Shown: piece after piece, positions 1 through 64,000 of the stretch | How the letters are laid out: each line of letters begins with the position of its first letter | How positions within the stretch are numbered: the first letter of the stretch is position 1 | Assembly: GCA_963774265.1 (NCBI GenBank) | Contig: CAVZDU010000008.1 | Span: 160,001 to 224,000, forward strand | DNA from: an uncultured Chloroflexia bacterium | Lineage (GTDB): Bacteria > Chloroflexota > Anaerolineae > CG2-30-64-16 | Direction: 5' to 3' | Length of the DNA stretch: 64,000 nt | Translations under genes and position numbers: made by a program | The notes under the pieces: generated by a model | Database searches by the model: none | Told to the model about the DNA's origin: nothing | What the model saw: the letters and a program-made list of their open reading frames with translations, nothing else

Positions 1-693
1 CCGCGTCGAATAGCTCAGCATAAAGCGCACAGTGATCAGATCAAGGAACACTCGGAAAGTGCGGCTGATGCCGTATTTGCTCCTGCCGAACCGGCGCTTG
101 CGATCGTTGACCGGCACCTCGGCAACCTTGACGCCCATCCAACTGGCAAGGGCGGGAATGAAGCGATGCAATTCGCCGTACAGCCGGATGTTCTTAACGA
201 CCTCGCTCCGGTAAGCCTTGAGCGAGCAGCCATAGTCGTGTAAAACTACGCCCGTTGTGTCCGAGATCATCCGGTTCGCCATCATCGACGGAAGGCGGCG
301 GCTGAGGAATGGCTCTTTGCGATTCGTCCGCCAACCGCTGACAATATCGTACCCTTCATCCAGCCTGACCAGCAAGCGTCCGATATCGCCAGGATCGTTT
401 TGCAAGTCAGCATCCGAAGTGACTACAACCTCCCCGCGTGCGGCCGCAAAACCGGCTGCAAAGCCAGCCGCCTGGCCAAAGTTGCGCCGAAACCGAATGA
501 TACGCCAGCGGGAATCACGCTGATGAATCTCGCGCAATCGGGCGAAGCTATCGTCTGTGCTGCCATCATCCACGACGATAACCTCGTACGACCGACCAAC
601 CTGATCGAGCGCGGCGGAGAGCTCGCTATACAGCGGCTCAACATTCTCGGCTTCATTGTAGAGTGGGATGACAACAGAGAGGAGTGGTGTCAT
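1..693 (-). CDS. GT2 family glycosyltransferase (DPM1/ArnC-like polyprenol-phosphate sugar synthase), runs off the left edge
   Basis: Not in the ORF track. Manual translation from ATG at 693 gives MTPLLSVVIPLYNEAENVEPLYSEL..., then VDDGSTD, RRNFGQ, DADLQNDP and HDYGCSLKAYR motifs. Starts 1 nt after the upstream stop. Confidence 0.9.
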   Translation of the reverse strand, partial: MTPLLSVVIPLYNEAENVEPLYSELSAALDQVGRSYEVIVVDDGSTDDSFARLREIHQRDSRWRIIRFRRNFGQAAGFAAGFAAARGEVVVTSDADLQNDPGDIGRLLVRLDEGYDIVSGWRTNRKEPFLSRRLPSMMANRMISDTTGVVLHDYGCSLKAYRSEVVKNIRLYGELHRFIPALASWMGVKVAEVPVNDRKRRFGRSKYGISRTFRVFLDLITVRFMLSYSTR

Positions 694-694
694 G

Positions 695-1705
695 TTATGT
701 CTTTCGACGGGCCCGGCGCAGCCCTTGGCCAAGGTATAGCACCCCGCCGAGCAGCCCCGTGGCCACCGTGATTGCATAAATGCTCAGCGAAAACGCCAGC
801 GCGGTCGCCTGCGGTACGCCGGCGCTTCCCAGGAGCGCGACATACGACAGCTCACGCACTCCCAGGCCGCCGAATGCGGGCAGCAGCAACGCGGCTGACG
901 TTAATGGCACGATCACAAAGTAGAGCGCAATCGGCAGCCGCAGGCCCAGGCCAACGCCAATCATCACGTTCCAGAAGATCTGCAACAGGTTGAAGACGAT
1001 GGACACGAGGAATGCCCGCACAATCGCCCCCAGGCTATAGCTGGATAGGCCGGCTGCCACATCTGGCAGCCGCGCTAATTGCAGCAGCCGTGTCGCGAAA
1101 CCGCCGCGTTGCGCCCAATTGCGCCACCAGGGACGGGTCAATAACCAGGCAACAAAGATGCCGCCGGCCAGTAGCAAACCAATCAGCCCGAGTATGGGAC
1201 CTGGCGCCAGGTCCGGTCGGAACGCGCCAGCAACGAGGCCCATCGCCAACAACGCCATCAAACCCAGATAACGGTCGACGACGACGCTGTTCAGGATAAC
1301 GCCGATTCGCTGCGTATCCTGTGACAGTTCCACCACGCGCACCGCATCACCGCCGAAACCAGTCGGCAGCAAGACGTTGAAGAAACCGCCCACGAAATAC
1401 CACAGCACCAAGTCACGAAGCGGCCGGTGCACATTGAGCGACAGCAACAACACTTGCCACCGTATGGCTCGGACAATGACACCTATCAGGAATAGAGCCC
1501 ACGCCGCGACCAACCAGGGCAGACTGATCTGAGCCAGCGAGGTCCGCAGGTCGCCCCACTCCACTTGACGGAATGCAACGACCAGCAGGATGATGCTGAT
1601 GCCCACCTGCAGAATGCCGCGTAGGTGCCTGGTCGAAGATCGTTTCTGCTTCAAGTGTGGCGGAACTCCGGACCCGAGTATACCGTATTTGGCGACGTTT
1701 GCCAA
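695..1705 (-). CDS. Lysylphosphatidylglycerol-synthase-TM / YbhN (UPF0104) flippase-like membrane protein
   Basis: RWQVLL, FFNVLLPTGFGGDAVR, SVVVDR and GGLGVRE motifs; ~8 TM segments. Start codon uncertain. Confidence 0.85.
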   Translation of the reverse strand: MANVAKYGILGSGVPPHLKQKRSSTRHLRGILQVGISIILLVVAFRQVEWGDLRTSLAQISLPWLVAAWALFLIGVIVRAIRWQVLLLSLNVHRPLRDLVLWYFVGGFFNVLLPTGFGGDAVRVVELSQDTQRIGVILNSVVVDRYLGLMALLAMGLVAGAFRPDLAPGPILGLIGLLLAGGIFVAWLLTRPWWRNWAQRGGFATRLLQLARLPDVAAGLSSYSLGAIVRAFLVSIVFNLLQIFWNVMIGVGLGLRLPIALYFVIVPLTSAALLLPAFGGLGVRELSYVALLGSAGVPQATALAFSLSIYAITVATGLLGGVLYLGQGLRRARRKT

Positions 1706-1762
1706 TTAACCGCCCGCACCGACCGCGCCGGATGTGGCGCCTGCTGATCTCTGAACCTCTTA

Positions 1763-1771
1763 TGTTATAAT
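1763..1771 (+). promoter_or_regulatory. Extended -10 promoter (TGtTATAAT) for the GT-C gene at 1846
   Basis: TGTTATAAT in the divergent intergenic region; GGAGG RBS before GTG 1846. Confidence 0.5.
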
Positions 1772-1845
1772 CGGTCCCTGCTGATCTGTTTCACGTCGAT
1801 CCTCTGTACGATGCTCACAAACCACTCATCATTGATGGAGGTGCG

Positions 1846-4695
1846 GTGAGTGCTTCTTCTGACCCGTCGCGGCCACCCACAGATCGCTGGGCGCGCCAAG
1901 ACTGGATCATCCTGCTGGTCCTGGTGCTGCTGGCTGCCGGCCTGCGCTTCTATGGGCTCGGCGTTGTTCCGCCAGGCTTTCAGTTTGACGAGGCTTACAA
2001 CGCCTCAGATGCAGCCAACGTGTTGGCTGGTGATAGACCATTATTCCTGCCTCGCAATGGCGGTCGTGAAGTCGTTTACACCTACCTACAGGCCGCCGTA
2101 GCGTCGGTGCTGGGACTGAGCCTGTACAACCTACGCATGGTTTCTGCGCTCGCCGGGATCGCCGCTGTGGCCGCGACCTATGTGCTGTTGCGCAGCCTGC
2201 TGCGAAATACTGCCCAGCAAAACAGCCGCCGTGTCGCGGCGTTCACCAGCCTGGCCTTGGCGATCAGCTTCTGGCACCTCCACTTCAGCCATTACGGCAT
2301 CCGAGTCATCTTGATGCCGGTCCTCTTCAGCGGCGTCTGCGGTTTCTTCTGGCTTGGGTGGCGCAAGGGAAGCCTTTGGGCCTTCGCGCTCAGCGGCGTC
2401 CTGGCCGGCCTCAGCGTCTGGGCCAATCCCACGGGGCGGCTGATTCCTTTCGTCCTCATCGGATACAGCCTGTGGCAACTATGGGTTGCCGGCCGGCGGG
2501 CTGTTGTGAGGCGACTGCCCGGTCTCGTCTTGACGGCTCTCGCAGCGTTCCTGGTTTTCCTCCCACTGGGTCTGGAGTTTCTTCGCCACCCGGACTTCTT
2601 CCTGGGTCATGCCAGTGAGGTGTCTGTCTTTGCGGATCGCGTGGGCGCCGACGCGCCAATCCTGGCACTGCTCCAGCATGGGATGGCGGTGCTGGGCATG
2701 TTCAGTATCCAGGGAGATCGCGCGTGGATTCACAACCTGTCTGGCCGCCCGGTCTTCGATCCACTGCTTTCGATCCCATTCTGGCTGGGTGTCGTCATTT
2801 GGGTTCGGCGGCTGTTTCGTCGCGATGATGGCGATCGCGACGCGCTCGCGCTGCTGGCCATGTGGGCGCTTGTGATGCTGACGCCATCGGTGTTCAGCGA
2901 CGACCCTCCCAACTTCTCGCGAACTCTGCCCGCCCTGCCCGCGCTTTTCCTGGCCGTTGGACTGGGACTGACATGGATCGCGGATAGCGTGTCGAACGTT
3001 GTGGGCGGTCGACTGCCCGCGCTGCCAAAGGCGCTCCGCGATCGACATGCCGCAATCGGCCACGGATTGGTTGCAGTAATCTTGCTGGTTAGCGGGGGAC
3101 TCGCGTTTTACGACTACTTTGTGCGCTTTGCGAATGAGCCAGAAGTGTACTATGCCTATGATGCGGACAAACTGGATGCCTGGGATCAGTTGCAGGACCT
3201 TGCCGAGACAGGACAAGTCTATCTTTCAAAGCTGTGGGCCGATCACGCCACTGTGGAGTTCCTCCGGCCTGGCAGCAACATCAAGCCGCTGGACACGAGC
3301 AACACGGTCGTGCTGCCGGCGCCCGGCAGCGATGCGATCTATGCCTTGCCACCCGAGCAAGGCCAGCGTGCGGCCGGACTGGCCAGCCTGTGGTCCGATG
3401 CCTCGCGGCAGCAGATCCTTGACCGATTTGGCAAACCGCTTTTAGAAGTTGTCCGCGTGGATGCTGCCTCACTGCGTGAGCTGCCCCCAACTCTTTCACC
3501 CCAGCGTAAACTGGAGGTGGCATTTACGGACGGACCCACCCTGCTCGGCATGCAGGATGTCAACGGGCAACTCACGTTGTTCTGGCGCGCCGACTCCCCG
3601 ATGCCCCGGAGCCTGACGACTCTCCTGCACTTGGTAGATTCCGGTGGACGGCGTGTGGGCCAGGCTGACCGGATTCCTGGGGATGGCAGCTACCCGACCA
3701 CATCCTGGAACGTTGGCGAGCGAGTCATCGAGCGTTTCTTCCCGGATGTCGAGCCTTGCCTGGACGACCAACCCGTGCGAGTCCTCGTAGGCTGGTATGA
3801 CCTGGCGGCAGGCGGTGCTCGCCTCCCCCGCGTGGATGGCGGGGGCGATACGGCCCTCGCGGGCGAGGTTCACATCCCGCTGAACTCGCGCCCGATGACC
3901 GAAACACGATCCATGGAGGCCCTCAACCGTCCCCTGGCGAGTGATTTGACTTTGGCCGGTTTTCAATACGACGGGAAGCACCTCCAATCGGGAGCGCCTC
4001 TGGCGCTCGATCTGTATTGGACCGGCGATCCCGCGGCCGGCACCCGCCCGCTTGTGATCAGCCTGCATAACGAAAGCTCAGGGACTGCCGCGGATCTCTG
4101 GCAGGGATCACTGCTTCCTGCCGACGCGCGTTGGCGGCAGGATGAGATCATCTGTCGCCGACTGCGGCTGCGCCTGCCTGCCGACGCGCCGGCAGGGCGC
4201 TACTCGCTTTCCGCCAGCGTTGCCGGGCAGAGCATCGGACTGGGCGAATTGACCCTGAGCCCGTCGACGCGCCGGTTCGACGTCCCGCCTGTCGACAGCC
4301 ACTTGTCGGTCCTCCTGGGTGAGCAGGTGCGTCTGCTCGGTGCGAGTCGCCCGGTACAGACAGCGCCGGGCGAGCCGCTCACGGTGACGCTGGTCTGGCA
4401 AGCCGCTGTGGCGCCACAAGGCGCCTACACAGTTTTCGTGCACCTGGTGGACGACGCCGGAAAGATCGTCGCGCAGTCCGACGCGCCACCGGCCGCAGGA
4501 TACGCCACCGATCGCTGGCTGCCGGGCGAAGTGGTGATCGACAGTCACACGCTCCAATCCCCAGCTTCCGGCCGATACCAGCTATTAGTGGGCATGTATG
4601 ATCCCATTACTGGCCAGCGTCTGCCCGCGCAAGACGAGGCGGGACGATCGATGCCGGAGCAAGCGATCTTGTTGGGAGAGATTGACGTGCGATAG
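1846..4695 (+). CDS. GT-C fold glycosyltransferase (ArnT/PMT_2-like) with 3 C-terminal extracellular repeat domains
   Basis: N-terminal TM then PPGFQFDEA (DE motif), NGGRE, ~11-13 TMs, NLSGRPVFD. C-terminus has FVHL..G..VAQ.D..P....W..GE and GMYD..TG.RL motifs. Confidence 0.85.
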   Translation: MSASSDPSRPPTDRWARQDWIILLVLVLLAAGLRFYGLGVVPPGFQFDEAYNASDAANVLAGDRPLFLPRNGGREVVYTYLQAAVASVLGLSLYNLRMVSALAGIAAVAATYVLLRSLLRNTAQQNSRRVAAFTSLALAISFWHLHFSHYGIRVILMPVLFSGVCGFFWLGWRKGSLWAFALSGVLAGLSVWANPTGRLIPFVLIGYSLWQLWVAGRRAVVRRLPGLVLTALAAFLVFLPLGLEFLRHPDFFLGHASEVSVFADRVGADAPILALLQHGMAVLGMFSIQGDRAWIHNLSGRPVFDPLLSIPFWLGVVIWVRRLFRRDDGDRDALALLAMWALVMLTPSVFSDDPPNFSRTLPALPALFLAVGLGLTWIADSVSNVVGGRLPALPKALRDRHAAIGHGLVAVILLVSGGLAFYDYFVRFANEPEVYYAYDADKLDAWDQLQDLAETGQVYLSKLWADHATVEFLRPGSNIKPLDTSNTVVLPAPGSDAIYALPPEQGQRAAGLASLWSDASRQQILDRFGKPLLEVVRVDAASLRELPPTLSPQRKLEVAFTDGPTLLGMQDVNGQLTLFWRADSPMPRSLTTLLHLVDSGGRRVGQADRIPGDGSYPTTSWNVGERVIERFFPDVEPCLDDQPVRVLVGWYDLAAGGARLPRVDGGGDTALAGEVHIPLNSRPMTETRSMEALNRPLASDLTLAGFQYDGKHLQSGAPLALDLYWTGDPAAGTRPLVISLHNESSGTAADLWQGSLLPADARWRQDEIICRRLRLRLPADAPAGRYSLSASVAGQSIGLGELTLSPSTRRFDVPPVDSHLSVLLGEQVRLLGASRPVQTAPGEPLTVTLVWQAAVAPQGAYTVFVHLVDDAGKIVAQSDAPPAAGYATDRWLPGEVVIDSHTLQSPASGRYQLLVGMYDPITGQRLPAQDEAGRSMPEQAILLGEIDVR

Positions 4696-4737
4696 TGCGG
4701 CGTTCCGTCATCTATCGAAGCGCACACGTTGCCGATG

Positions 4738-7700
4738 CTAGTCCGATTGGATTGTAATCTCGGTGAGCATCACTCGTGCATCGGGAATTGGATCGCCGTG
4801 GGCATCCTGGGCGGGCAAACGCTGACCACCGGCTGCGGCGTCGTATAGGCCTGTGTACAACCCATAGACACCAGGAGGCGCATCTGCTTTCACCTGCAAC
4901 TGCACCCGGTCAACGACTATCTCTCCAGGCACCCATGACCATGTCGGGTTATTGCCCCCTTGCGGCAGACCGTCGTTTTGCGCTGCCATGCCAGCCGAAG
5001 GACTGTGAAGATGAATGAAGCGGGTATAGTCAATCGGAGTGGGCGTCCGGCTCTGATACGAGAGCGTCAACGTGAAGACGTCGCCAGCCTGCAGCCCTGA
5101 AGCGGGTAATTGCAGACTATATCCATTGAGAGAAACCACATCGCCAAACGTGATAGCTGTCCGGTGCTCAGGCGGAGCAGGTTCTGGACCGATCACCTTC
5201 ACCGGTGGCAGGCGGAAGTGGTCGTTTGATATCTGAGTGGTGGCGTCCTTCGTGGTCAAACGTTCCATGCTGCGAAAGTCATACAGGCCAACGGAAGGCC
5301 AGTATACGCCACTGGTTGCACCGGCAGGAATGCGCAGGAGGTAGGTGTCCGTTTGCAGGTAATACAGATCCCACAGCGCGGGCGGCTTGAACCCAGACCC
5401 TGGAAGATGGTCTTCCCCGACCAGCGGCTGTCCCAGCGAGTCTGATAGATGGATGAAGCCGTGATAGTTTTCATCGATCGGCTCGAGCGCCTGCCAGTAA
5501 AGTTGGTAGACCAGGTGATCGCGCGGTCGCACGACGACCGGTCTCTCGCCCGCCAACGGGACTTGCCGTCCGTTGCGCAGCTGGTCGAAGCCCGCCAGGC
5601 GGATCGTGTCGTCGAAACGAATATCAAGGGAGTTGGCGGGGCCCGCCTGTAGCGGGATGTCTTCCGGCACGGCTATGCTTCCGGCCAAAAGCAGCGGCTT
5701 ATCGAGCTCGGCCTGCGAATCTCCGCCGCGGAACAAGAGCTGGTAGGTGCCTGCGGACAATCCCGGCGGCAGCGGAAGTTGGTAAGCATCCCGGACAAGG
5801 GAGCCAGGCGACCAGTTGCTCGCGAGAGAAGTGTTGAAGTACGGACGTGCCGTCATGTCGGCCCTAACTTGTCCTGAGACATCCACGAGCTGCCAACGCA
5901 CGTGGAAGGTAGGAGATGGACTGGTCGTCACATGCCAGTAAGGGTAGAGATAGAGATGCGTGGGACGCTCCTGCTCTAGCCGATACCCCAACAGGCGAAC
6001 TCCGCCCATCTGCGCGCTCGTGACAACCTGCTGGACTGATTGTACGGGGCGCTGCCACAACGTACCGATGATGCCGATCATTACTAAAGCTAGCGGCAGA
6101 AGTGCAAGCCACCTCCAAACACGCTGGCGCCAGCAGAACCACGCCAGCAGCGCCAGGGCAAGAAGGCTAATCGCATCCGCTCCGCGCTGTAGAGCCGTAC
6201 CTGTCCAGCTCACACGCACTTGGTGGGTTCCCGCCGGCACATCCACGGTGAGAAGCCCCAGGTTGGTGCTTGGATATGGACTCAGCGCCCCTTCTTCGTC
6301 CACGGTGACGCGCCAGCCTGGGAAGTAGAAATCGCCGAAACGAAGAGGGCCGCCCGCTTTGCTCCCCACCGTCATAGTCAGCTCATAGGAGTTGGCGGTT
6401 TCCACGGTCAGCGTCAAATCCGGCGTCGCCTCGATGGCCGCAGGGTCTAGCATTAGAGAACGATCCGCCCAACGCGGCCGAAATTCCTGAACAGCGCTGT
6501 CCCCCTGACCGCCTTCCTCGGCGCCTTTCTCTCGTTCGGCCTGGGCGGCTACTGGCAGTGTAACCTCTGTGTCGGTTGGGCTAAATACGTCCATCCAACT
6601 CAGGTGAGGCGAATTGCCAACCAACACGAGCGTGATGAGAAGTGCGGCAGCACAAGTCTGCCGCCAATCCTGGGGAACCCGCAGCAGACACCCCCCCGCG
6701 AAGAGAGCAAGGGGCAGAGACAGAACCGAGAGCAGTCGCCATGGAAACTGGGCTACCTGTAGCACGCTGCTGCCTAGCCAAATTGGCAAGGCCCACGCGC
6801 CGATCAGCAAGCCGCTGATCAGGGCCACACCGGCGAAGAACAACCATTCTGCGTCCCTTCTACGAGCCAGAAAACAGCCGGCACCGGCGAGGCCTAGCTG
6901 TGTCAACCCCAGCCGGACCGGGCGATCGAAGGAATGGCCGAAAACCAGCCTCCTATCGAGGAAATTGTGCCAGGTCCAAACGGCATTCGGCAGCCAGATT
7001 TCCCGTGAAATTTCGTAAGCGGCTGAAGAGAGATAGCGTCGCTCCCCGATCAGGGGCAGCCAGAAGAAGGCGCTAATGCCCATCGCGAAGAAAATACCCA
7101 GCCCGACCCATCTCAAAGAAACCGGGCTGCGCTGACCCTGCCACCAGTGGAGCACCAGATAACCCACCAGAACGGGAGGCGCAAATAGCAAGGTGATATT
7201 ATGAGTGACTGCCAATCCGCCCAGGGTCAACACAAAGGGTAGGAAGTAGCGGACCGGTTGCCGGCTGTGGAGGAGGCGCCGGGCGCTCCACAAGAGCCAG
7301 GGCAGGATCGCCTGAGCACCCGCCTCCGCGATGGCTCCGCGGATGTAGATGTTGGTAAGCAAGTATGGAGCGTAGGCATAGGCCGTGGCTGCCGTCAAAC
7401 GGGCCCACGGATGATTCTCTCCGAAAACATCAGATGCGAGGAAATACATCCCGTATCCTGCCAGGAGAACCAGTGACGCCATACCGACGATGAATGCCGT
7501 ATAGTAGCTGAGGCCGAGGAGGTGCAATGCCTCGACGAGGTAGTAGGTAAGGGGGGCGTAGAAATTGAAGACCGGATAGCCATGGCCAAGCATTAGCTCG
7601 GGCGCCCAGCGAGGGAAAAGGGTGCCATCCCGCAAATGATAATCCAGCACGCCGATCCGTAACAGGTGCAACTGCCCATCGAAGGATCTGGGCAGACCCT

Positions 7701-7845
7701 CGGAAATGAAGGGCCACAGCGCGGGCAGGATCAGGATCGGGAGAAGCAGCCACATGCGATGCGATGTCCAGGCAATCGCTGCCCTGATGATCCGTGCGAT
7801 GGGGTCAACGAATCTGCGGCCGTTTCTGAAGCTCACGAAAATCAC
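4738..7845 (-). CDS. GT-C-like membrane protein (PTPS-related/YfhO-like) with 3 C-terminal repeat domains
   Basis: D..LHL.R, PRWAPELMLGHGYPVFNFYAPL, RGAIAE, QFPWRLL and YFPGWRV (YfhO-type) motifs; repeat domains at the C-terminus. Start uncertain. Confidence 0.8.
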   Translation of the reverse strand: MIFVSFRNGRRFVDPIARIIRAAIAWTSHRMWLLLPILILPALWPFISEGLPRSFDGQLHLLRIGVLDYHLRDGTLFPRWAPELMLGHGYPVFNFYAPLTYYLVEALHLLGLSYYTAFIVGMASLVLLAGYGMYFLASDVFGENHPWARLTAATAYAYAPYLLTNIYIRGAIAEAGAQAILPWLLWSARRLLHSRQPVRYFLPFVLTLGGLAVTHNITLLFAPPVLVGYLVLHWWQGQRSPVSLRWVGLGIFFAMGISAFFWLPLIGERRYLSSAAYEISREIWLPNAVWTWHNFLDRRLVFGHSFDRPVRLGLTQLGLAGAGCFLARRRDAEWLFFAGVALISGLLIGAWALPIWLGSSVLQVAQFPWRLLSVLSLPLALFAGGCLLRVPQDWRQTCAAALLITLVLVGNSPHLSWMDVFSPTDTEVTLPVAAQAEREKGAEEGGQGDSAVQEFRPRWADRSLMLDPAAIEATPDLTLTVETANSYELTMTVGSKAGGPLRFGDFYFPGWRVTVDEEGALSPYPSTNLGLLTVDVPAGTHQVRVSWTGTALQRGADAISLLALALLAWFCWRQRVWRWLALLPLALVMIGIIGTLWQRPVQSVQQVVTSAQMGGVRLLGYRLEQERPTHLYLYPYWHVTTSPSPTFHVRWQLVDVSGQVRADMTARPYFNTSLASNWSPGSLVRDAYQLPLPPGLSAGTYQLLFRGGDSQAELDKPLLLAGSIAVPEDIPLQAGPANSLDIRFDDTIRLAGFDQLRNGRQVPLAGERPVVVRPRDHLVYQLYWQALEPIDENYHGFIHLSDSLGQPLVGEDHLPGSGFKPPALWDLYYLQTDTYLLRIPAGATSGVYWPSVGLYDFRSMERLTTKDATTQISNDHFRLPPVKVIGPEPAPPEHRTAITFGDVVSLNGYSLQLPASGLQAGDVFTLTLSYQSRTPTPIDYTRFIHLHSPSAGMAAQNDGLPQGGNNPTWSWVPGEIVVDRVQLQVKADAPPGVYGLYTGLYDAAAGGQRLPAQDAHGDPIPDARVMLTEITIQSD

Positions 7846-7928
7846 GCATTTCCCAACAATCGGGATAGCCGTAGCGACTGTACGATTCTATCACAGGGAC
7901 AAGGCGCGCCCAAACACATACGATCAAG

Positions 7929-9106
7929 GATAGTGTACCGCTTTCGGTAGAAAATCCGTATCATGGTTGTGCCGGCAGTCGTGGGATGGGATAGCGGTAA
8001 TCGGCTTCTTGAGTGATCACCACGAGGATACCGTTATCGGAGTGATAGGCGCCAGCCGTGCGGATGTGGCGGCGCAGGGTGCGATTGAAGTGTTCCAGGC
8101 GACTGGTGGTGCGCAAGTGGCGCCGGTGCCAGGTGGGATGGGCTTGTTCCGGGGCAAAGTAGGCCAGGGTGGCCCGGATGTCCCGCCGGAGTGTGGCGAC
8201 GGCAGCGGGCTGGCTGGTATGGCACTTGCGCCACACAGCCAGATAACGGCGCAGGACAGTGGCGTATTCCTTTGCGGCCCAGATGACCTGAAAGTCTTTG
8301 AGGATGGTTCGCCGGCCGCGGGTGCGCTCAGGGCGAGTCAAGCCCTCGGGGAGTTGCAGGGCGTTGGCGATGTTGCGCAGTTTGTGCACCCAGCAGCGTT
8401 GGTAGGCGGCGTCAAAATTGACCATCTGGAGTGCGGCGCAGAGCCTATCGCCGCCATCATGAATGATTCAGTTGGAGGCCCTGCTCGCCGCGCACGCCCT
8501 GTGCTTCCAAGCGGGTCAGGAAGGCCAGCCACGCCTGGGTGTCTTCGCTCAATGGCGCAATTCGGCCTGCATATCCCGTAGGGAGTGGCCCATCTTGCCC
8601 CAGCGCTGTAGTTGCTCATCGACTTCATCGCTCAGGCGCTGATAGGGCCGCAGCAGCCCGCTGAAGTCCAGCTGGACGCTGCGGCCGCATTGGCACACGA
8701 CCCGCGGCAGCTCTAAACGCAGTTGATAGTCCAGACAGCTGAGGATGCGTGGACGATAGCCATTGCGGCTGAAGTAGTCGCAGTGCCGGTTCTGGCAGTT
8801 GCAGCAGCGCCCGCTTTGTTCCCAGTCCGCCGGCACGCTGACGCGCCACTCGTAGGCGGTGCGCCCCAGTAGGTGATCGACGCCCTGCGTCAAGAGCTAA
8901 TTCAACCGCTCACTCATCTGGCGCTGCACAGTCGCTTGCGCCTCATTGAAGGCTGTCGTGAGCATCGCACGTCCGTTGACTTTCCGACGTTCTGGCTGTA
9001 GGCTCAGCATGGTGGAGTGTCCTCCCGGTAGGCAGTGGTTTGTACGACCCTTACCTTACCAGGTCTGCGCTCCACCGCACATTCCCACCGAAAGGGATAC
9101 ACTACC
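7929..9106 (-). mobile_element. Decayed IS256-family insertion sequence with 26-bp imperfect terminal inverted repeats
   Basis: 7929-7954 GATAGTGTACCGCTTTCGGTAGAAAA vs reverse complement of 9081-9106 GGTAGTGTATCCCTTTCGGTGGGAAT (20/26 identical); encloses a transposase pseudogene. Confidence 0.8.
7961..9010 (-). pseudogene. IS256/mutator-family transposase pseudogene
   Basis: GGAGG + ATG at 9010 (MLSLQPERRKVNG...), in-frame TAG near 8898, HLLGRTAYE and RNGY motifs, break near 8550-8430, then QRCWVHKLRN (CxxH) and LRTTSRLEHFNRTLRR. Much of the DDE core appears missing. Confidence 0.8.
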
Positions 9107-9512
9107 GCCGATGCGGCTGGGTGAACAGATCCACTTTCTGGGGTACAATATCTCTTCGGAAGATGGCATCTTCTTCCTGGCGTTGTTTTGGCGGCCGTCT
9201 GCACCCGTGGTGGAGAAGTATAAGGTGTTCGTACACCTGCTCGATAGGGTGAACAACATTGTGGCACAAAATAACAGCATACCGGTGGGAGGCTTACGGC
9301 CTACAGACAGCTAGGGCAAGAATGGCGAAGAGGAGGTCATTGTCGATAATTATGCAATCACTACCCCGGATGGCTCCGGCTCGGCGCCGCTCAAATTCGC
9401 CCTGGGCATGTACAGTACCGTCACGGGCGTGTGAATACCGATCTACCATTCTCACGGACAGCGCCAACCTAACGATGCAATCTCGGTGGAAGACATCCCG
9501 TTCGGACCATAG
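9107..9512 (+). pseudogene. 3' remnant of a GT-C gene (single C-terminal repeat domain) with two premature stops
   Basis: LGEQIHFLGY..LALFWR..YKVFVHLLD..VAQ..P.GG..PTDS*(TAG where paralogs have W)..GMY..VTGV*(TGA where paralogs have R)IP...; begins exactly at the IS TIR. Confidence 0.8.
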
Positions 9513-9549
9513 AGAGTGGAGTAAACACCCTGGCTGAAGTGGACATGCA

Positions 9550-12252
9550 GTGAGCGGATATCGAAGGACCCACCGATGGATTCGTGCGGCGCTGCTGGCA
9601 GTCATCCTGTTGGCATCTGCGTTGCGACTCTGGCAATTGCCTGTGTTGCCGCCCGGTCTTTCGTGGGATGAGGCCATCAACGGCATAGACGCACGTATGG
9701 TGCTGAGTGGCGCGGGTCTGCCTCTGTATTTCACCGCCAACAACGGGCGTGAACCGCTCTTTATTTACCTCCAAACGCTATCAGTGGCGATCTTCGGGTC
9801 GACGCCGTACGCGCTGCGGCTCGTCTCGGCCTTCTTAGGTATTTTGACGATACCAGCCCTCTATTTCTGTGCTACCACGCTCCTACGACCTGTAAAGACC
9901 GATTCGCCGGAGGACGGCGCGGAACATCACCCCGGAATGTCCTCTCCAGAGGATTACAGGGATGAGGCCAGGCTTGCCGGATGGACTGCCTTGTTGACGG
10001 CAACAGGTCTCGCCATCTCCTACTGGCATCTGAGCCTGAGCCGGCTGGGGCTGCGGGCAGTGATGTTGCCATTGGTGAGCGCACTGGCCATTGCCTGGTT
10101 CTGGCGTGGCTGGACAAAGAACAGACGCCGGGACTATGCCCTGTCAGGCGCCTGGTTTGGGATAGCGCTGTACACGTACACCGCCGCGCGGTTTCTGCCA
10201 GTTGTCGCCCTTCTCTTTGTCCTGTGCGAGGCGATCCTGGATGCCTGGCGCGCCCGTCACCAGGCCACCGGAACCCGATCGGGATGGTGCCAGGTCTGGC
10301 AGCAGCGCCTGGTTGGGCTGGGATTGCAGGTCGGAATCTGCGTCGTCGTGGCCGCGCCGCTGGGGTTCGCAGCCTGGCGCGATCCTTATACCGTACTGGG
10401 GCGAGCCGCCCAGGTCTCTGTGTCTGGTGTGTCACAGGGCCAGGCGGAAGTCGCGCCTTCGTCACTAATTGAGAACCTGGTGCGCGTAGCCCGGAGTTTC
10501 TATGACCGAGGAGATCAGAACCTCCGGCACAACCTGCCGGGCCGCCCGGTCAACGACCCGTTGCTGGCGCTGCTTTTCACGTTGGGCTGGCTGACCGCTC
10601 TCCTTAAACTGAGGCAGGCGCCTCATCGCCTGCTTCTCATCTGGCTCGTTGTCATGCTCCTGCCTACCATTCTTGCCACCCCGGCGCCTCATAGTCTCCG
10701 GAGCGCTGGAGCTCTTCCTCCGCTGGCCCTGCTTTGTGCGGTCGGGGCACGCTCACTGCTCCGGTTGGTTTCTCAGGTATGGAATCGCTCAGGCAAGCGA
10801 CCTGGGGCCCTCCGGCGCCAGGGGGCGCCAATCCTGATCTTAGCCGTGGTCCTGATCAGCGGCTCTCTGACGGTGCGCGACTACTTCCTGCGCTGGGCCA
10901 GGTCGCCTGACCTTGGCCAGGCGTTTGACCTGCAAAGGCAGCTTGCCGCCGAGACAGCAAGCAAGCATCTGATGGAGGCCTCGGTCGGTGAGCCGCTCCT
11001 GTTGTCGGATGAGCTCTACACCCAGCCGCAGATGGTCTTCGTCCTTGGCGTGCCACCGGAGGTGGCGCTTCCCACATCTTGGGTGCCCGCCGGCCATCCC
11101 GCAGGAAGTCGTTTCCTGTTGGAGGATGGTTTCGATCCACGCCAGCCGATGTCCCTTCTTTGGCAGGAACTGTCGGGACCCGTTTTCGCGGCGCTTGAGC
11201 CATTGTCCGCGGAGGATGCGCAACAGCTGGGCCAGGCGACTGAGGCGCCCAGGTCCGAGATGATCCGAGCGCCGCTCCACCAGGACGGCTGGCCGAGACT
11301 CCTCGCCGGAGCGCTGCCCGAGAGTGTTCTCTTGCAGCCGCGCCGGATTCAGACATCGCTGAATGTACGGTTCGCCAACGGCATTCGCCTCGTGGGGTAT
11401 GAGGTGCAACCCGACTGGCAGGCTCCCGCCGCCGCGAAACACGATGTCCGGCTTACGCTGTTCTGGCGGTTGGACGAGGATGCGGATCGCCCGGCAGCCC
11501 AGGCGAGCTCGGCATTCGTCCATCTGGCAAACCAGGACGGAGTTTGGGCGGATGCGAACGGGGCAGTAAGAGGCAGGTATTTCTATTCCTGGCCTCGGCT
11601 ACAGCGAACGATAGAGGATTCACGTATCCTGCATCCCCCAGAAGACATGCCGAACGGCAAAGCGTTCTTTGAGGTAGGGCTATTTCGTACCGATCTCACA
11701 GGGTCTGATCTGAAGGTGCGCACGGATATTCTCGACGATCAGAGCCGAGTTGTTGGAGATCGCGTTGAGCTCGGTGCGATCATGATCGGCCAGCCACCGC
11801 CGAAGGCCGATCTGTCAGACCTGCAGCCAGCTTCGGCCCGATTCGACGACCGAATTGAGCTCGTGGGTTGGCGCGTGGACCGCGATCCTGCGCAACCGGA
11901 TGGGCAGATCGTGCGAGTAGATCTGGGTTGGCGGGCGCTAGCACGATCAACGACCGACTACACCGCGTTCGTTCACCTGGTGAGGGAGGATAATAACGAC
12001 CAGATCGTCGCGCAGCATGATGAGGCCCCAGGTGGCGTCGCAAATCCAACGACGCGGTGGGTACCCGGGGAAACCGTGCGCTTAACATTCGTGCTCCAGT
12101 TGCCGTCCGGAGTACCGCCGGATGCGCTGAGGCTGCGCGTTGGGATCTACGAGCCCGTTTCCGGGAAACGACTGATGGTGGCCTCCCCCGAGGAGGATGC
12201 TGCCGGCACGTCCGGCGGTACGTTCCTGGACCTGCCTCTCCATGGATCCTAG
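9550..12252 (+). CDS. GT-C fold glycosyltransferase (ArnT/PMT_2-like) with 2 C-terminal repeat domains
   Basis: PPGLSWDEA, NNGREPLF and HNLPGRP motifs, many TMs, C-terminal YTAFVHL..VAQHD..P.G..NPTTRWVPGE and GIYEP.SG.RL. Confidence 0.85.
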   Translation: MSGYRRTHRWIRAALLAVILLASALRLWQLPVLPPGLSWDEAINGIDARMVLSGAGLPLYFTANNGREPLFIYLQTLSVAIFGSTPYALRLVSAFLGILTIPALYFCATTLLRPVKTDSPEDGAEHHPGMSSPEDYRDEARLAGWTALLTATGLAISYWHLSLSRLGLRAVMLPLVSALAIAWFWRGWTKNRRRDYALSGAWFGIALYTYTAARFLPVVALLFVLCEAILDAWRARHQATGTRSGWCQVWQQRLVGLGLQVGICVVVAAPLGFAAWRDPYTVLGRAAQVSVSGVSQGQAEVAPSSLIENLVRVARSFYDRGDQNLRHNLPGRPVNDPLLALLFTLGWLTALLKLRQAPHRLLLIWLVVMLLPTILATPAPHSLRSAGALPPLALLCAVGARSLLRLVSQVWNRSGKRPGALRRQGAPILILAVVLISGSLTVRDYFLRWARSPDLGQAFDLQRQLAAETASKHLMEASVGEPLLLSDELYTQPQMVFVLGVPPEVALPTSWVPAGHPAGSRFLLEDGFDPRQPMSLLWQELSGPVFAALEPLSAEDAQQLGQATEAPRSEMIRAPLHQDGWPRLLAGALPESVLLQPRRIQTSLNVRFANGIRLVGYEVQPDWQAPAAAKHDVRLTLFWRLDEDADRPAAQASSAFVHLANQDGVWADANGAVRGRYFYSWPRLQRTIEDSRILHPPEDMPNGKAFFEVGLFRTDLTGSDLKVRTDILDDQSRVVGDRVELGAIMIGQPPPKADLSDLQPASARFDDRIELVGWRVDRDPAQPDGQIVRVDLGWRALARSTTDYTAFVHLVREDNNDQIVAQHDEAPGGVANPTTRWVPGETVRLTFVLQLPSGVPPDALRLRVGIYEPVSGKRLMVASPEEDAAGTSGGTFLDLPLHGS

Positions 12253-15200
12253 CGCGATCCGAAAGGATTCCGACAATGATTTGTCACGTAGCGCAAGGTG
12301 GCATCTTGCGCTACGTAAGTCCCTGCCGGCTTTGCTGACCCTTCCTGCGCTCTGGCCTCTGATCAGCGAAGGGTTACCGCGCGCACAGGATACCGTGATG
12401 CATCTGATGCGCCTGGGCGCTCTCGACTATCAGATACGACATGGCACGCTCTACCCTCGCTGGTTGCCGGGACTGATGCTCGGTCACGGCTATCCGCTGC
12501 TTAACTTCTACGGTCCGCTACCTTACTTCCTCGCAGAAGTGTTTCGACTGGCGGGATTCAGCTACACCCTGGCGTTTACTCTGACGCACACCATCTGGAT
12601 TCTTCTCGCTATCTACGGCATGTTCACCCTGGCCTCTGACGTGTTCGGTAAGTCACAATGGTATGCCGCTCTGGTGGCTGCGGTAGCATATGCCTATGCG
12701 CCATACTTGCTCACCAATATTTACATTCGGGGGGCGATCTCTGAGGCCGGCGCGCAAGCGGTCCTGCCTTGGGTCCTCTGGAGCGCCAGGCGACTGATGC
12801 GCGGTGAACAGACGACCCGCTATGTCATGCTCTTAGCGTTCAGCCTGGGCGCACTGGCCATAACTCACAACATCACCCTGCTGTTTGCGGCGCCCGCGGT
12901 GCTTGCGTACATGATCGTGCTTTGGTGGCAGGGCGGCTGCAGCCGTCAGAGGCTGCTTTGGGGCGCCATGGGGCTGTTGGCTGCCATGGGTGTCAGTGCA
13001 TTCTTCTGGCTTCCTGTTGTGGTCGAGCAAGCCTACCTTGACCAAAGCGCATATCGAGTTTCAACAGAGGTCTCGCTGCTCCGCAGCGCTTGGACCTGGG
13101 ATAGCTTCCTCGATACAGTCCCTGGCCTTCAAGTACAGCTCTACCACGCCATTTCGTCTTGGACTAATCCAGATTGCCCTGGCAACAACAGGCTTTATCC
13201 TGACGCCGGCTATGCCGTCTAGAGCCGGCATGGCCCGTCGCCAGAGTGCTGAGTGGTGGTTTTTCCTCATCGTGGCTCTGCTTGCAGGGCTGACCGCCAG
13301 CGCCTGGACCTTACCCGTTTGGCTGAACAGCAATCTGTTGCAGGTCGCCCAATTCCAGTGGCGGTTGTTGTCCGTCATGTCACTGCCGCTCGCGCTCTTC
13401 ACCGGCGGCATTGCCCTCCGCATCCCGTCTGCCCGCTGGCGTCTTGCGGAGAAACCACTTCACTTTGCCGTCGCTGCTGGACTGCTTGCGCTGATCATGT
13501 GCGCCAACCGGCCTGCATTCGATCAACTTCGTGTATTTTCGCCGGCCAACACCGAGCCTACCCAGTCCGTAATCGCACAACTGGAAGTGGAGAACAAGGT
13601 GTTCGGCGCCAGCGGCATTCAGGAGTTCAAGCCACGGTGGGCCGGAGATGTCACCAAGTTGGCGCCAATGCCAGAGGCGCCGGCCAGTGAAGCAGAACGC
13701 CTCCCTCAGGAAGTTGACCTGGTATTGTCCAGAGGGAATGCCTACGATCTCGAGGCCAGAGTCTCGGTCGCTGCCGGCGGTCCTTTGAGATTCAGCCAGT
13801 TCTACTTCCCCGGCTGGCGGGTAATTCTCGATCGCCGGACGGTGCTCCAAGCCTATCCCAGTACGAGCCTGGGCCTGCTCACCGTGGATCTCCCGCCCGG
13901 CGCCCACGAGCTGTCACTTTCGTGGAGCGGAACGGCGCTTCAACATGTGGCAGCGGGGACCACGCTGGTGACGCTGGCTGCCCTGGTCTGGGTATGGCGC
14001 CCTTGCAGGCGGCGTCGATGGTTCCTCCTGCCTCTGGGGCTATTTGGCCTGAGCGTCATACTGGGGGTGTGGCAACGCCCCCTGGCCCCGATCCAGGCGC
14101 CTCCCTCCGGGCAAGTCATAGAAGCAGATGGTGCAAGATTGTTAGGTTACCGGTGGGAGCGGGATGATCGTGACCATCTGTTCCTGTATCCGTACTGGTA
14201 TGTGTCGGCCGGCCCACCTGCATCGTTGCGCGCTCGCTGGCAACTTCAGGACGACACCGGCCGTGTTCTGGCTGATGTTACTTCCCAACCGTACTACAAT
14301 GCCGACACCGCCAGCAACTGGCCTCCACGTACGGTAGTGAGCGACGCCTACCAACTTCCCCTGCCACCGGGCCTGCCCGCCGGCACGTACCAGCTCGCCA
14401 TCGGGCTAGGGAGTTCCGAAGCTGTTGCCGGGGAGCAGACCGAGGAGGCGTTGGCCGCTCCGCTGACGCCGGTGGGCACACTCACGCTTGCTGTGCCCGT
14501 GCCTGACGAGGCGACTCCGGATCACCCGCTAGACGTTTATGTGGGCGACGCTGTCCGCCTGGCCGGATTTGATGTCTCCCCGGCCGGGACGACAGTGAAG
14601 GCCGGCCAGGATCTGGACTTCACCCTGTACTGGCAGGCTTTGCAGCCGGTTGCCACGAACTACCACGGTTTCGTCCATCTTGTGGATGCCCGCGGTCGCC
14701 CCTTGACGCAACTTGACCAACTTCCCGGGCCATCCTTCCGGCCGCCGATGCTCTGGGCGGGTGATCGCCTGGAACCAGATGCGTACCACTTGCGCATACC
14801 CGAGGACGCCCCCAGTGGATTGTACTGGCCGATGGCCGGCCTGTATGATTATGCAACGTCGAAGCGACTTCTGGTGCGTGACTCGGGCGGACAAAACCTG
14901 GGCGATGCCGTGCGTCTGCCGCCCACCAAAGTCCTTGGTCGCGCGCACGGCGCTCCCAAGTATCGAGTCCAGGCGCGGTTTGATGATCTGGCAGCGCTTC
15001 TGGGCTACGATTTGAATATCGCCTCACCGGGACTGCGAGCAGGCCAGTCTTTCACTCTGACCCTATACTACAAGTGCCAAACGACCACATCGGCGGATCT
15101 GACACGTTTTGTCCACCTTTACGGTCCTGCGGGTAGCATGGCCGCCCAGAATGACAGTATGCCCGCAGATGGTGCGAATCCGACTTGGAGTTGGGTGCCG

Positions 15201-15389
15201 GGCGAAGTGATCGTAGAGGAAATATCCTTGACGACAGCCAGTGACGCACGTCCAGGTGTCTACTCGCTGAGCATCGGTTTCTACAATGCCCAGGCTGGAG
15301 GACAGGCGCCACGCCTGCCCGTCTTCGATGCGCATGGGCAGCCGTTGCCAGACAGCCAGGTGATCCTGACTGAGGTTGAAATAAAGTAA
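12242..15389 (+). CDS. GT-C-like membrane protein (PTPS-related/YfhO-like) with 3 repeat domains; one frameshift near 13115
   Basis: ORFs 12197-13222 and 12990-15389 join at WTWDSFLD|QSLAFKYS, matching WTWHNFLDRRLVF of the paralog at 4738-7845. ATG 12242 overlaps the end of the upstream gene. Confidence 0.8.
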
Positions 15390-15460
15390 GGCGCGGTCGG
15401 GCCTTACATTTGACCCACCTTCGCGCCAGTGGTATCCTGCTGACCCATCGATAGAAGCCC

Positions 15461-18316
15461 TTGCCCGGCCACATCACGAGCCACTGCATAGAGGAGACGG
15501 CCGAAATCGTCAGTGATTACCATCGGCCCCGTCAATTTCTAAGCCACCGGGGCCGGCAGGACTTGGTCATCCTGTTGGGCCTGGTGCTGCTGGCCACCTC
15601 GCTGCGCGTCTATCACCTGGACTTCCAGAGCCTCTGGAGCGACGAGGGGATCAGCCTGCTTCGCGCCAGTTTGCCGCTGGGGGAAATGCTGCAGACGATG
15701 CCGGTGGAGCACGCGCCGGGTTACTTCCTCCTTCTGGGATTCTGGCTCCGGCTGACCGGCACGAGTGACTTCGCCCTGCGTCTTCTCTCCCTTTGGCCGA
15801 GCGTGTTGGCAGTCGCTATGGTCTATCGATTGGCAGCGGACATGGGTTCCAGGCGCGCGGGTCTCGTGGCCGCTCTCCTGCTCGCAATTAATCCCTTCCA
15901 GGTCTGGTATGCGCAAGAAGCGCGTATGTATAGCTGGCTGCTGGCCACTGCCCTGGGATCCACATGCCTGTTGTGGAGGCTTCTCGCAGATCGGCGTTCT
16001 GGCTTAGCCGAAGAAGTCGGGCGGAGGGGCTCTCGTTGGTGGCCGATCGGGTTGGGCTACACCGTCCTCACCTCGGCAGCTATTTACCTCCACTACTACG
16101 GCTTCCTCGTGCCCCTGGCACAGACGATCTACGCCCTGGTCTGGCTGTGGTGGACCCGCGATCGGCGCCGATTTATGCGCTGGGTCATGGCAGGGGCCGG
16201 TGTTATCTTGCTGTACCTCCCCTGGCTGCCGCGCCTTCTCGGCATATTCGGCTTCAGCGGCTGGCGGCCACCGGTGGATCCCTGGCAGCTCCCCTGGCGT
16301 TATCTGACGGCCTACACAGTCGGTGATGCCATGCCTGCCCCCTGGCGCGAGTGGCTGCCGTGGCTCTACCTGGCGCTTGCGCTCATCGGGCTCTGGGGCT
16401 GGTGGCGACACGATCGCGGGGCTGCCTTGTTGCTGGCGCTGAGCACCGCTGTCCCGATGGCGGCGGCTCTGGCCCTGGCCCTGCGTCAGCCCGACTTTCA
16501 TGAGCGCTATACCATTTTCGTGAGCGCCCCGTTGCTCGTTCTCGTCGCCGGCAGTACACTGATCGGACGCCCCAGCCTGTCTTCTCGTCGCCCCGTCCCG
16601 GCATCCCTCCTGGTCCGCAGTCTGGTGCTGGCTGGCCTGGTGGCTGCCAACGGGCTGGCACTATATCGCCACTATACAGACACCTCGTTACACAAGCCGG
16701 ACTTTCGCTCTGCGGCAGTGCGTATCCAGCAATGGGAGCAGCCGGGAGACGTTATCCTGGTCGATGGGCCAGATCCACAGAAGGTATTCCTTCACTATTA
16801 TCACGGTTCGGCGCCGGTGCATGATCTGCGGACGTTGGAAGGCGCCGACGAGCACCAGGTGGATGTGGCCCTGACCGAGGCTACGGCTGGTCGTGAACGC
16901 GCCTGGGGTCTACGCTATTTCCACGATCCGGGTCCTGTGCAGGCCTGGCTGGCTCGTCACGCCTGGCCGACTCGCGCCTCTGGACACAATGGCATCGTTG
17001 TGACCCTTTACGACCTGCTGGACGGGCAGGGGTCTACGCAGCCAGCTAACGTGGCTTTCGGCGCTGAATTGACGTTGTCCGAGGCAACGATCACCGGGGG
17101 CGCCAAGGCCGGGGATACAATCTCAGCGCGCGCTGGCGATCTCTTGGGAGTAACCAGTGTGTGGCAGGTGCATTCAGCCCCGCCCCCGCACAAGTTCAGC
17201 TTGCGGCTTCAGGACGACGCGGGCCGCATCTGGCTGGCCGACGACTACATACCCCAGGACGGCTTCGCGCCGACAGAGCGCTGGCTGCCAGACCAATCGG
17301 CGGTCGACCAGCGCGGTGTGCCGCTTCCGCCTGACTTGCCTCCCGGCAGATACCGACTCACCCTGCGTCTGTACGACGCGGCGACGGGCGTCCCTGTTGA
17401 GACCGCTGCTGGCCCCGATGTGACGCTGGCGGCCCTCGACATAGGGCCCGCCCCAGTTGCACCTGACCCCCTCTTGCTGCCGATGAGTGTCAGGATTGAT
17501 GCGCCCTTGGGGGATGAACTGCGTCTTCTCGGTCTGGACGTGACACCGCAACCTTTACGGGTCGGACATGAGAGTGCGTTGTCGTTGTGGTGGCGCGTCG
17601 AGGACAAGCCCGCAGGACCGAAGCAGCTTCGGATACGGCTGCTAGATCGTCGCGGTGATCCTGTATTCAAGGGGTTGCAGCCTCTTAGCCTCCTGTCGCC
17701 GGACGGCCCGAACTGGGAACCGGGTCAGATCGTTCGCGAACGCTACCGGCTGGAAGTGGCTCCAACCGCGGCCAGCGGGCGCTATCGCCTGGAGCTGGCC
17801 CTGTCCGACTTGACCGGTGACGCACTCTTCGGTGAGCCGCAAATCGTGGCGATCATGCCGGTCGAGGCACGCCCGCGCAATTATCGCCTGCCTCAAATAG
17901 CTCACGACCTGGACGTGCGGCTCGGCGACGCAGTGATGCTCCGAGGTTATGATTTGACCCCATCCGAAGGATCAGGACGGACCCTGCGTCTCACCCTCTA
18001 CTGGCAGGCGATAGGACGAGTGGGCGGGCACTACAAGGCGTTTGTCCACGTGCTGGATGAGGAAGGGCGCATCGTGGCCCAATCTGACGCGGTTCCGGCA
18101 GGCGGTGAGGCCCCGACCGAGACTTGGCTGCAGAATGAGGTCGTAATCGATCAGCACCTGCTACAAGTGGCCAGGGACGGGCGCTGCCGGCTGTTCGTCG
18201 GCATGTATGATCCTGTAAGCGGTCAACGCCTGCCCGCTACCGACGGAGATGGTCATCCGATCCCCGACAACGCCGCCCTGATCGAGGAAGTGCTGATACC
18301 GCTGATGGGGTCTTGA
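15461..18316 (+). CDS. GT-C fold glycosyltransferase (GT39/PMT_2-like) with 3 C-terminal repeat domains
   Basis: QSLWSDEG, EHAPGYF, YAQEARMY, HYYG, FHERY and KPDFR motifs; repeat domains at the C-terminus. Start uncertain. Confidence 0.85.
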   Translation: MPGHITSHCIEETAEIVSDYHRPRQFLSHRGRQDLVILLGLVLLATSLRVYHLDFQSLWSDEGISLLRASLPLGEMLQTMPVEHAPGYFLLLGFWLRLTGTSDFALRLLSLWPSVLAVAMVYRLAADMGSRRAGLVAALLLAINPFQVWYAQEARMYSWLLATALGSTCLLWRLLADRRSGLAEEVGRRGSRWWPIGLGYTVLTSAAIYLHYYGFLVPLAQTIYALVWLWWTRDRRRFMRWVMAGAGVILLYLPWLPRLLGIFGFSGWRPPVDPWQLPWRYLTAYTVGDAMPAPWREWLPWLYLALALIGLWGWWRHDRGAALLLALSTAVPMAAALALALRQPDFHERYTIFVSAPLLVLVAGSTLIGRPSLSSRRPVPASLLVRSLVLAGLVAANGLALYRHYTDTSLHKPDFRSAAVRIQQWEQPGDVILVDGPDPQKVFLHYYHGSAPVHDLRTLEGADEHQVDVALTEATAGRERAWGLRYFHDPGPVQAWLARHAWPTRASGHNGIVVTLYDLLDGQGSTQPANVAFGAELTLSEATITGGAKAGDTISARAGDLLGVTSVWQVHSAPPPHKFSLRLQDDAGRIWLADDYIPQDGFAPTERWLPDQSAVDQRGVPLPPDLPPGRYRLTLRLYDAATGVPVETAAGPDVTLAALDIGPAPVAPDPLLLPMSVRIDAPLGDELRLLGLDVTPQPLRVGHESALSLWWRVEDKPAGPKQLRIRLLDRRGDPVFKGLQPLSLLSPDGPNWEPGQIVRERYRLEVAPTAASGRYRLELALSDLTGDALFGEPQIVAIMPVEARPRNYRLPQIAHDLDVRLGDAVMLRGYDLTPSEGSGRTLRLTLYWQAIGRVGGHYKAFVHVLDEEGRIVAQSDAVPAGGEAPTETWLQNEVVIDQHLLQVARDGRCRLFVGMYDPVSGQRLPATDGDGHPIPDNAALIEEVLIPLMGS

Positions 18317-18326
18317 CCTACCTGCT

Positions 18327-20399
18327 ATGAAAACATTGCGTTTCTGGTGCTCGAAGCCGTGGCTGCATGTTGTCGTCATTCTGCTGGTTGCCGGCTTGTT
18401 CCGGCTCTGGCAGATCGGCAGCATCCCGCCCGGCCTGTTCGGGGATGAAGCGACGGACGGCCTGGATGCCCTCGACGTGCTGGCTGGTCGCGGGGCGGTC
18501 TTCTTCCCGGCGAATTTCGGCCGCGAAGGTCTGCACATGTGGATCATCGCCTGCATGTTCCGCCTTCTGGGGGTTGTGCCGCTCGCCCTGCGCCTCCCGT
18601 CGGCGGTCGCCGGAATCCTGACCGCCCTGGCCACCTATTGGTTGGGCCGGGAGTTGCTCGCTGCATGGTCGCATGGCACCCGAGAGCGCGACGGGTCCAC
18701 GCCGCCGTGGCCCTGGTCGTTCCTGCCGCTCTTCGCGGCCCTTTACATCGCCACCTCCTACTGGCATGTTCACTTCTCCCGCTTCGGCATCCGCGGAGTT
18801 TTCACGCCGTTCCTGAGTGCGCTGGCATTCGCCGCCTTCTGGCGTGCGGTCAACCGCCATTCGTACGCCTGGTTTGCCGTGAGCGGCGCCTGCTTGGGTC
18901 TCGCGTTGCACTTCTACACAGCAAGCCGCTTCTTTCCTCTTTTCCTCGGCGGGTTCCTCCTGCTGCAAGGATTGGTCGCGCTGATTTCGAGACGGGGGAA
19001 GCAGGCCATCCTGGCCCAGCATTTTCGTGGAGTCGCGCTGCTGTTCGCCGTTGCGGTAGTGATGTTTGCGCCGTTGGGCATCTACTTCCTGCAGCATCCA
19101 GGTGCGTTTACCCAGCGTGCAGGCGTCGTAACGGCCTTCGGCGAGGAGAGCCCACTGCTTCTCATGGGGCGCGCGGCCGTGGCGAATGTGCTCCAGTTTT
19201 TCGTGCCGGGACACGGGGATGTGGAGCAATTCTACAACCTGCCGGGACGCGTGGTCTTCGATCCCCTGACAGCCGTCCTGGCGCTCCTCGGACTGGGACT
19301 ATTGGCGTGGCGCTGGCGCCAAGACAGCGCTCTGTTTCTGTTGTTGTGGTTTCCGGCCCTGCTGCTGCCCTCGTTCCTGGCCACAGACCGCTGGCCCACC
19401 CTGCCGCGCGTGCTCGGGACCATCCCCGGCATTTACTTCTTTCCGGCAATCGGCCTGATCGCAGTCGCGGTGCTCCTGCAGCGATTGGGTCGATGCACCA
19501 GAGCGCAACTCGGGCCCGCGGCCGAGATCGTTGCCGTGGCCATGCTCATCCTTGCGCCCGGCATCCACGCTGTATGCACCTATCGCGACTATTTTCTGAT
19601 CTGGGGACCGTCAGTGCAGACTTTCGATGCCTTCGAAGGTGACATGACTGCCGCCTGGCGCTGGCTCGAAGATCACCCGCCTGCCGGGCACGTCTTTCTC
19701 TCCTCCGACATTTACCGGCATCCGACGTTCATGCTGCTCCACGAACGGGCGAGCGTACAAACTTTCTGGCAACACGCGAACCCGGATCTGAGTTGGTTTG
19801 ATGCCCGGCAGGTGTTGCCCTTGCCTGCGCCCGGCGAACAGGCCACTTATCTCATCGCCGCTTCTTCGCCTCCGTCGGCTGAAAGCTCGGCGCTCCTCCG
19901 ACGATACGGTCAGGAAGTGGATCAGGTGTCCGCACCCGACGGCAGCCCGGCCCTGACGGTCTTCAAGGTGAGCGACACATCCGACATGGCGCTGCTGCCC
20001 GAGAACGCGGTCCCGTCGATACGATTCACCGATAACCTGACGCTGGCGGACGCGACCATCGTCAGGACAGACACAGGGGCTTATGATCTCTGGCTGAGCT
20101 GGCAAACGCTGGGGCCAGACTCTTCGGGCTGGCCCGCCTATCGGTTAGAGATCAGGTCGGGAAGCCCCGAGGGCGAAGCCACCAGTGGTTGGCAGGAAAC
20201 AGTCCCCTTTGACGCGTTCCGGCCACCCGAGTGGGTGGCCGGCGGGATGTTTCTATCTTGGCATCAATTGAAGGGGTTGACCGGAACGCCGCCCAGCAGT
20301 CTCAGCCTGCGCCTGATCAACCTGCAGGATGGTGAGCCTGTGGCCAGCACGAACACATCTGACGGCTGGCAGACGATCCAGCTCACCGAGACGCCTTAA
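18327..20399 (+). CDS. GT-C fold glycosyltransferase (ArnT/PMT_2-like) with one divergent C-terminal domain
   Basis: PPGLFGDEA, NFGREG, HFSRFGIR and YNLPGRVVFD motifs shared with the genes at 1846 and 9550. Confidence 0.85.
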   Translation: MKTLRFWCSKPWLHVVVILLVAGLFRLWQIGSIPPGLFGDEATDGLDALDVLAGRGAVFFPANFGREGLHMWIIACMFRLLGVVPLALRLPSAVAGILTALATYWLGRELLAAWSHGTRERDGSTPPWPWSFLPLFAALYIATSYWHVHFSRFGIRGVFTPFLSALAFAAFWRAVNRHSYAWFAVSGACLGLALHFYTASRFFPLFLGGFLLLQGLVALISRRGKQAILAQHFRGVALLFAVAVVMFAPLGIYFLQHPGAFTQRAGVVTAFGEESPLLLMGRAAVANVLQFFVPGHGDVEQFYNLPGRVVFDPLTAVLALLGLGLLAWRWRQDSALFLLLWFPALLLPSFLATDRWPTLPRVLGTIPGIYFFPAIGLIAVAVLLQRLGRCTRAQLGPAAEIVAVAMLILAPGIHAVCTYRDYFLIWGPSVQTFDAFEGDMTAAWRWLEDHPPAGHVFLSSDIYRHPTFMLLHERASVQTFWQHANPDLSWFDARQVLPLPAPGEQATYLIAASSPPSAESSALLRRYGQEVDQVSAPDGSPALTVFKVSDTSDMALLPENAVPSIRFTDNLTLADATIVRTDTGAYDLWLSWQTLGPDSSGWPAYRLEIRSGSPEGEATSGWQETVPFDAFRPPEWVAGGMFLSWHQLKGLTGTPPSSLSLRLINLQDGEPVASTNTSDGWQTIQLTETP

Positions 20400-20404
20400 G
20401 GTGT

Positions 20405-21244
20405 CTAAACGCGCTTCTGACCTAGCAGCCAGCGATGGTGCGACCAGATTTGCTTGATCTTCCACGGCAGCCGCCACCGCTCCAGCCAGGCATATTTCAT
20501 CACGCGCCTGTAGAGGTCGTAGTCCTTGCCGAGATAGTAATCCATCGTCGACCAGCGCCACCCCTCGCCCGTAAACCGCCCTTCGAGCTTCTTCGAACGG
20601 ATGCCGATCTTGCGCAGCAGTTGGGCAGCGGGCATAACCGTGTCCGGCCACGGCGGGGTGTCCAACACGCCTTGCTCCAGGATCGCGACCCCCATGCCTT
20701 CCAGCGTCCGCCGGATCATGCCAATGTCGGTCCAGCGCTCGTCGACCTCATTCACAAACTCCGGTTCGACGATGTGCTTACGCACCTGGTAACCGACCTG
20801 CACCGGATTGGGCACGGCCACAAAGACGAGCTTATTGCTGACGCGCACCAACTCAGACAGGAGCGCAGCGGGCTCCTTCAGCCGCCAGATCGCCGCCCAG
20901 TTCCAGGCAAGCTCGAACTGGTTGTCAGGAAAGGGTAGCCTGGACCAGTCGTTCACCTGCGCGAAGCGTGCGGATAGCCCCAGCTCGCGCCAAATGCGCT
21001 GCACGCCTGCGAGGCGCTCCGCATCGTCGTCAACCAGGGTGACAGGTGTCTTGATGCGCGACAAGGCCACACTGTTGATCCCACTGACGCCAGCCATGCC
21101 GAACAAAGGCGCCTCAATCACATTGGCAAAGCCATAGCGGCCCTTAAGACTCAGTAGGAAGTCGTTAAGGACAAATCGCTCGTAGACCAGACCGAGGCCT
21201 TCGTTGTAGTCGGTGAGATATCTTTTCCAGGTGGGTTCAGTCAC
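20405..21244 (-). CDS. Class I SAM-dependent methyltransferase-like protein
   Basis: LPFPDNQFELAW and LLSELVRVSNKLVFV motifs (Methyltransf_11-like); motif I is atypical (EAPLFGMAGVSG). Confidence 0.65.
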   Translation of the reverse strand: MTEPTWKRYLTDYNEGLGLVYERFVLNDFLLSLKGRYGFANVIEAPLFGMAGVSGINSVALSRIKTPVTLVDDDAERLAGVQRIWRELGLSARFAQVNDWSRLPFPDNQFELAWNWAAIWRLKEPAALLSELVRVSNKLVFVAVPNPVQVGYQVRKHIVEPEFVNEVDERWTDIGMIRRTLEGMGVAILEQGVLDTPPWPDTVMPAAQLLRKIGIRSKKLEGRFTGEGWRWSTMDYYLGKDYDLYRRVMKYAWLERWRLPWKIKQIWSHHRWLLGQKRV

Positions 21245-21356
21245 AGTGAAACGCTCCGAGAGGCAAGTCTATCATAGGCATGGCAGGATATGCTAAAGGT
21301 CGCTTTACGACTTACCCCGGACAGATTAGAATGACACAACAAGGAGCTGATAATAA

Positions 21357-22340
21357 GTGGCCGGACAAGACATTCTCATCACCGGGATCAATGGATTCAT
21401 TGCCAGCCATCTCGCCGAGCGCCTCCTGCAACACGGCGTAGGTGTACGCGGCTCCGCACGGCGGCCTGCCGCAGCAAACTGGCTTGCAGAGCGTGGCATT
21501 GACATCGCATGGGCGGATCTGTCAGATCGGCAAGCGCTTGGCCGTGCAATGACCGGCTGCCGCTCTGTCGTTCACGCTGCGGCCTGGACCGGAGGGCCGG
21601 AGCTGCCGCCGGAGACCGGTTACCAGGTCAACGTCGACGGAACCGCCAACGTCCTCGCTGCAGCCCAAGCGGCCGGCGTCGGGCGTTTCATCTACATCAG
21701 TAGCGTAGCAGTATACGGGCCGAACCGTGCGCCGCTGATTGACGAGATTGCGCCCACGCCACGCGTTGGCCAGGCCTACCCGGACAGCAAGATCGTTGCC
21801 GAGGCGCTGGTGCGCAGGTCTGGTCTGCCTTTCGTCATCGTCCGCCCGGCCTCCACCTACGGCCCGCGCGGCACAGCGTGGACGCTCGGACCGGTCGAGA
21901 AGATCAAAGCGGGCCGATTGGTCCTGGTCGGGCAAGATCGGGGTCTGGTGACTCCAGGTTACATCGACAACGTGGTCGACGGATTGATTCTCGCGTTAGG
22001 CCACAACGCTGCGCTCGGTGAAGCCTTCAATCTGTGCGATGACCTGGCAGTCAGCTATCGCCAATTCTATCTCTCGTACGCGCACATGCTCGGCCTCTCT
22101 ACTCTCCCTACGTTGCCCGGCATCGTGGCGCACCTCGCTCGCCTGGGCCCAGCGCAACTGATGCGCCGTGTAACCGGCCGGCCCTCCGCCGGCCCCTGGT
22201 CACTGCACTTCCGGTTTAATCCATCGCAGTTCAGCGTCGCCAAGGCGAAGCTCCGGCTTGGTTACGAGCCCACGATTGGCTTCGAAGAAGGTATGCGCCG
22301 GACGGAGGCATGGCTGCGCGCATCAGGCATCATTCCGTAA
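21357..22340 (+). CDS. NAD-dependent epimerase/dehydratase (extended SDR)
   Basis: ITGINGFIASH, HAAA, NVDGT, SSVAVYG and YPDSK (YxxxK) motifs. Confidence 0.9.
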   Translation: MAGQDILITGINGFIASHLAERLLQHGVGVRGSARRPAAANWLAERGIDIAWADLSDRQALGRAMTGCRSVVHAAAWTGGPELPPETGYQVNVDGTANVLAAAQAAGVGRFIYISSVAVYGPNRAPLIDEIAPTPRVGQAYPDSKIVAEALVRRSGLPFVIVRPASTYGPRGTAWTLGPVEKIKAGRLVLVGQDRGLVTPGYIDNVVDGLILALGHNAALGEAFNLCDDLAVSYRQFYLSYAHMLGLSTLPTLPGIVAHLARLGPAQLMRRVTGRPSAGPWSLHFRFNPSQFSVAKAKLRLGYEPTIGFEEGMRRTEAWLRASGIIP

Positions 22341-22389
22341 AGCGCGCAGTTTATTGCCCCATGCTGTGCTTTGGGCTATACTCATTAAA

Positions 22390-23712
22390 ATGCGTGTTTA
22401 CTTAGAAACCCTGGGCTGCCGGCTCAATTACGCCGAAATGGCCACCCTGGGGCGCCAGTTGGCTGCAGCCGGCCACCATTTGGCCTCATCCGCCGCTGAG
22501 GCGGATCTCTGTGTGCTTAATAGTTGTGCGGTCACCGGCCAGGCCGCCCGCCAGAGTCGCCAGATAGCCCGCCAGATGGCGCGCATCAATCCGGCGACGA
22601 AGCTGATTATCACCGGCTGCTATGCAACACTGGCGGAAGAAGCCGTCGCGCTCTTGCCCAACGTGACCCTGGTGGTGAGCAACTCGGGCAAAGACGAACT
22701 ATTATCGGTGATCCAGGCTGTGGCGGGCGATGTCGCTCCTCCGGATCACTTAACTGTTGGGGTAGGCGCCCCTGCTGTTGACCCCAGCCCGGGCCGCACA
22801 CGTGCATTCATAAAGGTGCAAGACGGTTGCCGCAATCATTGCACATTCTGTATTGTGACGGTGGCCCGAGGAGACGAGCGAAGCCGATCGATACCCGATC
22901 TTGTAGCAGAGGTTCAGGACCTCCACTCCGAGGGTTACCAGGAGGCGGTGTTGACCGGCGTGCACTTGGGCGGCTATGGGTCTGATCTGGCTGCCGGTCT
23001 ATCCGATCTCATCTCGGCGCTCCTGCAGGACACAGATATTCCGCGGCTGCGCCTATCGTCGCTCGAGCCGTTCGACCTGAATCCGAACTTCTTCGACTTG
23101 TGGTCGCAGGCCGGTGGCCGTCTGATGCCGCACCTGCACCTGCCCGCCCAGTCCGGCAGCGACACGGTACTGAGGCGCATGGCGCGACGCAATCGTGTCG
23201 CCGATTTCGAGAGACTGGTCGATGCCGCCCGATCGAGAATTCCGGATCTGACGATCACGACTGACCTGATCGTTGGCTTCCCCGGGGAGACCGAGTCAGA
23301 TTTCGAGCATACCGTCGCCTTTGCGCAGCGTATTGGCTTTGCACACATGCACGTGTTCCCATACTCGGCCCGAGAGGGAACTGCGGCAGCCCAATTTGCA
23401 GGTCAAGTGCCTGAGGTTGTGCGCAAGCACCGCGTCCACATCCTGACGGACCTCGATGAAAGCTGCGGCGCCTCGGTGCGTGCATCCTTCGTCGGCCAAA
23501 CGCGGCCCGTCCTGTGGGAGTACGAAACCGAACAAGACCACCCGACGCTTGGCATGGGACGCGCGTGGTCCGGCCTCACGGACAACTACCTGCGCGTGCG
23601 CGCGGGCGCGCCAATGGACAGAGACCTGCACAACCGGATTACCGAAGTCCACCTGACAGGTCTCATCGGAGATGATCTGGCGGGAGAGATCTCAAGGAGA
23701 AAACATCTATGA
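22390..23712 (+). CDS. mtaB: tRNA t6A37 methylthiotransferase (radical SAM)
   Basis: TLGCRLNYAE, NSCAVT, KVQDGCRNHCTFC and HLPAQSGSD motifs; next to yqeY. Start taken as ATG 22390. Confidence 0.85.
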   Translation: MRVYLETLGCRLNYAEMATLGRQLAAAGHHLASSAAEADLCVLNSCAVTGQAARQSRQIARQMARINPATKLIITGCYATLAEEAVALLPNVTLVVSNSGKDELLSVIQAVAGDVAPPDHLTVGVGAPAVDPSPGRTRAFIKVQDGCRNHCTFCIVTVARGDERSRSIPDLVAEVQDLHSEGYQEAVLTGVHLGGYGSDLAAGLSDLISALLQDTDIPRLRLSSLEPFDLNPNFFDLWSQAGGRLMPHLHLPAQSGSDTVLRRMARRNRVADFERLVDAARSRIPDLTITTDLIVGFPGETESDFEHTVAFAQRIGFAHMHVFPYSAREGTAAAQFAGQVPEVVRKHRVHILTDLDESCGASVRASFVGQTRPVLWEYETEQDHPTLGMGRAWSGLTDNYLRVRAGAPMDRDLHNRITEVHLTGLIGDDLAGEISRRKHL

Positions 23713-24164
23713 CTCTTGAAGAACACCTAGACGCGGACCTGAAGGAGGCCATGCGCAGCGGCGACTCTGTGCGAAAGCTCGCAATCCGAGCTGTGAAGAC
23801 GGCAGTAACCGAAGCCAAAGTCGCCGGCGCTGAGCAGCGCGCGCTGACCGACGAGGACGTATTGCGCCTCATCCAGCGGCAAGTAAAGCAGCGCCGCGAC
23901 AGCATTGCCGAGTTCGCCAAGGGCGGCCGCACTGACCTGATCGGCAAAGAGGAGGCGGAGATCGCGATCTTGGAGCAATACCTGCCTGCGCAGCTCGGCG
24001 AGGCTGAGATTCGTGCGCGAGCGCAGGCGGTCATTGAAGAACTGGGTGCAGCGGACCAAAAAGCCATGGGGCCGGTGATGAAACGATTGACAGCAGACCT
24101 GCGGGGCCAGGCTGACGGCACGTTGGTCAGCCGCGTGGTGCGCGAATTACTGTCTCCGCGGTAA
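23709..24164 (+). CDS. yqeY: GatB/YqeY domain protein
   Basis: DLKEAMR, KQRRDSIAEF, GRTDL, YLPAQL, MGPVM and GQADG motifs. Confidence 0.92.
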   Translation: MTLEEHLDADLKEAMRSGDSVRKLAIRAVKTAVTEAKVAGAEQRALTDEDVLRLIQRQVKQRRDSIAEFAKGGRTDLIGKEEAEIAILEQYLPAQLGEAEIRARAQAVIEELGAADQKAMGPVMKRLTADLRGQADGTLVSRVVRELLSPR

Positions 24165-24182
24165 GGGATTCTGGCAACGGTT

Positions 24183-26435
24183 ATGGCGGACACCACGCCT
24201 GATACCGGTCCTGTGCGCCGGTCCTATCCACTGCGGGGGGAGGACATTCCCTGGGCAGCGCGAGTGCGCGTCCTCATCATCTGGCTGGTTCTGGTCGCCC
24301 TCATCACTCTCATCCTGGTCATTCGCCTGCCGTTGAGCGGCCAGGTTACCCTCGACGTGGGCGACGTCTCGCCACGCGATATTATTGCCCCTCGACAAGC
24401 CACCTACGTTAGTGATGTCCAAACGAATCAGCGCCGCGACATGGCTGCTAATAGCGTCGGTGAAGTCTATGATCTGCCACAGGCGCGCATCGGCCGCCAG
24501 CAACTCACGTTGTCCGGACAGATCCTTGAATACATCAACTCGGTTCGGGCCGATAGTTTTGCAGATTTGACTGCGAAGGTGGCGTCCATCCAGGCAGTGG
24601 ACGCCCTCGACCTGCCAGACACTGTGGTGAATCGGATTGTGACGCTGCCCGGCCCCGCGTGGGAACGCATCACCGCCGAAATTCAGGTCGTTCTCGAACG
24701 CGCGATGCGTGAGGAAATACGGGAGAACACCTTGGCCGATGAGCGGCGCAAGGTCGCGGCCCGGGTCCGCCTGGACTTCGCCGACGAGGATGCTGCAGTC
24801 GTGAGCGAGCTGGTGCAAGACCTCCTCGTTCCCAACAGTTTCTACAATGCGGAGCGGACCGAACAACGCCGGGCAGAGGCCCGGGAGGCTGTTGAGCCGA
24901 TCACGGAAACACTTGAGCGCAATGAAGTCATCCTGCGCACAGGCGATATTGTCACGGACCTCGATGTGGAGGCGCTGAAGGCATTAGGCCTCCAACAGCC
25001 GACGTGGTCATGGCAAGACCTGGTCGAAGCTGCCGGCTTCGTCTTGCTTCTCGGCCTGGTCTTTTTGTACTACCTGTGGCGCAAGCACCCGGGACTCTGG
25101 CTGGAACACAGCCAGGTGTTGCTGCTGGGCCTGGTCATTGTGGTGTACATGTTGGCCGCAAAGATGACGATCCCAGTGCGCACAGTCGCGCCATACATTT
25201 TCCCATACGCTGCACTTACAATCATCCTGGGCATCGCGCTGAATCCGCACATTGCTGTTATCACCTGTGCATTGACGACGCTCGCGGTCGGCTTCCTGAC
25301 AGGCGGCAGCGTTGAGTTGATGACTTACGCCTTCGCAGGCTCGATCGTCGGCATGCTTAAGGTTCGCCGGGGCGAGCGACTGGCTTCCTTTGCCTGGGGG
25401 GTGCTCTACATCGCGTTGATCAATCTGGCGGCCATCGCTGCGTTTCGCCTGGCCGGCGGACAGTGGGACTGGCGGGGCCTTTTGGAGTTGAGCAGCGCGG
25501 CGATCGGCAACGCGCTGATCTCCATGACCGTCAGCCTTGTCGGTCTGTATATACTCGGCGCACTCTTCGGGATCACCACTTCGCTGCAACTCTTCGAAAT
25601 CTCACGACCCACGCATCCCTTGTTGCGTCAGTTGTTACTCAAAGCGCCCGGCACCTACCACCACACGCTGATCGTCAGCAACATGGCTGAACGTGCAGCC
25701 GAGGCGATCGGTGCGGATGCGCTGCTCACCCGCGTCGGCGCCTACTATCACGATGTCGGCAAAACGATTCGCCCGTATTTCTTCGTCGAGAATCGCACCG
25801 AGGGGATGGACCCGCACGCGCGGCTGGATCCATACACCAGCGCACAAATCATCGTCACGCACGTGAAGGATGGCATCGATCTGGCGCGCAAGTACCGGCT
25901 CCCCCAGCGCATCATCAGCTTCATCCCTGAGCACCAGGGCACGCTGCTGGTGTCGTTTTTCTATCACCAGGCCGTGCAGCAGGCCGGCTCAGCGGATAAG
26001 GTCGACAAGAGCCAGTTCCAGTACCCTGGCCCCAAACCTCGCAGTCGTGAGACAGCACTTACGATGTTGGCCGACGGTGCAGAAGCTACCGTACGCGCTC
26101 GGCGGCCGGCGTCGATTGAGGAGCTCGATCATATAGTCGGCGAGAGCATCCAAAGCCGGGTGCTATCCGGCCAACTGGATGAGTGTCCACTCACCCTCGC
26201 CGATCTCGCCACGGTCCGCCGCGCGTTTGTGGACGTACTCCGCGGCCTGCATCACCCGCGCGTGGCCTATCCCGGCGAGACGCCCGCGCCTGCACAGGAG
26301 GGAGCGAGCAGTGACGCCCCGGCTACAGTCCAGTTAAGCCCAACAGCAAGCGCCAATGGCGCCGACAACGACGACGAGGAGGTGTCAAGTGGGTCCGTCT
26401 CATACCCCGCCAACGGCGCCCAATCCGCCTTTTGA
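24183..26435 (+). CDS. 7TM-HD (HDIG) phosphohydrolase, PgpH/YqfF-like
   Basis: Extracellular domain, 7 TMs, then APGTYHH, YYHDVGK, FFVEN, HVKDG, EHQGT, YPGPKP and MLAD motifs. Confidence 0.9.
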   Translation: MADTTPDTGPVRRSYPLRGEDIPWAARVRVLIIWLVLVALITLILVIRLPLSGQVTLDVGDVSPRDIIAPRQATYVSDVQTNQRRDMAANSVGEVYDLPQARIGRQQLTLSGQILEYINSVRADSFADLTAKVASIQAVDALDLPDTVVNRIVTLPGPAWERITAEIQVVLERAMREEIRENTLADERRKVAARVRLDFADEDAAVVSELVQDLLVPNSFYNAERTEQRRAEAREAVEPITETLERNEVILRTGDIVTDLDVEALKALGLQQPTWSWQDLVEAAGFVLLLGLVFLYYLWRKHPGLWLEHSQVLLLGLVIVVYMLAAKMTIPVRTVAPYIFPYAALTIILGIALNPHIAVITCALTTLAVGFLTGGSVELMTYAFAGSIVGMLKVRRGERLASFAWGVLYIALINLAAIAAFRLAGGQWDWRGLLELSSAAIGNALISMTVSLVGLYILGALFGITTSLQLFEISRPTHPLLRQLLLKAPGTYHHTLIVSNMAERAAEAIGADALLTRVGAYYHDVGKTIRPYFFVENRTEGMDPHARLDPYTSAQIIVTHVKDGIDLARKYRLPQRIISFIPEHQGTLLVSFFYHQAVQQAGSADKVDKSQFQYPGPKPRSRETALTMLADGAEATVRARRPASIEELDHIVGESIQSRVLSGQLDECPLTLADLATVRRAFVDVLRGLHHPRVAYPGETPAPAQEGASSDAPATVQLSPTASANGADNDDEEVSSGSVSYPANGAQSAF

Positions 26436-26889
26436 GGAAGACGAGCGACCGATCGTGATCCAGGTCGATGACGAATTCCTCGCCGAGGTAGAGGTGCAGG
26501 ACCTCACCAAGGCTGTTGAGGCAACTCTGGCGTTCGAGGCTCGCGTGGGAGAAGTCACCGTGGTTATCACAACGGACGAGGCGGTGGCGGAGCTCAACCA
26601 ACAGTATCGCGACACGGAAGGTCCAACCGATGTTCTCTCCTTTCCGGCGCAGGATCCGACTCCGGGTTTCGTCACCGCACCTGAGATGGCGGCCTACCTG
26701 GGCGACATTATCATCGCACTCCCCTACACGCGGAGCCAGGCCGCCAACCTGAACCACCCACTGCGCGATGAACTGCGTTTGCTGGCCGTCCACGGCGTGC
26801 TTCACCTGCTCGGCTATGATCACGCTGATCAGGCAGAGGAGGCCAGCATGTGGTCCAGGCAAGAGGCGATTCTTGCGCGCCTTCCTTAG
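26389..26889 (+). CDS. ybeY: rRNA maturation endoribonuclease
   Basis: LNQQYR, PTDVLSF, LGDIII and HGVLHLLGYDH motifs; GAGGAGGT RBS before GTG 26389 (GTG 26455 is an alternative start). Confidence 0.92.
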   Translation: MGPSHTPPTAPNPPFEEDERPIVIQVDDEFLAEVEVQDLTKAVEATLAFEARVGEVTVVITTDEAVAELNQQYRDTEGPTDVLSFPAQDPTPGFVTAPEMAAYLGDIIIALPYTRSQAANLNHPLRDELRLLAVHGVLHLLGYDHADQAEEASMWSRQEAILARLP

Positions 26890-27241
26890 AAGCTTCAAAT
26901 ACGCGGCCGAGGGCATCGCCCATGGCCTGCGTACGCAGCGAAACATGCGTGTGGAACTGGGCGTCGCCCTGATCGTGGTGCTCGCCGGTGCTCTGTTCCG
27001 ACTCGCCGCGGTTGAGTGGGCGGTGATCTTCGTCTGCATCGGCCTTGTGCTGAGCGCCGAGCTGATCAACACCGTGATTGAGCTGGCGGTGGATCTCTTG
27101 ACTCAGCACTATCATCCAATGGCAAAGGTGGCCAAAGATGCCGGCGCCGGCGCGGTGCTGATTGCGGCGCTGACCTCTGTTGCGGTTGGCATCGCAGTCT
27201 TCGGCCCGCGTTTGTGGCGCATACTGTTCGGAGAAGGATAA
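26873..27241 (+). CDS. dgkA: Diacylglycerol/undecaprenol kinase
   Basis: SFKYAAEGI, QRNMR, ELINTVIE and AKDAGAGAVL motifs; start estimated at TTG 26873. Confidence 0.88.
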   Translation: MRAFLRSFKYAAEGIAHGLRTQRNMRVELGVALIVVLAGALFRLAAVEWAVIFVCIGLVLSAELINTVIELAVDLLTQHYHPMAKVAKDAGAGAVLIAALTSVAVGIAVFGPRLWRILFGEG

Positions 27242-28240
27242 ATGAGGACCTCAATGACACGGCACGAGCGCCTGCAGGCCACCTTCATGGGTGCACCTGT
27301 GGACCGCACTGCAGTTGCACTCTGGCGGCACTTCCCCGGCGACGATCAACGCCCTGCCGATCTCGCGGCCGCCACACTGATGTGGCAGGCGACATGGGAC
27401 TGGGACTTCATAAAAGTGTCTCCGGCCAGCAGTTTTTGCCTGGTGGACTGGGGTGTGGAAGATCGTTGGGTGGGCGGCGACGAGGGCAACCGCCAGTACG
27501 GTAGCCGCGTGGTGACTTCAGCACAAGATTGGGCGCGATTATCCTTGCTCAACCCAACCCAGGGCGCGCTAGGAGGCCAGATCGATTGTCTGCGCCGCAT
27601 TCATGAAAGTGCAGGCAAAGAACTCCCCTTCATTCAAACAATCTTCAGCCCGCTGGCCCAGGCAAAAAACCTGGCCGGTGCAGAGCGGCTGATCGTCCAT
27701 CTTCGCCAGACGCCTGACCTCGTCCACGCCGCGCTCGAAGTCATCACTCAGACCACCCTGCGTTTCATCGAAGTGGCGAAGACCACCGGCATTGCGGGCA
27801 TCTATTACGCGGTGCAGCTGGCCAACTTCGGCCTGTTGAGCGAGGCGGAGTACCGTGCCTTCGGTGAACCGTATGACCGGCGTATTCTCGAAGCCGTAAG
27901 TGACTGCTGGTTCAACATGGTGCACCTGCACGGCCTCGAGGGCATGTTCGACCTTGTCGCTGCATACCCCGCGCACGCTTTGAATTGGCACGATCGCGAA
28001 TCTGGCCCGGCCTTAGGCGAAGGGGCACAGCGTTTCGGCGGTGCGGTGTGCGGCGGCCTGGAGCACTGGGATCATCTTTTGCGCGGGGAACCGGATCAGA
28101 TTAATGCCCTCATCCGGGAAGCGATAGATCAGACCGGAGGCAGCCGGCTCATCGTCTCATCTGGCTGCGTTGCGCCCGTTAACGCGCCGTTCTCGAATCT
28201 GCGCGCGGTGCGTCAATCAGTTGAGGGCCACATCGCGTGA
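27242..28240 (+). CDS. Uroporphyrinogen decarboxylase (URO-D) superfamily protein
   Basis: ERLQA..G..VDR..V.LW.H, QTIFSPL, HLHG, LNW and IVSSGC motifs; lacks the HemE MRQAGR motif. Confidence 0.8.
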   Translation: MRTSMTRHERLQATFMGAPVDRTAVALWRHFPGDDQRPADLAAATLMWQATWDWDFIKVSPASSFCLVDWGVEDRWVGGDEGNRQYGSRVVTSAQDWARLSLLNPTQGALGGQIDCLRRIHESAGKELPFIQTIFSPLAQAKNLAGAERLIVHLRQTPDLVHAALEVITQTTLRFIEVAKTTGIAGIYYAVQLANFGLLSEAEYRAFGEPYDRRILEAVSDCWFNMVHLHGLEGMFDLVAAYPAHALNWHDRESGPALGEGAQRFGGAVCGGLEHWDHLLRGEPDQINALIREAIDQTGGSRLIVSSGCVAPVNAPFSNLRAVRQSVEGHIA

Positions 28241-28770
28241 GCGGCCAGCCCTCCCTCAACGCTCCATATTCCTACTGTCCACGCTGCGGTGCACCGCTGG
28301 CCGAAGGCGAGAAGTTCGGTCGGCTCCGGCGTTTCTGTCGCTACTGCGGCTTTATCCATTTCACCGATCCAAAGGTCGCGGTTGCGGCGCTCGTAACCAA
28401 TGGCCGACGCGTGCTTCTGGTGCGCCGCCTGGCGATCCCTCGCATCGGCTATTGGGCCCTGCCCGCGGGCTATATGGACGCAGACGAGGATCCCGAGGAA
28501 GCGCTTGTGCGCGAGGTGCTCGAGGAGACCGGCATTCGAGTTCGCGTGAGCACGTTCGATCGCGTTGCACCCCTCGCCGGCTGGGACGAGCGCCGCGGCA
28601 TCCTGCTGCTCTACCGGGCAGAGGCGATCGAAGGTGAAGCCACGGGTGGCGACGATGTCAGCGAAGCCCGCTGGTTTGGGGCCGAAGAGATCCCCTGGCA
28701 CGCGTTGGCGTTTGACTCGACCAAGGAGCTGGTACGCGCCTGGGTCAGCGAACTCAGTCAGGATCCCTAG
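28237..28770 (+). CDS. NUDIX hydrolase with N-terminal zinc ribbon
   Basis: YCPRCG...CRYCG zinc ribbon; WALPAGYMDADEDPEEALVREVLEETG Nudix box. Confidence 0.9.
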   Translation: MSGQPSLNAPYSYCPRCGAPLAEGEKFGRLRRFCRYCGFIHFTDPKVAVAALVTNGRRVLLVRRLAIPRIGYWALPAGYMDADEDPEEALVREVLEETGIRVRVSTFDRVAPLAGWDERRGILLLYRAEAIEGEATGGDDVSEARWFGAEEIPWHALAFDSTKELVRAWVSELSQDP

Positions 28771-30664
28771 AGTATCCCCACCAGACTAGTGGCGCAAAGA
28801 TCCTGACGCCACGCACGCAGAACTGGACGCTATCCAACCAAATGTCGGTTTTCAAATTGTCATCGTCATTCTGCGCCGTGAACACCATCGCCACCGGGTC
28901 GTGTGCGCTCAAGGCTGAAAAGTCAGCCACCTCGATGCGGTACAAGTAACGGTCCCACTCCAGTCCCGCATTAACCGTGTCGGCTGTGTTGCCGGTTCGC
29001 AACAGTTCATCCACCACCTGACCGTCGGGCGTGCGCCACTCCACGGTAAACCAGTCGTCAAACGGCCAATCATACGTGGTCCCCTTGCCCGTGTCGTCCG
29101 GATCGATACGATACGCGAACTTGACAACCCCCATGGTGGCGGTGGCAGGGATCGTCAACGTCTGCGTTACGACGCCGCATGAGCCGGCCCCACCCAGGAA
29201 GTGCAGTGAAGACTGGCCCGAATGAGAGAGTGCCCCATCCACCTCGATCGCGCCCTCTGTCAGCCAGGCGGACACTCCGTCCTCAAATCCGCCATTGATC
29301 ACCAATTCCTGGCAGCCCGGGAGATCGATATCGAGACCTGGCCCAGGCGGGGGCACAGGGGGGGGCGCGTCGTCAGGTGGAGTCGCTCCCACCGCACGTC
29401 CCGCATGAATACGCCCCGCGCCAAAGTAGATGTCTCGGCCAGTCGGACCCAGGTCGTCCGCCTGTGCCTCGATGAGGTCCTGCACCTGGGTTGGGGTCAA
29501 GGTGCTGTTTCGGCTCAGGATGAGTGCGGCCAACCCTGCCACGTGCGGCGTCGCCATACTCGTACCGCTCATCGTACTATAGCTGTTACCGCGAAAGGTC
29601 GAGTAAATACTGGATCCCGGCGCCGCGACGTCCACCCAGACACCGCGCGTAGAGTACGATGAAAGAACATCCTCTGCGGTCGTCGATGCCACAGCGATCA
29701 CATTCGCGTGTGCGGCAGGGTAATGCGGCATCTCATTGCCCGTGTTGCCTGCAGCCGCGACAACCACCACGCCATGAGAGAACGCATAGTTGACCGCCAT
29801 CTCCTCACCGAGACTGTAGCTGCTGGCGCCCAGACTCATGTTGATGACATGCGCGCCATTGTCCGTCGCGTAGATGATCGCCCGAATCAAGTCCTCGTAT
29901 GTTCCGATGGCATAGTTGAACACGTCGACTGGCATGATCGTTGCCTCGCCCGCGATCCCGGCGATCCCTATTCCGTTATCGACTCGCGCAGCCGCGATGC
30001 CTGCCACGTGCGTGCCGTGCCCGTAGTCGTCCTCAGGCACGTTGTCGTTGCCAGCGAAATCCCACCCATGCACGTCATCGATGAACCCGTTTCCCTCGTC
30101 ATCAACGCCGTTGTCGGGAATTTCGCCGGAGTTGGTCCAAATGGCGCCAGCCAGGTCTTCATGGGTCATGTCCACGCCAGTATCGAGCACCGCAATAATG
30201 ATCTCAGGCCGACCCGTTGTGAAATCCCAGGCGCCGGCAGCGTCGATTCTGCTTAAGTACGGCGTCTGCTTAGGTGCAACGGTATCGTAGTGGGGATCAT
30301 TTGGGACAAAGTCGAGCTGTAACGTGTAGTTTGGCTCCGCCCACTCCACGCCAGATATGCCCCCCAGGTCAGAGGCAGCATCAGCCAGCAGGTTGTCCGT
30401 CTTCACCCGCACGACCACCAATCCGAGCTCAGGAATTTCACGCAAGACACTCACGCCAGCGAGTTCAAGCCGCGCTCCACCACCATCGGAAAGCTTGACG
30501 AGCAACTCGTCGGAGACATGCGGTGCATCCCACGCCCGCAGCGGAAGCGACGGCTGACCAACTGGGACGGCCGGATCGGCATCGACCGACCCTACCAGGG
30601 GAGCAACAAGGAGCACGAAGATCAGAAAGGGTACGAGGGACATCTTCTTGGAGCTGACAAACAT
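28754..30664 (-). CDS. Secreted S8 (subtilisin/thermitase-like) serine protease with C-terminal carbohydrate-binding-like domain
   Basis: Signal peptide; AVLDTG, HGTHVAG, AAAGN and GTSMATPHVAG motifs; ELVINGGFE domain; ends RIFAPLVWW. Confidence 0.92.
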   Translation of the reverse strand: MFVSSKKMSLVPFLIFVLLVAPLVGSVDADPAVPVGQPSLPLRAWDAPHVSDELLVKLSDGGGARLELAGVSVLREIPELGLVVVRVKTDNLLADAASDLGGISGVEWAEPNYTLQLDFVPNDPHYDTVAPKQTPYLSRIDAAGAWDFTTGRPEIIIAVLDTGVDMTHEDLAGAIWTNSGEIPDNGVDDEGNGFIDDVHGWDFAGNDNVPEDDYGHGTHVAGIAAARVDNGIGIAGIAGEATIMPVDVFNYAIGTYEDLIRAIIYATDNGAHVINMSLGASSYSLGEEMAVNYAFSHGVVVVAAAGNTGNEMPHYPAAHANVIAVASTTAEDVLSSYSTRGVWVDVAAPGSSIYSTFRGNSYSTMSGTSMATPHVAGLAALILSRNSTLTPTQVQDLIEAQADDLGPTGRDIYFGAGRIHAGRAVGATPPDDAPPPVPPPGPGLDIDLPGCQELVINGGFEDGVSAWLTEGAIEVDGALSHSGQSSLHFLGGAGSCGVVTQTLTIPATATMGVVKFAYRIDPDDTGKGTTYDWPFDDWFTVEWRTPDGQVVDELLRTGNTADTVNAGLEWDRYLYRIEVADFSALSAHDPVAMVFTAQNDDDNLKTDIWLDSVQFCVRGVRIFAPLVWWGYSRDPD

Positions 30665-30676
30665 ATAGCCTCTTTC

Positions 30677-31969
30677 TCAGCGCATGGGCACAGCACGCGG
30701 ACCAACACCGCTGGATAGACGGCCCAAGGCCTCCGCCAGGTCGTCGCCGTTCTTCACCACATAGGCGGGCAACCCGCTGGCCTGCAGGTCGGCCAGCACC
30801 GGCGCCCAATCGGGTGCGGGGCCAAACGTTCGTCCCGCCAGAAGCACAGCAACACCGTGAACGCCTCGAGCACGTAATCCGCGCAGCACCGTAACCCAGC
30901 GTTCGTCAGTTGATGGCGTGATGACGATCAGCGTTGTATGTCGCGCCAGGGTTGCGCCGTCCATCGCCAGCGCCTCCGCAATGGGTAGCCGTCCGTTCGC
31001 TTTGATCACAGCAAGGATTTCAAGCAGACGGGTGAGTTGCCGCTCGCCACGGTCGGGCTGTACCGCCTCGCGGGTCTCTGCATAACTGAGGAAGCCGACC
31101 TCACGATCCGCCTGCAGAAAGTGCTGGGCCAGCGACGCAGCTATTGTAACCCCGTACTCGACAGTACTGGGCGGCAGTTCCATGCGCTCGACGCGGCGCG
31201 TGAGCCACGGCATCACCGTGTCCTCGTCAGCTTCGCTCCAAGGCGCCTCTGCTTGCGCGTCCTCGTACATGTCGAGAAAGATCCACACATCGGCCAGAGG
31301 ATCCAGCTCGAATTCCTTTGAAATCAACCGTCCCGTGCGCGCGGTGGAAGCCCAGTGGATGCGGTTGAGGCTGTCGCCCGGCGCGTAGTCGCGGACCCCT
31401 GATACGCTCGACGTAATATAGGGCGTGCGCCGATGGACAGATTCGCCACCTGGCAAGTAGCCCGTAGGCGGACTGAACCCGGGAAGGTCCACCGTGGGTG
31501 GCGTGACCACCAGCGATGCGGTCTCCGGCACCTCGCGGGTGAATCGAAAGATGCCGAGCGGATCACCGCTGCTAAGCGTAATCGGCCCCAGCACGAACCG
31601 CCCGCGCCGTCGTGCGAGGGTGCGCACCTGCCAGCGCGAGGTGGCGTGGCGGCCGAGGGAATTGACCACCCGGCTTACCTGGTGTCCCGGCAGGTCCGAG
31701 AAGTCATGCACCTCCACCCACAGTTTGGGCCAGCGCGAGTGATTGACAAGTTCCAGCGTCTCCTCGAAGTATTTGCCGACCTGCGACCGGTGGCTGCGCG
31801 TCGTGCGGCGCAGCATCAACCCGCGCTGATTCAGCCACGCCCAGAACAACGAGACCAAGATCACACCGGTAATAAAATAGAGCAGGTTGAAGGCCAGCTC
31901 TCGCCCGGACGCGAACGCAAAGACTGCGGCAGCCAACCAAAGCAAGAAGATCGCCCAGGAACGTCGCAA
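30677..31969 (-). CDS. DUF58 (vWA-like) protein
   Basis: RRGRFVLGP, DPLGIF and VRDYAPGDSLNRIHWASTARTGRLISKEFE motifs; follows moxR. Confidence 0.9.
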   Translation of the reverse strand: MRRSWAIFLLWLAAAVFAFASGRELAFNLLYFITGVILVSLFWAWLNQRGLMLRRTTRSHRSQVGKYFEETLELVNHSRWPKLWVEVHDFSDLPGHQVSRVVNSLGRHATSRWQVRTLARRRGRFVLGPITLSSGDPLGIFRFTREVPETASLVVTPPTVDLPGFSPPTGYLPGGESVHRRTPYITSSVSGVRDYAPGDSLNRIHWASTARTGRLISKEFELDPLADVWIFLDMYEDAQAEAPWSEADEDTVMPWLTRRVERMELPPSTVEYGVTIAASLAQHFLQADREVGFLSYAETREAVQPDRGERQLTRLLEILAVIKANGRLPIAEALAMDGATLARHTTLIVITPSTDERWVTVLRGLRARGVHGVAVLLAGRTFGPAPDWAPVLADLQASGLPAYVVKNGDDLAEALGRLSSGVGPRAVPMR

Positions 31970-31987
31970 AAGCGGAGCTCCCTTTCT

Positions 31988-32950
<963 letters not shown>

Positions 32951-33165
32951 ACGTGTGTCTGACTCCTATAAGGTAACACCCTGCCGCGTGAAGGCAGTTA
33001 CAGGTGCAAAGACCGGTCCCAAAAGACCATAGGATTATAATCCCTATGATTGCTTCGGGGCAACCCCTCCCATAGCCAATGCTTGCGCCTGAACGGGAGT
33101 ATGTGTAGAATCATCGCAGAAACTTAGCCGTCAACCCGTCATTACTCTTACCAAATTCGACGAAT

Positions 33166-33843
33166 ATGGCAGAACACATCCTGGTGATCGAAGACGACCC
33201 GCAAATCGCCGACCTGTTGCGTCGCGGCTTGATCTATGAGGGCTACTCGGTAAAAGTCGCGGGCGATGGCGCGGAAGGTCTTGCAGCCGCGCGCGACCGA
33301 GCACCGGACCTTGTGCTGCTCGACCTTATGTTGCCTGGAATGGACGGCCTCACCGTGTGCCAACGGCTGCGCGCGGCCGGCGACGTGCCGATCCTGATCC
33401 TTACGGCCAAGGACTCTGTGCCCGATCGTGTGCGAGGGTTGGATGCCGGGGCTGACGATTATGTCGTCAAGCCGTTCGCATTCGACGAGTTGCTTGCGCG
33501 TGTGCGCGCGCTGCTGCGCCGTCGCCAGCCCCCCGCCCAGGAGGAGGTTCTGCGCTTTGCAGACTTGACAGTGAACCCCATCACCCACGAGGTGCATCGA
33601 GGCAGCCGCCGTGTCGAGTTGACGGCGCGCGAATTTGAGTTGCTCCACCTGTTTGCGCAGCACCCGCGCCAGGTGATCACACGCGACACCCTCTACGACC
33701 GCATCTGGGGCTACGACTTCGGCGGCGAATCCAACATCATCGAGGTCTACATCCGCTACATCCGCTCCAAACTGGAGGAGGGCGGTGAACCGCGCTTGAT
33801 CCAAACCGTCCGCGGCGTGGGCTACGCGCTGCGAGAAGAGTGA
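33166..33843 (+). CDS. OmpR/PhoB-family response regulator (MprA-like)
   Basis: [22 protein letters not shown] and IQTVRGVGY motifs. Confidence 0.95.
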
Positions 33844-33844
33844 T

Positions 33845-35266
33845 ATGTCGATTCGCACCCGGCTGACCCTGTGGTACACGGGCCTGCTGGCGCTGACACT
33901 CCTCACCATAGGGATTCTGATCTATTCGCTTGTCGGCCGCATTCTTCTCGTCAACGTGCAAGAACGGCTGGTGGCCCAAGCAGACGATGTCATCGCGGTC
34001 ATCCAGCAAGAAAACGATCCGATGGCCGTCATGCTCTCTGGCCGCGCCCGGCTGCCGTCCATTGACGCGTTCGGCTCACAATACTACGTCCAGATCGTCC
34101 AGCTCGATGGTCGCGCGGTGCAGCTCTCGGAGAACTTGCAGGGTCAGCGCCTGCCTGTCGTCCCATTGATGCTTCAAAATCTCGAAGCCGGCAAGCCACG
34201 ATTCATGACGGTGCAGGCCGGCGATGTCCGGCTCCATGTCGCCAGCCTCCCCATCCCTATCGGTAATCAGCTTGTCGGCGTGGTTGAGGTGGCAAGCCTG
34301 ATGGCGAATGTCGACGACGCGCTCGCGGTCGTCCGGCGCGCTCTGCTGCTGGCCAGTGTGCTCGCACTACTATTTGCGGCCGTAGGTGGGAGCATCCTGG
34401 CCCGCGCGGCGTTGCGACCCATTAAGGCCATTACCGAGACCGCGCAGCAGATCACTGGCACGCGAGATCTCAGCCAGCGGATCGCGGCCGGGGTGCCGAA
34501 CGACGAGGTGAGCCGCCTGACCGCAACCATCAACGACATGCTCGGGCGACTCGAGTCCTCATTCGATGGGCAACAGCGTTTGGTGGCAGACGTCAGCCAC
34601 GAGCTGCGCACCCCACTGACCACTATCCAGGGCAATGTGGATCTCCTGCGCCGCGGCGCAGCCGATGATCCGGCAATGCGCAACGAGGCCCTGGCCGCCA
34701 TCGGCAACGAGACCGCGCGCATGCGCCGGCTGGTGAATGACCTGCTGCTGCTCGCTCAAGCGGATTCCGGACTTCAACTTCATCTTCAGCCGGTTGAACT
34801 CGATACGCTGATTCTCGATGTATACCGCCAGGGCCAGGTCATAGCCCAGAACACGGGTGTGCACTTGCGGCTGGGTGCGGAGGATCAAGCGGTCGTCCTT
34901 GGCGACGCAGACCGTCTGCGCCAGCTGCTGCTAAATCTGGTAGACAATGCAATCAAGTACACACCCGCCGGAGGAGACGTAACGCTCACGCTGAAACGCC
35001 AGGCTGGGTGGGTGCAACTCCGCGTGGAGGACACGGGCGCGGGCATTGCGCCCGAAGACTTGCCGCATATCTTCGACCGTTTCTACCGGGCCGATCGCAG
35101 CCGGACGCGTCCGGGCGGAGCAGGCCTGGGGCTGGCTATCGCCAAATGGGTGGCCGAGGCACACGGTGGTCGACTGGAGGTGGAGAGTCGTCTGGGCGCA
35201 GGCACGGCCTTCATGTTAGATTTACCTGAGCCAACCGGTGATGATGAACTGGAGGTTGACGCATGA
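33845..35266 (+). CDS. HAMP-domain sensor histidine kinase
   Basis: 2 TMs, HAMP domain, SHELRTPLT, NLVDNAIKY, DTGAGI, FDRFYR and GAGLGLAI motifs. Confidence 0.95.
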   Translation: MSIRTRLTLWYTGLLALTLLTIGILIYSLVGRILLVNVQERLVAQADDVIAVIQQENDPMAVMLSGRARLPSIDAFGSQYYVQIVQLDGRAVQLSENLQGQRLPVVPLMLQNLEAGKPRFMTVQAGDVRLHVASLPIPIGNQLVGVVEVASLMANVDDALAVVRRALLLASVLALLFAAVGGSILARAALRPIKAITETAQQITGTRDLSQRIAAGVPNDEVSRLTATINDMLGRLESSFDGQQRLVADVSHELRTPLTTIQGNVDLLRRGAADDPAMRNEALAAIGNETARMRRLVNDLLLLAQADSGLQLHLQPVELDTLILDVYRQGQVIAQNTGVHLRLGAEDQAVVLGDADRLRQLLLNLVDNAIKYTPAGGDVTLTLKRQAGWVQLRVEDTGAGIAPEDLPHIFDRFYRADRSRTRPGGAGLGLAIAKWVAEAHGGRLEVESRLGAGTAFMLDLPEPTGDDELEVDA

Positions 35267-35790
35267 GCAGCGAGACGAATCAGCCCGCCAGACACAAGCG
35301 TGTGGGCAGGCGACCGCACCCGCTCGCTACCCAGGTCCACAGGATCTTGATTGAACGCGGGCTGACCCTGGCATTTGCCGAGTCTTGCACTGGCGGCCTG
35401 ATCGGCGACCTGATCACCGATATCTCTGGCAGTTCAGCCTATTTCCTTGGCAGCGCGGTGACGTATGCCGACAGCGCTAAACGGAGGGTGGTCGGTGTCC
35501 ACGCGGACACACTGGCCGCACATGGCGCAGTAAGCGCGGAGACTGCCGCGGAGATGGCTCAAGGTGCCCGGCAACTCTATGGCGCAGACATCGCCGCGTC
35601 GGTCACCGGCATTGCAGGGCCGACGGGCGCGACGCCTGGAAAACCCGTCGGGCTGGTCTATATCCACCTGTCTGCTGAGGGCGCCGAATGGGGCGAGCAT
35701 CACCAGTGGGATGCAGATCGCCTCGGCAACAAGGTGCTGTCGGCCGAAGCTGTGTTGCGGCTGGTGTTGCGCTATTTGGCCACGCAGTAA
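35263..35790 (+). CDS. pncC: CinA C-terminal domain / NMN deamidase
   Basis: AESCTGG, GSSAYF, HGAVS, TGIAGP and KPVGLV motifs. Confidence 0.85.
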   Translation: MSSETNQPARHKRVGRRPHPLATQVHRILIERGLTLAFAESCTGGLIGDLITDISGSSAYFLGSAVTYADSAKRRVVGVHADTLAAHGAVSAETAAEMAQGARQLYGADIAASVTGIAGPTGATPGKPVGLVYIHLSAEGAEWGEHHQWDADRLGNKVLSAEAVLRLVLRYLATQ

Positions 35791-35813
35791 AACCGCGTTG
35801 ACAGGCGCCGCGA

Positions 35814-36902
35814 TCAAGGTTGCTGTATCTCCACCTGTCGCTGCAGTGCCAATTCTCGCCACTTATGTCCATTGGGGGTCAAGACGCCCTTCGGGTCTAC
35901 GAGCATGTTCACGTTAAGGTAGTCGGTAGTCGACCCGGTGCTCAGGAACCAGAACCACGCCTGCACTTGGGGCATACTATCAAATCGCCTGACGTATTCA
36001 TCCATGAACGCAGCTGTCGTGGTGTAGAAGTACGCCGGGGGCGTATGCCAGGCCGACGCCTGCAATAAGCCAAACTCGGTCACCAGAAGAGACGTCGAAT
36101 TGCCCTCCGCCGATCGCGCGGCGGTATACTGATCCACCAGTTTCATGCTTCGGTCGACGACACTCGGAATATCCGGCCGCGGTATGTCATCTGTCCACAC
36201 CACCTCGGGATCACCGGCATCGGGGCCATACTCGTAGTTGCCGTACAGATGAACGCCCCATCCCGCAAGCTCGCGAATGGTTGCGCTGCCCGCATTGTGC
36301 AGAGAAGCAAATTGCCTGACGAACTCCGCGTCCCACTTCTGATCTTCGATCAGGTTGTTGCCGGCGTAGATGGGACCCCGCCAGCGTTGATATGGCCAGT
36401 CGATGCCGCGTGTCATCGTATAGAACATGTTCGCTGCTTCGATCGGGCTGATGTTGGCCTGCTCAACCTTCGCGGGTTCATTCAAAAAGAGTAGCGGCCG
36501 GCCGTCATTGCACGATCCATCGAACAATGCTGCAAGCTTGACATGATCCGTGAAGTGCTTCTGTCCCCAGATCATCGGAATCCCGTGGTGTTCGGGGTAA
36601 TCGCAGTAAGGAGACCAGGCATAATACACGTATTGAGTGATACCGGCGGTGAGAGTGATCGGGGGCACACCGCCGGTACCCGGGCTGACCCACTGCCAGG
36701 GCGTCACGGTCGGCGACGGAGTCGGCGTTCTTGGAGATTCGCGGCTCGGGATCGACGTGGCCGGGCCCTCGGAATCGGGTGAGGATGACGGATTGTGGAG
36801 TGTTGCGGGGGATTGTGGCCGCAATGCAAACAGACCAATCAAGAGCAGGCCGGCCACCACCAGGGTAACGGCCAGACCACGGATGCGCCGGCTTCCGATC
36901 AC
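35814..36902 (-). CDS. Membrane-anchored/secreted clan-A glycoside hydrolase, GH128-like
   Basis: N-terminal TM, S/T/P linker, then IPMIWG, FLNEP, VHLY, LVTEFG and WFWF in GH128 order. Confidence 0.65.
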   Translation of the reverse strand: MIGSRRIRGLAVTLVVAGLLLIGLFALRPQSPATLHNPSSSPDSEGPATSIPSRESPRTPTPSPTVTPWQWVSPGTGGVPPITLTAGITQYVYYAWSPYCDYPEHHGIPMIWGQKHFTDHVKLAALFDGSCNDGRPLLFLNEPAKVEQANISPIEAANMFYTMTRGIDWPYQRWRGPIYAGNNLIEDQKWDAEFVRQFASLHNAGSATIRELAGWGVHLYGNYEYGPDAGDPEVVWTDDIPRPDIPSVVDRSMKLVDQYTAARSAEGNSTSLLVTEFGLLQASAWHTPPAYFYTTTAAFMDEYVRRFDSMPQVQAWFWFLSTGSTTDYLNVNMLVDPKGVLTPNGHKWRELALQRQVEIQQP

Positions 36903-36921
36903 CTGAACAAAACCTCCCTAC

Positions 36922-37635
36922 CTAACGAATCAATAGCGGCAGCTCCGTCAACTCCCTTGCCACCAGACACCCCACGCCATTGCTCGTCCCACTCCGGTCA
37001 AGGAGCACGCCCGTCATCCCTAACGCCTCCGCACCGCGCACATCGGCCACCAGGCTGTCTCCGACGTGCAGTGCGCGCGAGGGTTCACAGCCGCCCATTG
37101 CGAGCGCGTGGCGGAATATCTTCGCGTTCGGCTTACTTGCGCCCACACGCGCTGAAGTCACGATGAAGTCCACGTATCGATCCAGGCCAAGCGAAGCGCA
37201 CAATTCGGGCAAATGCCAGCCCCAATTGGAGACGATCCCGAGCAAAGGCACAGCCGCTCGCAACGCCTCCAACGCTGGGATGGCGTCAGGAAACACCGTG
37301 TAGGTGCCGACGTCGGTAAAGCGTCGCCGGCTCTCTGCACTCGCCTCGTCGATGATCGCCGGATCATCGATGCCCAGCAGATGTAGAATACCCGCATCGA
37401 TCGACCGGCTCTCGGCAATGTCTGCAGCCAGGCTCGGCTCCCACACCCGATCCGCATCCGCGGCGTCCCAGGCATCCCAGAACTGCCGCTGTGCCCTGTG
37501 CACTTCATCCAAAGTCATTTCAGGCCGCACTCGTTGGCCCAGGGCCAGCAGCATTCGGTCGACCCCACTATTTAAGTTGACCAAGGTGAAGCCCATGTCC
37601 AGGGTCACCAGATCGTACCGACCATCTCGTCTCAC
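36922..37635 (-). CDS. HAD-superfamily hydrolase
   Basis: LDMGFTL, IVSN, KP..KIF and HVGDSLVADVRGA motifs. Confidence 0.9.
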   Translation of the reverse strand: MRRDGRYDLVTLDMGFTLVNLNSGVDRMLLALGQRVRPEMTLDEVHRAQRQFWDAWDAADADRVWEPSLAADIAESRSIDAGILHLLGIDDPAIIDEASAESRRRFTDVGTYTVFPDAIPALEALRAAVPLLGIVSNWGWHLPELCASLGLDRYVDFIVTSARVGASKPNAKIFRHALAMGGCEPSRALHVGDSLVADVRGAEALGMTGVLLDRSGTSNGVGCLVARELTELPLLIR

Positions 37636-40067
37636 TTCGCGACCTTCCGCAGTTTTGCAAAGCCGGCCAGCAGGGCCTTGGTCCCTTTGCCCGCGAACGC
37701 CACGGTAACTTCCTCGTCATCCGCGGTCACTTCTGACTTGAGCACGATGCCTTGGCCAAACAAACCGTGATCCACCCGATCTCCTGGCTTGAATTGTCCT
37801 TCACGCTCAGGCCGCTTCGTGGATTTCGATGGTTGCTCCGGCAACTTCCCGGGCGCCCAAGATGGACTGCCACCGCGATCTCCCGATCGAGAGCTCAGGG
37901 ATGATCCTCGGTCGCCGGGTCGCGTGCGATGGCTGGCCGCGCTCCATGATTCGGCGTCTTCGTCGCCTATGGTGCGATTTCGGTCGCGCGCGTCTCGTCC
38001 CCAGTCTCCGGAGTGCCCGCTTTCTCCCAGACCACTCGGCCGGCTCGGAACCCCGCGCACCACCCCCCCCATCCCCATGACCGTGCCCTGCGCTGCAGCT
38101 ACGTCGCGCAGAAATCGCGACGGCTCGTTGATTTCGCTCCGGCCATATAGCATCCGCCTGAAGGCCCTCACCAGATACAACCGGTCCTTCGCCCGCGTCA
38201 GGCCGACGTACATGAGCCGGCGCTCTTCCTCCATCTGATCCGGGTCCTCCATGCTGCGGCTGTGCGGGAAGATGTTTTCCTCCAAACCCACCAGGAAGAC
38301 GACCTTGAACTCCAATCCTTTAGCAGTATGTACGGTCAACAAAGTGACGCGCTCGTCCTGCTCGACCAGTTCATCCTGGTCTGACACCAGGGCGACCTCC
38401 TCCAGGAAAGCCGTCAGTCGCAGATCAGGCGGGAAATCGTCGTAGTGCGCGGCGACCGAGCGCAGCTCCTGCAGGTTCTCCCAGCGTTCCTCGCCCTCCT
38501 CGGTGCCGTCGCGCAGCCAGGTAGCGTAACCGGACTGCTCCGAGATCTGTTCGAGCAAGGCTGCCACGGTCAGCCCATCCTTGGTATTCAACCAGCCCTT
38601 CAGCATCCGGTAAAACGCGCTCAGCGAGCGCTGGGCCGCGGCGGCGAAGGGATGCTGCGGGGGTCTGCTGTCTGTGCTAAGGTAGACGCCCTGGAGGACG
38701 GAACTGCCCAGGTCGCCCGCCACCAGCGCCAGCCCGCCGGCCATCGAAACGCCCAACTCGGCGCTCCATGAGGCCAGGGTCGACACGGTTTTGTCGCCTA
38801 TGCCGCGCGGGGGCACGTTGATCACGCGCATGAGGCCGACATTATCTGACGGGTTGTGGACCAGCCGCAGGTACGCCAGCGCATCCTTGATCTCTTTGCG
38901 CTGATAGAACCGCGTGCCACCCACAAGCCGATAAGGGATGCCGCGCGCCACGAACGCGTCTTCCAGCGAGCGAGACTGCGCGTTAGTGCGGTACATGACC
39001 GCACAATCGCTCAGACTCGCTTCGCCTGAACTGGCCAGCCGCTGGATAGTGTTGACCACGAACTGCGCCTCGTCAGCCTCGTCGTATGCCTCGTGCATTG
39101 TTGCCTGAGGCCCCTGCCCGCGATTAGTGCGCAGCTGCTTGGGCGTACGCTTGATGTTCCTGGCGATGACGGCGTTGGCTGCGTCAAGGATGCTTTGCGT
39201 GGAGCGGTAATTTTGCTCCAGCAGGATAACCTTGGCCTCAGGAAAGTCCTCGCGAAAGCGCAAGACGTTGCGGTAGTCAGCACCGCGGAAGCCGTAGATA
39301 CTCTGATCTTCATCGCCGACGACAAACAGATTATGCGACTTGCCGGCAAGCGCACACACCATCTCGTATTGCGCCGAATTGGTGTCCTGAAACTCGTCAA
39401 CCAACAGATACTCGTACCGGTCCTGGTAACGCCGCAACACCTCGGGCTGATCCTTAAATAACCAGGTTGTCCTGCAGAGCAAGTCATCGAAATCCAAGGC
39501 GCCGTTGGCCTTCAGAATCTCTTCGTAGCGGGTGTACACCCGCTTGGCGATCTCAGCGTAATAGGTAGCTGCCTCGAACTCAACGGGTTTGATGAGCTCG
39601 TTCTTAGCCTTGGAGATAGCGGAGCGCATGGCCTCTGGCCGGTACATCTTCTCGTCGATCTTGAGATCTTCGAGCGCGCTCCGGATCGCGCTCAACTGCT
39701 CACTATCATCGTATATCACGTAGTTGGGGTTGAGCCCCGCCGGACCTGACTCGGCGCGCAGAATCCGCGCACAGATGGCGTGGAATGTGCCGATGGTCAA
39801 TCCTTTCCAGCCCGAACTGACCGGCACAGCCTCGCCCAACAGCCGATTGACGCGCTCGCGCATCTCGCCCGCGGCCTTGTTCGTGAAGGTCACTGCCATG
39901 ATGGCGCGTGGATGCGCGCCGACGACGCGCAGCAGATAGGCCACGCGGTGCGCCAACACACGCGTCTTCCCCGAGCCCGGGCCGGCCAGCACGAGCACTG
40001 GCCCCCTAACCACCGTCACCGCCTCCCGCTGAGCAGGGTTCAGGCTGGCGAGAATATCATCTTGCAT
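37632..40067 (-). CDS. pcrA: UvrD/PcrA ATP-dependent DNA helicase
   Basis: AGPGSGKT, VDEFQD, GDEDQSIY, EQNYRS, HTAKGLEF and EEERRL motifs; C-terminal Tudor-like GDRVDHGLFG. Confidence 0.95.
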   Translation of the reverse strand: MQDDILASLNPAQREAVTVVRGPVLVLAGPGSGKTRVLAHRVAYLLRVVGAHPRAIMAVTFTNKAAGEMRERVNRLLGEAVPVSSGWKGLTIGTFHAICARILRAESGPAGLNPNYVIYDDSEQLSAIRSALEDLKIDEKMYRPEAMRSAISKAKNELIKPVEFEAATYYAEIAKRVYTRYEEILKANGALDFDDLLCRTTWLFKDQPEVLRRYQDRYEYLLVDEFQDTNSAQYEMVCALAGKSHNLFVVGDEDQSIYGFRGADYRNVLRFREDFPEAKVILLEQNYRSTQSILDAANAVIARNIKRTPKQLRTNRGQGPQATMHEAYDEADEAQFVVNTIQRLASSGEASLSDCAVMYRTNAQSRSLEDAFVARGIPYRLVGGTRFYQRKEIKDALAYLRLVHNPSDNVGLMRVINVPPRGIGDKTVSTLASWSAELGVSMAGGLALVAGDLGSSVLQGVYLSTDSRPPQHPFAAAAQRSLSAFYRMLKGWLNTKDGLTVAALLEQISEQSGYATWLRDGTEEGEERWENLQELRSVAAHYDDFPPDLRLTAFLEEVALVSDQDELVEQDERVTLLTVHTAKGLEFKVVFLVGLEENIFPHSRSMEDPDQMEEERRLMYVGLTRAKDRLYLVRAFRRMLYGRSEINEPSRFLRDVAAAQGTVMGMGGVVRGVPSRPSGLGESGHSGDWGRDARDRNRTIGDEDAESWSAASHRTRPGDRGSSLSSRSGDRGGSPSWAPGKLPEQPSKSTKRPEREGQFKPGDRVDHGLFGQGIVLKSEVTADDEEVTVAFAGKGTKALLAGFAKLRKVAK

Positions 40068-40076
40068 GAAAAAACC

Positions 40077-40724
40077 TTATCGCAAACAACAACGGTCCCG
40101 TGTCATAGTTTGACAGGCTTGAGCTACGTCTGTACTTGCCTCGATCCCGGCGCCAGCCAACAGCTCCGCTGCCAATCCAAGCGGCAGCCCCATGACCGCT
40201 GAATAGCATCCTTGCCAGGAAGCCACGGGCGCAAACCGCGGATCCTGGATGCCGTATGCGCCGGCCTTGTCCAGCGGGTCGCTTGTCTCGACATAGGCCT
40301 CTATTTCGGCGTCAGTGTAGGCACGCATGGTGACATCGGTGGCCGACAGACGCGTCTCGACCCCAGCGCTGTGAATCACGCAGACAGCCGTATAGACGAT
40401 GTGAACTCGATCGCGCAGTGCGGAAAGCATCGCCACCGCCTCCAACGCATCGGCGGGTTTGCCAAGCAGCACACCGTCCACGACAACCAACGTGTCTGCT
40501 GCCAGCACGACTTCACCTGGATGACGATCCGCCACTGCCTGTGCCTTAGCAAAGCAGAGCCGGCACACCAGCACCTCCGGCGGCTCCCCGGACCACGGCG
40601 TCTCGTCCACATCCGCCACATCGACGATGAAGTCCAACCCGAGCGTGGCCAGAAGCTCCCTTCGTCGGGGAGACTTGGAGGCCAGGACAAATTGCGGGCT
40701 TTGAGCCCGGTTGCCATCCCTCAC
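40077..40724 (-). CDS. maf: Maf nucleoside triphosphate pyrophosphatase
   Basis: [21 protein letters not shown] and DKAGAYGIQ motifs. Confidence 0.93.
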
Positions 40725-42610
40725 GCTCGATCCTCGATCACTTCCAATACCTCACACGCCACCTCGTATCGTCCGAAACTCGGCATCAGGTACACCCCCT
40801 GCACCTTGGGCAATTCGCGCAGCTCCAACAGCAACTCCTGCGCCATCTTCACACCTTCCTTACGCCCTTCCGAGCCGGCGCGTTCCATTCTCTGGAGCGC
40901 ACTCTCAGGGATTGTGATGCCCGGCACTTCATTGTGAAGGAAAGACGCGTGACGATGGCTCTGCAAAGGCAAGATGCCGATGAGAACAGGCACGGGGAAG
41001 GGACCGTGCCGCTCCTCATAGAGCTCGAAGAACCGTCTCCACAGCGACGCATCGAAAATCGGCTGCGTCATGGTCAAATGCGCGCCCGCGCTGGCCTTGC
41101 GACGGAAGCGATCGACCTCCCGGACCAGATCCAAGCGCGTGGGATCACTCGCCACCGCGATAGTGAACGACGCGCGTCCCCCGAATGGCTTGCCCGCGCG
41201 ATCCAGCCCTTGATTGAACTGGCTGATGATCTGCGCCAGCCCTATCGAATCAACATCGTAGACCGCGGAGCTGTCGTGTGTATCACCGAGGCTCGGGGGA
41301 TCCCCAGTCAGCGCAATGATGTTGCGAACGCCTAACGCGTGTGCGCCGATAAGATCGGCCTGCAAGCCCATCAGCGACCGATCGCGCGTGGTCAGGTGCA
41401 GGATAGTCTCGATGCCCACCTGCTGCTGAATAAGCACGCACAGGGCCAGCGCACCCATGCGCACGCGCGCCATCGGGCTATCCGCCACATTGACGGCATC
41501 CGCACCATGTTTCTGCGCGACGGCCGCGCCCTCCAGCATCTTTGCAGCGCTAAACCCTCGCGGTGGGTCCACCTCCACGCTCACGACAAACCGGCCTGCG
41601 TGCAGTTTTTTGAGCAGCCCTGTCGGCTCCGGCGCGACCTCATCGCCACCTTCCATACCGGGTGCAGTTACGCGCACCATTGGCAGCGGCACGAGTTCTT
41701 CCGCTCGCCTGGGCTGGCCTCGACCGATGACCTCGTCCAACGCAACGCGCATGGCCTGGATGTGCGCCGGGGTCGTGCCGCAGCACCCGCCCACCAGCGT
41801 CGCGCCCTGCGCCAGGAACTGAGGCACCCGCTCTGCAAAATAAAGCGGAGCTGACGGATAGATCATGCGCTCGCCCGACCGGTAGGGCAGGCCGGCATTG
41901 GGCATGGCCGATAACTTGAGTCCGGTCTCAGCCGCATGCATTTCAGCGATAAAATCGAGCAGGCGCGCTGGCCCCAGCGAGCAGTTGACCCCCGCAACGT
42001 CGACACCAGCAGCAGCAAGCGAGTGTGCCACATCCGCCGGCTTTGCGCCATCACCTGTCACGCCATCATGGCCAAATGTGACCTCTGCCACGATGGGCAG
42101 ATCGGTTGTCTGCCTGCCGACCCGCACGGCGAGGATCAATTCCTGGAGATCGGAGAAAGTCTCCAGAATCAACAGATCCGCACCGGCTTCCCACAAGGCA
42201 GCCATCTGCTCGCCAAACGCAGCCCGGGCCACCTCCACCAGCAGTGCGTTCTCGCGGCGGATGCGCTTGCCTGACGGACCGATCGAGCCGGCAATCCAGA
42301 CGGACCGACCGCTGATCTCACGCGCCTCGCGCGCCAGTTTCACGCCACGGAAATTGATGTCTCGTACGCGACCTTCGAGCCCATAGTCGACCAAACGCGG
42401 TCCGGACGCGCCGAACGTATTGCTTTGGATGATTTCTGCGCCTGCTCGGATATAGGCAAGGTGAATGTCGCGCACCCAATCCGGCTGCTCCAGGTTCAGC
42501 ACGTCCAGGCATTGGTCGAGCCGCGCGCCCTGAGCGTGCAACATGGTGCCCATCGCACCATCGCCTAGCAGCGGACCCTGTGCGAGACGGGCCAGAAAGG
42601 GATGATCCAT
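40721..42610 (-). CDS. yitJ: Bifunctional homocysteine S-methyltransferase / methylenetetrahydrofolate reductase
   Basis: True start ATG 42610 (AGGAG RBS; MDHPFL); DGAMGT, GVNC and GGCCGTTP motifs, then MTHFR part EVDPP, TGDP, TQP. Confidence 0.9.
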
Positions 42611-42742
42611 GCAGTCTCCTATTGGTCCGGCGATTATAGCATCTGGCTTGCGCCGCGCCAATTGCCACCCCCCATGAAGGGTGCTATAATCGCAGCGCAC
42701 TGCTTCTCTACCGGCCGTCATCATTTCGCCCCGGAGGTTGCC

Positions 42743-44041
42743 ATGAGTCGACGAGGGACGCGCCTGCTGGCATGGTTGGTGGTCCTTGCATTGAGCCTGA
42801 CCTTCGCTGCCTTGAACGCCGCCTCGACGCCAGCTGCAGCCCAATCCGCCACTCCGGCAGCCAATACCGCTCCCGCAACCGGCGCAACACCTGAGGCAAC
42901 CGCAGGCACACCGGGTACGCCGACGCCAACCCGAACCCCAACGCTTACGCCTACCCCGACTGCAACTCTCACAGAGCTGCAGGCGCAAATCGTGCTGGCA
43001 CAGACCTTCCTGGACGGGAAGGACTATGAGAGCGCCGCGGACCTCTTTGCTGAAATCCTGGCTGACAACCGCGGTAACCCGGAAGCGCTGGCAGGATTGA
43101 AGGCGGCGTTGGATGGCCAGGCAGCTCACATGGCCACAATGATTGCGCCGCTGCCAACTGAGGCGCCAACGGCTGCACCTGAAGCTGTAGCCCCGACCCT
43201 GGCAGAGACGACGCGCGCGAAAGTGCTCGATATCAGCGGCACGGTGCTGGCCGCGCTGGCGGCCGTGGTGTTGCTCTACTTTGCGGCAGCCTTGCTGCGG
43301 TGGCTCTTGGCTGCGCTGCGCGAGCTTTGGTACACACGCATTCTCCCGTTGCTTAACCGCCCCGCCGTGCCGCCTGGCTTTCTGATCGGCGAGTTCAACA
43401 ATTTGGTTGGTGCCGATGCCGAGGGTGCAGCACGTGTTGTGCCGCTGGCCATGACCGAAAAGCTGATCGCATGGAACCGGCTCGTTCAGGACAAACAAGT
43501 GCCCGTTGAGATGGCGCCGGCCCTGGACCTGGGCCCCATGGCGTGGATCAAAGTGCTGTGGAGTTGGATCTTGCCGCCCGCGCGCGGCTACCGCGTCACC
43601 GGCACCCTGCTGAATGGATCGGCCGGCGCGTTCCAGTTGGCCGTGCAACGCACCGACCTGGGGCACAACATCGTCGATCGCAGCACGATCTTCGAGCGAC
43701 GCTCCCCGTCTTCCGAGGAGGCTTTTCGGCTGATGGCGGGAGAAGCAGCCAAATGGCTGGTTAAGCCGGCCGACATGGAGGCTGACAAAGCGGTGGCGGC
43801 AGCCAAGCGTGCGGTGGGCGATGGCACAGCCCTATCAACGAGCGAGGTCTTCGACCAGGCGCTCGATCTGCTTTCGCCCGTGCGACAGCAGATCAATCAA
43901 GGATTGGTCGATTACGCTGACGCGCGCCAACGCTTGCGCCAGGCCGAAGCAATGGTTGCACAGTTGCCCAGCGCCTCAGAACTACGCGCTGAGTTGACGA
44001 AGGTGATTGGGAGCCTGCGCAAATCAGTTCCTGGGGGTTGA
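42743..44041 (+). CDS. Hypothetical membrane protein (signal peptide, Pro/Thr linker, TPR-like helix pair, TM, C-terminal domain)
   Basis: GGAGG + ATG 42743; TGCTATAAT at 42682-42690 upstream; composition of the ORF. Confidence 0.7.
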
Positions 44042-44065
44042 CAGCGCAGGCGAGACTGCTATAAT
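44038..44065 (+). promoter_or_regulatory. Sigma70-type promoter for the valS leader
   Basis: TTGACA (44038-43), 16-bp spacer ending TGC, TATAAT (44060-65). Confidence 0.85.
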
Positions 44066-44077
44066 AACACCATAAAA

Positions 44078-44352
44078 GACGCTGAACCGGAGGAGTAGGC
44101 CGTGGCGGTTTGCACCGCCGTGCCGTCGCCAGAGAGTGGGGGTCACCGGGTGGAAGCCCCCAACCGATGTGAGCGAGGCCGAAAGTCGCCGGGGAGTCGG
44201 GTCGCTGAATTGCGGCTGAGCCGCTTGTAGGCAGCCACGGGTGAGCCCGTTACAGCACAGAGTGGGCAGTGAAAGCGGCTGCGTGCGGTCGTCCATTGCC
44301 AACCAAGGTGGCACCGCGGAGACCTTCCGTCCTTGAGACGGAGGGTCTTTTT
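44078..44352 (+). promoter_or_regulatory. T-box riboswitch (Val specifier GUC) with intrinsic terminator
   Basis: Stem I with AGTA box, AGAGAG and GGTGGAA loops, GAA-A-GTC (44185-87); T-box AAGGTGGCACCGCG (44305-18); terminator AGACCTTCCGTC/GACGGAGGGTCT-TTTT (44320-44352); directly upstream of valS. Confidence 0.92.
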
Positions 44353-44375
44353 ATTGCGATACTGAAGGAGGACTT

Positions 44376-47120
44376 ATGTCATCTTTTGAAATGCCTAAGA
44401 CCTATGATCCCAGCGCATCCGAGGCCAGGATCTACGACTGGTGGGAGGCGTCCGGCTTCTTCAAGCCTGAAATCGCAGCCCCCGACGCGGAGCCCTTCGT
44501 GATCTCGATACCGCCACCCAATATCACGGGTGAGCTGCACCTTGGCCACGCGATGTTCGTGTCGCTGGAAGACCTGATGATCCGCTACAAGCGCATGCGG
44601 GGTTACGCGGCGCTGTGGTTGCCGGGGTACGACCACGCAGGAATCGCTACGCAACTACAAGTTGAGAAGATGCTCACCAGAGAAGGAGTCCGACGGCAGG
44701 ACGTAGGCCGCGAGGAGTTCCTTCGCCGAACCTGGGAGTGGAAGGAGAAGTACGGCGGCCACATCGTGCGCCAGCTCCGTCGACTGGGCGCATCGTGCGA
44801 CTGGGATCGCCTGCGCTTCACCATGGACGACGGGTTGAGCCGTGCGGTGCGTGAAGCGTTCGTGCGCCTCTACCGCATGGGCCTGATCTACCGCGGAGAG
44901 TACCTGATCAACTGGTCGCCAGGCTTGCAGACTGCGGTCAGCGATCTGGAAGTGGAGTACAGCGAAGAAGAGGTCACCCTCTACCACTTCAAATATCCGA
45001 TTGCGGGCGCCAATCTGGACGATGGTCCAGGCAAAGGCTACATCCCGGTGGCGACCACGCGGCCCGAGACGATCCTGGGCGACACTGCTGTTGCCGTCCA
45101 TCCGGATGACGAGCGTTACCGGCACCTGATCGGAGCAACCTGTCTCGTGCCCATGCTGAAGCGCGCCATCCCCATCATTCACGACACCTACGTGGACATG
45201 GCTTTCGGCACCGGTGCGCTGAAAATCACACCTGGCCACGACCCGAACGACTTCGCCATCGGCCAACGGCATGGTCTTCAAATCATCAACGTGCTGGACC
45301 GCAACGTCAAGATGAGTGCGGCGGCAGGGCCGCATTACGCGGGCCTCGATCGCTTCGAATGCCGTAAGAAGCTGTGGGCCGACATGGAAGCTGCAGGCCT
45401 GACCATCAAAAGCGAGAAATACCGCACCCAGGTGCCCAGGTCCCAGCGCGGCGGCGAGATCGTAGAGCCGATGGTGAGCACCCAATGGTTCGTCAAGATC
45501 AAGCCGCTGGCCGACATGGGCCTCGAAGCCGTGCGATCGGGTCGCATCACCATCGTCCCGGACCGCTTCACCAAGGTATACTACAACTGGCTCGAAAACA
45601 TCCGTGATTGGTGCATCAGCCGGCAACTGTGGTGGGGCCACCGCATCCCCGCATGGCATTGCGCGGACTGTCGCGGCATGACCGTGGCCAAGACCGATCC
45701 GACCCGGTGCGAGCATTGCGGCTCAACCCGTATCGAGCAAGATCCGGACGTGCTGGACACGTGGTTCTCCTCCGGGCTGTGGCCCTTCTCAACCCTGGGC
45801 TGGCCCGACGACACGCCGGATCTGCGGCGTTTCTACCCAACAACGGTTATGGAGACCGCGTACGACATCCTGTTCTTTTGGGTGGCGCGCATGATCATGC
45901 AGGGCCTGGTTTTCACGAACGACATCCCGTTCGAAACGGTTTACCTGCACGGCATTATCCGGGATGATCAAGGTCGCAAGATGTCTAAGACAATCGGCAA
46001 CGTCTTGGACCCCATCGCTTTGCTGGATGGTGCGAAGCCAGAGGGCCTAGATAATTATGTACGCCACCAGTATCCGGACGGCATCCCAGCCATGGGCGCC
46101 GACGCGTTGCGCTTCACCCTGCTCACTGGGACCACTGCCGGCACTGACATGAACCTGAGCCTTCAACGTGTAGAGGGTAACCGCAATTTCACCAATAAGA
46201 TCTGGAACGCGACGCGCTACATCCTGTCGCAGCTCAACGATGACGCCGCAGCGACAATCGACCTGACCCAGGCGGAACTTGCGTTGCCTGAGCGTTGGAT
46301 TCTCAGTCGCCTGTCCGCCACAGTCGCGGATGCAACCCGGCTGATGGACACGTTCCAGTTCGGTGAGGCCGGCCGCCAGATCTATGACTTCTTCTGGAGC
46401 GAATTCTGCGACTGGTACCTCGAGATCAGCAAGATCACCATGTACCGCGGATCGAAAGAGGCCAAAGCTCGTACGCAGGCCGTGCTGATCCGTGTGCTGG
46501 ATGAGTCGCTGCGGCTGCTGCATCCGTTCATCCCGTTCGTAACCGAAGAGACATGGGGATATCTGAAGCAGGCTGTGAGCGCAGCAGACTGGCCTGCCGG
46601 CCTGATAGTTGCCCCGTGGCCAACGACCGCCCAGCGCGATGAGACGGCCGAGTCGGAGATGGGCCTGATCATGGAGATGGTGCGCGCGATACGCAACGCG
46701 CGCGCCGAGTACGACGTGAAACCGGGTCAGTTGCTGGCGGCCAGCATCGGCGCAGGCGACCGCGCAGAAGGATTGCGCCGACATGCGGAGATCCTTTGCA
46801 CCCTGGCCCGCCTGGATCCCGCGCGACTCACCATCGGTGAACAGGTCGACACGCCTGACAAGGCCCTGACCCTGGTGACAGGCTCAGTCACGGCTTACTT
46901 ACCTCTGGCCGACTTGATCGACTTTGAGGCGGAACGCATGCGGCTCGGAAAGGAGTTGGCGGACACGGAGTCACAGATCGCGCGTGGGCGGAATCTGCTT
47001 GATGGACCCTTCGCGCAGCGGGCGCCTGCCAATGTGGTACAACGCGAGCGTGACAAAGTGGCCGAACTGGAGGCGCGTGGGGCACGACTGCGCGAACGCC
47101 TTGCCGAACTCTCAGCTTGA
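44376..47120 (+). CDS. valS: Valine--tRNA ligase
   Basis: PPPNITGELHLGH, WCISRQLWWGH, DVLDTWFSS and KMSK motifs; C-terminal coiled coil. Confidence 0.97.
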   Translation: MSSFEMPKTYDPSASEARIYDWWEASGFFKPEIAAPDAEPFVISIPPPNITGELHLGHAMFVSLEDLMIRYKRMRGYAALWLPGYDHAGIATQLQVEKMLTREGVRRQDVGREEFLRRTWEWKEKYGGHIVRQLRRLGASCDWDRLRFTMDDGLSRAVREAFVRLYRMGLIYRGEYLINWSPGLQTAVSDLEVEYSEEEVTLYHFKYPIAGANLDDGPGKGYIPVATTRPETILGDTAVAVHPDDERYRHLIGATCLVPMLKRAIPIIHDTYVDMAFGTGALKITPGHDPNDFAIGQRHGLQIINVLDRNVKMSAAAGPHYAGLDRFECRKKLWADMEAAGLTIKSEKYRTQVPRSQRGGEIVEPMVSTQWFVKIKPLADMGLEAVRSGRITIVPDRFTKVYYNWLENIRDWCISRQLWWGHRIPAWHCADCRGMTVAKTDPTRCEHCGSTRIEQDPDVLDTWFSSGLWPFSTLGWPDDTPDLRRFYPTTVMETAYDILFFWVARMIMQGLVFTNDIPFETVYLHGIIRDDQGRKMSKTIGNVLDPIALLDGAKPEGLDNYVRHQYPDGIPAMGADALRFTLLTGTTAGTDMNLSLQRVEGNRNFTNKIWNATRYILSQLNDDAAATIDLTQAELALPERWILSRLSATVADATRLMDTFQFGEAGRQIYDFFWSEFCDWYLEISKITMYRGSKEAKARTQAVLIRVLDESLRLLHPFIPFVTEETWGYLKQAVSAADWPAGLIVAPWPTTAQRDETAESEMGLIMEMVRAIRNARAEYDVKPGQLLAASIGAGDRAEGLRRHAEILCTLARLDPARLTIGEQVDTPDKALTLVTGSVTAYLPLADLIDFEAERMRLGKELADTESQIARGRNLLDGPFAQRAPANVVQRERDKVAELEARGARLRERLAELSA

Positions 47121-47228
47121 CGCGAAGCAGGTCTGGCGTCCATTAGCCCAACGCAGACTGACGCCACGCGCAATTTTCTTGGGAGATTTCTACTGTCATG
47201 CCCTACTCCATTCCTGAATGCGAGATGC

Positions 47229-47284
47229 ATGACATTTATCACATGACTTAGATCATAGACAAACGCGAACAAAGTGCGTAACAT
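47229..47284 (+). promoter_or_regulatory. Tandem CRP/FNR-like boxes plus -10 element
   Basis: ATGAC-ATTT-ATCAC (47229-42) and ATGAC-TTAG-ATCAT (47243-56); TAACAT at 47279-84. Confidence 0.5.
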
Positions 47285-47290
47285 ACTCGA

Positions 47291-47441
47291 TAAGACAGGC
47301 GTATCGATCGCAGCATCATTGCTCATCGCAGCATCATCGCAGCAGCCCTGATACGCCTGATCTCAGACATAGTCAGGCCGCTCCATTGCCTGTCACAAAT
47401 CCCTGGTGGTGAAGGCCGTCGCTTCCCACCGGGGGTTTTTT
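47291..47441 (+). ncRNA. Candidate ~150-nt sRNA or attenuated leader
   Basis: Lies between the predicted promoter and a strong terminator; three ATCGCAGCA repeats; GCCTGA/TCAGGC hairpin; no convincing ORF. Confidence 0.4.
47397..47441 (+). terminator. Intrinsic terminator
   Basis: CCCTGGTGG-tGAAG...CTTC-CCACCGGGG followed by GTTTTTT. Confidence 0.75.
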
Positions 47442-47470
47442 GTGCTAAGCTCTGGGACAGAGAGGATGGT

Positions 47471-47731
47471 ATGGACAAAATTCTCGTGACAATCGGCGGT
47501 CAACCCGTATATCGAAAAGGCGAGGCGCCTGACCTCGGGCCTGCAACATCATATCGAGACGCGCGTGACGCGTCGGGGCATCTGCTTGCGAACACCGAGA
47601 TGTCGCCCAGTGGTTGGGTAAGCGGTGGTAACGAAGAAACTATCGAGGCCGGTCTGCCTTTTCTCGGCGCTTTCTTGGCCGTCATCCTGTTTACAATCGT
47701 CGCACTGATTCTGGCCAAACGAACTCGATAG
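47471..47731 (+). CDS. Small hypothetical membrane protein (C-terminal TM)
   Basis: GAGGA RBS; 86 aa; hydrophobic C-terminal helix followed by KRTR. Confidence 0.65.
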   Translation: MDKILVTIGGQPVYRKGEAPDLGPATSYRDARDASGHLLANTEMSPSGWVSGGNEETIEAGLPFLGAFLAVILFTIVALILAKRTR

Positions 47732-47814
47732 ACCCCCATCTTAGCACTTTGCAGCGGCGCGCTTCGCCAGCGTTGCCCTTCATGACTGTCACTAATAAAA
47801 CAAGTCCTCTGAGC

Positions 47815-47856
47815 ATGACGGGCGTCATATAGTGCGCACAATAACAGAGTTATAAT
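47815..47856 (+). promoter_or_regulatory. CRP/FNR-like class II promoter for the cytochrome operon
   Basis: Perfect palindrome ATGAC-GGGC-GTCAT (47815-28), centred 29.5 bp upstream of TATAAT (47851-56), i.e. about -41.5. Confidence 0.6.
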
Positions 47857-47912
47857 ATCCGTCTGTGCCTTTCCGCGCTTAACCACACTAGATCGCATAG
47901 AGGAGAGAGCTT

Positions 47913-49007
47913 ATGACCGTTGCTTGCCCTGGCAGGCAGCATTTGCGATGGATTGTCGCAGCAGGCCTGGCGTGTCTGCTCTTTGTCGCGCTGGTCGCCG
48001 GCGCCAACGCCCAGGCGGGCGACAATTCCACCTGTCTTGGCTGCCATACGACACCCGGGTTGAGCGTTGAGCTCGCCAGTGGCGAAACCTTGCCCCTTAT
48101 CATCGACCCCCAAGTCTACGGGGCGTCCGTGCACGCCAGTCAGACCTGTACATCTTGCCACACGAACATTGATGGTTACCCGCACCCGAAAGTAACCGCG
48201 GGCGACCGTCGTTCGTTTCAGATGGAACGCTACCAGCAATGCCGGAGTTGTCACGAGGATCAATACAGGCAGTCGCTGGACAGCAACCATGCGCGGGAAC
48301 TGGCGGCCGGTAATCGCAATGCGGCTATCTGCACCGACTGTCACGGCGCACACAACGTGACCAAAGCCGATTCGCCGCGACAGAAAGTCTCCACCACCTG
48401 CCAAAAATGCCACAGTGCGATTTACGATCAGTACGCAACGAGCATTCATGGCGCGGCCTTGCTGGATGACAGCAACCCGGACGTGCCAACGTGCACCAAT
48501 TGCCACGGCGCACACACGCAGGAAGACCCGACCACCGCGGCCTTCCGTCTGAAGTCGCCCAACATCTGCGGCGACTGTCATGCCAACGCGGCGCTGATGC
48601 AAAAGTATGGCATCTCGACGCAGGTCTTCACTACCTACGTGGCTGACTTCCACGGCACGACCGTGACTTTGTTTGAGCGCCAGCACCCTGACCAGCCGAC
48701 CAACAAGGCCGTCTGCACGGATTGCCACGGCGTGCACAACATCGCGCCGGTCACAGGCGAAAAGACCGAGGTAGTCAAGCAGAACCTGCTGGTGACCTGT
48801 CAACGCTGTCACCCCGAAGCCACGGCAAACTTCCCGGATAGTTGGGTGGGCCACTTTGTACCGAGCCCCACCAATCAGCCGTTGGTGTATTACGTCAACC
48901 TTTTCTACAAGATCCTTATCCCAGGTGTGATCGGTGCCATGCTGCTATTTGTCGGCCTTGATCTTGTGAGCCGGATCGTGCGTCGCACCCGGCGGAAGGA
49001 GGCGTGA
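47913..49007 (+). CDS. Nine-heme c-type cytochrome with C-terminal membrane anchor (CbcL periplasmic-domain-like)
   Basis: Signal peptide; 9 CxxCH motifs (CLGCH, CTSCH, CRSCH, CTDCH, CQKCH, CTNCH, CGDCH, CTDCH, CQRCH); C-terminal TM. Confidence 0.9.
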   Translation: MTVACPGRQHLRWIVAAGLACLLFVALVAGANAQAGDNSTCLGCHTTPGLSVELASGETLPLIIDPQVYGASVHASQTCTSCHTNIDGYPHPKVTAGDRRSFQMERYQQCRSCHEDQYRQSLDSNHARELAAGNRNAAICTDCHGAHNVTKADSPRQKVSTTCQKCHSAIYDQYATSIHGAALLDDSNPDVPTCTNCHGAHTQEDPTTAAFRLKSPNICGDCHANAALMQKYGISTQVFTTYVADFHGTTVTLFERQHPDQPTNKAVCTDCHGVHNIAPVTGEKTEVVKQNLLVTCQRCHPEATANFPDSWVGHFVPSPTNQPLVYYVNLFYKILIPGVIGAMLLFVGLDLVSRIVRRTRRKEA

Positions 49008-49008
49008 G

Positions 49009-50691
49009 ATGGCAACACAACAAATGACCGACAGTCATGCCTCCAATAAGTACTACGATCGCTTCACCGTTGTGCAGCGCATTGAGCATTTCGTCTTAAT
49101 CCTCACCTTCTCAACCTTGGCCATCACTGGTCTGCCGCAGAAGTTCGTGGGCAACGCGTTTGCCGAAGGGATGATCGCGGTCCTGGGTGGCATCGAGGTG
49201 GTGCGCATCATCCACCGCATCGCCGCCATCGGCATCGTGATTCAAAGCGTCTACCACGTTCTGGTTCTCGGTTACAAGGTCTGGGTGCGCCGAACCGAAA
49301 TGACGATGCTGCCCGGCCTCAAGGACGTCACCGATGCGGTCGACGTGGTCCGCTACAACCTGGGCCTCACCAAGGACCATCCCAAAATGCCCCGTTACAA
49401 CTTCGGAGAGAAGGTGGAGTACTGGGCGATGGTTTGGGGCACTGTCATGATGGCCATCACAGGGTTCATGTTGTGGAATCCCATCGCCGCTTCGCGTTTT
49501 CTGCCCGGGCAGGCTATCCCGGCGGCCAAGGCCGCTCACGGGGCTGAGGCGCTCCTTGCGGTGCTGGCGATCCTCATCTGGCACTTCTATAACGTGCACG
49601 TAAAGTCGCTCAACAAGAGCATGTTCAACGGCAAGATGGCGCATCACCAAATGGAAGAGGAACACGGCGCGGAACTCCATCAGCGCGTCGCCGGTCTCGC
49701 GCGCCCCGCCCCAAGCCCGGAGGGCGTCCACCACCGTGAACGTATCTATCTGCCCATCGCGATTGTCCTGTCGCTCGTTCTGGGTCTCGGCCTCTTCTGG
49801 TTCGCCACTTTCGAGGAGACGGCCATCGCCACGTTGCCTGCGCAGGCGACCCGGGTACCCGCATTCTCGCCGCTAGCGCCCACTCCCGAGCCCACGAGCG
49901 CGCCACGGGTGGTTGCAGCGTCAATCCCGCACCCAATCGAGGGACAGGAACAGTGTGAGACGTGTCACGGGATCAACGCCATGAAACCCTTCCCCGTTGA
50001 CCACGTAGGGCGTTCCAACGAGTCATGTACGGTCTGCCATCTGCCTGGCCCAACGCCTGAGCCAGGCGCAACCGCCGAGAACGGCGCGGCTGCGGGCGGT
50101 CCCGGAGCCATCCCGGCCAATCATGATCTGACCAGCGACACGTACAAGGACTGCACGACCTGTCATGGATCGGGCAAAATCAAGCCGTATCCTGCGAACC
50201 ACGAGGCTTTCCCACAGGACAACTGTACGGCGTGCCACAAGCCGGCGGGCGAGGGCGCCAGTACCTCGACGGGCGGCGCAACGGGCGATACCGGTGCGAC
50301 CGGGGAAACCGCGGGTGGTCCGAAACCCGTGCCTGCCAACCACGATCTGACTAGCGACACGTACAAGGACTGCACGACCTGTCATGGATCGGGCAAAATC
50401 AAGCCGTACCCCGCGAACCACGAGGCTTTCCCACAGGACAACTGTACGGCGTGCCACAAGCCGGCGGGCGAGGGCGCCAGTACCTCGACGGGCGGCGCAA
50501 CGGGCGATACCGGTGCGACCGGGGAAACCGCGGGTGGTCCGAAACCCGTGCCTGCCAACCACGATCTGACTAGCGACACGTACAAGGACTGCACGACCTG
50601 TCATGGATCGGGCAAAATCAAGCCGTACCCCGCGAACCACGAGGCTTTCCCACAGGACAACTGTACGGCGTGCCACAAGCCGGCAGAGTAA
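49009..50691 (+). CDS. FdnI/HydC-type di-heme cytochrome b fused to an 8-heme c-type tail
   Basis: QRIEH, ITGLP, IHRIAA, YNFGEKVEYW, AHGAEA and WHFYNVH motifs; extra TM; 8 CxxCH (CETCH, CTVCH, 3x CTTCH/CTACH). Confidence 0.9.
   Translation: MATQQMTDSHASNKYYDRFTVVQRIEHFVLILTFSTLAITGLPQKFVGNAFAEGMIAVLGGIEVVRIIHRIAAIGIVIQSVYHVLVLGYKVWVRRTEMTMLPGLKDVTDAVDVVRYNLGLTKDHPKMPRYNFGEKVEYWAMVWGTVMMAITGFMLWNPIAASRFLPGQAIPAAKAAHGAEALLAVLAILIWHFYNVHVKSLNKSMFNGKMAHHQMEEEHGAELHQRVAGLARPAPSPEGVHHRERIYLPIAIVLSLVLGLGLFWFATFEETAIATLPAQATRVPAFSPLAPTPEPTSAPRVVAASIPHPIEGQEQCETCHGINAMKPFPVDHVGRSNESCTVCHLPGPTPEPGATAENGAAAGGPGAIPANHDLTSDTYKDCTTCHGSGKIKPYPANHEAFPQDNCTACHKPAGEGASTSTGGATGDTGATGETAGGPKPVPANHDLTSDTYKDCTTCHGSGKIKPYPANHEAFPQDNCTACHKPAGEGASTSTGGATGDTGATGETAGGPKPVPANHDLTSDTYKDCTTCHGSGKIKPYPANHEAFPQDNCTACHKPAE
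50113..50684 (+). repeat. 219-bp in-frame tandem repeat (~2.6 copies), each copy a di-heme module
   Basis: PANHDLTSDTYKDCTTCHGSGKIKPYPANHEAFPQDNCTACHKPA starts at about 50113, 50332 and 50551; copy 1 differs by a few synonymous changes. Confidence 0.95.
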
Positions 50692-50718
50692 AGGCCAGCT
50701 GTTATAAATAGAGTACAG

Positions 50719-50753
50719 CGGGCGGGGCCGATACGGCCCCGCCCGTTCATTTT
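50719..50753 (+). terminator. Intrinsic terminator between convergent genes
   Basis: CGGGCGGGGCCG-ATA-CGGCCCCGCCCG followed by TTCATTTT. Confidence 0.8.
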
Positions 50754-50769
50754 CTGCCTGAATCTTCTC

Positions 50770-51799
50770 CTACGGCACGATCACCGTCCGTACTTCCCCT
50801 CCCCATCGCTCCAGCGCATCCAACGCGTCGTTGATTGCATTCGCTTCCAGCGGCACGGTCTTCGTCACCCCGTGTGACAAGTCCAATACCCCGCGCCGAG
50901 CGAACTCCATCAGCAGCGGAAACTCCTGCAACAGGTGGTCTGACACGCCGACGATCTCAGCCTCGCGGCCGATGACTTCCTGATATGAATCCACTTCAAA
51001 CGGCACACGCGTGATACCTGCCAGGGCGGCGCGGCCCTGTACGCCCAACACCTGCACGGCCTGGCGCATCGTAACAGGCAGACCGATGAGTTCCAGCGCA
51101 ACATCCACGCCTTTGCCGTGGGTCAACTGGCGAATGAGGCCAACCGGATCCACGTCCGCCGCAAGGACCGGGATGGCGCCGAACTTAGCTGCCAACACCA
51201 GCTTGTCACGGTTGATGTCCACCGCGTACACCTCGGCTGCGCCGAGGCCCTTTGCCAGTTGGATCGCGGACATGCCCAACCCACCTGCGCCGAACACGGC
51301 GACCGTCTCGCCCGGACGCAGACGTGCCTTGCGCAACGCATGAAACGACGTCGAGGACGAACACATCATGATCGCACCCTGCTCGAACCCAACTTCGTCG
51401 GGAAGTGACACCACACCGCGTTCGGGGACGGTGATACATTCCGCATAACCACCGTCGCGGTGCTTACCCAGCATCTGTGCGGTCTCGCAGAACTGCTCCT
51501 GACCGCGATTGCAGTGATAACACTGCCCGCAGGTGACGAGGTAGTGCAGGGCGACGCGATCTCCGATGCGCACCCGCGCCGTCCCCGCCCCCAGCGCCTC
51601 AACGACACCTGCCACCTCGTGACCCAGCGTGACGGGCAGCGGTCCAGCATACGACACGCCCACGCGATAGTGTGCATCAGAATGGCATATCCCAGCAGCC
51701 TTGATGCGAACCAGCACCTCGCCGTACCCCGGCGTCGGGGTTGGCGTCTCCTGGCCTTCGAGCGGCCTACCAATTTCCGGTTAATCGAACGGCTTTCAC
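50770..51799 (-). CDS. Zinc-dependent alcohol/polyol dehydrogenase (MDR); frameshift near 51779
   Basis: GICHSD, GHE, CGQCYHC..C and GAGGLG motifs. GGAGG + GTG 51799 gives MKAVRLT, which joins EIGRPLE.. after removing one base. Confidence 0.88.
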
Positions 51800-51862
51800 T
51801 GAACTTTCCTCCATGCTGTCATTGACAGTGCGGGATACTTGTGTTAAACAGAACTGAACTTT

Positions 51863-51931
51863 ACCACGAAGACACCAAGAAACGAAGCGCTTCCACGCCC
51901 TGTGTGGACCTTCCCCTCCTGGCGCCTTCGT
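51863..51931. repeat. Degenerate palindromic intergenic element (ACCACGAAGACACCAAG-type)
   Basis: ACGAAGACACCAAG pairs imperfectly (11/14) with CCTGGCGCCTTCGT. Confidence 0.4.
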
Positions 51932-51988
51932 CCCTGAATCGAGGCGACCACCAGGTATCATATCACCACGAGGAGGTTCGAAGTCTAT

Positions 51989-53089
51989 ATGAATTCAAGA
52001 GAACGCGTTCTTCGCGCCCTATCGCGCACTGGTCTGCCGGACCGGGCGCCGCTCCAGTTTGACCTGTCGCGCACCCTGGCCGAACAATTCGCCGCCAAAT
52101 ATGGGTTGGCGCCTCATTTCACCACATCCTACTACGAGGATGTGACCTATCGACTCTCCAACAACGGCCTGCGAGTCGCAATGGGCAGCGACTGCGTAAT
52201 CGTTGGCGCCAGCCTGCCGCGCGGCTACCAGCATCCAGTCGACGAAGGCGGCCTCATCATCAACGAATTCGGTATGAAGATGCGCGAGGGGGCGATCTAC
52301 ATGGAGGTGGTTGTCCACCCGCTGGCCCACGTGCAGAGCGCGGCCGAAATCGAGGCATTCCCCTTCCCCGATCCCCTGGCTGAAGGCCGATACGACGACG
52401 CGGTGTGCGACATCGCAAAGTTCAAGGGCGAATACTTCGTCATCGGCGATGTGGAGCTGACGATGTTCGACATGATGCAGCAGCTTGTCGGGCTGGAGAA
52501 GCTCCTCATCGACATGGCACAGGGCGCGGAGTACCTGGAACCATTGATGGACAAGTGCCGGGTATTTGCGACGGAGATCGGCAAAAGGCTGGTGAGCCTC
52601 GGCGTCGATGCGGTGTGGACCGGCGATGACTTCGGCGCCCAGAATGGGATGTTGATCTCCCCGCGCATGTGGCGCCGCTACTTTAAGGATCGCTATCGCC
52701 AGATCTATGCGGACTTCAAGGCCGTCAATCCTAACCTAATCATCTGCCAACACTGCGACGGAGCCGTCGCACCCATCCTGAACGACTGGATCGAGGTGGG
52801 ATTGGAAGTGTTCAACCCGGTGCAGCCAAACGTGCCCGGCCACGAGCCGGAAGATCTCAAGAGCAAATTCGGCGACCGGCTGTCCTTCTGGGGCGCGATT
52901 GACCAGCAGAGACTACTTCCGTTCGGCACGCCGGAGCAGATCGAAGAGGATGTGAGGACGAAAATCCAGGTCCTGGGCCGTGGCGGTGGCTACATGGTGT
53001 CGCCCGCGCACATCATCCAGGGCGATACGTCGGTCGAGAATGTTGAGGCCTTCATTGCCGCCGTGAAGAAACATGGCGCGTACGCCTGA
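51989..53089 (+). CDS. URO-D superfamily protein (MtaA/CmuA-like methyltransferase-type)
   Basis: MNSRERV, GDDFG.Q...LISP..WR, HCDG, NPVQP, FWGAIDQQ..LPFGTPE and GGGY..SPAH motifs. Confidence 0.85.
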   Translation: MNSRERVLRALSRTGLPDRAPLQFDLSRTLAEQFAAKYGLAPHFTTSYYEDVTYRLSNNGLRVAMGSDCVIVGASLPRGYQHPVDEGGLIINEFGMKMREGAIYMEVVVHPLAHVQSAAEIEAFPFPDPLAEGRYDDAVCDIAKFKGEYFVIGDVELTMFDMMQQLVGLEKLLIDMAQGAEYLEPLMDKCRVFATEIGKRLVSLGVDAVWTGDDFGAQNGMLISPRMWRRYFKDRYRQIYADFKAVNPNLIICQHCDGAVAPILNDWIEVGLEVFNPVQPNVPGHEPEDLKSKFGDRLSFWGAIDQQRLLPFGTPEQIEEDVRTKIQVLGRGGGYMVSPAHIIQGDTSVENVEAFIAAVKKHGAYA

Positions 53090-53148
53090 GGAGTCTGTAC
53101 CAATCGCCGCGGGAATTCCCCCCGGGGCTATGGAAAGGAGAGGGCTTG

Positions 53149-53469
53149 ATGGAACGTGTAGGTTTCTTGCTTAAGGTCAAGCAAGAGATGATCCCCGAAT
53201 ACATCCGGCGTCACGAGAGTGTGTGGCCTGAGATGTTGGCAGCCTTACACCGCACCGGCTGGCACAACTACTCACTGTTCATGCGGCCAGATGGTCTGCT
53301 TCTCGGCTACTTCGAGACGCCAGAAAGCTTCCAGGCCGCACTGGATGGGATGAGCCGAGAGGAAATCAATGCCAAGTGGCAGGACTTCATGGCCCCTTAT
53401 TTCGAGGGCATCGGCGGCCATGCAGATGAGAATATGGTGGAGTTGCAGGAGGTCTTCCACCTGGATTAA
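53149..53469 (+). CDS. rhaM: L-rhamnose mutarotase family protein
   Basis: EYIRRH..VWPEM, HNYSLF, KWQ..M and EVFHLD motifs. Confidence 0.85.
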   Translation: MERVGFLLKVKQEMIPEYIRRHESVWPEMLAALHRTGWHNYSLFMRPDGLLLGYFETPESFQAALDGMSREEINAKWQDFMAPYFEGIGGHADENMVELQEVFHLD

Positions 53470-53493
53470 GCCTACTGCCACCTTAACGATCAA

Positions 53494-53526
53494 GGGCTCA
53501 GAGGAGCAACATCACCCTCTGAGCCC
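53494..53526. terminator. Hairpin between convergent genes
   Basis: GGGCTCAGAGG / CCTCTGAGCCC inverted repeat. Confidence 0.55.
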
Positions 53527-53546
53527 CGGGGCCACTGTGCAGTTCG

Positions 53547-54110
53547 TTACGAAGATGTGCCCGTCGTCGGGGCGGCATCTGGCCTCATCCCGCGGTCACC
53601 CATCCCATGCCGGCCGCCCGGCCCCATCAATCCGAAACCACCGCGTCCGCCATCAACCCATCCCTTTTCAATCCCCAACGTCCACCAATCTGCTTCCTCC
53701 TGCGTCATGTCGCCATCGGTCACTGCCTGTGCGATCTTGTCCTTCATCGTCTGTACACGTGATGCGTTCAACGCATCCTGGATCGTCTCAAGCTCCACAC
53801 CCTGCGCCTCGGCAATCTCGGTCAGGGTCTTGCCGCTGTGCAATTGCTCGAACAGCTCCGTCGGTGTCAAGCCCAACTTCTCCGCCACCAAATCGTAGGT
53901 TGCCGAATCGCCGCCACGCAAACCGAAACTGCGACCAAGACCCTGGTCATCCGGCCCGGTCCTCGAGGTTATGTCCGGCGTGGTTGCCTCGGGCGTCACC
54001 GCGGTCGGGGGTGTGGTCGTCTGTGCAAGGACTGTTCCCACAGTCCCCATGCCCAGAGCAGCCACAACAGCCATCATGGAAAGCGCAAGCGCTAGTTTCT
54101 TGGTGATCAT
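53547..54110 (-). CDS. Secreted hypothetical protein
   Basis: AAGGAG + ATG 54110; signal peptide ending VLA-Q; AEKLGLT..EL...GKTL.EIA..QGV helical domain; Gly-rich tail. Confidence 0.75.
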   Translation of the reverse strand: MITKKLALALSMMAVVAALGMGTVGTVLAQTTTPPTAVTPEATTPDITSRTGPDDQGLGRSFGLRGGDSATYDLVAEKLGLTPTELFEQLHSGKTLTEIAEAQGVELETIQDALNASRVQTMKDKIAQAVTDGDMTQEEADWWTLGIEKGWVDGGRGGFGLMGPGGRHGMGDRGMRPDAAPTTGTSS

Positions 54111-54301
54111 TCGTTGCTCCTTTGTTGATCTTGCAGGGGACATCGCCCCCTGCAACCGTTACTTTAGCAGGCAGCTATTTAGATGCAATGAAGGCTGAGT
54201 CAGAAGTCTGTTGGATGAAATCTAACGGAAACGAGCATTTCTTTGATGTATCTTTGTATTAATGTGCTATAAGTTACTCAATCTTCATGAAGGAGTTTCG
54301 A

Positions 54302-55387
54302 ATGATATCAGGCAGATTGAACTGGATGCAACGCTATCTTGTGGATGAGTACATCGAGGACTATCAGGAAGGTGCGCTTTCGCGTCGCGAGGCGCTCAAG
54401 TACCTGGCGGCGGTGCTCGGGAGTGCGGCTGCGGCAACGACATTCTTGGCTGGTTGCGCACCGACGCCCAATGCTGCGTCACCAACTGCCGGGGCAGCCG
54501 CTCCCTCGGCCTCACCAATCGCCATGCCGGCTACCGTTATGGCTCCTCTGGCAACCGAAGTCTCGCCGATTCCAACTCCGGAAGAGACACGCTTTCTTGC
54601 AACCGCGACCGTCCTGGCCACCACCGACACCACGCCAACTGCGACCCCGGTGCCGGTGCCACAGGGCGTCAACGTGCCGGCTGATGATCCGGATCTGGAG
54701 GCACGTGACATCATCTTCCCGGGCGATGGCCTCGAGTTGGTGGGCTACCTGGCGCGACCCGCGGGTGATGGTCCATTCCCTGCGATCCTCGTATGCCACG
54801 AAAACCGTGGGCTTACCGATCACATCAAGGATGTGACACGACGGGTGGCGAAAGCCGGCTATGTGGGCTTGGCGGTGGACCTGCTTTCGTCTCAGGGGGG
54901 CACAGCGAAGGTGACAGATGCGGCACAGATCCCTGGCGTCCTGAGCAGCACCTCGCCGGACGAGATGGCTGGCTACTTCCTCAGCGGAATTACCTATCTG
55001 CAGACGCAACCATTCGTGAGCAAAGATCAGTTGGGCATGACAGGCTTCTGTTTTGGCGGTGGCATGACCTGGCTGGTCGCAACCAAGGCATCGCAACTCA
55101 AGGCGGCTGTTCCGTTCTACGGCCCGAACCCGCCGATCGAGGCAGTGCCAAACATCCGCGCAGTAGTGTTGGCGATTTACGGAGGAAACGACGATCGGAT
55201 CAACGCCGGCATTCCCGCAATCGAAGCGGCCATGCAACAAAACGGCAAGGTATTTGAAAAAATGATCTATCCCGGTGCGAACCATGCGTTCCACAACGAC
55301 ACAGGGCGCAACTATAAGCCCGATGCAGCAGTCGACGCGTGGGCGCGTACATTGGCGTGGTTTGGGAAATATGTAAAGGGCATATGA
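54302..55387 (+). CDS. Dienelactone hydrolase family protein, putative Tat lipoprotein
   Basis: SRREALK and LAGC, P/T/A linker, then HENRGL, GFCFGG, D.RI and HAF motifs; AAGGAG before ATG 54302. Confidence 0.88.
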   Translation: MISGRLNWMQRYLVDEYIEDYQEGALSRREALKYLAAVLGSAAAATTFLAGCAPTPNAASPTAGAAAPSASPIAMPATVMAPLATEVSPIPTPEETRFLATATVLATTDTTPTATPVPVPQGVNVPADDPDLEARDIIFPGDGLELVGYLARPAGDGPFPAILVCHENRGLTDHIKDVTRRVAKAGYVGLAVDLLSSQGGTAKVTDAAQIPGVLSSTSPDEMAGYFLSGITYLQTQPFVSKDQLGMTGFCFGGGMTWLVATKASQLKAAVPFYGPNPPIEAVPNIRAVVLAIYGGNDDRINAGIPAIEAAMQQNGKVFEKMIYPGANHAFHNDTGRNYKPDAAVDAWARTLAWFGKYVKGI

Positions 55388-55447
55388 GAGTTACCATCTA
55401 ATCATGCACGTACCTGGTCGGCGGACATGGTGGTTCGAACAACACCA

Positions 55448-57020
55448 TTACGACAGCGCCACACCGGCCGCATCGGCTGCGGCCTGAACCACCGCGCGCG
55501 AGCGAATCAACTCGACGAGCGCCTCAATATCCGGCGTTGTCTCGCGGTCATGTTCGAGGAATGACACCGTGCGGCGGACTTCTCGGTACGCCGCTGCCGA
55601 ACCGCGCCCCAGCCGGTCCGGCCCATCTTCACGCAGATCAATCGCCTGGGCGGCAGTCATTAACTCGATGGCCAAGACGTGGCGTACGTTCTCCAGGATC
55701 TCCAGCGTGTGCCGTGCAGCGTTTGCGCCCATGCTCACGTGATCTTCCTGGTTGGCGGAAGACGGAATAGAATCGACACTGTCCGGATGGGCGAGGGTCT
55801 TGTTGTCCGAGACCAGTGCGGCCGCAGTGTATTGCACCATCATCAGCCCGCCGTCCAGCCCGCTATTGCGCGCGAGCATGGCGGGCAGCCCGCCGCTCAG
55901 CTCGGGTGTAAGGAGTCGGAAGATGCGGCGCTCGGCGATGTCAGCGACCTCAGCCATCGTGATTCCGAGCAGGTCGAGCCACAAGGCCGGCCCCTGCCCG
56001 TGGAAGTTGCCACCGGAGAGCGCGCGGAACGAACCATCCTTCGTCGGGAAGATCAGCGGATTGTCAGTAACCGCATTAATGGCGGTGGTGAAGCGCTCCC
56101 GTACAAACGCAAGGGCATCAAGCGACGGGCCTAACACCTGGGGTGTGCAGCGGAGACTATATGCATCCTGAACGCGTCCTACAGCGGAGTCGACCAGTCG
56201 ACTCCCTGCAGTCAGTGCGCGAATGTGAGAAGCCACGCTGCGCTGGCCTGGCTGTCCGCTAGCTTCCTGGATATCGGGATCGAACGCGGTGGATAACCCG
56301 GTCAACGCCTCTAATGAGAGCGCGGCGCCAATCTGCGCGTGAGCAAGAAGGTTCTGAGCCTCGTCCACCGCCAAAGCACCGCAGGCAGCCATGAAGTCGA
56401 TGCCGTTGGAGAGCGCCAGCCCCTCCTTCGCCTGGAGCACCGGGCGTTCGATTCCACGCGCGGCGCATAGCTTCCGCGCCATCGAGCAACTCCCCGCCGT
56501 ACCACGCCTGGCCGCTGTAGCCGCCATCGGGCGCGTCCCCATCCCGGGACAGGACGACGGCTATGTGTGCGAGCGGTGCAAGGTCGCCGCTCGCCCCAAG
56601 CGATCCCTTGGCCGGAACAAGGGGCGTCACGCCCGCGTTCAGCATGTCAACGAGCGTCTGCGCGATGAGCGGACGCACGCCAGAATGGCCTCGCGCCAAC
56701 ATGTTCGCACGGATGGTCATCATGGCGCGCACGATCTCTTGCGCCAGAGGCTGGCCGACTCCGACCACGCACAGGACGACGAGGTTGCGGGAGAGTTGCC
56801 GGGCTTCCGCAGGGCTGATCTGGCGGTTGGCGAGTGAGCCGAAGCCTGTGTTGACGCCGTAAATGACGCGGCCTTGCCCCTCTATGGCATCGACCACCCA
56901 CCAGTGGCTGGCATTCATGCGTGCCCGGGCGGGCTCGCTCAATGGCGCGACGGTTGTGCGGTCGCGGGCAATCGCCGCCACCTGCTCGATAGTAAGGCTT
57001 CCGCCGTTCAGTTCGATCAT
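55448..57020 (-). CDS. hutH: MIO-dependent aromatic amino acid ammonia-lyase, HutH-like with atypical specificity residues; frameshift near 56456
   Basis: YGVNTGFG, GSLGASGDLAPL (MIO), KEGLALSNG, QDAYSLRC, GGNFHG and SANQEDHVSMG motifs; ORFs 56259-57059 and 55448-56542 join. Confidence 0.85.
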
Positions 57021-57027
57021 ATGCACC

Positions 57028-58278
57028 TCATTTCTGATCACGTTTGAGCACGCGGCCACGCTTGATCATGCGCTCGACTGCGTTGCTCCCCAGTCGATAA
57101 ATCACGTCCTCGAACGTGGGCAGCCGCCAAATTTGCAGGTCGGCCACCTGACCCGGCACGATCGTTCCGCGATCGGTCAGCCCGAGGCTCCGCGCGCCGC
57201 CGATGGTCGCGGCGAGCAGCGCCTCTTCGGGTGAGAAGCGATACAACCGGCATGCGAGCTGCATGACGAACTGCATCGACTCGACCCAGCATCCGGGACA
57301 CAGGTCGGTTGCAAGAGCCAGCGTCACGCCCTCAGCCAGGAGCATACGCGCGTCGAACGGCCTCTGATGTGCCACGGCCCAGTCGAGCGCGGGCATGACG
57401 ACGCCGACCACGCCCTTCGCAGCCAGCGCACGAGCAGCTTGCGGCGTCGTGTAGTTCAGATGATCGGCCGAAACGACGCCCATCTCCGCAGCCAGGAACG
57501 CGCCACCGATGTCCGAGTAAGCATCGGTATGGACCTTCAGGCGCAAACCTGCGTCCCTCGCACACTTCAGAATGCGCCGCGATTCGGTTACGGTGTAGTA
57601 CCCGTCGTCGAGATACACATCACAGAACTCAGCCAGGCCGCGCGCTGCGACCTCGGGGATCATCTCATCGACGATGCTGTCGATATAGCGATCACGCGGC
57701 CTGTCGGGGAGAAAATCGTGTGCGCCGAGGAACGTGTTGACCACGTCGGCCGGACCGGCGCGGTTCAGCATCCGGCCCACCTCGAGCATCCGCAGTTCAT
57801 CCGCCGTAGTGAGCCCATAGCCGCTTTTCACTTCAACTGTGGTCGTGCCACTCCAGAACATGCCATTCAGCCGCGCCCGTGCGCTTTCAAAAAGCTCGTC
57901 CGCCGATGCGGCTCGGGTCATGGCAACTGTCGCAAGGATGCCGACGGGGATGCCTAGGTCTCGCACTTCAGCCGGGGTGCGCGTCATGCGCGCCGCGTAT
58001 TCCTGCACGCGCGAGCCGCCAAAAATAAGATGGGTGTGGCTGTCAACGAATCCGGGTGCGACGACACAGCCCCTCGCGTCCACGCACTCGGCGGTGGTGA
58101 GGTCGACCGAGCGCTCCACCGCGACGCGCGTTCCCGCAGCAAGGATCCGGTCGCCTGCGATGGCAATCGCGCCGTCCGATATACGGCCAATAAGGTCGCC
58201 GCCGCGGCTGACGCAGGTCAGGATGAGCCCACCCTGGACAAGCAGGTCGGCCCGCCGGCCGGGCGTTTGTTGGGTCAA
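57028..58278 (-). CDS. hutI: Imidazolonepropionase-like amidohydrolase
   Basis: PGFVDSHTH, GTTTVEVKSGYGL, TFLGAH, SADHL and ATD..PG motifs; AGGAG + TTG 58278. Confidence 0.85.
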   Translation of the reverse strand: MTQQTPGRRADLLVQGGLILTCVSRGGDLIGRISDGAIAIAGDRILAAGTRVAVERSVDLTTAECVDARGCVVAPGFVDSHTHLIFGGSRVQEYAARMTRTPAEVRDLGIPVGILATVAMTRAASADELFESARARLNGMFWSGTTTVEVKSGYGLTTADELRMLEVGRMLNRAGPADVVNTFLGAHDFLPDRPRDRYIDSIVDEMIPEVAARGLAEFCDVYLDDGYYTVTESRRILKCARDAGLRLKVHTDAYSDIGGAFLAAEMGVVSADHLNYTTPQAARALAAKGVVGVVMPALDWAVAHQRPFDARMLLAEGVTLALATDLCPGCWVESMQFVMQLACRLYRFSPEEALLAATIGGARSLGLTDRGTIVPGQVADLQIWRLPTFEDVIYRLGSNAVERMIKRGRVLKRDQK

Positions 58279-58353
58279 TTTGCAGCTCCTGCGAGTATGC
58301 TTCGCGCCTCGCCTGCACTCCGTAGAGGCTAGGCGCGAAGGCCACACTCTCGA

Positions 58354-60082
58354 CTAGCCCCGCGTATGTGCGGCCCGGCGATCGACAGTCCCGTCCTCCG
58401 GCCCAAAGGTGGCGGTGGGGCTCCACCAGAGCGGCACCTGGATGCTGTCCTGCGTCAGCGGCCCCTTGCCCTGGGCAACCTGTCGGGCCATCGGGTAGCC
58501 GGCCTGGGCGTGGCGGATGACGCCGATGCCGGAGTCGGTGGTCAGGGAGGCCTCCAGGCGCAGGTCGGCCTCCTCGCTGCCGTCCGCGATCATGGTGACG
58601 CCGGTGTGCACCGCCTCGCCCATCGAGTAGTTCGCCTGGATCGCGATCAGGTCGCCCATCGCCGCAGTGTTCAGCAGCGCGTTCAGGTACGGCCAGTCGG
58701 AGATCAGGTCGCCGCCGTCGAGCATCTTCTCGGACTCGAAGGTCGGGTTGACGATGGAGCCGGAGTCCAGGTTGTCGCGGGAGAAGCCGACGGGACCCTT
58801 GACCTCGCCCTCGCGGATCAGCCGGTTGACCGCCAGGCCGAACGCCTTGCGCTCGCCGAAGCCCAGGTAGCAGACCCGCGCGGGCAGCCCCTCGATGGGC
58901 AGCGCCTTGCGCGCCAGCTTGATCCACTTCACGGTCGTCGCGTCGTGCGGGAACATCTCCAGGACGAGGTCGTCCAGCCGGGCCAGGTCGCTCGCCTCGC
59001 CCGAGAGGCAGGTCCAGCGGAATGGGCCGCGGCCCATGAGGAACAAGGGCGGATGTACGCGGCGACGAAGCCGGGGATCCTCATCGCCTCTTCTTCCGGC
59101 ATGCCCGCGTCGCGACATTCCTTGCGGATGCTGGTGCCGTACTCGAACACCTGCACCCCGGCCGCGCTGAAGCCGATCATCGCGGTGAGCTGCCGCTTCA
59201 TCGAGTCCGCGCTTCCTCCAGGTACGCCACGCGGTCGCGCGGCGCGCAGCCTCCGCGACTGCCACGGTGTGGCCGGCCGCGATGTAGGAGATCGGGTCGT
59301 GGCACGGGCACATCTCGGTGACGATGTCCGGCCTCCAGCCCAGCTCCAGCGCGCGCGGGAACAGCTCGGCCGCGTTGCCGTGCAGACCGATGCCGAGGCT
59401 GCGGCCCTCGGCCTTGGCCTTCTCCGCCAGCGCGATGCCCTCGTCCAGCGAGCCCACCTGCACGTCCAGGAACTTCTTGCTGAATGCGGATGGGGATGAT
59501 GTCCGGGTTGGCATCCACCACCAGGCAGACGCCGCCGTGCATCGTCATGGCGCGCGGCTGGTTCGCGCCCATGCCGCCCAGGCCGGCGGTGAAGAGGATG
59601 CGACCGACCAGCGAGCCGCCGAAGTGCTGCTCGCCGATCGCGCCCAGCGTCTCGAAGGTGCCCTGGATCACGCCCTGCGTGCCGATGTACTCCCACGGGC
59701 CGGCGGTGTACTGCGCGAACATCGTGAGGTTCTTGTCCTGCAGATCGTAGAAGATGGGCCAGGTCGCCTTCATGATGTTGGTGTTGGCCATCACCACGCG
59801 CGGCGCCAGCCGGTGCGTCTTGAAGATCGCGACCGGCATGCCCGACTGGATGGCCAGCGTCTCGTCGTTCTCCAGGTTCAGCAGCGCATCGACGATGGCG
59901 TGGTACGATTCCCAGTTGCGCGCGCACTTGCCGATGCCGCCGTAGATGACGAGCCGCTCCGGCCGCTCGGCGTTCTCCATGTTGTTTTCGAGCATGCGCA
60001 GCAGCGATTCCTGCTTCCAGCCCTTGCAGCGCAGCGTCGGGCCGCGCTGGGCCTTGACCGAGTAGAGGATTTCGTTCTTCAC
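58354..60082 (-). CDS. hutU: Urocanate hydratase-like protein (divergent); four frameshifts at about 59478, 59245, 59208, 59048
   Basis: LRMLENN, LVIYGGIG, QSG.PV, YIGTQG..QGT.ET, GLGGMG, GNAAE, GRGPFRW, GLPARVC, RD.LDSGS and DWP.LNALLN spread over three frames; AAGGAG + GTG 60082. Confidence 0.85.
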
Positions 60083-61011
60083 TTGTGGTGCTCCTTCAAA
60101 TGCCGCAAGAATCCTGGTCGCATCAAGCGGGCGAGCTCGATGATCTGTTCGGTCGAAAAGTCGTGCACCTGCAGGTAGTACCGGGCGACCTCTTCCAGCA
60201 CGCCCAGCGGCACGGGGCCGACCAGCTCGGCGCCCGCGATCGTCACGCCATACCGCGCCGCCTCGGGTCGGATGGTCTCCAGCACGCGCGGGATCGGGGT
60301 CTTGGTATAGTTGATCAGGTTCATCGACACCTGCACCAGGCCCTTGTCCTCCAGCGCCAGCCCCATCGCGCGGACGTAGCGGAAGCCGCCGCTGACGTGA
60401 CGCACGGCCTTGGCGATGTGGTCGGCGATGCTGACATCTGTCGTCCGCAGGTTGACGTTGAAGGCGACCAGCGGGAAGCGAGCGCCGGTCACAGTGCGCC
60501 GGATTTGGCGTTGAAGACCGCCGGACCCTCGTCGGGCGCCCACTCCGGCCGCGCCAGCTTAGCCGGGAGCGCCTCGTATTCGCCCTTGCGGATGTCGGGC
60601 AAGCTCTTTCGCTCGGGGCGGGTCGCGGCGTCCTCGTAGTAGTAGACCGGCACATCCAGTTCGCCAACAAAACGTCCGAAACGCCGGCCAATCTCGACAG
60701 CCTCCGCGGTCTCCACGCCGCGCACAGGGATGAAAGCGGCGACGTCGACCGCACCCTGGCGTGGGTGGCTGCCATGATGTTGGGCCATGTCAATCAGCTC
60801 GAAGGCTTTCACGGCCAGCCGCTTCGTCGCTTCGAGCACGTCCTCCGGTTCGCCCAGGTACGTAAAGACTGAACGGTTGTGATCGGGGTCGCTGGAATAG
60901 TCGATGAGCCGTACGCCCGGGATCGGCGCGAACCTCAGCGGCCACTTGCTCGACGACCGCCAGATCTCGACCCTCGCTGATGTTCGGCTCGCACAGGATG
61001 ATCTTACGCAT
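60079..61011 (-). CDS. ftcD: Glutamate formiminotransferase; frameshifts near 60925 and 60496
   Basis: CEPNISEGRD, DPDHNRSV, HPRQGAVD, VTGAR.PLVAFNVNL, VQVSMNL and ELVG motifs; stop overlaps the hutU start (GTGA). Confidence 0.88.
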
Positions 61012-61023
61012 GGTCAATTCCTT

Positions 61024-61617
61024 TCACGGGCGGCGCGATGCGGGTCCGAGCGACGCAGCACGCGTGCGGATGTCTCCGGCAACGACTTCGTCCTTGATGC
61101 CCGGCAGATTGATGTCGACGTTGGCAAGGCAGCCCAGCAGGCCCGCACGGGCAAGATAACCGGCGCTCTGGAGATCTGAGAGTGCGCGCGGGTTCGAGCG
61201 ACCCTCCAACTGCGCAACCAGGGTCACTACCGCAGCGCAGCGCTCCGCATTATACAGGGGTACGCGGGTGGCATAGACGGTGGCCTCCTGGACTGCAACG
61301 CGCCGGGCATCTTTCTCTACGTCCGTGGCCTTTGGCAGGCGGAATGCGGCCATGACTGCGTCAAAGGATCGAGCATCCTCCTCAGCGCCGGCCAAGAGCG
61401 CCTCGCGCAACTCACCAGCAGCTTGGGCGATCCCCTGGTAGAAGGTTTCCGGCTCCGCTGCGTTGGGGCCAACAGAAAGCCGCGCGACCATAGCAACCAG
61501 GGCTGCCGCCATCGCACCCGCGACAGCAGACGCCGTGCCGCCGCCGGTCGAGTTGTCGAGGGGATCAAGCACCCGGTGAAAAGCCGCCATTTGCTCATCG
61601 GTGATAACGTTGGTCAA
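61024..61617 (-). CDS. fchA: Formiminotetrahydrofolate cyclodeaminase / methenyl-THF cyclohydrolase family
   Basis: GGGTASA..GAMAAALVAMVA, D...F..VM.A.RLPK, VP, SNP...SD and NVDINL motifs; AGGAGG + TTG 61617. Confidence 0.85.
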   Translation of the reverse strand: MTNVITDEQMAAFHRVLDPLDNSTGGGTASAVAGAMAAALVAMVARLSVGPNAAEPETFYQGIAQAAGELREALLAGAEEDARSFDAVMAAFRLPKATDVEKDARRVAVQEATVYATRVPLYNAERCAAVVTLVAQLEGRSNPRALSDLQSAGYLARAGLLGCLANVDINLPGIKDEVVAGDIRTRAASLGPASRRP

Positions 61618-61636
61618 GTGAGTCCTCCTGGAATGA

Positions 61637-62362
61637 TCATTCTTGAGGGGAATCAGTCGCGTCGACGCAAACGGCCAGCGCATACTGTTGACGGTAGAGG
61701 CCGCGATACCAGACCGCGGGCCGATGGGGTGCAGTGTAGGTCAAACGGGAGATCACAATCGCAGGGGTGTTTGGTGCGACCTGGAGCAGCGCGGCATCCT
61801 CCTCATCCAGCATCTGCGCCTCGATCTCCACGACCGCGCGCAGGAGGGGCAGCTCCGAGCGGGTGACCAGGATATCGTGGATGGAAGACTGAGTCAAATC
61901 CTCGTCGAGGAGCTCCGGGCAGAGCGATCGCGGCAAGTAGCGCTCGGAATATCCCTCTACAGCATCGCCCGCCAATCGGAGCCGTGCAATGTGTATGAGG
62001 GGTTCGCCCAACGGCAACGCAAGTCGCTCGGCGATAGTCATCGAGGCAGGGATGGTTTCCTTGGTGATCACACGAAAAGTGACAGGAAGGCCGCCGTTTG
62101 AATCGGTGAAACGAAACGGCAGCGCATGCGGGTGCCCCGCGCTGACGAACGAGCCGCTCCCCTGCACCGTGTAGATCAAGCCTTCTGCGCCCAGTTGCTC
62201 GATGGCACGTCGCACAGTTCCCCGCGCCAGGCCGTAGGTCTGCATCAGGTCATCTTCAGTGGGAAGCCGCGTGTTTGGCGGCAACTCGCCCGCCAGAATG
62301 CGCGTGCGCAGAAGCTGAAGCAGTTGACGATATTTGGGAAGAGCACCAGACGTCAGTTTCAT
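61637..62362 (-). CDS. GntR/HutC-subfamily regulator with UTRA domain
   Basis: PKYRQL, LPTEDDL, ARGTVRRA and QGSGSFV motifs; UTRA C-terminus; first gene of the hut-like operon. Confidence 0.9.
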   Translation of the reverse strand: MKLTSGALPKYRQLLQLLRTRILAGELPPNTRLPTEDDLMQTYGLARGTVRRAIEQLGAEGLIYTVQGSGSFVSAGHPHALPFRFTDSNGGLPVTFRVITKETIPASMTIAERLALPLGEPLIHIARLRLAGDAVEGYSERYLPRSLCPELLDEDLTQSSIHDILVTRSELPLLRAVVEIEAQMLDEEDAALLQVAPNTPAIVISRLTYTAPHRPAVWYRGLYRQQYALAVCVDATDSPQE

Positions 62363-62385
62363 GCACAGATCCGAAACATATAGTC

Positions 62386-62424
62386 ATCTATATAAATCAT
62401 ATCAAAAGAAGGAAGAAATGTCAA
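62386..62424 (-). promoter_or_regulatory. Sigma70 promoter of the hut-like operon with overlapping candidate operator
   Basis: Minus strand TTGACA (62424-19), 17-bp spacer, TATGAT (62401-396); imperfect palindrome ATCTATATAAAT (62386-97). Confidence 0.7.
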
Positions 62425-62561
62425 GAGGATTGCCTGAGTGATCTCTGGCCCAGGCTGCCATCATGAGAGCCACTTGACCATCGTGCAAGCAATCTGCTAA
62501 TATCACACATGCCAGTTCGTGCTTACGTCGGGAGAAGGAGATCCGGCAGAAGGGGATTTGG

Positions 62562-63347
62562 ATGCGCAAGCTTCTTCTGAATGGTGTGGTGTTCTTGACT
62601 CTGCTGGCCGCGTGCGGGGGGCAGCCCGCGGCTACCCCTACAGCGACGACCACGCCTGCTGCAGAGACGCTACTCGCCGCGGCGACCACGCCGGCCGCCA
62701 CCGCCACAGCGCGGTCGCCGTTTGCGGCCCCGACGACAGAGACCGACAATATACCAACAGCTACTGGCGAACCGGTCGCCCGATCCACTCTTCCCGCGCC
62801 GGCAACAATCGTGGCAAATGCGGTGGCAATGCCGACTCCTGCGGCCGACCTGCCCATGCCAAGCACGGCGTGTATCCCCGGCGTGCTTACCCCGGCCCAG
62901 ACCGAAGGGCCATATTATTCCGAGAATCCTCCGGAGGATGCGACGCTGTACGAGGAGGGCATGGCGGGTACGCCGATCACGCTCACCGGATACGTGTTCG
63001 ACCAGAACTGCAAGCAGTTGCCCGGCGCGCGCGTGGACTTTTGGCAGGCGGACGCGGCCGGACAATACGATAACCAGGGCTATACGCTGCGCGGCTATCA
63101 ACTCACGGACGGCGAAGGCCGCTATGCGGTGACCACTGTGATTCCGGGCATCTACCCCGGCCGCGCGCGACATATCCACGTGAAGGTCACCGCAGCCAGG
63201 GGACAGACGCTCACGTCACAACTGTACTTCCCCAATGAACCAGGGAATGCCAGCGACCGGATTTTCGATCCGGCAACCCTTGTGAAGATCGAGACAACGG
63301 CGACGGGTCAGGTTGGGTTCTTCAACTTTGTGATCGACGCCCAATAA
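62562..63347 (+). CDS. Intradiol ring-cleavage dioxygenase-family lipoprotein
   Basis: LAAC lipobox, P/T/A linker, then EGPYY, WQADAAGQY, LRG, PG.YPGR.RHIH and TSQLYF motifs. Confidence 0.85.
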   Translation: MRKLLLNGVVFLTLLAACGGQPAATPTATTTPAAETLLAAATTPAATATARSPFAAPTTETDNIPTATGEPVARSTLPAPATIVANAVAMPTPAADLPMPSTACIPGVLTPAQTEGPYYSENPPEDATLYEEGMAGTPITLTGYVFDQNCKQLPGARVDFWQADAAGQYDNQGYTLRGYQLTDGEGRYAVTTVIPGIYPGRARHIHVKVTAARGQTLTSQLYFPNEPGNASDRIFDPATLVKIETTATGQVGFFNFVIDAQ

Positions 63348-63489
63348 CTCACTCGCGCCACAGAATCCATTTGTCAGCGTATGGTGCAACTACGACATAC
63401 GGCCATCTTCGCTTATAATCAAGCGCAACGTTAGCCATAACGTGCGAGCACAAGCTTGCACCACCATCACCCCATTACGAGGGCCGAGC

Positions 63490-63957
63490 ATGAGCGACGA
63501 ACCTACCTTCGACATCCAGGCCGCACACCGCTACTTCTCCACGGACTGCTTCAATCGAGCCTGGGATCTTATCGAGAAAGAAGACCGCACCGCTGAAGAA
63601 GAGGACGAGATGCTGAACCTCAGCGTCGCCTCCCTCTGGCACTGGACACAGCGCCCCGACTGTACCTCCAAGGAGCGCTCCCTTGGTTACTGGCAAGTCT
63701 CGCGCATCTATGCAATCACTGGTCGGCCCAAGAACGCCACCTGGTACGCGGAGCGCTGCCTGGAAATATCCGAGGATGCCGAACTACCGCCATTCTACCT
63801 CGGCTACGCGTACGAAGCACTGGCACGCGCCGCCATGGCCGACAAAGAGCGTCGGGCCGCGATGGAATATGTCGTCAAGGCACGCGAGCTCGCCCGACAG
63901 GAGGAAAACGAAGAAGACCGTCAGTTGCTGCTGGATGACCTGGCAACGATCGCGTAA
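63490..63957 (+). CDS. Conserved hypothetical helical (TPR-like) protein
   Basis: AHRYFS..CFN.AW.L, W..SR.Y and YAYEALARA motifs; plausible ATG at 63490. Confidence 0.7.
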   Translation: MSDEPTFDIQAAHRYFSTDCFNRAWDLIEKEDRTAEEEDEMLNLSVASLWHWTQRPDCTSKERSLGYWQVSRIYAITGRPKNATWYAERCLEISEDAELPPFYLGYAYEALARAAMADKERRAAMEYVVKARELARQEENEEDRQLLLDDLATIA

Positions 63958-64000
63958 CGACGCCGCCAGGATATTTGGGCATTCACACATACTCAGCGAG

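Follow-up and report, generated by a model that had tools for sequence, protein, structure and literature searches.

A divergent hut-like operon in an uncultured Chloroflexota bacterium: a probable N-tau-methylhistidine pathway encoded with formiminotransferase and cyclodeaminase

The window analysed here, a 64,000-nucleotide stretch of DNA from an uncultured Chloroflexota bacterium, carries six genes on the minus strand of 55448–62362: a GntR regulator, a cyclodeaminase, a formiminotransferase (FT), a urocanase, a HutI-like amidohydrolase and an MIO lyase. They are arranged as follows:

61637..62362, minus strand: HutC-like regulator of the GntR family; intact open reading frame (ORF) of 241 aa; best NCBIfam match HutC, TIGR02018
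61024..61683, minus strand: formiminotetrahydrofolate cyclodeaminase-type protein (FTCD_C); intact ORF; Pfam FTCD_C
60079..61017, minus strand: glutamate formiminotransferase of the FtcD type; three frames, two frameshifts; Pfam FTCD_N and FTCD
58354..60082, minus strand: urocanase-family hydratase of a deviant clade; four frameshifts; Pfam Urocanase_N, Urocanase and Urocanase_C in three frames
57028..58347, minus strand: HutI-like amidohydrolase of deviant type (HTDA, DLCPG-CW); intact ORF; Pfam Amidohydro_1/3
55448..57059, minus strand: MIO-dependent ammonia-lyase with LC instead of 'SH'; one frameshift; Pfam Lyase_aromatic in two ORFs

Pfam searches and ORF translations recovered all six genes on one strand in the regulator-to-lyase order that an earlier note on this DNA had described as a complete operon. 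The regulator scored 116.8 bits against TIGR02018, under the NCBIfam cut-off of 220, and a homologue with at least 45% identity adjoins the cluster in 15 of 80 related loci. The cyclodeaminase matched FTCD_C with 160.3 bits over residues 35–210 (gathering score 24.5) and stayed below the FchA cyclohydrolase model (126.5 vs 275). FTCD_N and FTCD were found in the ORFs at 60790–61017, 60489–60839 and 60079–60543; against TIGR02024, whose cut-off is 221, the fragments of the split FT reach 199 and 156 bits, and an intact FT homologue from a related locus (L035) reaches 417 bits. The urocanase domains span reading frames in 58354–60793, the N, Rossmann and C domains and the GxGGMG motif all being present, and Lyase_aromatic matches lie in 55448–56542 and 56259–57059.

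The three ring-handling enzymes keep their scaffolds and differ from canonical Hut proteins at specific motifs; every changed string quoted in the earlier note was present in the translations, as were the MIO triad, the NAD-binding glycine motif and the HutI metal ligands that it had described as intact. The lyase reads NLVVLCVVGVG and GSLGASGD (MIO triad) and lacks the Ser-His motif of histidine ammonia-lyase HutH, with Leu-Cys in its place. In one published study (PMC11432326), this motif of the aromatic binding region is said to confer histidine recognition, and mutation of its histidine abolished the activity of a canonical HAL. The urocanase carries NAD-binding GLGGMG together with AQYTAGPW, TEMCPCHD and QANYSMG, at the places where GQMTAGSW, TDQTSAHD and HHGGGVG align in the canonical structures 1x87 and 2fkn. 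The HutI-like protein (strings KVHTDAYSD, DSHTH and ATDLCPG) retains the metal ligands HxH, H, H and D (DSHTH, KVH, ADH and TDL). Aligned to 2bb0, it changes HADE to HTDA and DFNPGS to DLCPGCW; relative to 2bb0 and 2oof, the third residue past the beta-5 His is Ala and not Glu/Gln, and the NPGS loop is missing.

Are these changes noise? Searches whose patterns included the deviant motifs matched relatives of the urocanase in 415 stretches of a species-genome collection, and we counted motifs and partners in the best 80 loci, which span six phyla and include 40 with full flanks. YGTSIR and RDNLD were retained in all 80 loci, QANYSMG and QYTA[AG]PW in 77 and EMCPCHD in 76, and the window urocanase has this entire set. 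Retention in 76–80 of 80 loci across six phyla is far beyond chance, and the deviant motifs are not noise. The partners deviate as well: the HxDA pattern with its Ala occurs in 66 of 70 cluster-linked HutI proteins, and 49 of 50 cluster-linked MIO lyases lack the SH histidine (replaced by Cys in 31, Asp in 17 and Ser in 1). Deviant HutI accompanies the urocanase in 75 of the 80 loci, FT in 58, cyclodeaminase in 56 and MIO lyase in 54; in the 40 full-flank loci the corresponding numbers are 39, 34, 34 and 27.

In a quick tree, the deviant urocanases formed a clade with 100% SH-aLRT, joined at 99% to S-methyl-thiourocanate and thiourocanate-like paralogues and apart from canonical HutU. One clade member, P0367, bears the UniRef name 'N(tele)-methylurocanate hydratase'. 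It carries QYTAAPW, EMCPCHD, YGTSIRK, RDNLD and QANYSMG, and is 72% identical over 565 residues to P0001, an intact homologue of the window urocanase. This functional name stands on one of 120 listed proteins and comes from one source, the other legible names listed all being 'urocanate hydratase'. Because P0367 has this name, the operon probably serves the breakdown of N-tau(tele)-methylhistidine, in a route that is sister to ordinary histidine utilisation (hut). The earlier note's proposal of a ring-N-methylated histidine as substrate is supported, such a compound being the best candidate. Its 'candidate new pathway' went too far, since the three ring-handling enzymes belong to an already named family: the operon is real but only moderately new, joining that family to two folate enzymes.

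The hydratases of ergothioneine catabolism, thiourocanate hydratase (NF058530) and S-methyl thiourocanate hydratase (NF058531), are likewise urocanase paralogues with altered substrate pockets, changed at the same motif positions and placed alongside the deviant clade by the quick tree, but the motif residues of the clade are different. P0001 stays far below both cut-offs: it scores 581.5 bits on NF058530 (cut-off 930) and 612.8 on NF058531 (cut-off 880), a model on which P0126 reaches 894. Sulfur attached to carbon 2 of the ring would, moreover, leave FT without a formimino group. The deviant motifs fall where P0126 also differs, and therefore mark substrate specificity.

How would such a pathway run? 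Judged by the enzyme families, their motifs and the order of the genes, it would begin with removal of ammonia by the MIO lyase, which has Cys for the 'SH' histidine. The product would be N-tau-methylurocanate, which the NAD-dependent urocanase paralogue would hydrate to an N-methylated imidazolone propionate. The HutI paralogue would then open the ring to N-(N'-methylformimidoyl)-L-glutamate. FT would pass the one-carbon unit to tetrahydrofolate and free glutamate, and the cyclodeaminase would produce 5,10-methenyl-THF and an amine, which would be methylamine if the methyl group were still attached. The GntR/HutC-like protein is a likely repressor of the operon. If a methylated formimino group were indeed passed on to folate, with release of methylamine, this would be the novel element of the scheme; we know of no such reaction for these enzymes. 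Alternatively, the window FT may take plain formiminoglutamate (FIGLU), because it is an FtcD of ordinary type and neither a second FT nor any other FIGLU-processing enzyme was found in this 84%-complete genome, and because in one related locus (L038) a single FT/cyclodeaminase pair lies between canonical and deviant enzymes in one gene string.

The closest known system appears to be bacterial N-tau-methylhistidine degradation, for which Beliaeva, Atac and Seebeck reportedly characterised the family of the three ring-handling enzymes in 2022 (ACS Chem Biol), reportedly working with organisms of the soil Bacillales kind. That route is said to use HutH, HutU and HutI paralogues in the same order on a ring-N-methylated substrate and to end in hydrolysis. 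The window operon resembles it in having these paralogues in this order, and in the N(tele)-methylurocanate hydratase name within its clade. It departs from the reported hydrolytic end in that FT and cyclodeaminase follow, here and in 34 of the 40 full-flank loci; Lysinibacillus loci have M20 hydrolases and no FT. The deviant clade is common in soil Bacillales. Canonical histidine utilisation with an FT ending shares with the operon its gene families, its predicted chemistry and an FT and cyclodeaminase that look ordinary by sequence. Against this, the SH histidine is gone, GQMTAGSW, TDQTSAHD and HHGGGVG are replaced, Ala stands for Glu/Gln after the HutI HxD, and canonical copies coexist.

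This coexistence extends to the genome of the window itself, where the separate canonical hut set that the earlier note had thought worth looking for is present: hutU, hutH and hutI lie elsewhere, including a lyase at C1:136821–138230 that retains SH and a canonical HutI at C1:850697–851857 (437 bits). A second urocanase of the other type was found in all five complete carrier genomes, and a second FT in four of them, adjoining the other urocanase in three. In L034 and L038, the deviant cluster shares a gene string with canonical enzymes. Among 301 sampled genomes of the phylum, a tally that includes the unpublished genomes G145 and G173, urocanase occurs in 170 and deviant urocanase only in G000. 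This supports regarding the operon as paralogous to ordinary hut genes, and not as the organism's normal route for histidine.

Could the operon nevertheless be a divergent but isofunctional version of hut, degrading plain L-histidine through the known formiminotransferase branch, its motif changes being neutral or adaptations to cofactor or oxygen? The sequences exceed the equivalog thresholds of NCBIfam for hutU, hutI and hutH, and the intact FT homologue from L035 exceeds that for FtcD: P0001 reaches 622.6 bits on hutU TIGR01228 (cut-off 375), the window HutI 361.4 on TIGR01224 (cut-off 298) and an intact lyase homologue 576 on hutH (cut-off 539). The regulator is HutC-like, and FT with cyclodeaminase is an established ending of histidine catabolism. 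Canonical-type strings of urocanase, FT and HutI exist in G303 and G305, and the window FT is the only FIGLU enzyme found in its genome, which also fits this reading. We consider it very improbable nonetheless. The hutU score of 622 compares with 930 for a canonical representative (P0123), the motif changes coincide with positions at which a paralogue known to have another specificity also differs, and the SH histidine, whose mutation abolished HAL activity (PMC11432326), is absent. The canonical set coexists in the five complete carrier genomes and in the window's own, deviant and canonical enzymes share single gene strings in L034 and L038, and one genome in 301 stands against 170 with ordinary urocanase. 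A different modified histidine handled by the same architecture, such as N-pi-methylhistidine, a ring-methylated histidine betaine or a betaine-demethylation product, is less far-fetched though still unlikely; the UniRef name would then not apply to the clade or to the window copy. Pointing that way, a subfamily of MttB (at least 50% mutual identity) is an immediate neighbour of the deviant urocanase or of FT in 13 loci from Desulfobacterota and Actinomycetota, in some with an adjoining corrinoid protein. Known MttB relatives demethylate quaternary amines. In the actinomycetotal loci L037, L044 and L048, the deviant urocanase and HutI occur with lyases that lack the MIO triad, like ergothionase, and the residue replacing the SH histidine varies by lineage between Cys and Asp. 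According to a recent preprint (10.64898/2026.04.22.720169), such non-MIO lyases need a trimethylammonium group, and a lyase for N-pi-methyl histidine betaine is described there. Yet the urocanases of all these loci share at least 70% identity and a single motif set, which argues for one substrate at the hydratase step, and N(tele)-methylurocanate hydratase is the only functional name available for the clade. The window contains neither MttB nor a corrinoid protein nor a non-MIO lyase, all 25 MttB matches of its genome being on other contigs.

A further question is whether the operon is alive in this strain. Frame-aware alignment located seven frameshifts: four in the urocanase (near 59479, 59241, 59206 and 59045), two in FT (near 60924 and 60497) and one in the lyase (near 56456). 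Such damage to three of the six genes, packed into roughly 6.9 kb, could mean a decaying pseudogene array, inactive here regardless of what the family does elsewhere. The frameshift density exceeds that in a set of 12 other genes checked against relatives, where three were split, at two distinct places. However, the alignment revealed no in-frame stop codons or large deletions, and the C-terminal 231 aa of the window urocanase are 98% identical to intact P0001 (576 aa). At both 59045 and 59479, a single-base difference separates the window from contigs of relatives, and in each case it goes the way that would bring the sequence back into frame. Nor is the damage confined to the cluster, since the genome's other urocanase is itself broken up, its C-terminal domain being spread over at least four frames, and several MttB genes of the genome are split likewise. 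Ten contigs with only 84% completeness are typical of an unpolished long-read assembly. Because other genes of the genome are also split and a 98%-identical intact homologue exists, the frameshifts are probably assembly errors, and we regard real decay as quite improbable.

For the window itself, the outcome is mostly the correct identification of an already named family. The wider consequence concerns annotation: the hutU, hutI and hutH cut-offs of NCBIfam are passed, and therefore automatic annotation calls these genes ordinary hut genes. As a result, histidine catabolism would be over-counted and methylhistidine catabolism missed in some 415 species genomes. Should the folate ending work, methylated histidine from decaying protein or dipeptides would be turned into glutamate and a folate-bound one-carbon unit.

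A broader and more tentative idea is that the N-tau-methylhistidine module has, in most genomes, an FT and a cyclodeaminase firmly dedicated to it, which would take the N-methylformimino group to tetrahydrofolate and methylamine, while in the Desulfobacterota/Actinomycetota operon MttB and the corrinoid protein could strip the methyl group from an imidazolium or amidinium intermediate. We hold this to be possible but doubtful. The FT lineage of the clusters is 60–66% identical across phyla and only 41–46% identical to the ordinary-hut FT of the same genomes, and the MttB and corrinoid genes embedded in some lineages point to a putative methyl-transfer step. If true, imidazolium or amidinium compounds would be a new substrate class for the MttB family, and methylated histidines a one-carbon source for anaerobes. 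Neighbours in other phyla comprise MttB methyltransferase and corrinoid protein, non-MIO lyases, Opp transporters and M20 peptidases, and hint at more complex or different feedstocks. Many of the some 415 species genomes are those of anaerobes from soil, sediment and digesters.

The operon consists of six genes on the minus strand (55448-62362), separated by short or overlapping junctions:

61637-62362, minus strand: GntR/HutC-like regulator
61024-61683, minus strand: FTCD_C cyclodeaminase
60079-61017, minus strand: formiminotransferase (FT), in three reading frames
58354-60082, minus strand: urocanase, in three reading frames
57028-58347, minus strand: HutI-like amidohydrolase, an intact ORF
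55448-57059, minus strand: MIO lyase, in two reading frames

All of the motif strings listed by the earlier note were found in the window translations: NLVVLC and GSLGASGD in the lyase, AQYTAGPW, TEMCPCHD, QANYSMG and GLGGMG in the urocanase, and KVHTDAY, DSHTH and ATDLCPG in HutI. Their canonical counterparts aligned at equivalent places, namely GQMTAGSW, TDQTSAHD and HHGGGVG in urocanase (alignment to 1x87 and 2fkn) and HADE and DFNPGS in HutI (alignment to 2bb0). The earlier note had also called for the frameshifts to be corrected, and frame-aware alignment of intact homologues with the window DNA placed seven single-base frameshifts, with no in-frame stops in the cluster:

urocanase: four, near 59479, 59241, 59206 and 59045
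lyase: one, near 56456
formiminotransferase: two, near 60924 and 60497

We read these frameshifts as assembly errors, because of split genes elsewhere in the genome, an intact homologue, the contigs of relatives and the state of the assembly. The genome's other urocanase occupies at least four frames inside a single domain, several of its MttB genes are split likewise, and comparison with close relatives found 3 of 12 other genes split (2 distinct places). The C-terminal fragment of the urocanase is 98% identical to P0001, an intact 576-aa homologue. At 59045 and 59479, contigs from relatives carry a one-base difference in the frame-restoring direction; these contigs, about 90% identical to the window, do not decide between error and decay. 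The assembly has 10 contigs, yet a completeness of 84%. Four sequencing runs with shared sequence each contained no more than 0.10 of the words sampled. Real decay of the cluster in the window's strain would agree with a frameshift density of about 1 per kilobase, above that of the 12 control genes; we consider such decay improbable. The motif changes themselves are not sequencing artefacts, a possibility that the earlier note had raised against its own proposal, since intact homologues keep the same motifs.

How widespread is the deviant urocanase? One genome per species was scanned with patterns including TEMCPCHD and QANYSMGE; of the 442 stretches matched, 415 encode a relative. The best 80 of the 415 loci are 70–93% identical to P0001 and come from Chloroflexota, Desulfobacterota, Spirochaetota, Actinomycetota, Bacillota and a Thermoplasmata archaeon. 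Among these 80, YGTSIR and RDNLD were retained in all, QANYSMG and QYTA[AG]PW in 77, and EMCPCHD in 76. P0001 scored 622 bits on the NCBIfam hutU model (930 for a canonical representative) and fell far under the NCBIfam cut-offs for thiourocanate hydratase (581 vs 930) and S-methyl thiourocanate hydratase (613 vs 880). In a quick, midpoint-rooted maximum-likelihood tree of 33 chosen rows, the deviant clade was monophyletic (100% SH-aLRT) and grouped with S-methyl-thiourocanate and thiourocanate-like paralogues (99%), apart from canonical HutU. The rows were 17 of 44 representatives of 500–700 aa, picked by eye for unscrambled motifs (the other 27 were left out), 5 deviant proteins and 11 ORFs from the loci. 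The positions changed in the clade also differ in P0126, a protein that passes the NCBIfam cut-off for S-methyl thiourocanate hydratase, so the deviant motifs would mark substrate specificity.

P0121, of a sister lineage, is 59% identical to P0001 and has EMCPCHD, YGTSIRK and the RDNLD core in common with it, with different forms of other motifs (GQYTAGPW, QA..SMG); it may have yet another specificity. Deviant copies occur twice in a Clostridiaceae genome, about 15 kb apart (G303:C1:3679998-3681692 and 3695387-3697081), and Crassaminicella profunda has two near-identical entries. Locus L082, from a Micromonospora provocatoris record, is arranged like the Lysinibacillus loci L076 and L080, with matching positions up to HutI and similar identities; it may stem from a contaminant contig or from recent transfer.

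The deviant urocanase usually has the same partners beside it, as counted in the best 80 of the 415 loci and in the 40 of these with full 10-kb flanks.

Genes beside the deviant urocanase (best 80 loci; those with full 10-kb flanks)
HutI of the same deviant type: 75/80; 39/40
Formiminotransferase: 58/80; 34/40
Cyclodeaminase: 56/80; 34/40
MIO lyase: 54/80; 27/40
All five genes together: 39/80; 23/40

The partners carry changes of their own. Three residues after the beta-5 His, 70 cluster-linked HutI proteins have Ala (66), Cys (3) or Gly (1), and Glu or Gln in none. Of the lyase-family ORFs at cluster loci, 54 measure 470 aa or more; 50 of these have the MIO triad, and 49 of the 50 lack the histidine of the SH motif (Cys 31, Asp 17, Ser 1); the sole SH lyase, in L038, adjoins a canonical-type urocanase and HutI. 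PMC11432326 credits the SH motif with histidine recognition and reports that activity was lost when its His was mutated.

The cluster is a paralogue of the hut genes, distinct from the normal hut route. Another type of urocanase was present in all five complete carrier genomes examined and a second FT in four, adjoining the other urocanase in three. Cluster-linked FTs are 60–66% identical between phyla, but share only 41–46% identity with the second FT of their own genomes. The separate canonical set for which the earlier note had advised a search exists in the window's own genome, scattered and unclustered on contig C1: a urocanase, a lyase with SH (C1:136821-138230) and a HutI (C1:850697-851857, 437 bits). 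Across the phylum, 170 of 301 sampled genomes gave a urocanase match (a tally that includes the unpublished G145 and G173); among the matches listed, which were all but 29 weaker ones, only that of the window's genome exceeded 51% identity to P0001.

What is the substrate? Of the 120 homologues listed for the Lysinibacillus copy, UniRef names one 'N(tele)-methylurocanate hydratase': P0367, from Crassaminicella thermophila (NCBI label), which has every diagnostic motif and is 72% identical to P0001. All other legible names were 'urocanate hydratase', and the ESM Atlas gave only generic clusters of that name. The deviant clade is common in soil Bacillales. The smaller or non-histidine residue at the lyase (HAL) contact to the distal ring nitrogen would fit N-tau-methylhistidine, as would the Ala that replaces the hydrogen-bonding Glu/Gln of HutI. 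With moderate confidence, we regard an N-tau-methylhistidine catabolic operon as the best explanation, the N-tau and N-pi isomers being inseparable by sequence alone. The earlier proposal of a ring-methylated histidine was essentially right, given the name and motifs of P0367 and its identity to P0001; its 'new pathway' was overstated, because the ring-handling enzymes fall in an already named family. A literature search covering few subscription journals returned no account of the deviant clade or of an FT-linked methylhistidine route. Substrates substituted at C2 (ergothioneine, 2-oxohistidine, diphthamide) were rejected because they would yield no formimino group for FT or HutF. A feedstock other or broader than N-tau-methylhistidine is unlikely, but we keep it in view on three grounds: 13 loci in two phyla have an MttB subfamily, accompanied in some by a corrinoid protein; three Actinomycetota loci have non-MIO lyases; and ABC transporters of the Opp and amino-acid types recur near the cluster, as do M20 peptidases.

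What seemed new to the earlier note was the folate ending. If N-tau-methylhistidine is the substrate, FT may shift an N-methylformimino group, with methylamine leaving. FT and cyclodeaminase accompany the three ring-handling enzymes in most loci, whereas the Lysinibacillus loci have two M20 hydrolases and no FT, and L044 (Solirubrobacteraceae) has a HutF equivalog. Thus, the last step varies between loci, as in ordinary hut pathways. No FIGLU enzyme other than the cluster FT was found in the window's genome, itself 84% complete, and L038 has a single FT/cyclodeaminase pair in a mixed operon; both count against a strictly specialised FT. In the mixed gene strings L038:3339-12992 and L034:2970-12992, the cyclodeaminase, the FT and the deviant pair of urocanase and HutI have a canonical-type urocanase and HutI upstream of them, to which L038 adds an SH lyase, so one FT/cyclodeaminase pair may serve both routes. 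The interest of the operon lies in its folate-linked form, its distribution among anaerobes and the methyltransferase genes embedded with it.

These MttB-family genes, which share at least 50% identity between Desulfobacterota and Actinomycetota, directly adjoin the deviant urocanase or FT in L046, L047, L049, L051, L055 (11738-13306), L056, L058, L065-L067, L069, L070 and L072. In L049, three different MttB genes stand in tandem, and a corrinoid (B12-binding) protein adjoins MttB in L065 and L066. The same literature search found no MttB-urocanate link, its sole joint match being unrelated. In four Desulfobacterota loci (L047, L055, L056 and L058; e.g., L055:1765-3873), the cluster-linked MttB has a molybdopterin oxidoreductase of roughly 700 aa beside it, with an AhpD/CMD-like protein next to the oxidoreductase in L055 and L056. 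The oxidoreductase stayed under every NCBIfam cut-off, and the idea of a C-S cleaving enzyme was dropped; the AhpD-like protein reached no specific NCBIfam model and passed only a generic peroxidase-related subfamily model. The non-MIO lyases (GSVGQ[AS]-D, ergothionase-like) adjoin the deviant urocanase and HutI (L037:3319-4818, L037:12966-14411, L044:12869-14446 and L048:12803-14389). In L044, the HutF equivalog is upstream; downstream come an SDR, a GcvT-domain protein and a creatinase-like M24 protein.

MttB-family matches number 25 in the window's genome; many are split pieces, and none lies on the window's contig. In the window, 2.4 kb from the cluster, a URO-D family ORF (51989-53089, plus strand) has its best, sub-threshold NCBIfam matches among MtaA/CmuA-type methylcobamide methyltransferases. 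A 981-aa ORF (40721-43666, minus strand) fuses a homocysteine S-methyltransferase domain to a methylenetetrahydrofolate reductase domain. Two neighbouring multihaem cytochrome c ORFs lie at 47913-50691 (plus strand), the second with a fused cytochrome b561-type membrane domain and MtrC/MtrF-like repeats.
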